DNA from: a virus
Strand: one strand, 5' to 3'
Length of the DNA: 32,262 nucleotides
Virus record (IMG/VR): IMGVR_UViG_3300045988_043480
Location: 1-32,262 of that record
In this document: positions 1 to 32,262 of the stretch, piece by piece
Position numbering within the stretch: the first letter of the stretch is position 1
Layout: the number at the start of each line of letters is the position of its first letter
Program-made: the position numbers and the translations under genes
Notes under the pieces: generated by a model
What the model saw: only the letters and a program-made list of their open reading frames with translations
Told to the model about the DNA's origin: nothing
Database searches by the model: none

Positions 1-119
1 ATTTTTTCTTCTTCGCGCGGGGATTGTTCTTGGGTTTTGTTCTCTTGGGTTTTGTTAGTCAAAACCTCGTTTTGGGGTAGGTCAAAAGCAGGTTTTGAGG
101 GGTCAAAAGCAGGTTTTGG
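1..119. repeat. Terminal direct repeat, identical to 32144-32262; indicates a circular or terminally redundant genome with unit length 32143 bp
   Basis: Both ends read attttttcttcttcgcgcgg...ggtcaaaagcaggttttgg. The minus-strand ORF stays in frame across the junction (440 + 472 nt = 912 = 3 x 304). Confidence 0.95.
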
Positions 120-440
120 GGTCGGTTCAGGGTCATAACCCGGTTTTGGGGTGGGCTTCCACAGCGAGACGTGATACCTGTTGGCTCTGCCGTCGGACTT
201 GATTCGTCGGATGTACCCCAATTGCTCAAGCACATTCAGGCTTTTGGAGACGGTGGGCTGTGAGCATCGCGCGATCTTGGCGATGCGCTCCAGACTTGGC
301 CAGCATACGCCGGTGTTGTCGGCGTGGCGTATCAGCGCCATGTACACCAGCAGATCGTAGGCACCCAAACGGTCATCATCCATTACCCAGTTGGGGAGCA
401 TGGAGAAGCCCGAGTTCTGTGCTATACTCGTATCGGACAT
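1..440 (-). CDS. N-terminal part of a replication initiator / replisome-organiser-like protein. It has a winged HTH and wraps around the junction, continuing at 32143..31672, for about 303 aa in total.
   Basis: Minus-strand ATG at 440 preceded by AAAGGTGG. Translation MSDTSIAQNSGFSMLPNWVMDDDRLGAYDLLVYMALIRHADNTGVCWPSLERIAKIARCSQPTVSKSLNVLEQLGYIRRIK is typical of HTH_36-type phage replication proteins. The frame is open to base 1 and continues in frame into 31672..32143. Confidence 0.7.
   Translation of the reverse strand, partial: MSDTSIAQNSGFSMLPNWVMDDDRLGAYDLLVYMALIRHADNTGVCWPSLERIAKIARCSQPTVSKSLNVLEQLGYIRRIKSDGRANRYHVSLWKPTPKPGYDPEPTPKPAFDPSKPAFDLPQNEVLTNKTQENKTQEQSPREEEK
28..148. repeat. 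Iteron-like direct repeats inside the linker-coding part of the replication gene (candidate origin)
   Basis: Six same-orientation copies of (G/C)GTTTTG start at 33, 48, 68, 91, 112 and 142. A 15-bp unit tcttgggttttgtt occurs twice (28-41, 43-56). An 18-bp unit ggtcaaaagcaggttttg occurs twice with a 21-bp period (80-97, 101-118). Confidence 0.6.
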
Positions 441-538
441 GTTCCCACCTTTCCAGCGCCTCTCTGCCGTTCTCTCGGGGAGGTGCTTACTTTATTCCTT
501 GATCTTTTATTTGACATTATCGCGCCCGGTTCCCGTGC

Positions 539-606
539 GCATATACATATTATATATGCAGTAGACACAACTTGCAATCAGGAACAATCTGATGTATATT
601 TGACTT
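539..606. promoter_or_regulatory. Divergent early promoter/operator region
   Basis: The palindromic hexamer TTGCAA (572-577) lies 17 bp from TATATT (595-600, + strand) and 17 bp from TATAAT (554-549, - strand). The palindrome GCATATA-N7-TATATGC (539-559) overlaps the leftward -10. Confidence 0.45.
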
Positions 607-789
607 ATGAACGCTAAAGACTACACCGCAACGGTGGAGCAGTACGCGGCACGCTGGCACCTCAACGTGCAGACCGTCCGCCGATACTGCCGCGAGAAAC
701 GACTACCCTACATCAAGGTAGGCCACCGCTACTACTTCAACCCCGACATCACACCACTACCAGTAGGAGCAACGATCAACGATGAATGA
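607..789 (+). CDS. Small HTH DNA-binding protein (excisionase/MerR-like family)
   Basis: 60-aa ORF. WHLNVQTVRRYCREKRLPYIKVGHRYYF matches the Xis/helix-turn-helix_17 pattern. It is the first gene of the rightward arm. Confidence 0.6.
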   Translation: MNAKDYTATVEQYAARWHLNVQTVRRYCREKRLPYIKVGHRYYFNPDITPLPVGATINDE

Positions 790-1240
790 CCCGCGAATCA
801 CACTACCGCTCGCACGCTTGGCGGCAGACCCCGAACGCAAACAGACCCGCAACGGCACACCGTACCTGCTTGTCCGAGTCGCCGCCACAGGCGGACATGT
901 GGACAAGACCACGAAGCAGTGGGTTGACCACGATACCATGTGGGCCACGATCTTCGAGTATGACCTGCGAATGGCCGAAACCTACGAACGCATGTTGCGC
1001 AAGGGCACTCCCGTCCGCGTCGAAGGCGTCCTCAAGTGGAAGACCGGCACCGACAACCACGGTCAGCTGCGCACCGACTTCATTATCGAACACGCGACCA
1101 TCAGTCTGGCCATGCTCAAGGCGAAAACCCAGCAGGCTCAGCAAGACCAGCAGTCCGGCAACCAGCGGCCCGGAACCGACACGTTCGGCCCGACCGACTC
1201 GTTCAGCCAGATGGCCGACAACGAATGGGACGTGTTCTGA
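782..1240 (+). CDS. ssb: Single-stranded DNA-binding protein
   Basis: OB-fold-like N-terminus (RLAADPERKQTRNGTPYLLVRVAA...WATIFEYDLRMAE...KGTPVRVEGVL), a Gln/Gly-rich linker, and an acidic aromatic C-terminal tip DNEWDVF. Confidence 0.85.
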   Translation: MNDPRITLPLARLAADPERKQTRNGTPYLLVRVAATGGHVDKTTKQWVDHDTMWATIFEYDLRMAETYERMLRKGTPVRVEGVLKWKTGTDNHGQLRTDFIIEHATISLAMLKAKTQQAQQDQQSGNQRPGTDTFGPTDSFSQMADNEWDVF

Positions 1241-1470
1241 TGGCCGTCAACGTAACCCAGAAAGACCAGACGTTAAACGAAATCATCGAGTTTTGCGAAG
1301 ACGTTATGAGCGTCTGGTGCCGTAAGGAAGGGGCGCACGCCCGAGGATACCGGGAAGCGCTCGCCGAAGTGATCGCCCATTGCCGTGACAGCCTCGGATA
1401 TACGGGCGTCATGCCGTTGGAAGTACCCAACCAAAGCGAAGGAGCCGACCAATGTTCGACCAACTCATAG
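1240..1470 (+). CDS. Hypothetical protein (76 aa)
   Basis: The ATG overlaps the ssb stop (TGATG). The ORF is open in the operon frame. No recognisable motif. Confidence 0.45.
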   Translation: MAVNVTQKDQTLNEIIEFCEDVMSVWCRKEGAHARGYREALAEVIAHCRDSLGYTGVMPLEVPNQSEGADQCSTNS

Positions 1471-1580
1471 ACCAAGCCATACAGGACGCCACCGTTGACC
1501 CGGACGGACTACGCCTGTACCGCGTCAAGTTCAACGATGCGGGCGAAATGTACGGACTCACACAAATCACCACCGATTGA
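1452..1580 (+). CDS. Small hypothetical protein (42 aa)
   Basis: ATG at 1452 (MFDQLIDQAIQDATVDPDGLRLYRVKFNDAGEMYGLTQITTD) fills a gap in the operon. It is below the ORF-track cutoff. Confidence 0.3.
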   Translation: MFDQLIDQAIQDATVDPDGLRLYRVKFNDAGEMYGLTQITTD

Positions 1581-1625
1581 AAGGAACCACAATGACTCGC
1601 TATCTCGTCACTGGAGAAGATTGCA

Positions 1626-1748
1626 ATGAGCGATGAAATGAAGATGCCGATCAGCGAACGCGAAGCCGAGCAGAGCGGCTGGCAGACACGATATGACGGC
1701 ACATCATTCTGCCCCACCCACCAATTCCAGAAAGGACACCAGAAATGA
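1626..1748 (+). CDS. Small hypothetical protein (40 aa)
   Basis: ATG at 1626. The stop overlaps the next start (ATGA at 1745-1748), suggesting translational coupling. Confidence 0.3.
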   Translation: MSDEMKMPISEREAEQSGWQTRYDGTSFCPTHQFQKGHQK

Positions 1749-1987
1749 GCCTCGCACCACAAAGCATCGAACTTTGCGACATCTGCGGAAAACTCCGTGT
1801 TGACGCCGCGACTAAACAGACCATCATCCTCGTGCACGGCAACGATGCGAAGCGGGCCACCAGCGTCTGTCTCGACTGCATCAAACGATTCGGGTTCAAG
1901 CCCATCGTCACCGTCACCCCCGAATACTACGAGAAGCTGCTGGACGCCGCGGATCGCGGCATGGCGGTAAGGGAGGTCACGGAATGA
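1745..1987 (+). CDS. Small putative zinc-ribbon protein
   Basis: 80 aa with paired CxxC motifs (CDIC ... CLDC). Confidence 0.5.
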   Translation: MSLAPQSIELCDICGKLRVDAATKQTIILVHGNDAKRATSVCLDCIKRFGFKPIVTVTPEYYEKLLDAADRGMAVREVTE

Positions 1988-2241
1988 GGAAAACACTCAC
2001 GCTCGCAATCGTCTCCATCGTCACGCTCTCGCTCGCCGCCTGCGGCACCGCCATGCAGGATAATACCGGAGAGGACGAAGCCAACGATGATATCGTGTGC
2101 GCCGAGGTCGCGGCGAACATCTACCAGTGCGACGTGACCATGGGAGACACGCGCCGCGTCACCTACCTCGTCTACGACGGCAAGCTCAGAGCGGGAATGA
2201 GCTGCGACTGGGCGCACGCGGACGGGAGCGACAACCTATGA
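1984..2241 (+). CDS. Lipoprotein (candidate superinfection-exclusion or surface protein)
   Basis: The signal peptide with lipobox MRKTLTLAIVSIVTLSLAAC-GT fits the L-A-A-C lipobox consensus. Confidence 0.7.
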   Translation: MRKTLTLAIVSIVTLSLAACGTAMQDNTGEDEANDDIVCAEVAANIYQCDVTMGDTRRVTYLVYDGKLRAGMSCDWAHADGSDNL

Positions 2242-2269
2242 GCAGCACAAGAACACGAGTCGAAAAGCG

Positions 2270-2725
2270 ATGAAACTCATTCGCGAACCATTCGCATTCA
2301 GCCTCTTCATTCCCGGCATCCCCGCTAGTAAAGGCTCCTACCGTCCAATCACCGGCAGGAGCCGCACCACCGGCAAACCAGTAACCCGCCTCATACCAAT
2401 GGACAGGAAGGAACGCCCGTGGCGCGACCACGTGCGCGACACCATCCTCAGCCACAAACACCCAACCATCCCACCAAACTCATACATCAAGATAGAAACC
2501 ACGTTCTACCTCCCCCGCCCCAAAACCACCCCACCCCACAAACGCAAACACCCCACCGTCAAACCAGACATAGACAAACTCCAACGCGCCCTATACGACG
2601 CCATCACCGAAACCCACATCTGGCATGATGACTGCCAGATAACCGACGTAATCAGCCACAAACGCTACGCCGACGACACCCCCACCGGCGTATTCCTCAC
2701 GATCACATGGGAGCCGAACCAATGA
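2270..2725 (+). CDS. rusA: RusA-family Holliday junction resolvase
   Basis: IPGIPASKGSYRP near the N-terminus and KPDIDKLQRALYDAITETHIWHDDCQITDV match the RusA catalytic Asp-rich motif layout. Confidence 0.85.
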   Translation: MKLIREPFAFSLFIPGIPASKGSYRPITGRSRTTGKPVTRLIPMDRKERPWRDHVRDTILSHKHPTIPPNSYIKIETTFYLPRPKTTPPHKRKHPTVKPDIDKLQRALYDAITETHIWHDDCQITDVISHKRYADDTPTGVFLTITWEPNQ

Positions 2726-2898
2726 AGAAACCAAACGAATTCGACTACTTCCGCAACACCAACAAGCCGGAGAAAAACACAACCGGCTACAAGCTGGGCC
2801 GTATCCTCGGCGTACTACTACTCACCCTAGCCGTCCTCTTAATCACTACAGGCACCATAGCTCTGCTTAAACTCCTGATAACCTACATCCTCGCCTAA
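2722..2898 (+). CDS. Small membrane protein
   Basis: ATGA overlap with the rusA stop. One strong TM segment (ILGVLLLTLAVLLITTGTIALLKLLITYILA). Confidence 0.5.
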   Translation: MKKPNEFDYFRNTNKPEKNTTGYKLGRILGVLLLTLAVLLITTGTIALLKLLITYILA

Positions 2899-2908
2899 AG
2901 GAACCATC

Positions 2909-3058
2909 ATGCCTCTCAGCCAACGCAAAACCGAACTAGCCCTCCACTGGCACCGCAAACACTACGATCCCGAATACATCGCCACCCTACTCAACACCAG
3001 CCCAGAAGAAATACAAACCATCATCAACCAACACCAGCAACAAGCTAAACCCAAGTAA
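2909..3058 (+). CDS. Small hypothetical protein (49 aa)
   Basis: ATG at 2909 preceded by AAAGGAAC. Translation MPLSQRKTELALHWHRKHYDPEYIATLLNTSPEEIQTIINQHQQQAKPK. It fills the gap before TerS. Confidence 0.4.
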   Translation: MPLSQRKTELALHWHRKHYDPEYIATLLNTSPEEIQTIINQHQQQAKPK

Positions 3059-3073
3059 GCATAAAATACTCCT

Positions 3074-3469
3074 ATGAGCAACGTAACCCGCGACGCACAC
3101 GGACGCATAACCGGTGGAGTGAACAACCCGACCGGAAAAGGCGGCTTCCAAGAACGCCCACAAGACCGAGGCACATGGACAAAAGACACCAGCCCGACCC
3201 GATGGATACGCGAATACGGGAAACTCTCCGCTAAGGAATTCGCTGAGAAAGCGAAAGACCCGAACCTGACCATGATCCAGCGGATAGCGGTCAAGCATAT
3301 TGTTGACGCGGAGAAGAACCCGAAGGTCGCTACCGATCTGATCGACCGTTTGGACGGTAAACCGCACCAGTCCACCGACGTGAATGTTACCGGCTACGAG
3401 CCGCCGCGCATCGTGTTGGAACCGTTCGATGACAACCCCGAGAACAAGAAGGACGAGGATAATGAGTAA
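3074..3469 (+). CDS. Putative terminase small subunit
   Basis: It lies upstream of the packaging genes. The NPTGKGGFQERPQDRG motif is common in DUF5681-type small terminases, and the C-terminal tail is acidic. Confidence 0.5.
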   Translation: MSNVTRDAHGRITGGVNNPTGKGGFQERPQDRGTWTKDTSPTRWIREYGKLSAKEFAEKAKDPNLTMIQRIAVKHIVDAEKNPKVATDLIDRLDGKPHQSTDVNVTGYEPPRIVLEPFDDNPENKKDEDNE

Positions 3470-4013
3470 ACCACGCTTGCAAGTCCAAACCATGAAGACC
3501 AGTGACCTGATTCCCTATGCTCGGAACGCCAAACAGCATCCCGAAGAACAGGTGGCGCAGATCGCCGCGTCTATCCGTGAGTTCGGTATGAACGACCCTG
3601 TGGCGGTCTGACATGACAAGGACGGTACGCCGGTCATCGTGGAAGGCCACGGCAGGGTACTCGCCTTGCAGAAACTCAATATCGAGGAATGCCCGGTCAT
3701 CTGCCTTGATGACCTGACCGACTCACAACGCCGCGCCTACACGCTGATTCACAATCAGCTCACTATGAACACCGGGTGGGACGCAGATATACTCGGTCTG
3801 GAACTGGAAGACCTTACATCGGACTTCGATATGGACTTCTATGGGTTTGACCTGCCAGCGCTTGACGTGCAAGACCCGGACAGTGACGAAGGTTTGGACG
3901 ATATCAATGATAAACACGCCATCCAAGTCAACGTGGACGATGAAAACGAACTCGAAACTGTGTTCAACAAGCTAGTACAGGAGGGATATCAGTGCAAGAT
4001 CATCACCATCTGA
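3462..4013 (+). pseudogene. ParB/Srx-like N-terminal nuclease-domain protein interrupted by an in-frame TGA at 3609-3611
   Basis: Same frame on both sides of the stop: ...DLIPYARNAKQHPEEQVAQIAASIREFGMNDPVAV*HDKDGTPVIVEGHGRVLALQKLNIEECPVICLDDLTDSQRRAYTLIHNQL. Together these form one ParB-like domain with the GHGR motif. Confidence 0.75.
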
Positions 4014-4702
4014 CAATAGATATCACCCGGAGTAGCACGCCGCCGGTAGATAATTTCCGTGTTAACGCTATCCGCTCCGACTACGATTACACGGTTCCCG
4101 AGGTAACCGAGCATTTCACAGGGGAGATAATCCTCCCTGATGACTGGCAGATAGGCGTCATCGTCGGAGCCAGCGGAACAGGAAAAACAACTATCGCCCG
4201 CGAACTGTTCGGCGACTGCTTCACCCCACTGCCTGAGCATCGCAACCCCAGCGTGATAATGGACATGCCCCAAGGCCCCACGGTCGGAGAGATAACAAGA
4301 ATGTTCACCTCGCTCGGCTTCTCCAGCGTCCCGTCATGGCTGAAACCCTACCCGGTGCTGAGCAACGGGGAGAAAATGCGTGCCGATCTGGCATACACCC
4401 TGCTCTCAGCGACCCCGGATAATCCCGTGGCCTACGACGAATTCACCAGCGTTGTTGACCGGGACGTGGCACACAATCTCTGCCTTGCATTGCACAAGCA
4501 CATCAAACGCACGCCACGACTCCGGTTCATCGCGGTAACCTGCCACTCCGATATTCTCGATTGGTTGCAACCCGATTGGGTGTACTCCACGGATGATATG
4601 GGGATGATTGACCCAAAACATTCAAGCCCGCTCAACGACGGTTCACAGTCGAACGATGCGACCGAGGCGAGTGGGCAAAGTTTAAGCGATATCATTATCT
4701 GA
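3992..4702 (+). CDS. ABC-type ATPase domain protein; zero-frame product of a composite ATPase-GNAT gene
   Basis: GTG start 6 nt after AGGAGGG. Walker A GASGTGKTT, ABC signature LSNGEKMR, Walker B VAYDEFTSVVD, H-loop VTCHS. Confidence 0.7.
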   Translation: MQDHHHLTIDITRSSTPPVDNFRVNAIRSDYDYTVPEVTEHFTGEIILPDDWQIGVIVGASGTGKTTIARELFGDCFTPLPEHRNPSVIMDMPQGPTVGEITRMFTSLGFSSVPSWLKPYPVLSNGEKMRADLAYTLLSATPDNPVAYDEFTSVVDRDVAHNLCLALHKHIKRTPRLRFIAVTCHSDILDWLQPDWVYSTDDMGMIDPKHSSPLNDGSQSNDATEASGQSLSDIII

Positions 4703-5106
4703 CCGGCCAGCTGAATAACACCGCTCGATGCTGGGAGGTCAAATACTGCGGGAAGCCCGTTGGCTTCTGCGCGGTATTCAAGATGCCCAGATCTAACGGC
4801 ACTGCAATGGCCCGTATTCACAGAATCGTCATTCACCCTGACTGGCAGGGAATCGGACTAGGGAGAATGCTCGCCACAACGGTCGCCAAGCACGTGAGCC
4901 TCCAGTATGATTGCTTCCTGCAAACCTCGAACACCGCAATGAAGCACGCGCTTCTGCACTACGACGATTGGAAGCTAATCCGGAACAACACCAACATTAT
5001 GACTCTGAAACACGCGAGAAAACTCGCTGGGACGAAAAACCATAATTTAGCTAAAGCGTCACGCCGTGTGAAGACAGCCAGTTTCGTCATCAGGAAGCAC
5101 CAATGA
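4612..5106 (+). CDS. GNAT acetyltransferase domain in the -1 frame, open from 4612, probably fused to the upstream ATPase
   Basis: The frame reads PKTFKPAQRRFTVERCDRGEWAKFKRYHYLTGQLNNTARCWEVKYCGKPVGFCAVFKMPRSNGTAMARIHRIVIHPDWQGIGLGRML, which contains GNAT motif A (QGIGLG). The domain starts well upstream of the first ATG at 4783. Confidence 0.7.
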   Translation, partial: PKTFKPAQRRFTVERCDRGEWAKFKRYHYLTGQLNNTARCWEVKYCGKPVGFCAVFKMPRSNGTAMARIHRIVIHPDWQGIGLGRMLATTVAKHVSLQYDCFLQTSNTAMKHALLHYDDWKLIRNNTNIMTLKHARKLAGTKNHNLAKASRRVKTASFVIRKHQ

Positions 5107-6362
5107 AGATAGCTAAACCGTACCGTGATTTATGGTGGTGGATTCGCTCGGAGACGCCACCATACCGGTATTACTGCTACTCCGGTGGCCGAGCCAGCGG
5201 CAAGAGTACAAGCGTGGCGCAGAGTCTCATACTCCGTGCCGCAACCCAGCCCATCACGGTATTGTGCGCCCGCGAATTCCAGAACAGTATCACCGATTCC
5301 GTGCATAAACTTTTGGCTGACACCATCGAATCGTTCGGCGTCAAGGGCTTCGAGGTCACACGCGACTCCATCCGCCACATCAACGGGAGCCTATTCATCT
5401 TCCGAGGCCTCCACAACAATCTGCAATCGATCAAGAGCATCGAGGGCGTGGACGTATGTTGGGTGGAGGAAGCGCAGACCATCAGCAAGGAAAGCCTGAC
5501 CACGCTTATACCGACGATACGCCGCCCCAACTCCACTCTGATCTTCACTTGGAACCCGCTCACTTCACATGACCCGGTGTGGACGTACTTCATTACCGGT
5601 GATTCGGAGGAACGCCGCCGCCAGACCTGCCACTGGCACACCACCTACAACGACGTGCGCCGCCTGTTGAGCCAAGACGTTCTGGACATGATACGCGCCG
5701 ACCAACAGTCGGCGGACTACGCGCACATCTGGCTGGGCTTACCGTACTCCGATACCGATAACCAGCTAATCACCGATACGATGATAGGCGAAGCCGTCCA
5801 ACGTCAACCATTGGACGGCCCGGTAACGTTCGGCGTGGACGTGGCCCGATACGGCACCGACCGAACCGCGCTCTGCATCAAACAGGGCAACCGAATCAGC
5901 ATATTGGAATCGTGGACACACAGCAGCATCGTGAATACTGCGGAACGCATCAAACTCCGGGCCGCCCAGTACAAGCCAGTAGCCATCCGTGTGGACGATA
6001 CCGGCGTGGGCGGAGGGTTGACAGACCTGCTCAAGACAAGCGGGCTGCCCGTTGACGCCATCAACTACGCCGGTAAGGCGAAAGACCCGCAGTATCCGAA
6101 CGTGGCCAGCGAACTATGGTTTGACTTCGCTACCATGCTGCCCTCATTGAGCATCAACCCGCAATTGGATGACTTCGCCAAGCTCTCAAGCGAGCTGACC
6201 ACCAGACGGTGGAAGATCACCAGCCGGAACCAACGCCAGATCGAAAGCAAACAGGACTACAAAGATCGAGAGAATCTAGGTAGCCCCGATCTCGCAGACG
6301 CCGTACTGCTTGCCTGCTATGAGCCACCGAAACTACCGTCATGGAACGTAATGGTTTGCTAA
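5103..6362 (+). CDS. terL: Terminase large subunit
   Basis: Walker A GGRASGKS, a VCWVEEA Walker B-like motif, a C-terminal nuclease region, and a typical length of 419 aa. Confidence 0.9.
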   Translation: MKIAKPYRDLWWWIRSETPPYRYYCYSGGRASGKSTSVAQSLILRAATQPITVLCAREFQNSITDSVHKLLADTIESFGVKGFEVTRDSIRHINGSLFIFRGLHNNLQSIKSIEGVDVCWVEEAQTISKESLTTLIPTIRRPNSTLIFTWNPLTSHDPVWTYFITGDSEERRRQTCHWHTTYNDVRRLLSQDVLDMIRADQQSADYAHIWLGLPYSDTDNQLITDTMIGEAVQRQPLDGPVTFGVDVARYGTDRTALCIKQGNRISILESWTHSSIVNTAERIKLRAAQYKPVAIRVDDTGVGGGLTDLLKTSGLPVDAINYAGKAKDPQYPNVASELWFDFATMLPSLSINPQLDDFAKLSSELTTRRWKITSRNQRQIESKQDYKDRENLGSPDLADAVLLACYEPPKLPSWNVMVC

Positions 6363-6423
6363 TCGATTCGGCGTCATTGCCGGTAGACTGAGAAGCAGAG
6401 ACTTACGACGAATCGAGGAAACC

Positions 6424-8511
6424 GTGAGCTTACTCAGCAATCTCCGCGACGGGTTTATGAGCGCGTTCGACCGCAACCACGCGCCGAGCATGTCCCCCAC
6501 TCCAATGGGCGGGAATATCTGGCAGCCGATGGGCGGCAACAGCATCCCCATGAACGACACCTACGATAACGTGTTCCCCTATGTGAACGCCATCGCCCAG
6601 CGGTTCAGCACGGTGATCCCCTACGCCGTGGACGCGGAGAACAGGCGTATCGAACCGGCCCCCGCACCGTTGGCCGCGCTCTACGCGCCCAACGACACCT
6701 ATTCCTGCCTCGAATTCCTGAAACTCGTTTGCGCCAGCATCCTCACCCAATCCCACTTGGACATCCTTATCTGGACAACCAACGGGCCGGGCGGAGACAT
6801 CACAGCCGACAACATCATCGGCTATACGCTGCTACCGTCCAACAGCCGCCAATACAATTCCACACGCTCCGACTGGTATCACCGCGTCACCATGGACTTC
6901 GGCGAAGGCGAACGAGTCTACGAATTCAGCCGTGATGAAACCATCGCCCTCAGCTACAGTCAGCATCCGAACGACCCGACGCGCGGCATAGCTCCAGCCA
7001 TGACCGTGAAGAAGTGGGCCAACGTGGACGACATGATCGCCGACTATGAACGTGGTTTCTTCGGCAACAACGCCGTACCTGCCGGAATGCTCGGCATCGT
7101 GTCCGAGAACACGGAGGACTTCCAGCGTAACCGCGACCGGCTCGAAAACACGTTCCGTGGAGCCGGGAACAACAACGGAATCGTCTATAACATGATCCCG
7201 GTTGACCCGATGACCCATAAGCCCAGCACCACCAGCAAACTCGTGTGGGTGCCGTTCCAGAACGCCAACGATACGCTGGACTTGCAGACCGTGAACGACG
7301 TGGTGAACAACCGCTTGTCGAACGCGCTCGCAGTACCGGACATTATTCGCGGCATCGACAACGGACAGACCTACGCCAACGCCGAACAGGCCGAACGCGC
7401 GTTCATCGAAAACACGTTAAAGCCGCTGTGTATGACGGTGTGGGATAAATGGCAGTTCGAGCTTGACCGCATCACCGGAGGACTCGGCTATGGCATCACG
7501 TTCGACCTCGATCTACCCTCCCAGACCGACGTGGAGAAGGTGCAGGCGGACACCCAGAAGGTGCGTATCGACTCGCTCACCCAGCTTCTAAGCATGGGTG
7601 CCAGTCTGGAATCTGCCGTGGACGCGCTCGGCCTCCCCGAAGCGTACAAGCGTCTGGACTTGCACCAGCAGGCTCCGACGCTGACTATCCCCATAGCCGC
7701 GAATCGATATGCGCGGAATATCAAACCGCAGGAAACGGCCACCGAGAACCGTATCCTCCCGGCGACGCGACGCTACGTGAACCGAGTAATCCGCATGGCC
7801 CGCCGCTCCCAGAACGGTTTGCGTGATGATCTGGAAGCCATCGGCGACCAGTGGATAAACGACGTGGAAGACGAGTTGATGACCAACCTCGCCGCCTACG
7901 CGCGACGCACCGGCTACGAGCTGGAGCAGGTCATCACCGCGTGGGCGGAAGTCCATCCGGAAAGCGCCATTGCCGTGGAGGTCGAGGGATACACCGCCGA
8001 TGATTGGCGGCAACTCTACTTCTGGAGCGAACTACCCGATACCGTGCGTGAAGCGTACTTGGAGCACTTGCGTAGCATCGCCAAGTCCACCAGCAAGACC
8101 ATCACGAACAACGTCCTTGAACTCCTGAACCGTGCCGACGTGGAACAGTGGAACGCGGAACAGTTGCGCGACCGTCTCGAACGATTGGGCAACGATCACG
8201 CCGAACTTATCGCCCGCTGTGAGACGGTGCAATCCCAGCGGCTCGGCAGCTTGTACAGCGCCCGCAACCTCAGCGAAACGCTCGGCGTCCGACTGGACAA
8301 GGTATGGCGCACTTCCGGTGACAGCAAGGTATGTGAATTCTGCCGCCACATGGAAGGCGACCGCATCCCGCTCGATGACACGTACATGGCTGAGAACGCC
8401 AGCGTGGAAATCGGAGACCGCACGTATGTCAACAACTTCGAGAGTATGCAGACGCCGAACGGACACCCCAACTGCCGTTGCTACGAGGATTACGAGGTGG
8501 TGGAATCATGA
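6424..8511 (+). CDS. Portal protein fused to a MuF / SPP1 gp7-like head morphogenesis domain
   Basis: 695 aa, GTG start after GAGGA. The N-terminal ~450 aa are portal-like. The C-terminus carries the MuF signature VWRTSGDSKVCEFCRHMEGD...NGHPNCRC. Confidence 0.85.
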   Translation: MSLLSNLRDGFMSAFDRNHAPSMSPTPMGGNIWQPMGGNSIPMNDTYDNVFPYVNAIAQRFSTVIPYAVDAENRRIEPAPAPLAALYAPNDTYSCLEFLKLVCASILTQSHLDILIWTTNGPGGDITADNIIGYTLLPSNSRQYNSTRSDWYHRVTMDFGEGERVYEFSRDETIALSYSQHPNDPTRGIAPAMTVKKWANVDDMIADYERGFFGNNAVPAGMLGIVSENTEDFQRNRDRLENTFRGAGNNNGIVYNMIPVDPMTHKPSTTSKLVWVPFQNANDTLDLQTVNDVVNNRLSNALAVPDIIRGIDNGQTYANAEQAERAFIENTLKPLCMTVWDKWQFELDRITGGLGYGITFDLDLPSQTDVEKVQADTQKVRIDSLTQLLSMGASLESAVDALGLPEAYKRLDLHQQAPTLTIPIAANRYARNIKPQETATENRILPATRRYVNRVIRMARRSQNGLRDDLEAIGDQWINDVEDELMTNLAAYARRTGYELEQVITAWAEVHPESAIAVEVEGYTADDWRQLYFWSELPDTVREAYLEHLRSIAKSTSKTITNNVLELLNRADVEQWNAEQLRDRLERLGNDHAELIARCETVQSQRLGSLYSARNLSETLGVRLDKVWRTSGDSKVCEFCRHMEGDRIPLDDTYMAENASVEIGDRTYVNNFESMQTPNGHPNCRCYEDYEVVES

Positions 8512-8648
8512 CTTACGACATTCATTGTAAACGCTGCGGACGCTACCTAGGCTCCTGCGCCCGCGACACCATGGTTACATTGAAGTGCCCGAACTGCAAA
8601 GGCCTGGACACGTATCGCATCGTGCTACTATGGGGGTCAGAACATTAA
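8508..8648 (+). CDS. Com-like zinc-ribbon protein (46 aa)
   Basis: ATGA overlap with the portal stop. Translation MTYDIHCKRCGRYLGSCARDTMVTLKCPNCKGLDTYRIV. The C-x2-C-x16-C-P-x-C-K spacing is the same as in phage Mu Com. Confidence 0.6.
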   Translation: MTYDIHCKRCGRYLGSCARDTMVTLKCPNCKGLDTYRIVLLWGSEH

Positions 8649-8701
8649 GCCCATTAAGGACGTTCGACCGCACCACTACCCTACTAATTGAAAGGGCCAA
8701 G

Positions 8702-10519
8702 ATGAAGACTCGTAAGAGCTTCGCCAACAGCGGTGCCCCAGAAACCAATGGCCGTACCCTCACCTTCCTCGCCAACAGCGGCAAAGTGATGTGCGACGGA
8801 CTCACCGTAGACCTCAAGACACTCAAAGCGCCGCTTATCGACGGCAGCCTGAAACTGGTGTCCGACCTCACCGAGTCCGACAAACTATCCCTCCCGCTCC
8901 TGATCGACCACATGCCCAGCATCGAATGCCAGGCGGGTGCAATCACCCGACTTTGGATAACCGATGACGGGATGATGGCCGAAGCGAAACTCAGCGAGGT
9001 AGATCAAGGCGAACGCATCCGCCAGCTCGCCGCCGACGGATGTTTGACCAATAGTTTCAGTATCACCGTTGAATTCAACCAGAGTCCCGGCAAGGACGGT
9101 ATTATCCACGATGGCGAATTGCTGGAAATCAGCGTTGTGTATCGTGGTGCCGACCCACGGGCCGCTTTCACCGCAATCAACAGTCGAAACAACACGAACG
9201 GAGACACCATGAACCCGGAACTCCTGAAGAAGCTGGCGCGTACCATCGCCCAGTTCAAACTCACCCCGGACGAGGCGGAACAGCTCACCACGTCCATCGG
9301 TGAGATCATGCAGGGCGCGCTTGATGACATCACCGAAGCCATCGGCGAACAGTCCGACTCCAACAATGAGGAAAACACCCCTGCTCCGGAGGAACCCGTG
9401 CAGACTTCCAGCGGTCGCCAGACCATCATCATCAACAAAGCCAACCACGCCGCCCACCAGTCGGGTACCGTGAAGTTCTCCCACGATCGCAAGACGTGGC
9501 TGGACTCCGACGACGCCATGATCGCTTTCGAGCGTGCCCTGATTGATACCGATAACAAGGGTGTCGAAGCATTCCATAAGGAGTGGGCGGACACCGTGAA
9601 CCGTAACATGGCGGATACCGCGTCGTTCGGCGTGGACGCTACCAACGTGACCAAGTTCATTCCGACCGAGGCCATCACTACGATCTCGGACGCTTTGAAC
9701 ACTCGCGGCTCCGGCCTGTGGAACCTGCTGCGCAAGACCGGCATGGATCGCCTGACCATCGGCGGCAACGTTGCTGGTCTGACCGAGCAGACCCGCGCCT
9801 ACGGCTACCCGGTGTCCTCCTACGGCACGGAGAAGACGGAACAGAAGCTTTCGTTCGTGAAGCGTGAGCTTCAGGCCGACTACACCTACAAATACATTAC
9901 GTTGAACAAGGGTGATATTCGCCGCACCCAGCGTCCGGGCGCTCTGCTCCGCTACGTGTTGCAGGAGCTGCCGAACTACATCATCCAGACCATCGAGCGT
10001 CAGGTTACGCTCGGCGGCTACACGGATATGGCTCACTTCCGTAGCGTGGTGACCGACGCGGCAGACAATTCGTCCGAGTGGGAGGGCAACCGTTTCGCGC
10101 TCTCCTACACCATGACGGATAACGCTCCGCTGATGGACTTCGTTCGCGCCTCCCACATGGTTCGCGCGCAGGGCAACAAGGTGCTGCTGTGCAACGCTGA
10201 TACTGTTGCCGACCTTCTCATGTCCGCGAACGCGAACGGTAACACGTTCATCGCTCTCGGCGGTGACGATACTCTGGCCCGCGCCCTCGGCGTTAACCAG
10301 ATCATCACCCCGGAATGGTGGACTGACACGGACGACACCAAGACTATGGGTGTCATCATGGCCGCGTCCCACTACGCTGTGGTTGGCGATACGTCCATCG
10401 AGGCGTTCACCAACTTCGCGCTCTCGACCAACACCAACGAGTATCTTCAGGAGATTTACGCTGGTGGTGGTCTGGACGCGGAGAAGTCCGCCGTGGTCAT
10501 CAAGCCGAAGGGTGAATGA
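8702..10519 (+). CDS. Prohead protease (S78/HK97-type), scaffold-like linker and HK97-fold major capsid protein as one fusion
   Basis: The N-terminus has LLIDHMPS, SFSITVEF and ISVVYRGADPRA, typical of HK97-family proteases. A coiled-coil acidic segment follows, then a ~300-aa capsid-like C-terminus. Start chosen at MKTRK after AAAGGG. Confidence 0.8.
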   Translation: MKTRKSFANSGAPETNGRTLTFLANSGKVMCDGLTVDLKTLKAPLIDGSLKLVSDLTESDKLSLPLLIDHMPSIECQAGAITRLWITDDGMMAEAKLSEVDQGERIRQLAADGCLTNSFSITVEFNQSPGKDGIIHDGELLEISVVYRGADPRAAFTAINSRNNTNGDTMNPELLKKLARTIAQFKLTPDEAEQLTTSIGEIMQGALDDITEAIGEQSDSNNEENTPAPEEPVQTSSGRQTIIINKANHAAHQSGTVKFSHDRKTWLDSDDAMIAFERALIDTDNKGVEAFHKEWADTVNRNMADTASFGVDATNVTKFIPTEAITTISDALNTRGSGLWNLLRKTGMDRLTIGGNVAGLTEQTRAYGYPVSSYGTEKTEQKLSFVKRELQADYTYKYITLNKGDIRRTQRPGALLRYVLQELPNYIIQTIERQVTLGGYTDMAHFRSVVTDAADNSSEWEGNRFALSYTMTDNAPLMDFVRASHMVRAQGNKVLLCNADTVADLLMSANANGNTFIALGGDDTLARALGVNQIITPEWWTDTDDTKTMGVIMAASHYAVVGDTSIEAFTNFALSTNTNEYLQEIYAGGGLDAEKSAVVIKPKGE

Positions 10520-10713
10520 TGAACGCTGAAATGTACGCACGAGTCGGCGGCAAGGCGCTGCCCGAAGACAACGTGAACACGGTTAAGGTCATCAACTTTG
10601 TTGACGAAGAGGGCCAGCCTGTCGGTAAGGCCGCTCACGTTGACCCGACCACTGGCACGGTAACGCAGGTGGTGAACGCTCTGATCGCCGCAGGCCTGAT
10701 GGCGTCCGCCTGA
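10516..10713 (+). CDS. Small head-associated hypothetical protein
   Basis: 65 aa with an ATGA overlap with the capsid gene stop. A strong terminator follows. Confidence 0.5.
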   Translation: MMNAEMYARVGGKALPEDNVNTVKVINFVDEEGQPVGKAAHVDPTTGTVTQVVNALIAAGLMASA

Positions 10714-10749
10714 CACGCTACCCTAAACAGTAGCGGGACTGCACCGCAA

Positions 10750-10793
10750 AGGCCCTATCTCCTACAATGGGAGGTAGGGCCTAACTCATTTTC
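10750..10793 (+). terminator. Intrinsic terminator after the capsid module
   Basis: Hairpin aggccctatctcc / ggaggtagggcct (13 bp, one G-T pair, 6-nt loop) followed by a T-rich tract (cattttc). Confidence 0.6.
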
Positions 10794-10806
10794 GGAAGGA
10801 GCAACC

Positions 10807-11469
10807 ATGGACATCGACGCAAGCGTAATCGACCAAGTGGGAGAAGCCACCTACGCGCGGTGGAAAGATGCCGCGCTCGCAGACCTCGCCAACATTCTAT
10901 GCCAAAAAGCCCTATTCCAGATCACGGATGATTACGTGGGAATCGTCGTAGGAGACGGTCGCCACGTAGCACTAATGGCATGGTACTCGGATGTGACCAA
11001 CGTGCAGACCACCGACGGCGTGAAACTCGATTACCGGGTGAACTACACTATGGGCGACGGGTGGACGCCCGAAACCAAGTACGCGAACTGCCTGACCATT
11101 GCGCAACGTCTCGCGGTTGGCACGGCAGTAACCGTGACCGGTACACACGGTTTCGCCAAACTGCCCGCCCCATTATCTTCGGTGCTGGCGGCGGTCATCG
11201 AGGCGGATCAGAGCATTCTTGAGCAGACCGACCGTCTCACGTCCAAGAGTATCGAGGATGTGAGCGTGAGTTACGCCACGGTCAACGAGACGGCAATGGA
11301 ACGTGCGTTGACGCCGTACCAGTCTCTTATCAACCAGTGGAGCCTATGCCGAAACGGCGGCAACAGTGGCGGTATTCTCTCCATGCCGCGCAAGCATCAT
11401 AATCTTCCGTGGTGGTTGAACGCTCAGGATTACGTGGGAGGTGACTACGCTTATGGCAGCGTTTTGTGA
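10807..11469 (+). CDS. Head-tail connector / adaptor candidate
   Basis: Assigned by position, directly after the capsid module. 220 aa with RBS GGAAGGAG. No strong motif recognised. Confidence 0.45.
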   Translation: MDIDASVIDQVGEATYARWKDAALADLANILCQKALFQITDDYVGIVVGDGRHVALMAWYSDVTNVQTTDGVKLDYRVNYTMGDGWTPETKYANCLTIAQRLAVGTAVTVTGTHGFAKLPAPLSSVLAAVIEADQSILEQTDRLTSKSIEDVSVSYATVNETAMERALTPYQSLINQWSLCRNGGNSGGILSMPRKHHNLPWWLNAQDYVGGDYAYGSVL

Positions 11470-11824
11470 CCCGTTCCTACTGTTCCCGAACCAAGTCCAG
11501 ACGGCGACGCTTTGGCGGTACACTGCTCCCGGCCTACCTAACGAACAATTGGCCGACTTGCAGGTGATTGTGAAGCACTCCACCCAGTCCGACCAGCCGA
11601 CCGAATACGGTTCGCGTATCAGCAGCCGCCGCTTCCACATTAAAACGGATACGGTTCCAGGGAGTCTGCGGGAAAACATGGAACTATGGCCCGACCTTAT
11701 GCTGCAACTTGAAGACGGCAGAGTCTATCAAGTCACCCAAGCCAGTCGCGGCGACGACATGGACATGGGACAGACCCGATTCATCACCGTGTACGGGAAC
11801 CCGTATGGCAGGGACAGCATATGA
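11441..11824 (+). CDS. Head closure / head-tail joining candidate (start uncertain: 11441 or 11453)
   Basis: Assigned by position and size only. It overlaps its neighbours, which suggests translational coupling. Confidence 0.4.
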   Translation: MTTLMAAFCDPFLLFPNQVQTATLWRYTAPGLPNEQLADLQVIVKHSTQSDQPTEYGSRISSRRFHIKTDTVPGSLRENMELWPDLMLQLEDGRVYQVTQASRGDDMDMGQTRFITVYGNPYGRDSI

Positions 11825-12144
11825 GCTACCGGCTAAAACTGACCGCTGATTGGACGCGCAAACTCTCCACGCAACAGCTCAACGAAGGTGGCGTGAAGAT
11901 GATGACGGACATTCTCAAGATGGCACGCCAGAACGCGCCCGTCTTGACCGGAGCGCTGCGGAACAGCGGACGTTTTCAGCAGCTCTCCACCGTCAAGTGG
12001 CGTATCACGTTCGGCAACGCTCGTGTTCCCTACGCTCGCATCCGCGAATACACCAACCGGCTACACCCGAACACGGTACGCTACCTACAGCGGGCACGAA
12101 ACACTGCCGCCTCCCGTGCCAAGTCGTATTTCAACCTAGGATAG
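11821..12144 (+). CDS. HK97 gp10-family tail completion protein
   Basis: MARQNAPVLTGALRNSGRF matches the AP-x-x-TG-x-L-R-x-S signature of the HK97 gp10 family. Confidence 0.7.
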   Translation: MSYRLKLTADWTRKLSTQQLNEGGVKMMTDILKMARQNAPVLTGALRNSGRFQQLSTVKWRITFGNARVPYARIREYTNRLHPNTVRYLQRARNTAASRAKSYFNLG

Positions 12145-12154
12145 GAGCAAAACC

Positions 12155-12583
12155 ATGATTGATCTGGCCATGTGCATGACCCTGCAAAACGAGGGTTTCG
12201 GCACTTACGGTAAGACCCTGTTCTTCGGCACCAGTCCCGTATTGGACACGGGTAGCGTCACGAACGCCGAGGGCATCTGGGTCAACGCGAACACCGTGGA
12301 TATCAACGGCGACCTGTATACCGACCAGTTGACCATCAGTAGCCGCTACTTCGACGTGATCGAGCAAGGACATTTGATGCTCAGGTTATTGCGTTTCGTC
12401 AACAACAAACTGCATGACTATTGCAGGCTCACCTGCGACCCCATTGCTGATATAGACTTCACATCAATCCGCGTGCATCCGGCGACCGCCATAGACATGG
12501 ACGCCATCGACGGGGAAGGCCGATGGGTGAAAAGCATCCGGTTCAACGTGGATTACAAACTCGACCCAGCAACGGTAGAATAG
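12155..12583 (+). CDS. Tail terminator / minor capsid-like protein
   Basis: It lies immediately upstream of the major tail gene. 142 aa. Confidence 0.4.
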   Translation: MIDLAMCMTLQNEGFGTYGKTLFFGTSPVLDTGSVTNAEGIWVNANTVDINGDLYTDQLTISSRYFDVIEQGHLMLRLLRFVNNKLHDYCRLTCDPIADIDFTSIRVHPATAIDMDAIDGEGRWVKSIRFNVDYKLDPATVE

Positions 12584-12635
12584 GAACCGTCCAATAGTCG
12601 CGCGTGTGCAGTCCCGCCCGACGAAAGGACAAACA

Positions 12636-13463
12636 ATGGCTTCCTACCCCCTTATCGGCAAGAAGACAGTCTATATTGACGATCTGGTGATTAGCCCCGA
12701 CTTCGTGCAGGACGAAGTGGGCACCATCACCCTGACCCCCGGCACCACCGAGGTGGCTTCGCAGTCCGGCACCATCAACGTGCCGAACGGCTCGTATGAG
12801 GAAATGAGTTTCGAGCTGAACATCATCTGCCCGAGCGTCCGATTCCTCGGCATGCTGTTCCCCGAGCTGTACCATAACGCGAAGTTCAAGCGCGTTATCT
12901 CCGGTGCAATGTCCGAAACGGGTCAAGTGCGTTTCGGCGGCAACGAATGCGTCTCGAACACTCCGAGGGATATCATCATCCATAACGTGTGCGACGGTCA
13001 TTCGTCCGCGCAGGACTTCCGTATCCCGCAGGCGCTAATCAGCGCGGGCGGCGAGTTCACCATCAGTTTGTCAGACCCGTTCGTGGTCACGCTGACCGGC
13101 ACGATGACCTCCGGCGCGAACGGTGCCGTGGCCATGGGTGAGCTTGATCTGGATACCCCGTCGTACTACGACGAGGATTCCGGCACCATCAAGACGGAGA
13201 ACACTGAGATCACCGCGCTTACCGCATCCCCGGCGAACATCTCCGGCAGCATTGGCGATCATGTGACGGTGAATGTGGTGGCGTCTCCGAATGGTGCGAC
13301 TGGTACCATCACCGCCACCGTAAACGAAAACACTAAGGCTTCCGCTACGGACAACGGGGACGGCACTTGGGATATCGAGTTGAAGCAGAGCGGTGCGGGT
13401 ACCGTCACGTTCAAGGATGGCAGTGTTCAGACCGTGGTTAACTTCAATGTCACCGGTGACTGA
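12636..13463 (+). CDS. Major tail protein with a C-terminal Ig-like (Big_2-type) domain
   Basis: ATG after GAAAGGAC. The C-terminus ITALTASPANISGSIGDHVTVNVVASPNGATGTITATVNENTKASATDNGDGTWDIELKQSGAGTVTF is Ig-like. A hairpin follows the gene. Confidence 0.75.
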   Translation: MASYPLIGKKTVYIDDLVISPDFVQDEVGTITLTPGTTEVASQSGTINVPNGSYEEMSFELNIICPSVRFLGMLFPELYHNAKFKRVISGAMSETGQVRFGGNECVSNTPRDIIIHNVCDGHSSAQDFRIPQALISAGGEFTISLSDPFVVTLTGTMTSGANGAVAMGELDLDTPSYYDEDSGTIKTENTEITALTASPANISGSIGDHVTVNVVASPNGATGTITATVNENTKASATDNGDGTWDIELKQSGAGTVTFKDGSVQTVVNFNVTGD

Positions 13464-13473
13464 GCATAAGTAA

Positions 13474-13511
13474 CGCCCGCCACCGGATCGGCACGGTCAT
13501 GGTGGCGGGCG
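13474..13511 (+). terminator. GC-rich hairpin after the major tail gene (terminator or attenuator, no U tract)
   Basis: cgcccgccacc (13474-13484) pairs with ggtggcgggcg (13501-13511). Confidence 0.4.
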
Positions 13512-13573
13512 CGGGAGAGAGAAGGTTCCGAGAAGGGGAACAAGATCAATGATATCACACGATTGGAGCAATA

Positions 13574-13927
13574 ATGACTACCCCGGTTTTAAGCATCGAT
13601 ACCCGCGAAGCGTTCCGCACCCTTACGGTGAAGCTTGACGGCACGGTGTACACCATGCGTCCGCTCGGCTCGAAGGATATGCTAACGATTCTGGATAATG
13701 CGGAGACGATCGACAAGCTGAGCGCTGGCGTGGCCAACCGTGAGACGTTGGAAACAGCGGAAAAGATTATCTTCCCGTTGGTCGAATCGCTTATGAGTCC
13801 CGCCGATAAATTCTACGAGTGGGCTTCGCAGACCCGCCAGCGTAGCGACCTCGCCTATCAGCGTGCCATGACCGCGTTGTCTGGGCTTATGGCGAAGAAC
13901 ATCACCGTTGCCATCAAGGGCGAATAA
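13574..13927 (+). CDS. Tail assembly chaperone candidate
   Basis: It lies between the major tail and tape measure genes. 117 aa. Confidence 0.55.
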   Translation: MTTPVLSIDTREAFRTLTVKLDGTVYTMRPLGSKDMLTILDNAETIDKLSAGVANRETLETAEKIIFPLVESLMSPADKFYEWASQTRQRSDLAYQRAMTALSGLMAKNITVAIKGE

Positions 13928-14256
13928 TGAAGTCGTGGGATAGCCTGCTCACTCCCGCCGAACGGGAGAAGATGCGGAAATTCAAGCAGCAGGAACAAGC
14001 ACGCCGCCCGCTGCCGTCCGTTCGTATCCTCGCTGAACTCGGTGACATGTACGGGTGGCAGGCTATCCGCGACGTGCTGGAAAACAACGTTGACCCCGAC
14101 CTTATGATGCGACTTCTACGGGAGGGCCGGAACGTGCGGCGCAAGCATCTGGCCGACCAGTATCGCATGATGTTTGAGAGCATCGCCGCCGCTTTCACTA
14201 AGCATGGCGACCGCAAGATTAACGCGATCATCGAAAAACTCGGGAAGGACTCGTGA
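13927..14256 (+). CDS. Second tail assembly chaperone-position protein
   Basis: It sits in the -1 frame relative to 13574..13927 but has its own ATG (TAATG overlap) and an AAGGG RBS. Confidence 0.5.
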   Translation: MKSWDSLLTPAEREKMRKFKQQEQARRPLPSVRILAELGDMYGWQAIRDVLENNVDPDLMMRLLREGRNVRRKHLADQYRMMFESIAAAFTKHGDRKINAIIEKLGKDS

Positions 14257-16301
14257 TGGCCGACGCGACACTGACCCTAGATGCCGAGATCAACACCGGC
14301 GATTGGAACGCTGGCGTCAAGGATATTCAATCTGGTAGCAGGCAGATCGAGGAATCGGCGCGGCAGGCTGATGAAGCGTTGGAAGGCGTTGACAAGTCTG
14401 CTAGCAAGTCTTCCAGCGGGTTCGGTAAGTTCGGTGCCGCCGCTGGTGCCGTTGGCGGTCTGGTTTCCTCTGGTATTGGCATGGCTGTGGACGCCATTGC
14501 CGACCTTACCGGGGATATCGTGGAGGCGTCCGATTCGGCGGACAAGTTTAAAAGCACGTTGAACTTTGCCGGGTTGGATACGGGTACGATTGACGCGCTC
14601 ACGGCCAGTACTCAGGAATACGCCGACCAGACCGTGTATTCCATCAGTGATATTCGCAATGTCACGGCCCAGCTTGCCGCGAACGGCGTGCAGGGTTTCG
14701 ACCAGTTGGCTGAAGCCGCTGGCAATTTGAACGCGGTCGCCGGTGGCAACGCGGAAACTTTCAGCTCTGTAGGCATGGTGCTTACGCAGACCGCTGGCGC
14801 GGGCAAGCTCACTACCGAGAATTGGAACCAGTTGGCCGACGCCATACCGGGTGCTTCAGGCAAGCTTCAGGAAGCGATGCTGAAGAACGGCGCTTATACC
14901 GGGAACTTCCGCGACGCGATGGAGAAGGGCGAAATCTCAGCGGAGGAATTCAACAAAGCCATAATGGACTTGGGTATGACCGACGCCGCGAAGGAGGCCG
15001 CTACCAGTACGGCGACCATCGAGGGCGCTATGGGTAATCTGCAAGCGTCCGTGGTTGGCGTTGGTACGACGATTCTTGACCAGTTCAAAGGCCCGTTGAC
15101 TTCGGGCATCAGCATGTTGGCGCAGGGCATCAGCGGACTCTCTGGCGTGTTTACCGGGATGGTACAGACTATCGGCCCGATTCTATCGCAGATCGGCACC
15201 GTGTTCCAAACGGCTTTCGCACCCATTGGAACGATGATTACCACGCAACTGCTCCCCGCTTTGCAGCCGCTTATGATGGCGTTGCAGAATCTCGGGAGCG
15301 CAGTCATGCCCGTCATCATGACCGCGATCCAGACTATCGCGCCCGTGTTGGCAACCGTGGTGAGCAACGTCATCCAGACCATGACAGTCATATCCACGGC
15401 AGTGACTCCCGTAATCAACGGTATCGCCAGTGTGATTCAGGCCGTGCTGCCAGTCATCCAGTCAGTCTTCCAGACATGGGGAGCCAGTATTCAGGGCGTC
15501 ATCAACGCGGTTTTCCCGTTCATCCAGACCGTTATCGAATCGGTGATGAACGTAGTCAACGCGATTATCAGTACCGTTCTGGCGGCTATCAACGGCGACT
15601 GGTCTGGCGTTTGGGAAGGAATTCAGAGTATCGTTTCTAGCGTTTGGGACGGTATCCAGAATATTGTTTCTGGTGCCATCAATGCAGTGTCAGGCGTCAT
15701 ATCGAGCGTGCTGAGCGGCATCAGCAGTATTTTCAGCAGTGTGTGGAACGGCATCAAGGGCGCTGTGAGTGGCGCGTGGAACGGTATCACTAGTGCCGTG
15801 AGCAACGGGGTTAGCTCTATGATGAATTTCATCACCAGCATCCCCAGCAAAATCATGGGCGTGTTCAGTGGTGCCGGTTCATGGCTTCTCAGCGCTGGAA
15901 AGAACATCATTGATGGTCTGATTAACGGCATCACGAACGCCATCGGCGGTGCCATTTCGGCAGTCAAGGACGCTGTTGGCGGTATCATCGACGGCGCTAA
16001 GAGCCTGCTAGGCATCGCGTCCCCGTCCAAGGTGTTCGATCGTGAGATCGGTCGGATGATTCCGGCTGGTCTTGGGCGTGGCGTATCGGAGAACGTGCGT
16101 GCGGCCACTCGTCCGGTGGAGGACATGGTGAATTCGCTTCTGCCGTCGTCCATCGTGACTCCAATGCCGGTCATGTCTAACCCGGTGCCCATGAACGCGA
16201 ACAGTGGCCCGCGTGTGAACGCGCCTATTACCGTGAACGCGCTTGACCCGAACGCCGCCGCTCAAGAGACGGTGAGGGTGATTAATTTCCATTACGTGTG
16301 A
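14256..16301 (+). CDS. Tape measure protein
   Basis: About 681 aa, Ala/Gly/Ser-rich with a repetitive helical pattern (...VSGAINAVSGVISSVLSGISSIFSSVWNGIKGAVSGAWNGI...). The position is canonical. An alternative GTG start is at 14253. Confidence 0.9.
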   Translation: MADATLTLDAEINTGDWNAGVKDIQSGSRQIEESARQADEALEGVDKSASKSSSGFGKFGAAAGAVGGLVSSGIGMAVDAIADLTGDIVEASDSADKFKSTLNFAGLDTGTIDALTASTQEYADQTVYSISDIRNVTAQLAANGVQGFDQLAEAAGNLNAVAGGNAETFSSVGMVLTQTAGAGKLTTENWNQLADAIPGASGKLQEAMLKNGAYTGNFRDAMEKGEISAEEFNKAIMDLGMTDAAKEAATSTATIEGAMGNLQASVVGVGTTILDQFKGPLTSGISMLAQGISGLSGVFTGMVQTIGPILSQIGTVFQTAFAPIGTMITTQLLPALQPLMMALQNLGSAVMPVIMTAIQTIAPVLATVVSNVIQTMTVISTAVTPVINGIASVIQAVLPVIQSVFQTWGASIQGVINAVFPFIQTVIESVMNVVNAIISTVLAAINGDWSGVWEGIQSIVSSVWDGIQNIVSGAINAVSGVISSVLSGISSIFSSVWNGIKGAVSGAWNGITSAVSNGVSSMMNFITSIPSKIMGVFSGAGSWLLSAGKNIIDGLINGITNAIGGAISAVKDAVGGIIDGAKSLLGIASPSKVFDREIGRMIPAGLGRGVSENVRAATRPVEDMVNSLLPSSIVTPMPVMSNPVPMNANSGPRVNAPITVNALDPNAAAQETVRVINFHYV

Positions 16302-16326
16302 CAAGTCGCGCGGGTAGACTGAGGGT

Positions 16327-17220
16327 ATGGCTATCTTCACCCTTGACCCGCGCGACGTTCGCCTGACCCTCAACGGGTTCCCCTTGTACGGAACCGACTC
16401 ATACGGGTGCGAATGGCACGTAACATTCCAGAACGTTTCGGGCTTGTTCGATGGCGTTGGTTCGACCTTGCAGACCAAGGACAAAGCGTGGTCTGACGGC
16501 TGGTTTAGCAATATCCCCGTGGCTCAAGGCCGGTCGATCGCTATTGAGGGTCATATCATCGGTAGATGCACTGAGAACTGCATCAACGCTTGGGATGCGT
16601 TCAAGCGTGCGTTCAACATCACAGGCCAGTCGCTTGTCGTGGAGCTTGGGAATATCAGCCGTCAGGTGCAGGTCATGCAATCGTCTTCCGCTCCATTGGT
16701 TGAGTGGGCTGGTGTCAACATTCTCAAATTCAGTATCGGCTTGACCGCTTTGGACTCGTATCTTTACGATACGCAGTCCGTGAGCGGCAATACCGGGTTG
16801 CCGAGCAGTCAGGGCGGTATGACGTTCCCCTATCACTTCGAGGGCATCGACACGGGCACGGGTTCAACGTGGGTATGGTCTGAAACAACGGTGTCGGGTA
16901 GCGTGCGCCTCACGAACACGGGTAGCGCTCCGAGTCCGGTGACGATTCGTATCGACGGGCCTGTGGTGAACCCGCAGGTTGAGCATAGTCCGAGCGGGCA
17001 CATCATGTCGTTCGACCTCAGTTTGGGCGATGGCCACTACATCCTTATCAACGGCGACACCCACGAGATTCTTATTGATGGCACCGACCCTGCGCGTGGC
17101 AGTGTGACCCGACGCGAATGGAGCTACGCGGAGGTCGGGGAGAACATCTGGATGTTCAGCGCCGAGGAACCCTCGGATAACGCTCGTATGACGGTATCGT
17201 TCAACCCGGCTTACATCTAA
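16327..17220 (+). CDS. Distal tail protein (Dit)
   Basis: It lies directly after the tape measure gene and is 297 aa, typical of the siphovirus tail family. Confidence 0.7.
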   Translation: MAIFTLDPRDVRLTLNGFPLYGTDSYGCEWHVTFQNVSGLFDGVGSTLQTKDKAWSDGWFSNIPVAQGRSIAIEGHIIGRCTENCINAWDAFKRAFNITGQSLVVELGNISRQVQVMQSSSAPLVEWAGVNILKFSIGLTALDSYLYDTQSVSGNTGLPSSQGGMTFPYHFEGIDTGTGSTWVWSETTVSGSVRLTNTGSAPSPVTIRIDGPVVNPQVEHSPSGHIMSFDLSLGDGHYILINGDTHEILIDGTDPARGSVTRREWSYAEVGENIWMFSAEEPSDNARMTVSFNPAYI

Positions 17221-17231
17221 GGAGGTGCCGG

Positions 17232-18392
17232 ATGCCATTAATTCCTAACCGATTGCCGCAGGCTAACGGCTTGTACTCTGACACGGCGCGTGTATTGTGG
17301 CAACGCTCCGGGTTGCAATTCGTTGCCGTCACGCTGGATGACGGCACGGTGATAGCCGAACTCCCCGACCTCCAACTGACCCACCTGACGTACCGTTTCG
17401 AGGAAACGACAAGCGAAACAGCCACGCTCCCGTGGCGCAACGCTCCACGCAACTGGGATGAAGCCACCACACCGTATCAGGTCGCCATACTCTTGGTGCG
17501 TGAGTCTACCGTGTTGTGGGGCGGTATCGTGGTCAAACGCGAACGGGTCATGCGCGGCGACGGGTTGACCCTGACACTGGCGACCGTCGAACACTACTTG
17601 GATAACGTGTACGTGCAGGATCACACCTATACGAATCGTGACCAGTGCGAGATCGTGGAAGACCTCGTAACCACCACGCTTGCAGACCACCGTTTCAATT
17701 TCGTTGTCGAAGCGTCCCCGAGTAGCGTCAGGCGCGACCGCACGTATGAGGCCGAGAGCGACAAGACACTGCTAAGCGTATTGCAGGAGCTTGCTAACGT
17801 GTTGAACGGGCCGGAATGGTGTACCTGGTGGCGTGCCATCAATGACGGTCATTATGAACCTGTGATGACGGTTGCTGACCATATCGGTTCCACCACGCCA
17901 AGCACCACGTTCGATGAAAGCGTTATGACCACGTTCACCCTGCTGGAGGATTACACCAACGGTTATGGTGCCAACGCGGTCATGGCGGTGAGTACGGCGG
18001 ACGCTGGCGACCGCCCGCAGTCCGATTGGATGATCGCAGACCAACCCAACCGGCCCATGCTCGAATACGTGTTCCAACCGTCCACCAGCATCACTAACCG
18101 GGAGACCCTGAACGAACACGCCAAGTCTTCGCTGTTGCAGATGCAGGACGGTACTCAGACCATCACTATGGGCTTGAGCCTGCTATCCGCGCCGATGGTG
18201 TACGAGGAATGGAAGCCGGGCGACCTCATATCGTGGACAGTGGAGGAAGACGCCGAACATTTTCCCAACCATAATCACGGTACCGCCCGTATCATCGGCT
18301 ATGAGATAGATTTTAGCGGAGCTTGGACTATTACCCCGACGTTGCAACAGGAGGACACTAATGCCGAGCAAATTCAAGTTCAGTCTAGATAG
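17232..18392 (+). CDS. Tail-associated lysin-position protein (Tal-like, minimal form)
   Basis: It follows Dit and is 386 aa with RBS AGGAGG. Confidence 0.6.
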   Translation: MPLIPNRLPQANGLYSDTARVLWQRSGLQFVAVTLDDGTVIAELPDLQLTHLTYRFEETTSETATLPWRNAPRNWDEATTPYQVAILLVRESTVLWGGIVVKRERVMRGDGLTLTLATVEHYLDNVYVQDHTYTNRDQCEIVEDLVTTTLADHRFNFVVEASPSSVRRDRTYEAESDKTLLSVLQELANVLNGPEWCTWWRAINDGHYEPVMTVADHIGSTTPSTTFDESVMTTFTLLEDYTNGYGANAVMAVSTADAGDRPQSDWMIADQPNRPMLEYVFQPSTSITNRETLNEHAKSSLLQMQDGTQTITMGLSLLSAPMVYEEWKPGDLISWTVEEDAEHFPNHNHGTARIIGYEIDFSGAWTITPTLQQEDTNAEQIQVQSR

Positions 18393-19089
18393 CGCCGACG
18401 CGACCGCACGCCAGTTCTCAGACATCAAACGCCAATTGCAGGAATTGCCGCCGAGCATCGTCAACAGCGTTAAACCCATGGTCGATCAGATCACGGAGAT
18501 GTATGAGGAAGTGCAGACGCTGACGAACAATCTTGACCAGCGTGTGCAGGAAAGCATCACCCGCAACAGCTATACCCGTGCCGAGATTGACGTTAAAACT
18601 CAGACGTGGAACTGGGGTGTGTTGGCTCCCAATCGTGGCGGTACGGGTATCGCCAACGCCTATGACAATGTGTTTACGGTCGGCCCGTGGCGTGCCGTGT
18701 GGGTGTTGTCTGACGGTACTATGGGCACGTCTCAGTCGGTTCGTGCGGTGAAAACCGATATTGTGGACGCGGACGATTATATTCCGGTTGAATCGCTCCG
18801 TAAGGTGAAGTGGTGCATATATCGGATGACGGATGACAAGAACCTGAATCTTGATGACGCTCAGCCGTTGGTCGGTATGATCGCGGACGATATGGACGAA
18901 AACGGGTTGGGTTTCTTCTGTGAATACGATGCAGACGGCACTCTTACGGGCATCAACTACCCCATGCTCGGTGTGGCGGCGCTCAGGCTTGCTCAGCTGG
19001 TGGCGGACGAATTGGACGCGCTCAAGTCGAGGGTTGACGAACTATCCTCTAGCGCGGATAAAATGGGCGTAGACGATTCGGAGGATTGA
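18361..19089 (+). CDS. Tail fibre protein with a C-terminal intramolecular chaperone (Peptidase_S74-like) domain
   Basis: SQSVRAVKTDI ... LVGMIADDMDENG ... DADGTLTGINYPMLGVAALRLAQLVADELDALKSRVDEL follows the S-x-x-R-x-K / G-x-IA / coiled-coil layout of endosialidase-chaperone domains. Confidence 0.7.
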   Translation: MPSKFKFSLDSADATARQFSDIKRQLQELPPSIVNSVKPMVDQITEMYEEVQTLTNNLDQRVQESITRNSYTRAEIDVKTQTWNWGVLAPNRGGTGIANAYDNVFTVGPWRAVWVLSDGTMGTSQSVRAVKTDIVDADDYIPVESLRKVKWCIYRMTDDKNLNLDDAQPLVGMIADDMDENGLGFFCEYDADGTLTGINYPMLGVAALRLAQLVADELDALKSRVDELSSSADKMGVDDSED

Positions 19090-19973
19090 TTATGGCTATT
19101 ATCATGCACCCGTTGACCGCTCGGAACGGTAACCCGGAGTATACGGCTGACGATTACCGTCACGCCATCAACCCTCTATTATTGCCGTCCGATGGTAGCG
19201 CGTTCAACGGGGTGTCTGGCATCCGTTACGGTTCCCCGAGTCCTCTGGTAACGGTGAGCGGCCTGAGGGCGACGGTCAAGGCCCATTGCGGCACCATCAG
19301 TCCGTGGGATGGACTCGGCGCGTACACCTACGCCATCACCACCAACACAACCGTTAATCTTGCCGACTCGACTAACAATTACAAAATTGCTATCACGGTG
19401 GAAGACCCGTCACAGTCGCACGGTACGACTCCGCGCGGCCAGACCCAAGTGTTCCCGGCTGGCACGCCTGACTCGAATATCAATGGTCTGGTGATCGCCG
19501 AGGTAAACGCCGGTGTCGCCAGCGATGTGGCTCCGATTATTCGCAATAACGCTATCCTGATGGCGCGTGATTTTGAACAGCTCAACACCATTGCCGCGAT
19601 GGACGGGCAGGAAGCGGTGACCATTGCCGATAATGCGCATTATGTGAGGAATGACGGAACGTGGGAGGATGTCGTTTATCATGTGAGGAACGGCAATTGG
19701 GAGATGTGGATTAATTCCATGTCCCGCACAGGCATGGTAGTCACATCGGGCAACCATCTGAACGGCGGTTCATGGGACTCGTTGCAGGCACCGTTTACCA
19801 TCCCCGAATACGCGCGGCCCTCGCGAAGCATTCAGAATGCGGCGGTTACTCAGAACGGAGGCAGCACCACCGCCGTTCTGACGATTAATGAGGAAGGTAA
19901 AATCTCATTGAGCAATCAAGGTGCATCAGGTTCCACCAATACCCTGATGGCGTCCTTGACATGGGTGTATTAG
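19086..19973 (+). CDS. Receptor-binding / minor tail protein; constant N-terminal part plus C-terminal variant A
   Basis: 295 aa and last in the tail module. It contains the IADNAHYVRNDGTWEDV junction motif at the left inverted repeat. Confidence 0.6.
   Translation: MIMAIIMHPLTARNGNPEYTADDYRHAINPLLLPSDGSAFNGVSGIRYGSPSPLVTVSGLRATVKAHCGTISPWDGLGAYTYAITTNTTVNLADSTNNYKIAITVEDPSQSHGTTPRGQTQVFPAGTPDSNINGLVIAEVNAGVASDVAPIIRNNAILMARDFEQLNTIAAMDGQEAVTIADNAHYVRNDGTWEDVVYHVRNGNWEMWINSMSRTGMVVTSGNHLNGGSWDSLQAPFTIPEYARPSRSIQNAAVTQNGGSTTAVLTINEEGKISLSNQGASGSTNTLMASLTWVY
19628..19666. repeat. Left arm of an inverted repeat inside the receptor-binding gene
   Basis: cgataatgcgcattatgt (19628-19645) is identical to the reverse complement of 20269-20286. 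Extended to 39 nt, the arms match at 34/39. The core ATAATGCGCATTAT is itself palindromic. Confidence 0.85.
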
Positions 19974-19985
19974 CGGAGACAACTG

Positions 19986-20286
19986 TTAATACTCCCAGCA
20001 AACGGTGATGCGGCCACTCTGCAATGTGTTTTCCGACCCATACAACACGAAAACCTGCCCAGACGCGTTGATGCTGAATGATGCCGCACGATTCGGATAA
20101 TCAGGGTGAAAGAACGTCAACGGTACGGTACTGCCGGAGCCAAGCAACACCATACCGTAAGCGTGACTGATACCGCCGACATCCCCAACAGTACCGACGA
20201 CTGTATTACTTTCGACGCTCCCGAACGTGATTGTCTTACGTTTCAGCTTCCACGTTCCGTCGGTTCTGACATAATGCGCATTATCG
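19986..20286 (-). other. Promoterless, start-less alternative receptor-binding C-terminal cassette (variant B), tail-to-tail with variant A
   Basis: The minus strand reads DDNAHYVRTDGTWKLKRKTITFGS...AASFSINASGQVFVLYGSENTLQSGRITVCWEY*. This parallels variant A (...AVLTINEEGKISLSNQGASGSTNTLMASLTWVY*). The two stop codons are 12 nt apart. Confidence 0.65.
20248..20286. repeat. Right arm of the inverted repeat
   Basis: Reverse complement cgataatgcgcattatgtcagaaccgacggaacgtggaa matches 19628-19666 at 34/39, with the same codon phase (GAT AAT GCG CAT TAT GT). Confidence 0.85.
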
Positions 20287-20306
20287 TCTCGGTCTAATAT
20301 AAGACT

Positions 20307-20675
20307 ATGACAGAAATTCTCACGGCAATCATCGGCGTAGGCGGCGTGGCACTCGGCGGACTCATAACATGGCTAGCCAACCGCCGGTCAGACCTGACAA
20401 GCGCATATCAGGCACTGGTTTCCGCGCAAGGGGATATGAAACGGCAGATCGACGCCCAAGACCAGAAAATAGACACGCTAATCAAGAACCGGGATGCGTT
20501 GCAATACACGATTGACCTTGAGACGGGGTATATTCGCGCGTTGGGACACTGGCTGTCAAAGTTCTGCGAGATCATCGAACCTGAATTTTTGGCGAATCAT
20601 CCTAAACCGTCGTTGCCCGATGACCTACGCGACCGGATTGCATCGCTTGAGGAACTGGCTGGAGATAATGACTAG
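20307..20675 (+). CDS. Membrane-anchored coiled-coil protein (holin-like, spanin-like or lysis regulator candidate)
   Basis: N-terminal TM segment ILTAIIGVGGVALGGLITWLA followed by a coiled-coil region. 122 aa. Confidence 0.45.
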   Translation: MTEILTAIIGVGGVALGGLITWLANRRSDLTSAYQALVSAQGDMKRQIDAQDQKIDTLIKNRDALQYTIDLETGYIRALGHWLSKFCEIIEPEFLANHPKPSLPDDLRDRIASLEELAGDND

Positions 20676-20693
20676 CTGAGCCTAATACGTATT

Positions 20694-20755
20694 ATCGGTA
20701 ATAATAATATCGATTCGTTCGATGATCGGTAATAATAATATCGATTCGTTCGATG
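20694..20755. repeat. Perfect 2 x 31-bp AT-rich tandem repeat in the intergenic region
   Basis: atcggtaataataatatcgattcgttcgatg occurs at 20694-20724 and again at 20725-20755. Each unit has the internal palindrome ATCGA-N5-TCGAT. Confidence 0.95.
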
Positions 20756-20768
20756 ATAAGATGATCCT

Positions 20769-20900
20769 ATGAGACGTTTCAAACGGTGTGTGATCCTTGC
20801 ATTGTTACTCGCCGCCGTCTCGTTGATAGTCCACGTCCTGATGACGGCCTACGCCGTTCTATACATGGCGTGGCTAGTCTTCTACACGATCAGCTTATAG
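20769..20900 (+). CDS. 43-aa hydrophobic micro-protein (holin/antiholin candidate)
   Basis: [43 protein letters not shown]. Its stop TAG overlaps the AGGAGG RBS of the lysin gene. Confidence 0.4.
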
Positions 20901-20911
20901 GAGGAATTTCG

Positions 20912-22051
20912 ATGGCTTTGAACGGTATCGACATCAGCAATTGGCAGGCTGGTATCGACTTGTCTGCCGTACCGTGTGATTTCGTCATCAGCAAGGCGAC
21001 GGAAGGATGCTGGTACGTGTCAGCGTATTGCGCTCGACAAGTGGAACAGGCATTAAATCTGGGGAAATGCGTGGGCGTATACCATTACGCCAACGGCGGT
21101 AACGCCGTCTCCGAAGCCGACTACTTCGTGAACAATTGCGCGAATTGGGTCGGCAAAGTCGTATGGTGCTTGGACTGGGAAGCACAGGGTAACGGACTGT
21201 TCGGGTCTGGCGCGTCTGCTCAGCAGTGGATTAGGTCTTTCTGCGATCGAGTGTACGAGCGTACAGGCTCCCAGCCTATCGTCTACGTGCAAGCGTCCAT
21301 GCTTAACGACGTTCAGAACATTGGCGATCGTGGATTGTGGGTAGCTCAGTACGCGAATATGAACGCTACGGGGTATCAGGATACGCCGTGGAACGAAGGC
21401 GCTTATGCGTGCGCCATCCGCCAGTATTCGTCCAATGGACGCCTACCCGGATACTCAGGCAGTCTTGACCTCAACAAGTTCTACGGTGATGTGAACGCCT
21501 GGAACGCATATAAGGCGGGTCATTCGAGTGTGACCAACGTGCCGACACCTTCCACTCCAGCTCCGTCCACTCCCGCGTCCGGCACGTACACCGTGTGCTC
21601 CGGTGACACGCTGAGCGGTATCGCGTCGATGTATGGGACTAGCTGGCAGGTGCTGGCACAGATCAATAATCTGTCTAACCCTGATCTGATTTATCCCGGT
21701 CAGGTGCTGAAGATCAATGGCACTGCCAATACAGTTCCGTCCGGTAGCGGTACCTATACGGTGCAGTCCGGTGACACGCTGAGCGGTATCGCCGCCAAGT
21801 ACGGGACTTCGTGGCAGACTCTCCAGCAGCTTAACAGCATTGCCAACGCTAATCTGATCTATCCGGGTCAGGTGCTGAAGCTGCCGGGCGGCGCACCGTC
21901 ACCGTCCGTTACCACGTACACTATCCAGTCCGGTGACACATTGAGCGGTATCGCCGCCAAGTACGGTACCAGTGTTTCCAGTCTGGTGGCGTTGAACGGT
22001 ATCGCCAACCCTGATGTGATCTACGCGGGCCAGACGATCCGTATCAAGTAG
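20912..22051 (+). CDS. Endolysin: GH25 muramidase with three C-terminal LysM repeats
   Basis: [32 protein letters not shown] is a GH25 hallmark. Three copies of [42 protein letters not shown] follow. Start chosen 8 nt after AGGAGG rather than the track start at 20786. Confidence 0.9.
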
Positions 22052-22073
22052 ACTATTCGATAGGAGGTTTGTC

Positions 22074-22349
22074 ATGAACATGAATACTGGTGAGCCGACC
22101 AAGGACACCGCGATCAATAACGAAGTGCCGGACGGTAATGATAATTACGTGCCGACGTTCAACGCCGCGACCCGTAGGTGGGCGTATCTGGTTTCCGGCT
22201 TGGTCGGTATCGCCGGTGCGGTGCTGAGTTTCGTGAGCGCCGTGCCGGACATGCCGTCGTGGGTGGCTGTGATGGGTGGCGCTTGCGCTCTGATCGGCTC
22301 CGGCGTGGCTGGAATGTTCGGCGTCCACTACGCAGGTATCTCCAAGTGA
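22074..22349 (+). CDS. Holin candidate (two TM segments)
   Basis: 91 aa with AGGAGG RBS. TM segments WAYLVSGLVGIAGAVLSFVSAV and WVAVMGGACALIGSGVAGMFGV. It is adjacent to the endolysin gene. Confidence 0.6.
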   Translation: MNMNTGEPTKDTAINNEVPDGNDNYVPTFNAATRRWAYLVSGLVGIAGAVLSFVSAVPDMPSWVAVMGGACALIGSGVAGMFGVHYAGISK

Positions 22350-22356
22350 GGTTACC

Positions 22357-23001
22357 ATGAGTATCGCATCCGACTTGTTCCGCACCGTCACCGTCAAGAT
22401 TCACGACATCAGCCAGCAACTCCCGTACATCGTTGTTAATCAGGCGGACGATAACGGCAAGATCATCCGTTTCGTCCCATTGGATCACGGACAGAAGGTC
22501 ACTGGGTTCACCGGTGCCCGCTTGTATTATCCTCCGCGATCTGGCGACCCGTATGGTGATTACGTGACTGGTGTTGAGTCTGACGGTGCTTGGGACTTCG
22601 CTATTCCTGTGGGAGTCTTGAGTGTGGGACGGGTCGGATGCAATCTGTCTTTTATCGACGGGGATGGCGAAACGTATTCGCGGAACGTCGTGTTTCTGGT
22701 GGAACCGGCGGTGTCGGGTGTTTTCGACCCGGAGGACGGTCAGCAGACCCGTATCGACAAGATCGTCGGCACAGTGCAGACTGCCGCAGATACGGCTATC
22801 GACAGCATCAACGAAACCGCTGATAACGCAGTAGAGAAGATCAATCAAACGGTTAATGATGCGGCGGAGGCTGTGGGCGAGCGCGTCTTCTACGCATACC
22901 CGTACCCGCCCGACCCCGGGTGCTGTGTGATAGAGTACCCGGCCTTTCTCGGATACAATGGGAATACGGGCGTGTACATCAATCTAGAGCCGGAGGCATA
23001 G
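22357..23001 (+). CDS. BppU-N-like baseplate/fibre anchoring protein
   Basis: VKIHDISQQLPYIVVNQADDNGKIIRFVPLDHGQKVTGFTGARLYY resembles the BppU N-terminal domain. The central segment TAADTAIDSINETADNAVEKINQTVNDAAEAV is coiled-coil-like. Confidence 0.55.
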   Translation: MSIASDLFRTVTVKIHDISQQLPYIVVNQADDNGKIIRFVPLDHGQKVTGFTGARLYYPPRSGDPYGDYVTGVESDGAWDFAIPVGVLSVGRVGCNLSFIDGDGETYSRNVVFLVEPAVSGVFDPEDGQQTRIDKIVGTVQTAADTAIDSINETADNAVEKINQTVNDAAEAVGERVFYAYPYPPDPGCCVIEYPAFLGYNGNTGVYINLEPEA

Positions 23002-23004
23002 CAC

Positions 23005-23934
23005 ATGGCAGACATCTCCACAGGCACGCAGCGTGGCATCGTCCCTTTCGTGGACGAAACCACAGGACGCCTGCCCGACCAGTATCTTCCGCAGGGAGTC
23101 ATCGACCTCCAAGGCGACCTCGAACAGGCAGTGACGAACGCGGGCGCGAGCGCCACGGCGGCCAAGGCGAGCGCCGAGTCCGCAACCCAGTCCGCGTCTG
23201 CGGCCGCGCAGTCGGCTGAGTCCGCGTCCACCTCGGCGTCTCAGGCAGGCGAGTCCGCGTCTCAGGCGAGCGGCTTCGCGTCCACCGCGTCTCAGGCGGC
23301 GACCACCGCGACGGGTGCGGCCTCCAACGCCTCGGCGTCCGCCACCGTCGCGCAGCAGAGCGCCTCGGAGGCTTCGGCGTCCGCTTCCGCCGCGAAGGCT
23401 TCGGAGACGAACGCGAAGAATTCCGAGAGCAGTGCTGCGGGCAGCGCATCTACCGCCCAGTCAGCCGCGAGCAGTGCAAGCGCGTCCGCCGCCGCTGCGA
23501 AAACATCTGAGAATAATGCGAAGACGTTGGAGACTAACGCGAAAACATCTGAAACGAACGCGAAGACCTCAGAAACGAACGCGGCGTCGAGCGCCCGGAC
23601 CGCACAGACCGCCGCTGATACGGCGAAAGAGATCGCGGACAATTTCGATGTGACCGCCAGCGCTACAGCCAGTGCGCCGGGTGGTGCTGCATCTGTCAAC
23701 GTCACCAAGAAAGGCACATCGTATAATCTAGCGTTTACCATTCCCCGAGGCGCACAAGGGCCGAAGGGCGACCCCGGCCCCAAGGGCGACCCCGGCCCCA
23801 AGGGCGACCCCGGAGATTTGACCACCGTGGCGCACGACGCCACGTTGACCGGCGACGGTACGAGCGGTACACCGCTGGGGAGTGGCGGACGGTACGGCAA
23901 TCAACAATTTTGTCCACTTTTCTGCACCAATTGA
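23005..23934 (+). CDS. Tail fibre, N-terminal and shaft part (Ala/Ser-rich heptad-like repeats plus a collagen-like GxY tract). The frame ends shortly after a G4 tract.
   Basis: SAxxAxxSAxxS-type repeats, ETNAKTS x3, and GAQGPKGDPGPKGDPGPKGDPGD. After ...TLTGDGTSGTPLG the frame reads nonsense-like sequence (SGGRYGNQQFCPLFCTN*). Confidence 0.7.
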   Translation: MADISTGTQRGIVPFVDETTGRLPDQYLPQGVIDLQGDLEQAVTNAGASATAAKASAESATQSASAAAQSAESASTSASQAGESASQASGFASTASQAATTATGAASNASASATVAQQSASEASASASAAKASETNAKNSESSAAGSASTAQSAASSASASAAAAKTSENNAKTLETNAKTSETNAKTSETNAASSARTAQTAADTAKEIADNFDVTASATASAPGGAASVNVTKKGTSYNLAFTIPRGAQGPKGDPGPKGDPGPKGDPGDLTTVAHDATLTGDGTSGTPLGSGGRYGNQQFCPLFCTN

Positions 23935-24292
23935 CTTTAACGACATTGTGGACAACGGGTTTCATGGAATCAATTTGGGGTCTTTTGAGACAGATGTGCT
24001 GAACGCGCCGACTGATTTGTATCATAAACCCGCTCGCTTGTTCATGATTGTCTCTAGCTGCGGTTTTAGGAACAGCTCTAATGTAAAAACTCAAATACTG
24101 GTAAATCGCGGCGGTGAGGAAATCGACTCGTCTGTATACATAAGGCACCGATATAACGCAGGCTGGTCTACTTGGCGTAAATTTGCGTTCACGTCCGACA
24201 TTCCCTCTTTGTCGAAGTATGTCCCTCTCTCCACCTATCAGGCCCTTGAAACACGCGTCCAAGCCCTCGAAGCAAAACTAGCGAACCAGTGA
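23882..24292 (+). CDS. Tail fibre distal (receptor-binding) part in the +1 frame, probably the continuation of 23005..
   Basis: The frame is open from 23849. Removing one G from GGGG (23877-23880) gives ...GTPLGVADGTAINNFVHFSAPIDFNDIV... There is no spaced RBS before the GTG at 23882. Confidence 0.6.
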   Translation: MADGTAINNFVHFSAPIDFNDIVDNGFHGINLGSFETDVLNAPTDLYHKPARLFMIVSSCGFRNSSNVKTQILVNRGGEEIDSSVYIRHRYNAGWSTWRKFAFTSDIPSLSKYVPLSTYQALETRVQALEAKLANQ

Positions 24293-24304
24293 AGGAGCAT
24301 AACC

Positions 24305-24736
24305 ATGTTCGAAACGTTCCAAACCATCATCAACGCCGGAGGCTACGACCTCGCGGACCTCACCGAGCGCATCAAGACGTTGTATGCGATGGGCGAGCTG
24401 TCCGAGGAGGAGATGAAGCAGCTCCTCGAACAGGCACAGGATAACGCCAATCAGGACGCCATGCTGCCCGACGTGTCGGAGCGTGTGGGCGCGTTGGAGA
24501 CTCGTATGGCCGCGGTCGAGGAGCGTGTCGGCAAGCTCGAAGCGGGCGGCGTGGAGCCGGGCGAACCCGAGGAACCCGTGGACGAGTGGCCGGAATGGGT
24601 GCGCCCCACCAGCAAGGACACGCAGTATAACAAGGGTGACAAGGTGACGTTCAACGGCCAGCACTACGTGTGCGTGAAGAACAATGTCAGCGCGAGCCCT
24701 GATGAAGACCCGAAGCGCTGGACGCTCGTGGAGTAA
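24305..24736 (+). CDS. Coiled-coil protein with a C-terminal CBM5/12-like carbohydrate-binding module (fibre accessory or adhesin)
   Basis: WPEWVRPTSKDTQYNKGDKVTFNGQHYVCVKNNVSASPDEDPKRWTLV fits the W...Y..GD.V.(F/Y)NG..Y.C........P......W pattern of CBM5/12. Confidence 0.55.
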   Translation: MFETFQTIINAGGYDLADLTERIKTLYAMGELSEEEMKQLLEQAQDNANQDAMLPDVSERVGALETRMAAVEERVGKLEAGGVEPGEPEEPVDEWPEWVRPTSKDTQYNKGDKVTFNGQHYVCVKNNVSASPDEDPKRWTLVE

Positions 24737-24813
24737 CAGCCGGTACACGTAACCTCGTGGTAGACTGGTATTGCTCCTTTCGAGCGATGGTGTGATGACC
24801 GAAATAAAAGAAA

Positions 24814-24841
24814 ACGGCACCGGTGTTGATCGGGGTGCCGT
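24814..24841 (-). terminator. Intrinsic terminator for the leftward arm
   Basis: Hairpin acggcacc / ggtgccgt. On the minus strand it is followed by TTTTCTTTTATTT. Confidence 0.55.
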
Positions 24842-24848
24842 ATTCTCT

Positions 24849-24886
24849 CCCGGCACTGGTCTTGATGACTGGTGCCGGGTTCTTTT
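24849..24886 (+). terminator. Intrinsic terminator for the rightward arm
   Basis: Hairpin cccggcac / gtgccggg followed by ttctttt. Confidence 0.65.
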
Positions 24887-24889
24887 ATG

Positions 24890-25219
24890 TCAATTGTCCA
24901 GCAAATATTCTCGGTTCCGGTATTCGCTGAGTACGGGAACGGTTTCGGGGTGATCGTTGTACGCGCTGACAAGCCAGCCGTTCGCATACGATTCCTTGGG
25001 GTGCTGGTGGATGCGTGCGTGGCATCCCATAGTGCCCGACCCGCACACGGTAATGAGATTGCTGGGCAGGTTCAATCCTTCCCACGCGTGGGAGCGCATA
25101 CGCCTGTGATGCAAGTTGAAAGCGTAAGCGCTCAACGTTCTCCCGCAGATGAAGCACCTCCCGTGGTCACGGTTGAACACCGTCATACGGGTTTCGATAT
25201 CCGGGTCGGTCTTGCTCAC
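24890..25219 (-). CDS. HNH endonuclease
   Basis: RCFICGRTL...NLHHRRMRS...NLITVC...GCHARIH gives the Cys-pair, HH, N and H layout of HNH. Confidence 0.85.
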   Translation of the reverse strand: MSKTDPDIETRMTVFNRDHGRCFICGRTLSAYAFNLHHRRMRSHAWEGLNLPSNLITVCGSGTMGCHARIHQHPKESYANGWLVSAYNDHPETVPVLSEYRNREYLLDN

Positions 25220-25503
25220 TCGAACACCCCCCCGCAGTGGAAGAAATACAGATTGACGGGAGAGACCAGCCGGAACGAGTATTGGTTCATATGACCGAAT
25301 CCCGTTTCGCGTATGGGCGTGGTTTCCGCTCCCTCGATACTGTGCAGGACTTCATAGACTCGCAGGAACGCATCATAGTCTTTGAAGCCGATCTGGCCGA
25401 ACGTGAGTTCCTGCCCGAGCCCTTGGGTGTCGATGATCTGTTGGACTTCCGGTTTCTTCTGTAGGAGGTTGATGATCGAGGTCAGATAGTGGACGGTATC
25501 CAT
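25216..25503 (-). CDS. Hypothetical protein (95 aa)
   Basis: RBS AAAGGAG before the ATG at 25503. ATGA-type overlap with the HNH gene. Confidence 0.55.
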   Translation of the reverse strand: MDTVHYLTSIINLLQKKPEVQQIIDTQGLGQELTFGQIGFKDYDAFLRVYEVLHSIEGAETTPIRETGFGHMNQYSFRLVSPVNLYFFHCGGVFE

Positions 25504-25563
25504 TGTTTGCTCCTTTGATGTGATGATGATTTAGTCTAATCGTGCAGATTTTTAGACTATGTT

Positions 25564-25893
25564 CTAGTCTTTAGTCAGAATGTCGTACCCGAGGTGTTCG
25601 GCCAACCGCAACCGGTATTGCTTCTGTGGTTTGCGGCGTCCGGTTTCCCACATGGCGATCACGTTCGGGCTGGCTACGCCGATTCGTTCGGCGAGTTCCG
25701 CCTGTGAATACCCGTGGCGTAGCCGCCAGTATTTGATGCACTGGCCGATGGTTACGCGGTCGCTGATGGTCTCGTAGTCAACGGGGATGTTGCCGACGTT
25801 TTGTCGGGTGAAGAACTGGCCTGTTTGGCTGTCTTGTTCCACGGTGACTTCGTGGCCGTTGATTACGGTTTTGATCTTGTCTTGCTTGCGCAT
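25564..25893 (-). CDS. XRE-family HTH transcriptional regulator with an N-terminal extension
   Basis: IGQCIKYWRLRHGYSQAELAERIGVASPNVIAMWETGRRKP is a canonical Cro/CI-type HTH. Its own promoter carries the TGATATA-N5-TATATCA palindrome. Confidence 0.8.
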   Translation of the reverse strand: MRKQDKIKTVINGHEVTVEQDSQTGQFFTRQNVGNIPVDYETISDRVTIGQCIKYWRLRHGYSQAELAERIGVASPNVIAMWETGRRKPQKQYRLRLAEHLGYDILTKD

Positions 25894-25914
25894 GTTTCAC
25901 CTCCCTACGATGGA

Positions 25915-25953
25915 TGATATATCTATTATATCACATTGTTTCTGTTTCGCCAA
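25915..25953 (-). promoter_or_regulatory. Leftward promoter with palindromic operator (copy a), upstream of the XRE gene
   Basis: The minus strand reads TTGGCG, a 17-bp spacer, then the extended -10 TGATATAAT. The palindrome TGATATA-N5-TATATCA is at 25915-25933. Confidence 0.6.
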
Positions 25954-26212
25954 ACAAGTCGGCAACAGCTTCGCGCCCGTCGTCAGTCAGAGCAAACCGC
26001 CAGCAATGCCGGTGCCGACTGTTCACACCCTCCCTATCGACACGGCAGACATAACCGGAACGTTCAAGCTCGATCATGCGCGACCTCAAACCCTGAGGGG
26101 TGTCATCGTACTTCGCGGCACCCGCCATCTGTTCGATTTCCTCGTGGGTAAGCGGACGCTTCGCCACCCACAGAATCAGCAGCACATGCACCTGTTGCTT
26201 GCCGAACATCAC
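25931..26212 (-). CDS. Putative winged-helix DNA-binding protein
   Basis: VHVLLILWVAKRPLTHEEIEQMAG...LRSRMIELERSGYVCRVDRE resembles MarR/PadR-like wHTH proteins. Confidence 0.5.
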   Translation of the reverse strand: MMFGKQQVHVLLILWVAKRPLTHEEIEQMAGAAKYDDTPQGLRSRMIELERSGYVCRVDREGVNSRHRHCWRFALTDDGREAVADLFGETETM

Positions 26213-26574
26213 GCCACCGCCATTTCAGCGGAGTGGCGGAGGAACGCGGCCACACTCGCAGTCACAATCCATCCGGCAACCCACTTGACCCCGAACCGTA
26301 CCCGGTTGATCTTGGCTGCCATCGCCCACACCGGGAGCGACACCCACGGGCTGAGACACCAGCCGCAGTAGGCAAGTTCTCCGAGACTGCCCGCGTAATC
26401 CTTGGCCCATGTGGGGAGCGAGTTGGGCAGGTTCTCGGTCTTTACGGTCAGCTTGCGGCGGAGCGCTGAGAACGCATAGCCGGGGCCGGGGGAGAGTTGC
26501 ACCACGGTGGTGGCGTATCCCGCTGTGATTCCAGCGGAAAGCACGGCAGTCCACCAGTTCAGCTCAGGCTTCAT
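26209..26574 (-). CDS. Membrane protein, DUF1360-like
   Basis: Start at MKPELNWW. It has TM segments and a CGWCLSPWV motif like the C-x-x-C-x-x-x-W motif of DUF1360. Confidence 0.5.
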   Translation of the reverse strand: MKPELNWWTAVLSAGITAGYATTVVQLSPGPGYAFSALRRKLTVKTENLPNSLPTWAKDYAGSLGELAYCGWCLSPWVSLPVWAMAAKINRVRFGVKWVAGWIVTASVAAFLRHSAEMAVA

Positions 26575-26902
26575 CGGTCTTCCTTTCCTCGTGGCGACGC
26601 CAGCAGTGATACCGCTTGTCGTAATCCGCGTACAAGTCTTCGTAAAGCTGCTTCGCTTCCTTGGTGGCTTCATCATGGGTGAACCCGTGGTGTTCCAAAG
26701 CGTATTGCGCGGCACCGACCCAGATCGAGCGCCGAACATGCTGATACCAGCGATCGAACAGCTTGCCACACACCTTGTCGTGCTTGTTGTCCCCGAGGAA
26801 ATCGGCCACGCTCTCCACCACGAACTTACGCAGCGTGTTCACGGTGATACGGTTACGATCGAACAGCTCCAGCACATCGGTGGTGAAAGTGTCAGGCTTC
26901 AT
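26564..26902 (-). CDS. Hypothetical protein (112 aa)
   Basis: Start at MKPDTFTT overlapping the upstream stop. The protein ends ...KTDEA. Confidence 0.5.
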   Translation of the reverse strand: MKPDTFTTDVLELFDRNRITVNTLRKFVVESVADFLGDNKHDKVCGKLFDRWYQHVRRSIWVGAAQYALEHHGFTHDEATKEAKQLYEDLYADYDKRYHCWRRHEERKTDEA

Positions 26903-27215
26903 CGGTTTCCTCCTTTTCTTCGGTTTCGTCATCGTCCACCAGATAATCGTCAAGGCTGATATCTTGCGGCTCGAAGTAGATCAACCCGTCCAGCAAGATC
27001 ATCGGGTAACGCACGATTACCCCTTGGTCTTTGGCAATGGTGCGTATCGCTCTGGCGGTAGGGCTGCCCGACGATACGATGCGGAGCCTACGATTCATTT
27101 GCTGGGCGTATACGCGGCACGACACCAGATAACCGGCGTCCTGCCACTTGCACGTAGGGCACCCGTCGAACAGGACGAACATGTCCCGGCTTTCCAAGAT
27201 CGTTGCGGTCTTCAT
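26892..27215 (-). CDS. Glutaredoxin/NrdH-like thioredoxin-fold protein with an acidic tail
   Basis: MFVLFDGCPTCKWQ contains the CPxC redox motif in a beta-strand/helix context. The protein ends ...ETDEA. Confidence 0.5.
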   Translation of the reverse strand: MKTATILESRDMFVLFDGCPTCKWQDAGYLVSCRVYAQQMNRRLRIVSSGSPTARAIRTIAKDQGVIVRYPMILLDGLIYFEPQDISLDDYLVDDDETEEKEETDEA

Positions 27216-28123
27216 CAGAACGTCACCCCCAATGCGTTGGCCAGCACATCCGAGATATGGAGAGTGGCCAACTGGCGACGCTTATGCTCGGCAATCTCCG
27301 TTTCAATATCCTTGCGATAGACGGGGATGACTTGATGGTGCGCCGCCCCGACCACGCGCGGGTCAAACATCGAGAAGTAGAGGACTTCCAACGAGTCGCA
27401 CACCACGAAGTACTGGAGTACCTGAGCTTTGTACTGCTCGGGGATGAAGTCGAGGCCAGTCGCCTTGCCGTCCAGCGTGTACTCGGGCAACACCTGTTCG
27501 ATCACGTCCACCAGTTCAGGTTTCAGGTTGGCGATGTGGGTTCGCATGGCGTCCGTGTGCATCATCCACGGCACCACGGTCTGCAAGTGGTAGGCGGAGC
27601 CGAGCGACTTGCATTCGATGGCCCACGTCGGCTTCTCAACGTTCTCGTAGGCGTCCGGACTGCAAGCGATACGGTCGTCGTCGTCACTCTCCCAGATACC
27701 GCAGTCGGTCACGCAATCGCCGGGGTCGAAGCCAAGCACGTTGAGCGTGAGCTGGATGTTCTCGGGTTCGAGACGGTGGCCGCGTTCCATCGGCGGTTCA
27801 CCGTCCGCTGGTTCGGCCCACAGTTCCGCGACAAACTTCCAGAAGTCCACGCCGACCTTCAGCCGCTTGTTCTTCGCTTCGGCGTCCACGATCTTCTCGT
27901 CGTAGTTCTGAGCCTTCGCGTAATACTCATTGGCTTTCTCGGGCGTCTTCGCCTTCTTGGCCTGTTCCAGCGCCTTGTCTCGGTACTCCACGAGTTTCTG
28001 CACGTCGGTCTGGGCGTAGTGTTCCAAGGCGAGTCCGCCGCTTTTGGTGCCGGTGATACGGCCCATGCGTTCATCGAGCCATGCTTCCGTTTCGGTGGCT
28101 TGCGATACGTTGATGATCTTCAT
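27215..28123 (-). CDS. YqaJ-like (lambda Exo-type, PD-(D/E)XK) recombination exonuclease
   Basis: Start MKIINVSQATETEAWLDERMGRITGTKSGG after GAAAGGA. The catalytic region is ACSPDAY...WAIECKS. Confidence 0.8.
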   Translation of the reverse strand: MKIINVSQATETEAWLDERMGRITGTKSGGLALEHYAQTDVQKLVEYRDKALEQAKKAKTPEKANEYYAKAQNYDEKIVDAEAKNKRLKVGVDFWKFVAELWAEPADGEPPMERGHRLEPENIQLTLNVLGFDPGDCVTDCGIWESDDDDRIACSPDAYENVEKPTWAIECKSLGSAYHLQTVVPWMMHTDAMRTHIANLKPELVDVIEQVLPEYTLDGKATGLDFIPEQYKAQVLQYFVVCDSLEVLYFSMFDPRVVGAAHHQVIPVYRKDIETEIAEHKRRQLATLHISDVLANALGVTF

Positions 28124-28182
28124 TGGTGTTGTCCTTTCGGTTGGGGTGTGGGCGGGTGACGAGTCCCGCCCACAGGTATCCA

Positions 28183-28533
28183 TCACGCGAAGCGCGGAGC
28201 ATACTGGTGGATGATGGAGCGAATCTCCTTGAACAGATTCCACGCGGTATCTTGCAGAACGCTTTCCGGGGCGTCGATGGAGTCGAGCGCTTCGGAGTAT
28301 TCCACGCATCCGTCCGTGTAGATCGGATCGTCGCTTTCCGTCCACCAGAAGATAGAGAACAGGAAAACGTGGTTTTCCACGTCCTCGGTGACTCGGGCGC
28401 GCAGCCGGGTATCAGTGAACGTGATGATCGCCGTATCATACGGTTCCCGTTCCGATTCCCAATGGATGCCGCTGACTTTATCGAAGTCAAACACATACTG
28501 GTTGATGACGGTGAAGAGGTTGATGCTGTTCAT
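28183..28533 (-). CDS. Hypothetical protein (116 aa)
   Basis: Start MNSINL, 6 nt after AAGGAG. It is preceded by promoter cassette copy b. Confidence 0.55.
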   Translation of the reverse strand: MNSINLFTVINQYVFDFDKVSGIHWESEREPYDTAIITFTDTRLRARVTEDVENHVFLFSIFWWTESDDPIYTDGCVEYSEALDSIDAPESVLQDTAWNLFKEIRSIIHQYAPRFA

Positions 28534-28550
28534 TGCGACTCCTTGGGTCA

Positions 28551-28606
28551 TATATCAAGCCCCGTGCTTGATATATATAATATATCACAATGTGGTTGGT
28601 GGAGCA
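28551..28606 (-). promoter_or_regulatory. Leftward promoter, operator and 5-prime hairpin cassette (copy b)
   Basis: The minus strand reads TTGCTC, a 17-bp spacer, then TGATATATT. The palindrome TGATATA-N5-TATATCA is at 28568-28586, and the hairpin ATATCAAGC-N5-GCTTGATAT is at 28551-28573. Confidence 0.6.
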
Positions 28607-29055
28607 ATATGGCGTGTCGCGGAAAAATCAGCCATCGCACGGCAGTAATACAACACCAGCTTCGCCAACGGCCCGACATTCCGCCACTTCGGCGTACCCG
28701 ACATACTGACACTGGTGCCTACAGCGCCGATGTCTTCAAGGCTTATCCGCGCATACCGTGCGCCCTTGGTCATGATCTCAAGCCCGATGGAGGACGCGGA
28801 CACCCACCATCTTGCGGTACGCTCCACCAGCTTCCCGCCCATGGGAATTTTGTAGTCGGCGGAAAGCCTGAGAACACCCAGATTGATAAGATCAGTGGAC
28901 GTTGTTACTGTGATTTTCTCGGGCGTGTACTCCAATTCGTCCCAGTCCAGCTTACGGCCACGCTTCACCGGACGCTCAAGAAGGACAAGCATGGTGTTGT
29001 CCTTGATCTCTTCATCCAAGCTCTTGAGCAGCTTAATCATCATCGCTTCATCCAT
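28585..29055 (-). CDS. Hypothetical protein (156 aa)
   Basis: ORF in operon context. No family recognised. Confidence 0.55.
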   Translation of the reverse strand: MDEAMMIKLLKSLDEEIKDNTMLVLLERPVKRGRKLDWDELEYTPEKITVTTSTDLINLGVLRLSADYKIPMGGKLVERTARWWVSASSIGLEIMTKGARYARISLEDIGAVGTSVSMSGTPKWRNVGPLAKLVLYYCRAMADFSATRHIAPPTTL

Positions 29056-29306
29056 CAGATGCCTCCTTCATTGGACTCCAAGCCGCCCACCAGACTGAAC
29101 GTGCTGACCATAAACATTGACACGCCCGCGAACATCACGATAAGGGATGGCAGGCCGATGCTCCACGAGCATCCTCGCGCCACGGAGCAGACCACGCATC
29201 CGCCGAAACCCGCCCCGGCGACGAACAAACCTAACATCATTAAGGCGACACACATTGCGACATCGCCAGCGCCGAACTCTCTAGCCCCGTTCTTGTGCTT
29301 GCTCAT
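29055..29306 (-). CDS. Small membrane protein (83 aa, 2-3 TM segments)
   Basis: Hydrophobic segments VAMCVALMMLGLFVAGAGFGG and LPSLIVMFAGVSMFMVSTF. Confidence 0.55.
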   Translation of the reverse strand: MSKHKNGAREFGAGDVAMCVALMMLGLFVAGAGFGGCVVCSVARGCSWSIGLPSLIVMFAGVSMFMVSTFSLVGGLESNEGGI

Positions 29307-29800
29307 TTCAAGTCCTCCAATTCCTTTTCGATCTCTTCGCCCATCTTCTCCGACATGGGACGCGGATCATCAATATACGCCTTGATGCCCTTACACATGT
29401 GGCCGATAAGCCGGTGGGTGATGTTCGCGTAATCCATGCTCGGGACAGACATGTTCAGGTCTCCCAATTCGGTTTCAAACTGGAACACGCCCACGATTTC
29501 GGCGGCGTCGTCCCGGTGCAACGGTGTAGGTTCCGTGCTGGCGACCAGTGCGCCGCAACCGGGCAGTTCAGTCTTCGCCTGATCTGAGTCCGGGTAGAAG
29601 TTGTGGACGTATTCGATGATGCTCAGCAGGTCTTCAGCGACTGGTTCCGGTACGTCCGCCATCACGCCGCATGTGACGCTGAACTGGGTTCCTTCCAAGA
29701 AGTCGTAGTGAGTAGTGAACAGCAGTTTGGCGTTCTCAGCGTCCTTGATGCTGTCAAGAACGATCTGCGGGTTGGCCGCCGCGTACAGTGTGACGTACAT
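29303..29800 (-). CDS. Hypothetical protein (165 aa)
   Basis: ORF overlapping the next gene by 4 nt. No family recognised. Confidence 0.55.
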   Translation of the reverse strand: MYVTLYAAANPQIVLDSIKDAENAKLLFTTHYDFLEGTQFSVTCGVMADVPEPVAEDLLSIIEYVHNFYPDSDQAKTELPGCGALVASTEPTPLHRDDAAEIVGVFQFETELGDLNMSVPSMDYANITHRLIGHMCKGIKAYIDDPRPMSEKMGEEIEKELEDLK

Positions 29801-29812
29801 TAGTGGGTCCTT

Positions 29813-30412
29813 TCAGATTCGGGTGTGGGAGATTGCGTTCATAAGGTTGTCTAGATCGGCTTGGGTGAGTCCACGCCATCCCCTGACCTGACGGTTAAGA
29901 GTGCCGTTGATAAACTCGCCGCGCGCCTCGGACGGGATATTATGGGCCTTCATCGCTTGGACAAGCTCGGCGTACTGTTCCGCGCTTATGGGACGGTCAG
30001 CATTCTCGTAACGCTGTTTCGCATACGCGCCGTCATCGTCCTTGTCAGGGAAGATGCCCAACACTGCGTAGAGACTGTAGCGGCGGGCGTAGGTGATGGC
30101 GCTGCCGACCTGCTGGGGGTCGCCGGTGACGAAGAACGGGTAGGAGCAGGCGACCATCAGGTCTTTATCATCGAAGATGATGGTCTCCACCTTTCCGATG
30201 ACCTGCCGCGCTTCTCCCTCGTTGGAGAACGTTACGCGCTGGCTGAACCCCAGCCCGTGCTTCTCGAACACGGGTTTGATGGTCTTGAGGATCGTGGCGA
30301 GGTTGAGGTACTTGTAAGTCCGGTTGCCCGCCTGCGCTGTTTCGTCGGTGACGAAGTTGGGCACCTCGTTGAGGACTTTCATGAACCTTGTGTAGAGGTT
30401 GTTTTCCATCAC
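29813..30412 (-). CDS. erf: ERF-family single-strand annealing protein
   Basis: YKYLNLATILKTIKPVFEKHGLGFSQ and GSAITYARRYSLYAVLGIFPDKDDDG are ERF superfamily signatures. Confidence 0.85.
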   Translation of the reverse strand: MMENNLYTRFMKVLNEVPNFVTDETAQAGNRTYKYLNLATILKTIKPVFEKHGLGFSQRVTFSNEGEARQVIGKVETIIFDDKDLMVACSYPFFVTGDPQQVGSAITYARRYSLYAVLGIFPDKDDDGAYAKQRYENADRPISAEQYAELVQAMKAHNIPSEARGEFINGTLNRQVRGWRGLTQADLDNLMNAISHTRI

Positions 30413-30436
30413 TGTTCCTTTCCGCTAGTAGTGTGA

Positions 30437-30475
30437 TGATATAATCAGTATATCACTAGTCCATGTAGAAGTCAA
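30437..30475 (-). promoter_or_regulatory. Leftward promoter with palindromic operator (copy e), upstream of erf
   Basis: The minus strand reads TTGACT, a 17-bp spacer, then TGATATACT. The palindrome is at 30437-30455. The plus strand of the same palindrome reads TGATATAAT. Confidence 0.6.
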
Positions 30476-30749
30476 TATCCGCATCTCGCATGGCGTGCAA
30501 ATAGAACTCGCCCAATTGCTCTTCGGTGGGCGGATTGTTGTGGAAGTCGAACCAGCCGCTGCCGTCCGACGTGCAAACACTGCCATCCCAATGGATGTCG
30601 TAATTCACGGTCTTCGGATACCGGGGGCTGAGGTGCAGGTCGAACATGGTGCCGTTGTCGAACCTGATATGGATATTGTCGGCAATTCGGGTGACGTTCT
30701 CGATGTGGCGGCGGCCGGTCAGGTACTTGGCGATGCTTTCGATAATCAT
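30456..30749 (-). CDS. Hypothetical protein (97 aa)
   Basis: Start MIIESIAKY after AAGGAGG. It is preceded by promoter cassette copy c. Confidence 0.55.
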   Translation of the reverse strand: MIIESIAKYLTGRRHIENVTRIADNIHIRFDNGTMFDLHLSPRYPKTVNYDIHWDGSVCTSDGSGWFDFHNNPPTEEQLGEFYLHAMRDADIDFYMD

Positions 30750-30774
30750 TTGGGTTACCTCCTTGGGTATAAGC

Positions 30775-30827
30775 TCAAGCCGTTTGCTTGATATATATAA
30801 TATATCACATGTGGTAGTGTTAGGCAA
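30775..30827 (-). promoter_or_regulatory. Leftward promoter, operator and 5-prime hairpin cassette (copy c)
   Basis: The minus strand reads TTGCCT, a 17-bp spacer, then TGATATATT. The palindrome is at 30789-30807 and the hairpin TCAAGC-N5-GCTTGA is at 30775-30791. Confidence 0.6.
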
Positions 30828-30867
30828 ACGCGACACGCGGAGAGCCGAAACCCTCCGCGCTCGCAGA

Positions 30868-31239
30868 TCAACAATCGCAACCAGTCGTGTAATACACCAC
30901 GTCCGCGTCATCGTTCTCAAACTGCAAACTCAGAAGATGCACCAGCAACTCCAATCCGCCATAGTTGTACGCCTGCACGAAAAACTCCAGATACTCCGGT
31001 TGATTCGCCTCCAGCATGTACAAAGGCCTGGCCCAATCGGCTCCATAATCCTGCGTATAGTCGTCGAACGCCTTATCGAAGACCTTCTCCGGCACGTAAC
31101 CGTAATCTCCGATACGGTAGATACCTTGCTTCTCGCTGTAATCATCAAGATCATGCAATTCCGGAATCAGGCGGATGTCGATCTCTTTAATCATGTCACG
31201 CACGATATCTATCGAGATCGTAACCTTTTCGCGTTCCAT
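30868..31239 (-). CDS. Acidic hypothetical protein (123 aa)
   Basis: ORF in operon context. It is Asp/Glu/Tyr-rich. No family confidently recognised. Confidence 0.55.
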   Translation of the reverse strand: MEREKVTISIDIVRDMIKEIDIRLIPELHDLDDYSEKQGIYRIGDYGYVPEKVFDKAFDDYTQDYGADWARPLYMLEANQPEYLEFFVQAYNYGGLELLVHLLSLQFENDDADVVYYTTGCDC

Positions 31240-31241
31240 CT

Positions 31242-31649
31242 TTATCGCTCCTTTGCTTGGTCAGCGGCTTCGTACTCGGTGCCGTCAGCGTCGATCACAA
31301 CCCTGGTAACAGTGTGATGCGATTCGGTTCCGTACTTCATCTCAACCGTTTTGTACAGCGCTTCCGTGAATCCGGAGTAGCTTGCGCATTCCAGCATCTT
31401 TTCGGCCATCTGTTCGATAGTCAGCCAACGATTCTCATAGCAGAGCCAAGCGTATTCCTCCCAGCCCATGTAGGTTTCGTTCCAATCGTCTCGAATCAGA
31501 TTGGCCAGCTTGAAGACTGGGATGTACCCGTAGGGTTCGTGGTGGTAGTAGTAGCCGCACGGTTTGGGCGTCTGAGTCCAATGATCTTTTGCAAGGTGAA
31601 TGACGTGCTGGATGCCGCCTCGGATGGTCTGGATGTAGGTCTCGTTCAT
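31242..31649 (-). CDS. Hypothetical protein (135 aa)
   Basis: Start MNETYIQ after AAGGAGG. It is preceded by promoter cassette copy d. Confidence 0.55.
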   Translation of the reverse strand: MNETYIQTIRGGIQHVIHLAKDHWTQTPKPCGYYYHHEPYGYIPVFKLANLIRDDWNETYMGWEEYAWLCYENRWLTIEQMAEKMLECASYSGFTEALYKTVEMKYGTESHHTVTRVVIDADGTEYEAADQAKER

Positions 31650-31671
31650 TGTGTCCTCCTTGGGAATAGTC

Positions 31672-31725
31672 TCAAGCCCGATCGCTTGATATACCCATTA
31701 TATCACTATTGGGCTGTTGAGTCAA
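31672..31725 (-). promoter_or_regulatory. Leftward promoter, operator and 5-prime hairpin cassette (copy d), inside the 3-prime end of the replication gene
   Basis: The minus strand reads TTGACT, a 17-bp spacer, then TGATATAAT. The palindrome is at 31687-31705 and the hairpin TCAAGC-N6-GCTTGA is at 31672-31689. Confidence 0.65.
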
Positions 31726-32262
31726 ATTCGGCACGCCATCGCCGCCGCTCTCGGGAAAGAACTCACGCTCCAGCGCCTCCACTCCACCAGTGGCACCCCA
31801 ATACGCACGCCGCGCCCGCAACGTGGTCGCCACGTCAGCGGACATGGAATCGGGAAGCCTCCGAGCCATCCAATTCGACAACTGGGCTTCGCTTCGCTGA
31901 TCCTGCTTCCGAACCCTCCAATTAACCGCGTTGGCCAGCCACACGGGCAAGGTGCGCACGTACTGCAATGGCGTACCCTGGCAGGACTCCACGAATCGTT
32001 TCGCGGCCCTCATAAGCGCGTCGGCACCGACTTCATCGAACGCCTGATTGAAATACCGCAAAAGTTCGTTCGATACCCTGCACTTCTTCGGCCACAAGTC
32101 CATAAGCGCCTTGAGCGTCTCCGATGAATGGCAGGCGACTGTGATTTTTTCTTCTTCGCGCGGGGATTGTTCTTGGGTTTTGTTCTCTTGGGTTTTGTTA
32201 GTCAAAACCTCGTTTTGGGGTAGGTCAAAAGCAGGTTTTGAGGGGTCAAAAGCAGGTTTTGG
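31672..32262 (-). CDS. C-terminal part of the wrap-around replication initiator. Bases 32144-32262 duplicate 1-119.
   Basis: The frame is open to the window edge. It reads ...LTNKTQENKTQEQSPREEEKITVACHSSETLKALMDLWPKK... and is continuous with the minus-strand frame of 1..440. Confidence 0.65.
   Translation of the reverse strand, partial: PKPAFDPSKPAFDLPQNEVLTNKTQENKTQEQSPREEEKITVACHSSETLKALMDLWPKKCRVSNELLRYFNQAFDEVGADALMRAAKRFVESCQGTPLQYVRTLPVWLANAVNWRVRKQDQRSEAQLSNWMARRLPDSMSADVATTLRARRAYWGATGGVEALEREFFPESGGDGVPNLTQQPNSDIMGISSDRA
32144..32262. repeat. Second copy of the 119-bp terminal direct repeat
   Basis: Base-for-base identical to 1-119 by direct reading. Confidence 0.95.

Follow-up and report, generated by a model that had tools for sequence, protein, structure and literature searches.

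The window analysed here is the whole stretch of 32,262 nucleotides (positions 1-32,262 of the virus record IMGVR_UViG_3300045988_043480), which belongs to a siphophage with a genome of roughly 32 kb. The module studied lies within positions 3074-5106, where all features are on the plus strand, and consists of a ParB-like gene followed by an ABC-type ATPase gene with a GNAT acyltransferase segment in another frame. It is flanked by an ORF encoding a small terminase (TerS)-like protein of 131 aa (3074-3469), whose stop overlaps the ParB-like start, and by the large terminase gene TerL (5103-6362; Pfam Terminase_3, E 4e-38), whose ATG overlaps the GNAT stop; both are context and lie outside the module. 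The TerS-like ORF has no Pfam or PHROG family match, and the TerS label given by the initial annotation is thus one of position and of a single homologue, namely the ORF that immediately precedes TerL in Bifidobacterium phage BlindUri1 (37% identical, E 3e-23).

Phage BlindUri1 carries the TerS-like protein, TerL (50% identical) and portal (48%) in the same order as the window, with its TerS-like ORF directly beside TerL and no cassette anywhere in its genome. Because this related phage is devoid of it, the cassette is an accessory insertion and not integral to the packaging machinery. The earlier suggestion of one module acting at packaging therefore holds for the coupling of the genes and for their co-inheritance (154 of 166 loci), but not for an integral role in that step.

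The nearest cultured relatives of this phage infect Bifidobacterium asteroides, and the window is assigned to a probable Bifidobacterium phage because of its 48-50% identity to these phages and the presence of a WhiB gene in the surveyed locus L005. A scan of GTDB genomes gave no relative above 50% identity and no prophage from which to read the host, and a megablast of positions 3000-6400 against cultured phages gave no match. The PHROG scan of ten other window proteins recognised an endolysin and a tail fibre only, with no further modification genes, and genes for PanD, CoA-transferase, formyltransferase and ASCH are all absent from the window. No tRNA genes are present in the window.

The ParB-like gene and the ABC-type ATPase

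The ParB-like gene (3462-4013, 183 codons) encodes a ParB/Srx, CTPase-fold N-terminal domain. With a Trp restored at an internal TGA, its product matches phrog_620 (E 7e-47) and Pfam ParB_N PF02195 (27.9 bits, cut-off 26.3). The family profile retrieves the N-terminal domains of Spo0J and Noc from the PDB (E 4.5e-13), and the best PADLOC match of the product is the N-terminal ParB module of type II methyltransferases (E 1.8e-32). The box II motif GxxR is present as GHGR (..VEGHGRVLA..) and aligns with GERR of Spo0J, the Glu of which is replaced by His here. A partition ParB of the ParABS type was considered and rejected, since the match is confined to the N-terminal domain and no ParA-like gene was found in the neighbour scans.

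The ParB/Srx-fold assignment made previously is therefore correct, but the reading frame is not intact, as it is interrupted at codon 50 by an in-frame TGA (3609-3611, between ..NDPVAV and HDKDG..) where intact relatives have TGG (Trp). Among relatives, L018 shares the TGA at this codon, and in L008 codon 61 is a TAA. An alternative genetic code was rejected, given that TGA terminates the ParB, ATPase and GNAT frames, and so was a phage suppressor tRNA, given the lack of tRNA genes in the window; the odd tRNA found in L018 and L019 resembles an Arg(TCG)-type or degenerate tRNA. Judging from the sequence, the Trp-to-TGA change would leave the ParB-like gene knocked out or down to UGA read-through levels, so that the module may be non-functional in this genome. 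Nonsense mutations occur in ParB in the window, L008 and L018, and in GNAT in L014, with TerL and portal intact, showing that these phages can dispense with the module, which may be inactive here.

The ATPase start, GTG 3992, sits within the ParB-like gene and is preceded, 7 nt ahead, by a Shine-Dalgarno sequence AGGAGG (3979-3984). This start and the ATGA at 5103, which joins the GNAT stop to the TerL start, had been read correctly in the initial annotation, and the ParB-like, ABC and GNAT motifs that it quoted are all present in the sequence. The 0-frame ORF (3992-4702, stop TGA 4700-4702) encodes the non-shifted product of 236 aa, comprising a complete ABC-type ATPase domain and a poorly conserved tail of 27 aa. 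Walker A is located at 4166-4189, and GASGTGKT, LSNGE, YDEFTS, SVVD (D-loop) and CH (H-loop) are invariant among 57 aligned family sequences, in agreement with the completeness claimed for the domain. The ATPase profile retrieves ABC nucleotide-binding domains from the PDB (E 6e-14); Pfam ABC_tran alone gives 17 bits for this sequence, under the 25-bit cut-off. The closest database proteins are also 232-236 aa long, and one such cluster comprises 1533 member sequences. No transporter partner accompanies the ATPase, as had been proposed: the ORFs flanking the window cassette are TerS-like and TerL, no permease family was detected among the scanned downstream neighbours of relatives, and ParB_N was the sole family returned by the upstream scan. 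Public annotations of this ATPase as 'ABC transporter' are misnomers.

The frame junction between ATPase and GNAT

The GNAT acyltransferase domain and the linker ahead of it are encoded in the -1 frame by a segment of 162 codons plus stop (4618-5106), which matches Pfam PF00583 (Acetyltransf_1) with 36 bits (cut-off 20.7). The acyl-CoA motif QGIGLG is found at 4846-4863, and Q286, G287 and G289 are invariant in the 57 aligned sequences. This frame contains no ATG, GTG or TTG until ATG 4783, leaving 57 codons startless, and the length of the interval 3992-5106, 1115 nt, is not divisible by 3. An ATPase-GNAT protein of 371 aa exists only as a -1 trans-frame product, with 209 codons to 4618 and 162 codons from 4618. 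This product, and only this one, matches phrog_11143 colinearly (E 6e-78, residues 22-348). It is colinear with single-ORF family members as well, and its predicted structure (pLDDT 89.5) superposes on the single-ORF protein of Leptospira phage LE4 with a TM of 0.78. The fusion described in the initial annotation is thus borne out as a trans-frame product, whereas the presence of two frames and the need for a -1 shift had been overlooked.

The proposed -1 frameshift site is the slippery heptamer C_CCA_AAA (4612-4618, codons Pro208-Lys209). It lies in phase and does not vary among the window, L001-L018, L020 and L021, while the flanking codons do, and relatives with as little as 58% identity retain it. 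In the -1 frame, a TGA stands directly ahead of the CCC of the heptamer. The heptamer occurs only twice in the 32-kb window, and C_CCA_AAA does not rank with the most efficient shift sites of bacteria. The tail-chaperone region (13574-14256), which was examined as an internal comparator, has no canonical frameshift.

Counting the window, 40 of the 166 surveyed loci have ATPase and GNAT frames offset by -1, and the 39 besides the window include MAG contigs that carry the labels Bathyarchaeota and Coxiellaceae. The linker of other lineages has, at this position, T_TTT_TTT, T_TTT_TTC, A_AAA_AAA, A_AAA_AAG or C_CCT_TTT, and that of an Oenococcus phage has A_AAG_GGC. An in-phase X_XXY_YYZ heptamer is present in every one of the 40 shifted loci except L019 (C_CTA_AAA); as a control, heptamers were found at 30 of 32 unique shifted junctions compared with 2 of 112 single-ORF junctions. 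No canonical heptamer exists in P335-type phages, which have G_GTT_TTT or C_CCC_C. Within the overlap, the amino-acid identity of distant pairs is 0.59-0.67 in the -1 frame and 0.33-0.44 in the 0 frame, and the -1 frame remains intact and conserved in relatives of only about 40% identity. The NJ tree places the shifted forms in one deep clade and two others, with at least four state changes. That the same split is also found in isolate-derived phage and prophage records, such as Lactococcus P335, S. pyogenes 315.4, phiNIH1.1, MismyG and Oenococcus, makes an assembly error unlikely; in P335 and 315.4 it is annotated as two genes.

A predicted RNA stem-loop (4626-4676, dG -23.9 kcal/mol, z -2.2), which begins 7 nt 3' of the heptamer, is a candidate frameshift stimulator. 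Comparable stems with 5-8-nt spacers are predicted in L001, L002 (z -3.6), L022, L029, L087 and L110, and stems at this spacing occur in 7 of 10 lineages tested, with modest z values of -1.7 to -3.6. RNAalifold found no covariation or compensatory changes in the stem-loop within the C_CCA_AAA clade. The GNAT half is very probably expressed by programmed -1 frameshifting, and we infer that the slippage is ribosomal and not transcriptional; in the A7 and T7 lineages, transcriptional slippage or homopolymer miscalls may occur. This conserved frameshift appears to have been previously unnoticed, and a literature search found nothing on COG2401, on a phage ABC-type ATPase with an acetyltransferase domain, or on an acetyltransferase/ParB frameshift.

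The ATPase-GNAT family and its gene neighbours

The ATPase-GNAT family corresponds to PHROG 11143 and bears the JGI name 'ABC-type ATPase with predicted acetyltransferase domain'. It comprises 249 clusters at 50% identity (E <=1e-30), and matches extended to over 7000 clusters at 90% identity. The family, which the initial annotation did not recognise, is therefore catalogued, and its activity has been predicted: according to section 3.4.7 of PMC7824862, Iyer, Zhang, Burroughs and Aravind (2013) proposed that the ABC-ATPase-GNAT acylates a DNA base. The label 'uncharacterised' stands in that profile and fold searches matched no family with an experimentally known substrate. NCBIfam returned sub-threshold generic ABC matches and a weak RimI match only, the GNAT profile matches are generic, and PDB sequence and fold searches retrieved generic ABC nucleotide-binding domains, GNATs and low-TM TmcA only. 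TmcA, the top Foldseek match in the PDB, has a TM of 0.29 and a different P-loop class and is an analogue only, as had been suspected. PADLOC gave no defence-system match for the ATPase-GNAT product apart from a weak match to the mad3 ABC protein.

A ParB-like gene is present at 154 of the 166 ATPase-GNAT loci, adjacent upstream in 135 and farther upstream on the same strand in 19, and L034 and P0148 have a ParB-ATPase fusion; the co-inheritance expected of a module is thereby confirmed. Further genes accompany the module in relatives of 40-45% identity. Twelve of them carry an operon of ParB, ATPase-GNAT, aspartate decarboxylase (PanD) and a CoA-transferase-III-like gene, 17 have a formyltransferase-like gene directly 3' of GNAT, and in streptococcal phages an ASCH gene occupies that place. 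YqfB-type ASCH proteins are N4-acetylcytidine amidohydrolases (PMC9599836), and the PanD/CoA-transferase, formyltransferase and ASCH neighbours would support acyl modification of nucleic acid. The commonest downstream neighbours in relatives are terminase genes; in Gordonia phages the module is located at the genome end beside them, and in Oenococcus phages at the end of the circular record. As well, tRNA genes adjoin the module in L001, L018, L019 and MismyG.

Candidate function and comparison with known systems

We lean towards a two-gene accessory module in which a frameshift-expressed ATPase-GNAT carries out acyl base modification, and we tentatively suggest nucleic acid, namely DNA, as the acylated target, a choice that may well prove wrong. 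The product of gene 1 would be ParB-like, its N-terminal domain having the CTPase fold, and would have no partition partner. Normal decoding of gene 2 would stop at 4702 and yield the ATPase-only protein, while a fraction of ribosomes would slip by -1 on C_CCA_AAA, probably helped by the stem-loop, and produce the ATPase-GNAT. Since the GNAT domain is not producible otherwise, the frameshift would fix the ratio of ATPase-only to ATPase-GNAT protein. ABC ATPases work as ATP-sandwich dimers, and mixed dimers of the two products are therefore likely. The ParB-like protein would bring the complex onto nucleic acid or activate it there, phage DNA being the most probable target, at a late stage of infection that directly precedes packaging; on closing with ATP, the ABC dimer would offer a base to the GNAT site, which would move an acyl group from acyl-CoA to an exocyclic amine, and the resulting modification may serve self-marking or counter-defence. 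An N4- or N6-acetyl group is conceivable as the mark, with beta-alanyl as another option in relatives that possess PanD and CoA-transferase. According to previous studies, phage ParB homologues activate DNA T-dioxygenases (PMC13229309), and DpdB, a ParB-like ATPase, aids the DNA transglycosylase DpdA (PMC12839542).

A bolder version, which we hold to be doubtful, is that a pre-packaging acyl mark on DNA bases, made by a ParB-fold loader and an ABC-ATPase clamp with GNAT, is widespread in phages, and that the conserved programmed -1 frameshift sets how many GNAT subunits an ATPase dimer carries in a deep clade that extends over some archaeal elements as well as phages of Actinobacteria, Firmicutes and Bacteroidota. 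This would constitute a new class of recoding beyond dnaX, tail-chaperone and transposase genes.

The frame break might instead be unprogrammed: it could be an error of sequencing or assembly, mark a pseudogene in decay, or separate two genes that are translated independently. Several shift sites are error-prone homopolymers (A7, T7), the cassette carries further inactivating mutations and database annotators have called two genes, all of which would be expected in this case. However, the same -1 break recurs at the same position in 40 of 166 loci, in cultured phages and in the 1533-sequence protein cluster, the longest run in C_CCA_AAA is 4 bases, and the heptamer is specific to shifted members (30/32 vs 2/112). 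Moreover, the -1 frame is intact and conserved over the range given above and lacks a start, and a product from ATG 4783 would miss the first third of the GNAT fold, which makes an unprogrammed break highly improbable. The same gene structure and frameshift might also serve an RNA or protein target, such as a tRNA or rRNA cytidine, as with TmcA, or a host or defence protein during takeover or counter-defence. The tRNA acetyltransferase TmcA is the top PDB fold match, the GNAT has a weak RimI-type match and tRNA genes lie beside the module in the four loci named above; characterised YqfB-type ASCH proteins act on free N4-acetylcytidine and showed no binding of nucleic acid (PMC9599836), and phage GNATs acetylating host proteins are known, e.g., Rac of phiKMV-like phages (PMC7824862). 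We nevertheless consider such a target rather unlikely, in view of the low TM and different P-loop class of the TmcA match, the obligate ParB-fold partner, whose nearest relatives are N-terminal modules of DNA methyltransferases, the ParB-ATPase fusion in some members, and the consistent position of the module just upstream of terminase genes.

That position could also be that of a packaging accessory, in which the ParB-like protein would be a nuclease or a pac/cos-site binder aiding terminase, cf. HNH proteins, and the ATPase-GNAT would regulate the step. The overlapping starts and stops between TerS-like and TerL, the frequency of terminase genes downstream and the genome-end or record-end location in Gordonia and Oenococcus phages are consistent with such a role, and nuclease or NTPase activity of ParB-fold proteins has been documented (PMC5512222). 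BlindUri1, however, has homologous TerS-like, TerL and portal proteins and no cassette, natural ParB or GNAT nonsense mutations stand beside intact TerL and portal, and the PanD, CoA-transferase, formyltransferase and ASCH neighbours would be left unexplained, so that a packaging accessory is improbable.

If acyl base modification, our preferred reading, is true, the module represents a common and unexplored epigenetic or counter-defence chemistry. The conserved frameshift gives a concrete starting point for inexpensive tests in P335, 315.4 and other cultured phages. It would also correct dozens of public phage genomes in which the gene is annotated as an 'ABC transporter' and a separate 'hypothetical protein'. 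Few programmed frameshifts are known from bacterial viruses, and this one would extend their number, with turnover of the heptamer at a fixed position across deep divergence.

Among known systems, the PHROG 11143 family shares domain order, ParB association and phage context with the module (PMC7824862), which differs in that here and in the deep sub-clade a slippery heptamer links the two domains, which lie in separate frames. TmcA/NAT10, the ATP-dependent tRNA/rRNA cytidine N4-acetyltransferase, likewise combines a P-loop NTPase and a GNAT in one polypeptide and acts on a nucleic-acid base. However, it has a RecD-like helicase NTPase, DUF1726 and a tRNA-binding tail, whereas the P-loop of the module is of the ABC class, and it has no ParB partner and sequence homology limited to generic GNAT and P-loop features. 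The 5mYOX T-dioxygenases with their cognate ParB, DpdA/DpdB and the ParB-methyltransferase fusions resemble the module in having a short ParB homologue beside or fused to a modifying enzyme and, as here, without an obvious DNA-binding domain, but the partner here is an ABC-ATPase-GNAT instead of a dioxygenase, transglycosylase or methyltransferase.

Mom of phage Mu is a GNAT-fold late gene product responsible for acyl modification of DNA adenine, with a proposed acyl-CoA-type donor (PMC7824862). Compared by description, Mom and the module both belong to the GNAT superfamily, while Mom has neither an ABC ATPase nor a ParB partner. To our knowledge, acyl modification of DNA bases has never been demonstrated for GNATs other than Mom. 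Programmed -1 frameshifts giving two products with a common N-terminus include E. coli dnaX tau/gamma, the phage tail-assembly chaperone G/GT and IS transposases. Similar to these, the module has an in-phase X_XXY_YYZ heptamer, here with a predicted stem-loop downstream, and would give a short 0-frame product beside a longer or alternative trans-frame product; unlike them, it belongs to a different gene family, and its shifted product would gain a catalytic domain.

Gene organisation of the cassette

The cassette at 3462-5106 contains all three domains named in the initial annotation, with every quoted motif: a ParB-like gene (3462-4013), an ATPase frame (3992-4702), and a GNAT segment running to 5106. 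With Trp put back at an internal stop, the ParB-like product matched PHROG 620 at E 7e-47 ('ParB-like partition protein') and barely passed the threshold for Pfam ParB_N, while the middle region carries a complete ABC-ATPase motif set and the third matched Pfam GNAT families above threshold. The overlapping starts and stops described earlier were borne out as well: GTG 3992, with AGGAGG 7 nt ahead of it, lies inside the ParB gene, and the ATGA at 5103 is both the GNAT stop and the start of the large terminase gene TerL (5103-6362). The ParB-like start is likewise overlapped by the stop of the presumed small terminase gene (TerS-like, 3074-3469), which has no Pfam or PHROG match, yet has a 37% identical counterpart at the equal position in phage BlindUri1. 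Two features had escaped notice, namely an in-frame TGA at 3609-3611 of the ParB-like gene, and a stop at 4702 that ends the ATPase ORF after 236 codons, with the GNAT segment in the -1 frame. The proposed 371-aa fusion is therefore possible only as a trans-frame product; no plain ORF encodes it, since the two frames differ by -1.

This trans-frame product was colinear with PHROG 11143 (function unknown; E 6e-78), and its predicted model (pLDDT 89.5, pTM 0.83) superposed on the single-ORF protein of Leptospira phage LE4 with a TM of 0.78. Matches in the PDB were limited to generic ABC nucleotide-binding domains and GNATs, with TmcA at the top (TM 0.29). The earlier view of an unrecognised ABC-ATPase-GNAT family was overstated, as the family is catalogued as PHROG 11143 and its activity had been predicted. 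Other family proteins have further architectures, such as tandem ABC domains plus GNAT (P0140 and P0247, 798-808 aa), or an N-terminal extension of ~220 aa followed by ABC and GNAT (P0172, P0182, P0213, and P0220, 576-596 aa); ParB_N was recognised in the N-terminally extended architecture only in P0148.

The frame junction and its slippery site

The nearest database proteins are ATPase-only ORFs throughout (232-236 aa, 58-95% identical; one cluster holds 1533 member sequences), and remoter relatives carry ATPase and GNAT in a single ORF of 350-370 aa. In every contig encoding the short form, the junction reads GAC CCA AAA, with C_CCA_AAA in phase (4612-4618 in the window) and variable adjacent codons. 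A -1 slip there yields ..PK(T/R/M)FKP..RRFTVERC..EW..F.RYHYL.., which corresponds to the linker and GNAT N-terminus of the family. According to the predicted model, Lys209 at the slip site sits right past the final strand of the core ATPase fold, so the 0-frame product would retain the whole ATPase and end in a 27-aa tail that is not conserved. A predicted stem-loop (4626-4676; -23.9 kcal/mol, z -2.2) starts 7 nt 3' of the heptamer, and comparable predicted stems with 5-8-nt spacing were present in six of nine other lineages examined; no covariation was found for the stem-loop.

Among the 85 viral and 80 genome loci surveyed, ATPase and GNAT were in different frames (-1) in 34 and five, respectively, including Capnocytophaga and Kaistella contigs as well as MAG contigs labelled Bathyarchaeota and Coxiellaceae. 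All of these shifted loci but one possess an in-phase X_XXY_YYZ heptamer at a common linker position, 8-10 residues past a DW[VI][YF][DN]T motif, in the forms C_CCA_AAA, T_TTT_TTT, T_TTT_TTC, A_AAA_AAA, A_AAA_AAG, and C_CCT_TTT; the exception, L019, has C_CTA_AAA, and an Oenococcus phage added after the survey has A_AAG_GGC. As a control, a heptamer of this kind occurred in 30/32 distinct shifted junctions versus 2/112 single-ORF junctions. By rough NJ analysis, genes with the shift fell into one deep clade and two small ones, requiring at least four state changes, and the fused members L026 and L027 were nested in the large shifted clade, a position suggesting that they reverted to plain fusions.

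The two-piece arrangement is also present in cultured phages and prophages, namely Lactococcus P335, S. pyogenes 315.4 and phiNIH1.1, S. mitis MismyG, and Oenococcus phages. In P335, 315.4, and MismyG the junction reads CAG GTT TTT CAA TAC CCC CAC (approximately locus positions 3090-3110), followed by a C-rich run, and the shift site is likely a non-canonical G_GTT_TTT or C_CCC_C. The P335 pieces were annotated as orf24 'putative ABC-transporter' and orf25 'unknown', and public labels for the Firmicute-phage pieces are 'ABC transporter' or 'iron siderophore transporter' and 'hypothetical protein'.

A frame break could also reflect sequencing error, pseudogenisation, or independent translation of the GNAT segment. 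In the window, a TGA in the -1 frame directly precedes CCC, and the first start codon of that frame comes only at 4783, 57 codons into conserved sequence; translation from there would omit the initial third of the GNAT fold. Moreover, between distant pairs the overlap region is 0.59-0.67 identical in the -1 frame versus 0.33-0.44 in the 0 frame. Together with the junction, the survey, and the cultured phages, this conservation makes all three explanations very unlikely. Transcriptional slippage may possibly underlie the frame change in the A7/T7 lineages, but is unlikely on C_CCA_AAA. Elsewhere in the window (13574-14256), two small ORFs that precede the tape measure gene share an ATGA overlap, and no canonical slippery heptamer was seen in phase there, so this phage gives no evident sign of the frameshift usual for tail chaperones.

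Neighbouring genes and accessory status

The ParB-like gene is co-inherited with the ATPase-GNAT gene. The neighbourhood survey proposed initially, in which ParB-like genes were counted with a profile built from upstream ORFs, placed one immediately before the ATPase-GNAT gene in 135 of 166 loci; another 19 have it farther upstream, in the same orientation. The two are fused (ParB-ATPase) in L034 and P0148. A profile of the ParB-like family hits the N-terminal, CTPase-fold domain of Spo0J/Noc, and the ParB-like protein's top match in a defence library was the module found at the N-terminus of type II DNA methyltransferases (E 1.8e-32).

Downstream, the commonest neighbours are terminase subunits. 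PanD (aspartate-1-decarboxylase; E 1.5e-28) and a truncated CoA-transferase-III-like gene recur in 12 loci as a four-gene operon (L046, L047, L061, L066-L069, L072, L073, L083, L084, and L108), for instance ParB 4345-4953, ATPase-GNAT 4935-6212, PanD 6372-6719, and CoA-transferase 6661-7407 in L072. A formyltransferase-like gene with an HxSLLPxxxG motif lies directly 3' of GNAT, ~100-700 nt past its stop, in 17 genome loci (L110, L134, L136, L138, L140, L142, L146, L147, L152, L153, L155-L158, and L161-L163), mainly proteobacterial contigs, several without a detectable ParB-like gene; Pfam Formyl_trans_N was confirmed in three of these genes. ASCH/PUA-like domains are proposed modified-base readers. 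In streptococcal phages an ASCH-domain gene directly follows the GNAT segment (3589-3966 in 315.4, 3611-3979 in MismyG), and YqfB-type ASCH proteins are amidohydrolases that hydrolyse N4-acetylcytidine (PMC9599836). Relatives with 71-73% identity carry a tRNA cluster between GNAT and TerL (L001 4211-4696, L018 4129-4427, L019 6210-6680), among whose members are Ser-GCT, Gln-TTG, and an odd tRNA whose anticodon loop ARAGORN gives as 6 nt. The window contains no PanD, CoA-transferase, formyltransferase, ASCH, or tRNA genes.

Among cultured phages, the closest relatives infect Bifidobacterium asteroides and come from the honeybee gut (portal 48%, TerL 50% identical). In the nearest one, BlindUri1, where every one of the 46 genes but that for the tape measure protein is labelled hypothetical, TerL directly follows the TerS-like gene at a distance of 18 nt (21107-22803), and the whole genome lacks homologues of ParB, the ATPase, and GNAT. 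These sequences therefore mark the 1.64-kb cassette as an insertion, outside the core packaging machinery. Nonsense codons in the cassettes of natural related genomes, in contigs whose TerL and portal are intact, are consistent with dispensability: ParB W50 TGA in the window (3609-3611), the same codon-50 TGA plus W105 TGA in L018, ParB E61 TAA in L008, and a TAA seven codons into the GNAT frame in L014 (5621+21). The TGA at the shared Trp codon occurs in two phages with only 63% identical ParB, in a TGA-C context in both. Since this context is leaky, the alleles may be hypomorphs, not nulls; given the ParB stop codon, the module may be inactive in the window.

Putative function and relation to known systems

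The cassette is already catalogued, and its function was predicted before: PMC7824862 credits Iyer et al. 2013 with the prediction that ABC-ATPase-GNAT proteins acylate a base. A search of a limited literature collection found no description of a frameshift in this gene. A conserved, putatively programmed -1 frameshift gating the GNAT domain, heptamer turnover across deeply diverged members, and the operons that add PanD/CoA-transferase or formyltransferase genes appear to be unreported, and are open to direct test in cultured phages.

ABC ATPases form dimers around ATP. If ribosomes slip by -1, ATPase-only and ATPase-GNAT subunits would be made at a fixed ratio, and mixed dimers of the two would be expected from this dimerisation. 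The GNAT domain may move an acyl group from acyl-CoA to a base, although RNA or protein as the target, instead of a DNA base, is a serious rival. The PanD and CoA-transferase genes hint that some relatives might use a dedicated donor, possibly beta-alanyl-CoA. The ParB-like protein would serve as a loader or activator of the enzyme on DNA, as there are precedents in phage T-dioxygenases, which require a cognate ParB (PMC13229309), and in DpdA, which is assisted by DpdB (PMC12839542).

Follow-up and report, generated by a model that had tools for sequence, protein, structure and literature searches.

A predicted receptor-binding protein inversion locus with dif-like junction sites in a gut phage that has no recognizable recombinase

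How might a phage exchange the tip of its receptor-binding protein (RBP) when no recombinase can be recognized in its genome? Tail fiber inversion is familiar from the Gin/G system of Mu, the Cin/C system of P1, and the Min system of p15B (summarized in PMC6109161). For programmed inversion of this type, a dedicated invertase next to the cassette has been considered necessary. The stretch of viral DNA analyzed here (32,262 nucleotides, referred to as the window) is a circular assembly of ~32 kb, with its first 119 nt identical to its last 119 nt. The original prediction for it, made from sequence alone, was of an invertible receptor-binding cassette with no serine or tyrosine recombinase in the genome, perhaps driven in trans, perhaps a frozen relic, or perhaps using an unrecognized enzyme.

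The RBP gene in its current state lies on the plus strand at 19092..19973 (ATG at 19092, or TTG at 19086) and reads ...AVTIADNAHYVRNDGTWEDV...LTWVY*, with a constant part (residues 1-179) followed by cassette A (residues 180-293). On the minus strand, the frame running from 20300 to 19986 reads ILDRDDNAHYVRTDGTWKLK...ITVCWEY* and contains silent cassette B (19986..20285; 99 codons plus stop), which begins DNAHYVRTDGTW, has no start codon, and ends 12 nt from the stop of the plus-strand gene, so that the two lie tail to tail; no ATG, GTG, or TTG occurs in the cassette B frame between the upstream stop and 20153. Inverted arms of 40 nt (19628-19667 and 20247-20286) flank the pair and are complementary at 35/40 positions (88%), 18 nt of them exact. 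They have in common the exact 17-mer GATAATGCGCATTATGT (19629-19645 on the plus strand and 20269-20285 on the minus strand), of which no further copy was found genome-wide with up to 3 mismatches allowed (chance expectation, 0.17). Codon phase is identical in both repeat arms, and A and B are thus joinable in frame. The predicted arrangement of an in-frame inverted repeat around tail-to-tail C-termini, with a start-less B cassette, therefore held with respect to arms, open reading frames (ORFs), and codon phase. A promoter and terminator scan of the locus yielded nothing informative.

The last tail gene encodes a receptor-binding protein, and its head domain A resembles the heads of lactococcal phages p2 and TP901-1, as judged from a model-predicted fold. 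The AF2 model of the RBP C-terminal domain has a pLDDT of 80-94, and Foldseek matched cassette A to the p2 and TP901-1 RBP heads with a probability of 1.00 and a TM score (target) of 0.5-0.6 over ~100 residues. Homologues of the window RBP fall into 1848 protein clusters. Part of the amino acid motif at the junction (D..DYVR.G.W) is a protein feature also of RBPs in cassette-less phages. Cassette B is less well resolved: its AF2 model is all-beta with low confidence (pLDDT 65), and fold searches with that model returned only non-significant fiber-tip matches. A and B had further been said to have the same C-terminal architecture, which was not confirmed, as BLASTP aligned the junction alone and profile-profile comparison of the C-termini by hhalign gave an E value of 0.068; a common architecture is neither shown nor excluded.

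Comparison with relatives showed that, in this phage family, the cassette layout does constitute an inversion system. Across ~75 related gut phage contigs, the constant N-terminus stops at the same junction, beyond which at least 10 unrelated C-termini occur. Both slots, expressed and silent, were found to hold types E, G, D, J, F, and A', and a type that is expressed in one genome may be silent and inverted in another. Between contigs L076 and L013, an 830-bp segment with two tail-to-tail cassettes, laid out as in the window, is cleanly inverted, and the pairs L002/L022, L030/L031, and L045/L038 differ by inversions of 1.3-1.6 kb bounded by the same junction site. In all four pairs the flanks are collinear at 87-95% identity, and the inverted cassette segment is 87-94% identical over its main part, with end points on the junction site. 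Since the paired genomes are 5-13% diverged, these inversions are evolutionary events and not proof of rapid switching.

Relatives also clarified what surrounds the window locus. The gene at 20307..20675 (plus strand; phrog_1397, function unknown) encodes a 122-aa protein that has a membrane helix at its N-terminus and also a coiled coil. In relatives with a second silent slot, this gene is inside the invertible segment and flips along with it, being on the minus strand in L002 and on the plus strand in L022. Beyond it the window retains a relic third site in the "position-2" slot (20675..20702, minus strand; ATTACCGATAA TACGTA TTAGGCTCAGC; repeat pair I2), in which the XerD-type arm is destroyed and from which the cassette is gone; relatives carry an intact silent cassette in the matching flank. 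A 31-nt tandem repeat in two copies (20691..20752, plus strand; repeat family D1) duplicates the outer flank together with the XerC-arm-like half of this relic site, and that outer flank is conserved beside the position-2 sites of relatives.

For the window's own A/B pair, inversion was not observed, and B-on genomes were never assembled. The prediction of an invertible receptor-binding cassette thus held for RBP identity, through the fold of A, and for inversion in relatives, while the A/B flip itself remains unseen. Near-identical phages with the same A/B layout and 89% amino acid identity in the RBP were present in four samples (SRR27029607, SRR8956663, SRR13300732, and SRR27029577), and all of these close relatives were A-on. 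Cassette B is conserved across 33 protein clusters; every one is a short ORF call, and the called starts disagree. In a search of 5.8 billion proteins, none of the 33 had B fused to the constant part, i.e., in the expressed slot. Among silent copies, cassette B has a dN/dS of 0.11 at a dS of 0.45, and B is therefore translated at least sometimes; values for type G are similar in silent (0.31) and expressed (0.40) copies. Purifying selection, as measured by dN/dS, maintains the silent cassettes as coding sequence.

Within the genes scanned, the phage genome has no recognizable recombinase. The Pfam scan took in the plausible genes but left out the tape-measure gene (14253..16301) and several short ORFs, PHROGs covered the non-structural genes, and neither search returned a serine or tyrosine recombinase, that is, any Resolvase-family or phage-integrase-family match; antisense shadow ORFs were judged non-coding by eye and lay outside both scans. 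To this extent the claim that the genome lacks such enzymes held. In 78 related loci, no invertase-like ORF was seen by eye among ORFs of at least 140 aa without a window homologue, which were not subjected to a Pfam scan. Inspection of these ORFs unique to relatives turned up nothing other than TnpB-like IS elements, methylases, and an alternative lysin. The phage does encode other recombination functions (Pfam and PHROGs), namely, an ERF protein, a YqaJ/RecE-like exonuclease, and a RusA-type Holliday junction resolvase (2270..2725, plus strand; Pfam RusA, 2e-16; phrog_140).

The host is very probably Bifidobacterium, as inferred from the nearest cultured relatives, which are Bifidobacterium phages; it has not been shown. 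These relatives, BA720P3 (Bifidobacterium adolescentis) and bee gut Bifidobacterium asteroides phages, have synteny in common with the window phage, and the inverted repeat and silent cassette are absent from them. No prophage with an RBP relative was found among 185,579 species, each represented by a single genome. The family, which is abundant in human gut data, is likely one of integrase-less gut phages that are probably lytic.

Inspection of the junction points to a candidate enzyme. The junction sites mimic host dif, the target of XerC and XerD; this is shown as sequence likeness, with the host dif predicted, the host inferred, and no binding data available. The Bifidobacterium dif sequences used are published computational predictions (PMC3025954) and read GCCGATAA-TGTACG-TTATGTCAGAT, while the phage consensus site reads GCCGATAA-TGCNCA-TTATGTCAGAA, with the same 11-6-11 dif architecture. 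The family consensus agrees with the Bifidobacterium dif arms at 18/19 positions with exact 6-bp spacing. In the window, site 1 (19623..19650, plus strand; 28 bp) consists of a XerC-type arm, ATTGCCGATAA, the center TGCGCA, and a XerD-type arm, TTATGTGAGGA, and encodes I-A-D-N-A-H-Y-V-R-N at the constant/variable junction; it matches 16/19 dif arm positions, with a XerD arm (8/11) weaker than that of the family consensus. The inverted site 2 (20264..20291, minus strand) reads CGAGACGATAA, TGCGCA, TTATGTCAGAA, has the same center as site 1, and matches at 17/19 positions (XerD arm, 10/11). The next-best dif-arm match elsewhere in the genome reaches 14/19. Over the 75 expressed sites of the phage family, the XerC arm is matched at 8/8 positions in 53, and the XerD arm at 10/11 in 28 and at 9/11 in 26. 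The phage center, in contrast to the arms, equals the host dif center at only 2-4 of 6 positions.

That this sequence represents dif is supported from the bacterial side. The 17-mer GATAATGCNCATTATGT was matched once per genome in 119 genomes, most of them from Actinobacteria, and the flank consensus of those sites, cgCCGATAATGCACATTATGTCAa.T, is the full 28-bp dif consensus. Predicted dif sequences have been published for Frankia alni (CACGCCGATAATGCACATTATGTCAAGT; PMC3025954) and for B. adolescentis and Bifidobacterium longum (GCCGATAATGTACGTTATGTCAGAT..; PMC3025954 supplement). A Fur-box-like operator was considered behind the 119-genome matches and was rejected, given that the flanks produced the 28-bp dif consensus and the literature agreed.

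Variation within the site indicates what is conserved and what is free to change. Little or no variation was seen at arm positions 4-7 and 12-17. At the site, D, N, H, and Y are each encoded with T as the last base, compared with T-ending fractions in late genes of 0.36, 0.23, 0.40, and 0.33, respectively, and the junction Arg is encoded by AGA in 41/75 expressed and 22/33 silent sites, a codon that accounts for 1.9% of Arg codons in late genes. The arms are thus maintained in the face of codon bias, and DNA, not just protein, is under constraint. Central positions 8-9 differ between phages and are identical between partner sites in 25/31 pairs, leaving six mismatched pairs; the permutation expectation is 9.8, and none of 20,000 permutations reached 25. 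Rare shared variants (GTC, CCT, and TAT) all lie within the 6-bp center. Past the arm, the linker has almost no concordance (307 versus 286 identical positions; P = 0.03), and exact homology between partner sites is typically ~16-17 nt and as short as 5-10 nt in some pairs. The 14-bp palindrome ATAATGCGCATTAT, which had been described as the core of the repeat, is present at the window junction but is merely the GCG allele of a site whose center varies among relatives; we rejected it as the key conserved feature, the conserved part being two arms around a variable 6-bp center. A serine invertase model with a 2-bp core, suggested by the co-variation of positions 8-9, was a poorer fit than a 6-bp Xer center, as the rare shared variants extend to positions 10-11 and both arms fit dif. 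From arm invariance and center concordance, we infer that the junction behaves like a tyrosine recombinase site, with the caveat that center co-variation is correlative evidence only.

We propose, as the best available model and one that we hold to be somewhat more likely than not, an RBP inversion switch run by host XerC and XerD. In this model of a ~32-kb siphophage, the 28-bp junction would have two roles, RBP coding sequence (A-D-N-A-H-Y-V-R-N) and host dif mimic, and the second, inverted site would front a start-less cassette on the opposite strand. The host housekeeping tyrosine recombinases XerC and XerD would bind the arms, and strand exchange in the central regions would invert a segment of ~635 bp (predicted at 19640..20274, between the central regions of sites 1 and 2, and comprising cassette A, the 12-nt spacer, and cassette B), so that head domain B replaces head domain A in frame. 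The junction of the constant part (Rc) with B is predicted to read ...GCCGATAATGCGCATTATGTCAGAACCGACGG... after inversion, with the recombinant sequence ...ATTGCCGATAATGCGCATTATGTCAGAACCGACGGAACGTGGAAGCTG, and the other recombinant junction ...GACCGAGACGATAATGCGCATTATGTGAGGAATGACGGAACGTGGGAGGAT. Centers within one genome would have to match for the switch to function. Since the phage center is unlike the host TGTACG, we propose that phage sites recombine with each other and not with the chromosome. Of the three options initially raised for the switch, "driven in trans" fits best and is here specified as XerC/XerD acting through dif-mimic sites.

How the enzymes would be activated is less clear. 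At dif, Xer recombination ordinarily depends on FtsK at the septum, and at plasmid sites on accessory proteins. The phage yielded no recognizable activator such as XafT. We infer that activation could occur without FtsK, perhaps with XerC alone carrying out the exchange and the Holliday junction then being resolved by replication or by the phage RusA, which may finish what XerC began. At cer, XerC makes a Holliday junction that is completed by another resolvase (PMC5357621). XerC/XerD as the enzyme, the activation route, and continued flipping of the window A/B pair are all inferred, and neither an experiment nor read-level data exist for inversion in this genome or for Xer binding.

Alternatively, the same switch may be run in trans by a dedicated invertase of the host or of a co-resident prophage (Hin/Gin-type serine or Rin/Tsr-type tyrosine), with the likeness to dif being coincidental or ancestral. 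The phage itself is without a recombinase, a trans-acting invertase has already been proposed for another bifidophage locus (PMC6109161), and a serine invertase, with its 2-bp overlap, could also account for central matching. We nevertheless regard this as unlikely, as it leaves unexplained both the copying of 18/19 dif arm positions at exact 6-bp spacing and the retention of a rare AGA codon. Known sites offer no support either: the 11-bp rix, TTCCCTAACCC, has 0 matches in the window with up to 1 mismatch allowed, and the 8-bp CAGGGTTA is absent from the junction, its sole window copy lying at 21676, outside the locus. A phage reliant on an accessory invertase would, moreover, switch in some hosts only.

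A second possibility is that the short in-frame repeats undergo homologous recombination or template switching, through host RecA or the phage ERF, YqaJ-type exonuclease, and RusA, with no site-specific enzyme. The phage encodes these three proteins, the window repeats extend to 40 nt at 88%, and the linker has a slight within-genome identity excess (P = 0.03). Against this, exact partner homology is usually only ~16-17 nt and falls to 5-10 nt, concordance is focused in the 6-bp center and not spread across the repeat, and the arms are conserved in diverged genomes against codon bias as copies of dif, a feature of the arms that homologous recombination does not call for. This explanation, too, seems improbable.

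It is also conceivable, though doubtful, that the switch is real in the family and the A/B pair here is a frozen relic, in which B hitchhikes or moves only by recombination between co-infecting phages. B was never seen in the expressed slot and close relatives are all A-on, the third site is already degraded, and the A-side XerD arm matches the host at just 8/11 positions. However, the dN/dS of B (0.11 at a dS of 0.45) demands at least occasional translation, the two sites have identical centers and 18 exact nt in common, and the same two-cassette layout is inverted between L076 and L013. Least tenable is the view that the dif-like sites are mainly attachment sites for Xer integration at host dif, as in IMEX elements such as CTXphi (PMC5357621), so that a phage without an integrase could enter lysogeny and inversion would be incidental; dif mimicry, the lack of a detected integrase, and a repressor-like HTH gene (25564..25893; Pfam) would accord with it, but it is very unlikely given sites placed within the RBP frame as inverted pairs bracketing alternative C-termini, a center with only 2-4 of 6 host positions, and no RBP relative in the 185,579 species genomes.

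The XerC/XerD model places the locus among known systems while setting it apart from each. As in Gin, Cin, and Min, alternative start-less C-terminal receptor-binding parts are joined in frame by inversion at short intragenic sites. Those systems, however, have an adjoining serine invertase, gix/cix/hix-type sites (26 bp with a 2-bp crossover), and a Fis-dependent enhancer, whereas no invertase was found in the window, its site has tyrosine recombinase (dif) architecture, and its protein is a siphophage RBP with a p2/TP901-1-type head. The Rin shufflon of Bifidobacterium and Eggerthella prophages (PMC6109161 and PMC8778435) likewise involves actinobacterial gut hosts, a constant part (Rc) with variable parts (Rv), TP901-1-like heads (cassette A in the window), the possibility of several cassettes, and a proposed tyrosine recombinase chemistry. 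Rin differs in having its own tyrosine invertase gene beside the cassettes and the rix site, neither of which was found in the window, and the window phages are integrase-less and were not found as prophages. A recombinase-less inverted locus of ~500 bp has been described in the tRNA-Met bifidoprophages 689b-1 and Bb423phi2, with a trans-acting invertase proposed (PMC6109161). The window locus is similarly without a flanking recombinase; the earlier locus differs in its 8-bp CAGGGTTA site, temperate phages, unknown gene function, and lack of a named enzyme, whereas the window site points to XerC/XerD. A recombinase-less inverted tail locus in bifidophages was thus already reported, and dif mimicry of the junction is the new finding.

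Exploitation of host Xer is itself known for IMEX (CTXphi, VGJphi, TLCphi, and the gonococcal island), plasmid cer/psi, and the XerC/D-like sites of Acinetobacter plasmids (PMC5357621, PMC9226527, and PMC5790767). Like the locus proposed here, these elements encode no recombinase themselves, copy host dif arms in sites of 28-30 bp, and leave the choice of partner to the central region. Their outcomes are integration, excision, multimer resolution, and cointegrates, and the phages among them are filamentous or satellite, unlike the in-frame inversion in a tailed-phage structural gene that we propose; no Xer-driven phage tail inversion was found in the literature searched. In Ureaplasma, phase-variable inversions at short inverted repeats change surface proteins, and a housekeeping-type recombinase of the Xer family has been proposed to mediate them (PMC3599477), but there a bacterial locus uses the cell's own enzyme and no virus borrows it through dif mimicry. 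The viral invertons of PMC13501310 were considered and found unrelated to the window locus.

A bolder reading, to which we give slightly better than even odds, is that widespread, integrase-less, probably lytic gut Bifidobacterium phages borrow XerC/XerD, which universally resolve chromosome dimers, through an in-frame dif mimic to change receptor specificity, with a private 6-bp center serving as an address against the chromosome. If the proposed switch is true, no tailed phage would have been known to use Xer before, nor would Xer have been known to serve in-frame inversion instead of integration. Xer exploitation would then extend beyond plasmids and filamentous or satellite phages to tailed phages, and beyond integration to the rearrangement of genes in frame. 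The "trans-acting invertase" put forward for bifidophages in 2018 would also gain a specific enzyme that can be tested, and searches based on recombinase genes would miss all such switches. The 1848 RBP protein clusters in gut data make read-level tests feasible at once. Arm mimicry of dif would, in addition, be a host signature useful for host prediction, and mixed receptor specificities in stocks would bear on why Bifidobacterium phages propagate poorly. Should host XerC/XerD indeed act at these sites, two short dif-like sequences could give any phage a host range switch.

The RBP (receptor-binding protein) gene (19092..19973, plus strand, from the ATG at 19092; translation ...AVTIADNAHYVRNDGTWEDV...LTWVY, stop) is the final gene of the tail module, whose order is tape measure, Dit (SPP1_Dit), a 386-aa protein, a 242-aa protein, and RBP, followed by a GH25-LysM lysin. 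An AlphaFold2 model based on 42 homologues was confident for residues 180-293 (pLDDT about 80-94), and this region matched the RBP heads of lactococcal phages p2 and TP901-1 (Foldseek probability 1.00, ~100 residues aligned, target TM 0.5-0.6), thus identifying the gene product as a receptor-binding protein. Cassette B (19986..20285, minus strand; ...DDNAHYVRTDGTWKLK...ITVCWEY, stop) ends 12 bases beyond the RBP stop, and its frame lacks ATG, GTG, and TTG up to 20153. The two C-termini lie within an inverted repeat of 40 nt per arm (19628-19667 and 20247-20286; 88% complementarity) containing the 17-mer GATAATGCGCATTATGT once on each strand, at 19629-19645 (+) and 20269-20285 (-), with no extra copies in the window genome at ≤3 mismatches (chance expectation, 0.17). 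The original prediction of an inverted repeat, tail-to-tail C-termini, and a start-less minus-strand frame therefore held on re-inspection. Its claim that the A and B C-termini share an architecture was not established: sequence and profile comparison confined their similarity to the junction, and the AlphaFold2 prediction for B (all-beta, low confidence, pLDDT 65) gave no significant match in a structural search. A second fibre-like gene set lies at 22357-24736, downstream of the lysin and a putative holin (22074..22349), and encodes proteins of 214 aa, 309 aa (Ala/Ser-rich, with collagen-like GPKGDP repeats), 136 aa, and 143 aa, the last with a CBM_5_12 carbohydrate-binding domain.

The chief new result is that the phage junction mimics dif, the chromosomal target of XerC/XerD; this is shown at the sequence level, while the host is inferred and its dif predicted. 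Taken over 75 expressed sites and 33 intact silent ones, the junction reads GAT AAT GCN CAT TAT GTN AGA, with positions 4-7 and 12-17 invariant or nearly so. T is the third base of every two-fold codon (D, N, H, and Y), against late-gene T-ending fractions of only 0.36, 0.23, 0.40, and 0.33, and the arginine codon is AGA at 41/75 expressed sites and 22/33 silent ones, against 1.9% of late-gene arginine codons, indicating constraint on DNA and not on protein only. Scanning bacterial genomes with the 17-mer returned one match per genome in at least 119 genomes (L082-L201), mostly Actinobacteria, with the flank consensus cgCCGATAATGCACATTATGTCAa.T. These matches are the actinobacterial chromosomal dif site. 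No Bifidobacterium was among them, as its different dif centre would lead one to expect. Kono et al. give dif as CACGCCGATAATGCACATTATGTCAAGT in Frankia alni and GGTGCGCATAATGTATATTATGTTAAAT in E. coli (PMC3025954), with predicted sites of GCCGATAATGTACGTTATGTCAGATTTC in B. adolescentis, GCCGATAATGTACGTTATGTCAGATTAG in B. longum NCC2705, and TCCGATAATGTACGTTATGTCAGATTAG in B. animalis and B. infantis (PMC3025954 supplement). The Bifidobacterium sites parse into a XerC arm (..GCCGATAA), the centre TGTACG, and a XerD arm (TTATGTCAGAT); the phage consensus is GCCGATAA - TGCNCA - TTATGTCAGAA. The phage XerC arm matches at 8/8 positions in 53/75 expressed sites and the XerD arm at 10/11 in 28 and 9/11 in 26, with the centre matching at no more than 4/6 positions in any. 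In the window, site 1 (19623-19650, +; ATTGCCGATAA TGCGCA TTATGTGAGGA) and site 2 (20264-20291, -; CGAGACGATAA TGCGCA TTATGTCAGAA) score 16/19 and 17/19 dif arm positions, versus 14/19 for the runner-up elsewhere in the genome. The perfect 14-bp palindrome noted originally is present but is merely the GCG allele of a variable centre.

The locus belongs to a family with 1848 clusters of RBP homologues in public metagenomes and 78 IMG/VR loci. All share a conserved N-terminal stretch of 179 residues that ends DNAHYVR..GTW, after which come at least 10 unrelated kinds of C-terminus. Downstream lie one or two start-less opposite-strand cassettes, each opening with the same junction: a cassette at position 1 meets the expressed gene tail-to-tail, which is the window's arrangement, and position 2 lies past a 122-aa membrane/coiled-coil gene. 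In the window, only a degraded third dif-like site remains at position 2 (20675-20702), keeping the XerC-type arm and palindromic centre without the XerD-type arm; it sits within a tandem repeat of two 31-nt units, site and repeat together spanning 20675-20752, exactly at the relatives' second silent-cassette slot. The nearest cultured phages, of Bifidobacterium adolescentis and B. asteroides, have no cassettes. The junction of the cultured B. adolescentis phage BA720P3 (~18690-18750; GCCGACGG TTGCGA TTATGTCAGAA) has a XerD-arm-like half without a XerC arm, partner site, or silent cassette.

Inversion at junction sites is real within this family, as shown by evolutionary comparison of pairs 5-13% diverged. 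Identical cassette types are expressed in certain genomes and silent in others, and whole-locus comparison found four pairs of related loci separated by a clean inversion. Between L002 and L022, collinear flanks (92.6% and 94.8%) enclose 1583 nt inverted at 93.9%, with end points overlapping the junction site; L030/L031 and L045/L038 show the same pattern. The closest parallel to the window's layout is L076/L013, in which an 830-bp two-cassette tail-to-tail segment is inverted (J on/C off versus C on/J off). The 121/122-aa membrane-helix and coiled-coil gene (window, 20307-20675; L002, 10999-11364, minus; L022, 11279-11644, plus) sits inside the relatives' larger invertible segment, and its strand flips along with the segment. 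Silent cassettes evolve like coding sequence (type G dN/dS, 0.31 silent and 0.40 expressed; type B, 0.11 at dS 0.45). Conservation is strongest in type B, yet among the common types it alone has not been found in the expressed position in public data.

The sites also behave like those of a tyrosine recombinase. In dif, two 11-bp arms flank the 6-bp central region within which strand cutting and exchange take place (PMC5357621), and tyrosine recombinases need the same centre in both partner sites. Centre alleles differ between phage genomes (TGCCCA, TGCTCA, TGTCCA, and TGCGCA), and same-genome partners had identical centres in 25/31 pairs versus 9.8 expected, a count reached in 0/20000 permutations; centres were unequal in the other 6/31. 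Rare partner-shared variants (GTC, CCT, and TAT) all fall inside the centre. Positions outside it act as fixed parts: left-arm variants keep to their location, right-arm variants move with the cassette, and the linker past the XerD arm shows nearly no within-genome concordance. Exact homology between partners is typically ~16-17 nt, which is short for homologous recombination.

No serine or tyrosine recombinase was found by Pfam and PHROGs searches of plausible window genes (tape-measure gene and several short ORFs excluded). Those searches identified terminase, portal-MuF, capsid, Dit, lysin, RusA, ERF, a YqaJ/RecE-like exonuclease, HNH and ParB-like nucleases, two HTH proteins, and one CBM_5_12 protein. 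The genome carries a full recombination kit minus integrase: excisionase-like HTH_17, RusA, the YqaJ/RecE-like exonuclease, and the ERF annealing protein (607-789, 2270-2725, 27215-28345, and 29813-30412). By eye, relatives' ORFs without a window counterpart (78 loci) were TnpB-like IS elements, methylases, and an alternative lysin. Insertions in L041 (minus strand, near the locus end) and L029 (~15495) are ORFs of 375-421 aa that, judged by N-terminal sequence alone, are TnpB-like (IS200/IS605-family accessory). No relatives were found in bacterial genomes (one per species for 185,579 species), so there is no sign of these phages as prophages. The window is a circular assembly, as its opening 119 nt (1-119) recur unchanged at its end (32144-32262); this overlap points to a complete genome that is circular or terminally redundant. 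An origin or packaging site may lie at 28-155, where a 14-nt x2 repeat accompanies four iteron-like repeats of 26 nt (GGGTCAAAAGCAGGTTTTGGGG-type) that each have internal dyad symmetry.

We lean toward a model, without read-level or experimental evidence, in which XerC and XerD of the inferred host would bind both inverted dif mimics and would have to be activated away from FtsK. Strand exchange in the identical centres would invert 19640-20274, replacing head A with head B in frame, and the private phage centre would prevent recombination with chromosomal dif. At cer, XerC alone makes the Holliday junction, which another resolvase completes (PMC5357621); speculatively, phage RusA, or replication, might complete the exchange likewise. 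TLCphi carries the gene for an Xer activator of its own (PMC9226527).

Xer accounts better than each of four rivals for dif mimicry in two arms together with centre co-variation. A frozen relic in the window genome is unlikely, although type B was never found in an expressed slot in public data and near-identical phages in four samples are A-on in 4/4. It is also improbable that a dedicated trans-acting invertase runs the switch, as this explains the mimicry and co-variation less well, or that ERF or RecA does so by homologous recombination, for which the partner homology is in addition short. IMEX-like integration at dif accounts for them less well too and is very unlikely.

The locus follows the same logic as Gin/Cin/Min/Rin-type RBP switches but fails membership among them, lacking both an adjacent invertase and a gix/rix site; it passes the sequence-level membership tests for Xer-exploiting elements. 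An inverted tail locus without a recombinase was known earlier from other bifidophages through Mavrich et al. (PMC6109161), who suggested an invertase acting in trans, but that site is unlike the window's and the enzyme was unnamed. The literature search turned up no tailed phage in which Xer was reported to drive an inversion. An Xer-driven RBP switch would be of high interest and is open to direct test.

Follow-up and report, generated by a model that had tools for sequence, protein, structure and literature searches.

Why should one exact 19-bp palindrome recur five times along a single arm of a phage genome, each time on top of a promoter-like sequence? The window, i.e. the whole stretch of DNA analyzed (32,262 nt, from a gut phage of ~32 kb), contains five perfect copies of TGATATA-N5-TATATCA, all located by a pattern search in the leftward arm and read here on the minus strand. 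The preliminary description had reported five exact copies and none elsewhere, which is borne out by the pattern search and by the absence of any perfect dyad from 100 dinucleotide-preserving shuffles. A search tolerating 2 mismatches added a single site in the window (12448-12466), and ten of the twelve TGATATA heptamers found on both strands are arms of the five dyads. Four of the five positions originally listed were correct; the remaining copy, given as 28568-28586, was off by one and lies at 28569-28587.

Copy 1 (TGATATAATGGGTATATCA, 31687-31705) falls inside the replication gene, at its 3' end, and precedes a 135-aa gene (31242-31649). Copy 2 (TGATATATTATATATATCA, 30789-30807) is preceded by a GC hairpin (GCGGAG..CTCCGC) and lies upstream of a 97-aa gene (30456-30749). 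Copy 3 (TGATATACTGATTATATCA, 30437-30455) adjoins this gene and lies upstream of erf (29813-30409), the identity of which was confirmed. Copy 4 (TGATATATTATATATATCA, 28569-28587) is found within the 3' end of a 156-aa gene and upstream of a 116-aa gene (28183-28533). Copy 5 (TGATATAATAGATATATCA, 25915-25933) precedes a gene for an XRE-family protein, and a winged-helix (wHTH) gene has its stop codon in the first three bases, TGA, of this copy. The gaps between dyad and start codon in copies 1-5 are 37, 39, 27, 35 and 21 nt; the range is thus 21-39 nt and not the 22-40 nt given earlier, and all five downstream genes have, as described, a good Shine-Dalgarno sequence, of the GGAG/AAGGA type.

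The extended -10 element is TGATATAAT at 31705 and 25933, TGATATATT at 30807 and 28587, and TGATATACT at 30455. As already proposed, a TTGNNN hexamer lies exactly 17 bp upstream of the -10 element in every case: TTGACT (31720-31725) for copy 1, TTGCCT (30822-30827) for copy 2, TTGACT (30470-30475) for copy 3, TTGCTC (28602-28607) for copy 4 and TTGGCG (25948-25953) for copy 5. The -35 element of copy 4 scored under the threshold of the promoter scan and was therefore taken directly from the sequence. In copy 1, the -10 hexamer occupies 31702-31697, and transcription is predicted to start near A31690. Among 298 unique sites of the phage family, the bases of the -35 TTG are found in 281 (T), 241 (T) and 217 (G), those of the upstream TG of TGTGn in 266 and 242, and the T at -7 in 294. 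The arrangement is that of extended -10 (TGn or TRTGn) promoters of the sigma-70/sigma-A type: TGTGn directly precedes TAnnnT, TTGnnn stands at a distance of 17 bp, and 7 nt past the -10 there is a purine. In ordinary promoters of this type, however, the -10 is not mirrored by a conserved sequence on the other side of the start site.

The mirror image could form a face-to-face bidirectional promoter, firing antisense into the upstream gene. Of the five, copy 3 alone also gives TGATATAAT when the plus strand is read (the antisense promoter had earlier been assigned to "copy e", which in the order listed is another copy), and an antisense TAnnnT is present at two of the three sites of bee phages. 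Nevertheless, a direct reading of the sequence shows no TTG where the antisense -35 of copy 3 would lie, the antisense strand of contig L216 reads TAGTTA at both of its sites, and no more than 65 of the 298 family sites, and one of the five in the window, have the antisense counterpart of the -7 T, so that an antisense promoter is not a conserved feature. We consider this explanation highly improbable. As the -7 T is nearly invariant on the sense strand and its mirror is not, the five sites resemble genuine extended -10 promoters of the sigma-A/sigma-70 type that work in one direction, and the right arm must be conserved for another reason.

The scan of related phages that had been suggested found the motif conserved in 68 of 80 related IMG/VR loci, with a total of 232 exact copies. 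A partner arm at N5 accompanies 83% of the left arms and 90% of the right arms. In the main clade, where the left arm is exact (211 sites), the right arm has just 9 mismatches in all; where the right arm is exact (241 sites), left-arm position 7 varies in 25. Here the inner ATATA/TATAT is self-complementary because both arms are alternating AT, and the informative positions of the dyad are the outer bases and position 3/17 only. In a distant human-gut clade, where each site lies directly 3' of a GC-rich terminator-like hairpin and is followed by a Shine-Dalgarno sequence and a start codon, left-arm position 3 can be A, T or C without position 17 changing to match, and right arms have diverged to nATATCA or nACATCA. 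The symmetry of the dyad is therefore not strict.

A further constraint comes from the divergent control region (441-606), in which a shared TTGCAA -35 element (572-577) serves a rightward -10 TATATT (595-600) and a leftward -10 TATAAT (554-549). The first leftward promoter (-35 577-572, -10 554-549) drives the replication gene. The TGATATA dyad is absent from this region, so the first leftward promoter stands outside the proposed circuit, and the earlier view that the dyad promoters control the whole arm does not hold. Additionally, an AT-rich stretch lies between the -10 and the start of this dyad-less promoter, and part of the right arm could consequently be a general promoter feature.

These observations fit a reading in which the 19-mer is only a very strong conserved promoter, the palindrome a by-product and no repressor involved, the right arm acting as an AT-rich discriminator or initial transcribed sequence that would aid melting, start-site choice or escape. 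The AT-rich run at the first leftward promoter, the automatic self-complementarity of alternating AT arms, the better conservation of the main-clade right arm than of left-arm position 7, the uncompensated position 3 of the distant clade, and the similarity of the whole leader in three of the five copies, which suggests duplicated cassettes, all speak for it. We regard it as unlikely because of what is found when lineages are compared. From lineage to lineage the two arms switch as a pair, and in any one genome they are uniform: the main clade has TGATATA/TATATCA, the bee Bifidobacterium phages BlindUri1 and BlindBasel1 have TGTTA/TAACA at all 3 leftward promoters, and contig L216 has TGGTAGT-N5-ACTACCA at both sites. 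Since neither the bee-phage nor the L216 arms consist of alternating AT, their symmetry is non-trivial; an element for melting or escape need not mirror the -10, and a promoter alone leaves unexplained why TAACA occurs exactly with TGTTA and ACTACCA exactly with TGGTAGT. This arm covariation rests on three lineages, the two minor ones having 3 and 2 sites, and the bee-phage pattern alone is not significant (3 sites versus 1.06 expected from shuffles). Change between lineages combined with uniformity within each genome points to a dimeric protein with sequence specificity rather than to a plain promoter or a hairpin. Such a protein, probably a repressor, would act at the dyad, which itself appears to be under selection via a trans-acting factor. 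The single phage HTH regulator of the preliminary description is thus retained insofar as a shared dimeric DNA-binding protein would give the lineage pattern, but not as a regulator acting arm-wide, since the dyads are not.

Preservation of pairing by two-arm changes between lineages would also be expected of a nucleic-acid hairpin, either an RNA stem-loop serving as a processing or stability signal in read-through transcripts or a DNA cruciform, and the 19-mers do fold better than their own shuffles (z = -2.1 to -2.6). The RNA stems, however, reach only -3.4 to -4.0 kcal/mol, and stable cruciforms need arms longer than 7 bp. Because the left arm precedes the predicted start, it would be missing from each promoter's own transcript. 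Moreover, the arms are identical at all paralogous sites of a genome, whereas a structure requires pairing and not a fixed sequence, and no G-U intermediates were seen in the dyad. A hairpin is accordingly a very unlikely explanation of the palindrome.

G-U intermediates are seen in an adjacent element that the preliminary description had missed. Three of the five copies (1, 2 and 4) are followed by a stem-loop at the 5' end of the predicted mRNA: TCAAGC-gatcgg-GCTTGA (31672-31689, minus strand) for copy 1, TCAAGC-aaacg-GCTTGA (30775-30791, minus strand) for copy 2 and ATCAAGC-acggg-GCTTGAT (28554-28572, minus strand) for copy 4. That of copy 1 starts one base past the predicted transcript start, and its 3' arm contains the stop codon of the replication gene. 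The stem-loop was found at 117 of 279 unique family sites, with six core pairs kept in nearly every sequence and 90.7% of cells pairing over the seven counted pairs. The stem, of about -8 kcal/mol, covaries from AU to GC through GU and from GC to AU or UA, and several measures exceed 500/500 shuffles. The leader of ompA is an example of a 5'-terminal stabilising stem-loop of a bacterial mRNA; the stem-loop described here, which likewise begins no more than 1-2 nt from the predicted 5' end, probably stabilises the transcript. Unlike the ompA leader, the 5' strand of its stem overlaps the right arm of the dyad (TCA), so that the same bases would serve both a DNA and an RNA element.

Which protein might bind the dyad? 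The XRE-family protein (109 aa; 25564-25893, minus strand) consists of an N-terminal domain and a C-terminal HTH_3 domain (Pfam, E = 8e-11, confirming its earlier identification), with weak sequence similarity to the 434 repressor and SinR. It is syntenic near the arm end, with the same two-domain layout, in all four groups, and its gene lies downstream of a dyad promoter in every lineage; this synteny makes its earlier proposal as regulator a reasonable one. Its 86-96% identity in the main clade ranks it with the best-conserved early proteins. Differences in its recognition helix track those in the half-site between lineages: SPNVIAMWE or GHNVIAMWE, and SSPTIVMMWE, occur with ATATCA, AQAIRYWE with TAACA, and KNTVYRWE with CTACCA. 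We infer from these correspondences that XRE is the best candidate for a dyad-binding repressor. Its own promoter carries a copy in the window, as noted earlier, but autoregulation through it is not universal, this dyad promoter being deleted in two genomes (L047 and L049) and absent from the other lineages.

A real operator bound by some other protein seems doubtful. Variants with SP replaced by GH at the start of the XRE recognition helix (L003, L026) keep the dyad unchanged, which favours another binder. The second candidate, a MarR/PadR-like winged-helix protein (92 aa; 25931-26209, minus strand), is identified by its predicted fold only (AlphaFold2 pLDDT 80; Foldseek matches to MarR/MepR-like proteins, TM about 0.63). 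This fold is typical of palindrome binders, and conservation of the recognition helix across the main and distant clades is good; however, a family HMM detected no ortholog in BlindUri1 (best E = 0.35), and the protein, also proposed earlier, is a weaker candidate because the bee phages have dyad promoters but no detectable ortholog of it. The third candidate is an excisionase/MerR-like HTH protein (60 aa; 607-789, plus strand), the gene of which opens the rightward arm, is apparently leaderless and is present in all lineages, the bee phages included (about 31% identity). Made first from the rightward promoter, in the position of an immediate-early regulator, it could act as a Cro-like switch from the other arm; yet its excisionase matches are weak (E about 0.08), and such proteins are often monomers on direct repeats. 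A host regulator would need matching changes of specificity in different hosts.

To judge from these sequence comparisons, the five 19-mers are most likely strong host-type promoters, each fused to a site for one phage repressor. The 19-mer would form the core of a host sigma-A-type promoter (TTGnnn, 17 bp, TGTGn and a TATAAT-like -10) driving one short operon after another along the leftward replication/recombination arm. The extended -10 would itself be the dyad's left arm; the right arm would span about -3 to +4, with the predicted start at the A in dyad position 16, and the two arms would combine into an operator of two-fold symmetry. Occupation of this operator by a dimeric helix-turn-helix protein of the phage would block RNA polymerase, and once the protein had accumulated all five promoters would be turned down together; we infer repression rather than activation. 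XRE, the most likely binder, would in every lineage be made from the last dyad promoter and would thus provide negative feedback. We consider this promoter-operator reading as a whole, with XRE as the protein, to be probable.

In Streptomyces phage phiC31, a temperate phage whose c repressor maintains lysogeny, the repressor binds conserved inverted repeats (CIRs), many copies of which overlap early promoters across the early region, so that one repressor governs a chain of promoters. The present case resembles it in that one short inverted repeat recurs at promoters over the early region of an actinobacterial phage; it differs in that the extended -10 itself serves as left half-site, the sequences are unrelated, and neither an integrase nor prophage relatives were detected in the family. 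The stoperators of cluster A mycobacteriophages (L5 gp71, Bxb1 gp69) are asymmetric, orientation-dependent 13-mers of temperate phages, found within and between genes, which stop elongation. They too are one repressor site (putative here) repeated along actinophage transcription units, but the sites described here are symmetric, few and always fused to a promoter. At PR and PL of the lambdoid phages (434, P22, lambda), a Cro or CI dimer on a 14-19 bp dyad blocks RNA polymerase; overlap of dyad and core promoter and an HTH_3-type binder (a candidate here) are shared features, whereas lambdoid operators form clusters at two divergent promoters and work as a cooperative switch, and here five promoters of one arm each carry a single operator, the divergent control region having none. 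The proposed circuit would thus be a familiar kind of phage control, in the setting of an abundant, unstudied phage family.

A pattern search of the window identified exactly five perfect copies of the dyad TGATATA-N5-TATATCA, located at 25915-25933, 28569-28587, 30437-30455, 30789-30807 and 31687-31705. The preliminary description had reported five such palindromes, each accompanied by a TTGNNN hexamer at 17 bp, and both features were borne out by the search and by direct reading of the sequence; four of the positions were correct as first given, but the second was off by one base. The exact dyad did not occur in any of 100 dinucleotide-preserving shuffles, and tolerating two mismatches added a single, unrelated site at 12448. 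All five copies consist of two-fold symmetric half-sites, with perfect 7-bp arms at a fixed spacing, and their arms account for 10 of the 12 occurrences of the TGATATA heptamer in the window. On the minus strand two copies read TGATATAAT, two read TGATATATT and the remaining one reads TGATATACT. Every copy contains a TAnnnT -10 hexamer with a TG one base upstream, and exactly 17 bp upstream of the -10 lies a -35-like hexamer (TTGACT, TTGCCT, TTGACT, TTGCTC and TTGGCG). The dyads are separated from the next start codon by 37, 39, 27, 35 and 21 nt, with a Shine-Dalgarno sequence present in each case.

Erf-based retrieval yielded at least 142 IMG/VR relatives, of which 80 loci were kept. Scanning these related phages for the motif, as had been suggested, revealed exact dyads in 68 of the 80 loci (232 in total, one to six per locus). 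A family set of 298 unique sites was then defined by allowing up to two mismatches, the flanks playing no part in the selection. Among these sites the counts for TTG at the 17-bp position were 281, 241 and 217, the -7 T was kept in 294, and an additional conserved TG just upstream of the -10 extends this element to TGTGn. In the distant human-gut clade, whose Erf is 72-76% identical, each site shows the same order of a GC-rich terminator-like hairpin, the dyad, a Shine-Dalgarno sequence and the start codon. The conserved TTG, TGTGn and -7 T, together with this context, represent the anatomy of extended -10 promoters. It is strongly supported that the dyad sites would serve as such promoters for the main sigma factor of the host, with activity and start sites that we infer from the sequence. 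Counted along the sense strand, the -10 occupies dyad positions 4-9 and transcription would be expected to begin at the A of position 16, which places the right arm at about -3 to +4 and the whole dyad at about -15 to +4 of each predicted promoter, overlapping the core promoter. In the distant clade (L069-L080) the hairpin, GGCGTGTC...GACACGCC, stands about 30 nt upstream of every dyad promoter, forming terminator-promoter units, and hairpin remnants (GACACGCCG) can also be observed upstream of both dyad sites of L216, a contig described below.

A second conserved element gives an indirect hint at the predicted start. In copies 31687, 30789 and 28569 the dyad is immediately followed by TCAAGC-N5-6-GCTTGA, so that stem-loops at 31672-31689, 30775-30791 and 28554-28572 would form the predicted 5' end of three transcripts; the right-arm TCA supplies the beginning of the stem, whose 5' strand overlaps the dyad. 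A hairpin starting at the predicted +1 or +2 was found at 117 of 279 unique family sites. In an alignment of 46 sequences the six core pairs are kept in nearly every sequence, and 90.7% of cells pair over the seven pairs counted. Two stem pairs have changed on both sides, substitutions in the stem lead from AU to GC by way of G-U and from GC to AU or UA, and none of 500 shuffles reached the observed value in any of four stem-loop measures. The stem contributes about -8 kcal/mol. Since the G-U intermediates are on the sense strand, they suggest that the structure is formed by RNA, right at the 5' end of the mRNA, which is the classic position of a stabilising stem-loop. The erf and XRE copies have short leaders without the stem-loop. 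In the leader of the 116-aa gene (28533-28554) and its orthologs, the Shine-Dalgarno sequence lies between short complementary triplets that covary (GAC...GTC, AAC...GTT and GAC...GTT); on thin evidence, these may enclose the ribosome-binding site in a second, small hairpin.

The window begins and ends with the same 119 bases (1-119 and 32144-32262), which indicates that the genome is circular or terminally redundant, with a length of 32,143 bp. Some early genes, followed by structural and lysis genes, are read rightward, and the replication/recombination arm is read leftward from a divergent control region (441-606) across the junction to about 24,890. This arm encodes an HTH_36 replication protein (minus strand, start at 440, across the junction, stop at 31672), Erf, a YqaJ-type exonuclease, a DUF1360-like protein, a winged-helix protein, an XRE protein and an HNH endonuclease. 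The replication gene is driven by the first leftward promoter (minus strand; -35 TTGCAA, 577-572; -10 TATAAT, 554-549), and the palindromic TTGCAA (572-577) is also the -35 of a rightward promoter with the -10 TATATT (595-600). The rightward gene begins with ATG at 607, 7 nt after this -10, so its mRNA would be leaderless. The TGATATA dyad is absent from the first leftward promoter in both the window and its relatives; the dyad promoters had been thought to span the entire early arm, and the proposed circuit is therefore restricted to five internal promoters. Overlapping the leftward promoter is another dyad, GCATATA-N7-TATATGC (539-559), which is variable in relatives.

Two further elements of the genome should be mentioned. 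Four iteron-like repeats inside the replication-initiator gene (56-155; consensus GGTCAAAAsCnGGTTTTGGGG, spaced 21-30 nt, each a small dyad) are a candidate replication origin, as in lambda O, and a 13-bp GC-rich stem-loop with T runs (24849-24879), situated between the converging arms, is likely a bidirectional terminator. With these separate repeats in place, with dyad copies always linked to promoters upstream of genes, and with weak dyad stems, we rejected restriction or methylation, terminator, packaging and origin sites as identities for the dyad. An intrinsic terminator was dismissed in particular because the dyad offers an all-A/U-rich 7-bp stem with no T run.

The closest cultured phages are BlindUri1 and BlindBasel1 of honeybee Bifidobacterium asteroides (terminase 50% identical), and the catalytic domain of the lysin shares 61% identity with a protein named from an uncultured Bifidobacterium. 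Based on these terminase and lysin similarities, the host is probably a Bifidobacterium. No cultured representative of the phage family was found, and a megablast comparison of the leftward arm with 50,697 GenBank phages gave no match; the family is very common in human-gut metagenomes, some protein clusters having more than a thousand member sequences.

The symmetry of the dyad admits several explanations. A bidirectional or antisense promoter would call for two facing -10 elements, and, as the preliminary description had noted, TGATATAAT can be read on the plus strand of one copy as well, although this is the one at 30437, beside the 97-aa gene, and not 'copy e'. An A at position 11, the mirror of the -7 T, occurs in only 65 of the 298 family sites and in one of the five window copies, so the palindrome does not consist of two facing -10 elements, and we regard this explanation as highly improbable. 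Within the main clade the right arm is extremely conserved, with nine mismatches in total among 211 sites whose left arm is exact, and left-arm position 7 is more variable (25 of 241 sites whose right arm is exact). A partner at the N5 spacing accompanies 83% of left arms and 90% of right arms. In the main clade the symmetry is partly trivial, because ATATA and TATAT are mutually reverse-complementary, and this clade is compatible with a cassette that is a promoter and nothing else.

Other lineages are more informative in this respect. The three leftward promoters of BlindUri1 and BlindBasel1 are TGTTATACTGATGATAACA, TGTTATACTGATACTAACA and TGTTACTATGTTAATAACA; in all of them the left-arm TGTTA is mirrored by TAACA, a pattern that taken alone is not significant against shuffles. 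An exonuclease-profile search of IMG/VR recovered one new lineage, L216 (IMGVR 3300045597_000067), whose sites TGGTAGTCTGTAACTACCA and TGGTAGATTTTAACTACCA have the half-sites TGGTAGT/ACTACCA and match the synteny of the window, one following the replication gene and the other the winged-helix gene. Positions 3/17 are A/T, T/A and G/C in the main, bee-phage and L216 lineages, respectively, and positions 6/14 are T/A, T/A and G/C; the half-site is identical at every site of a genome, and both arms change together between lineages. The minor lineages contribute few sites (three from the bee phages and two from L216). A search with the L216 Erf returned no IMG/VR contig other than its own and no match among the metagenome contigs, so this lineage is represented by one genome, and the Erf of BlindUri1 had no match in IMG/VR. 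The distant human-gut clade is only partly symmetric, since position 3 varies uncompensated and the right arm is nATATCA or nACATCA.

A dimeric, sequence-specific protein would account both for the covariation of the arms between lineages and for their constancy within a genome. A plain promoter element has no reason to mirror its -10, and the mirrored arms of the other lineages would be left unexplained if the cassette were a promoter only, which we consider unlikely. An RNA or DNA hairpin needs pairing alone and would not fix the sequence within a genome; moreover, the dyad stems are worth no more than a weak -3.4 to -4.0 kcal/mol and the predicted start lies downstream of the left arm, which makes a hairpin very unlikely. 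Covariation between lineages instead supports the dyad as a putative repressor operator of the Cro/CI/XRE type.

Searches for shortened, 17-base and 14-base versions of the dyad in IMG/VR returned, among the matches listed, mostly single chance ones in unrelated contigs together with the same family. L251, also retrieved with the exonuclease profile, has no dyad. An unrelated 43-kb contig found via the exonuclease (L278, IMGVR_UViG_3300013901_000020) carries a different repeat, AACATG-N5-CATGTT, four times within about 560 bp (10142-10703), possibly an operator cluster or an origin cluster that belongs to another system.

Regarding the binding protein, XRE (25564-25893, minus strand), with an N-terminal domain and a C-terminal HTH_3, was proposed earlier because its own promoter carries a dyad. 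The private promoter proved to be confined to the main clade, and is deleted in two of its loci (L047 and L049), but the gene is syntenic, lying close to where the leftward arm ends in each of the four groups, namely the window, the distant clade, BlindUri1 (8200-8613) and L216 (9888-10400). It is always downstream of the last dyad promoter, which makes negative feedback possible everywhere. Its recognition helix is SPNVIAMWE or GHNVIAMWE in the main clade and SSPTIVMMWE in the distant clade (right half-site ATATCA in both), AQAIRYWE in the bee phages (TAACA) and KNTVYRWE in L216 (CTACCA). We infer that XRE ranks first among the candidate binders. In BlindUri1 (MT006234.1) this gene is annotated merely as hypothetical, and an HNH endonuclease ORF (7878-8198, minus strand), 53% identical to that of the window, is unannotated in the GenBank record.

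The operator may also be real and bound by another protein, a reading that overlaps with the main explanation and seems to us rather improbable. The 92-aa protein (25931-26209, minus strand), the other candidate named at the outset, is a MarR/PadR-like winged helix by predicted structure (pLDDT 80; MepR-type matches, TM about 0.63) and has an ortholog in L216, but a family HMM detected none in BlindUri1. Homolog searches with XRE and with the winged-helix protein gave matches only within this phage family. A further possible binder is the 60-aa excisionase-like HTH protein (607-789), which every lineage has and whose gene, apparently leaderless, is the first of the rightward arm.

As far as can be seen, the arrangement is not a lysogeny switch, because no integrase was detected and the divergent control region is free of these dyads. 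A search of TerL against GTDB (one genome per species) gave only distant matches, at 30-52% identity and in unrelated bacteria, and did not reveal any prophage of the family. The dyad promoters functionally resemble the conserved inverted repeats of phiC31 and the lambdoid operators that overlap promoters, and more loosely the stoperators of mycobacteriophages. Stoperators are asymmetric sites that depend on orientation and lie within the transcription units of temperate phages; an actual stoperator was rejected since the dyads are symmetric and occur at promoters only, with no integrase or prophage relative found. This is a known type of phage regulatory arrangement in a family for which our literature searches found no description, nor any paper on the motif. 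Its distinctive detail is that one putative half-site is the extended -10 itself; in L216 the -10 reads TAGTCT or TAGATT, a drift in step with the mirrored ACTA arm.

Upstream of erf, recombination joints inside the 19-mer were observed in loci L004, L035, L006, L007, L012, L013, L021, L023 and L039. Some of them join an erf-type left half to a hairpin-type leader, others have the right arm alone behind a terminator hairpin, and one locus contains a tandem duplication. We tentatively propose, as a possibility short of probable, that repressor and sigma factor read the same extended -10 bases, so that their specificities must co-evolve, and that the promoter-operator-leader unit may be a portable cassette, whose 19-mer serves as the site of crossover when phages exchange modules.

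Should the operator reading be wrong, a well-defined strong-promoter consensus for the phage family would still stand. Genetic tools for bifidobacteria are limited, and, if the host assignment holds, the lineages could supply orthogonal promoter/repressor pairs for engineering them. For the family itself, strong promoters, a likely operator and three lineage-specific variants provide a testable model of early-gene timing and a natural specificity series, in which a repressor would co-evolve with a site that must also stay a -10 element.
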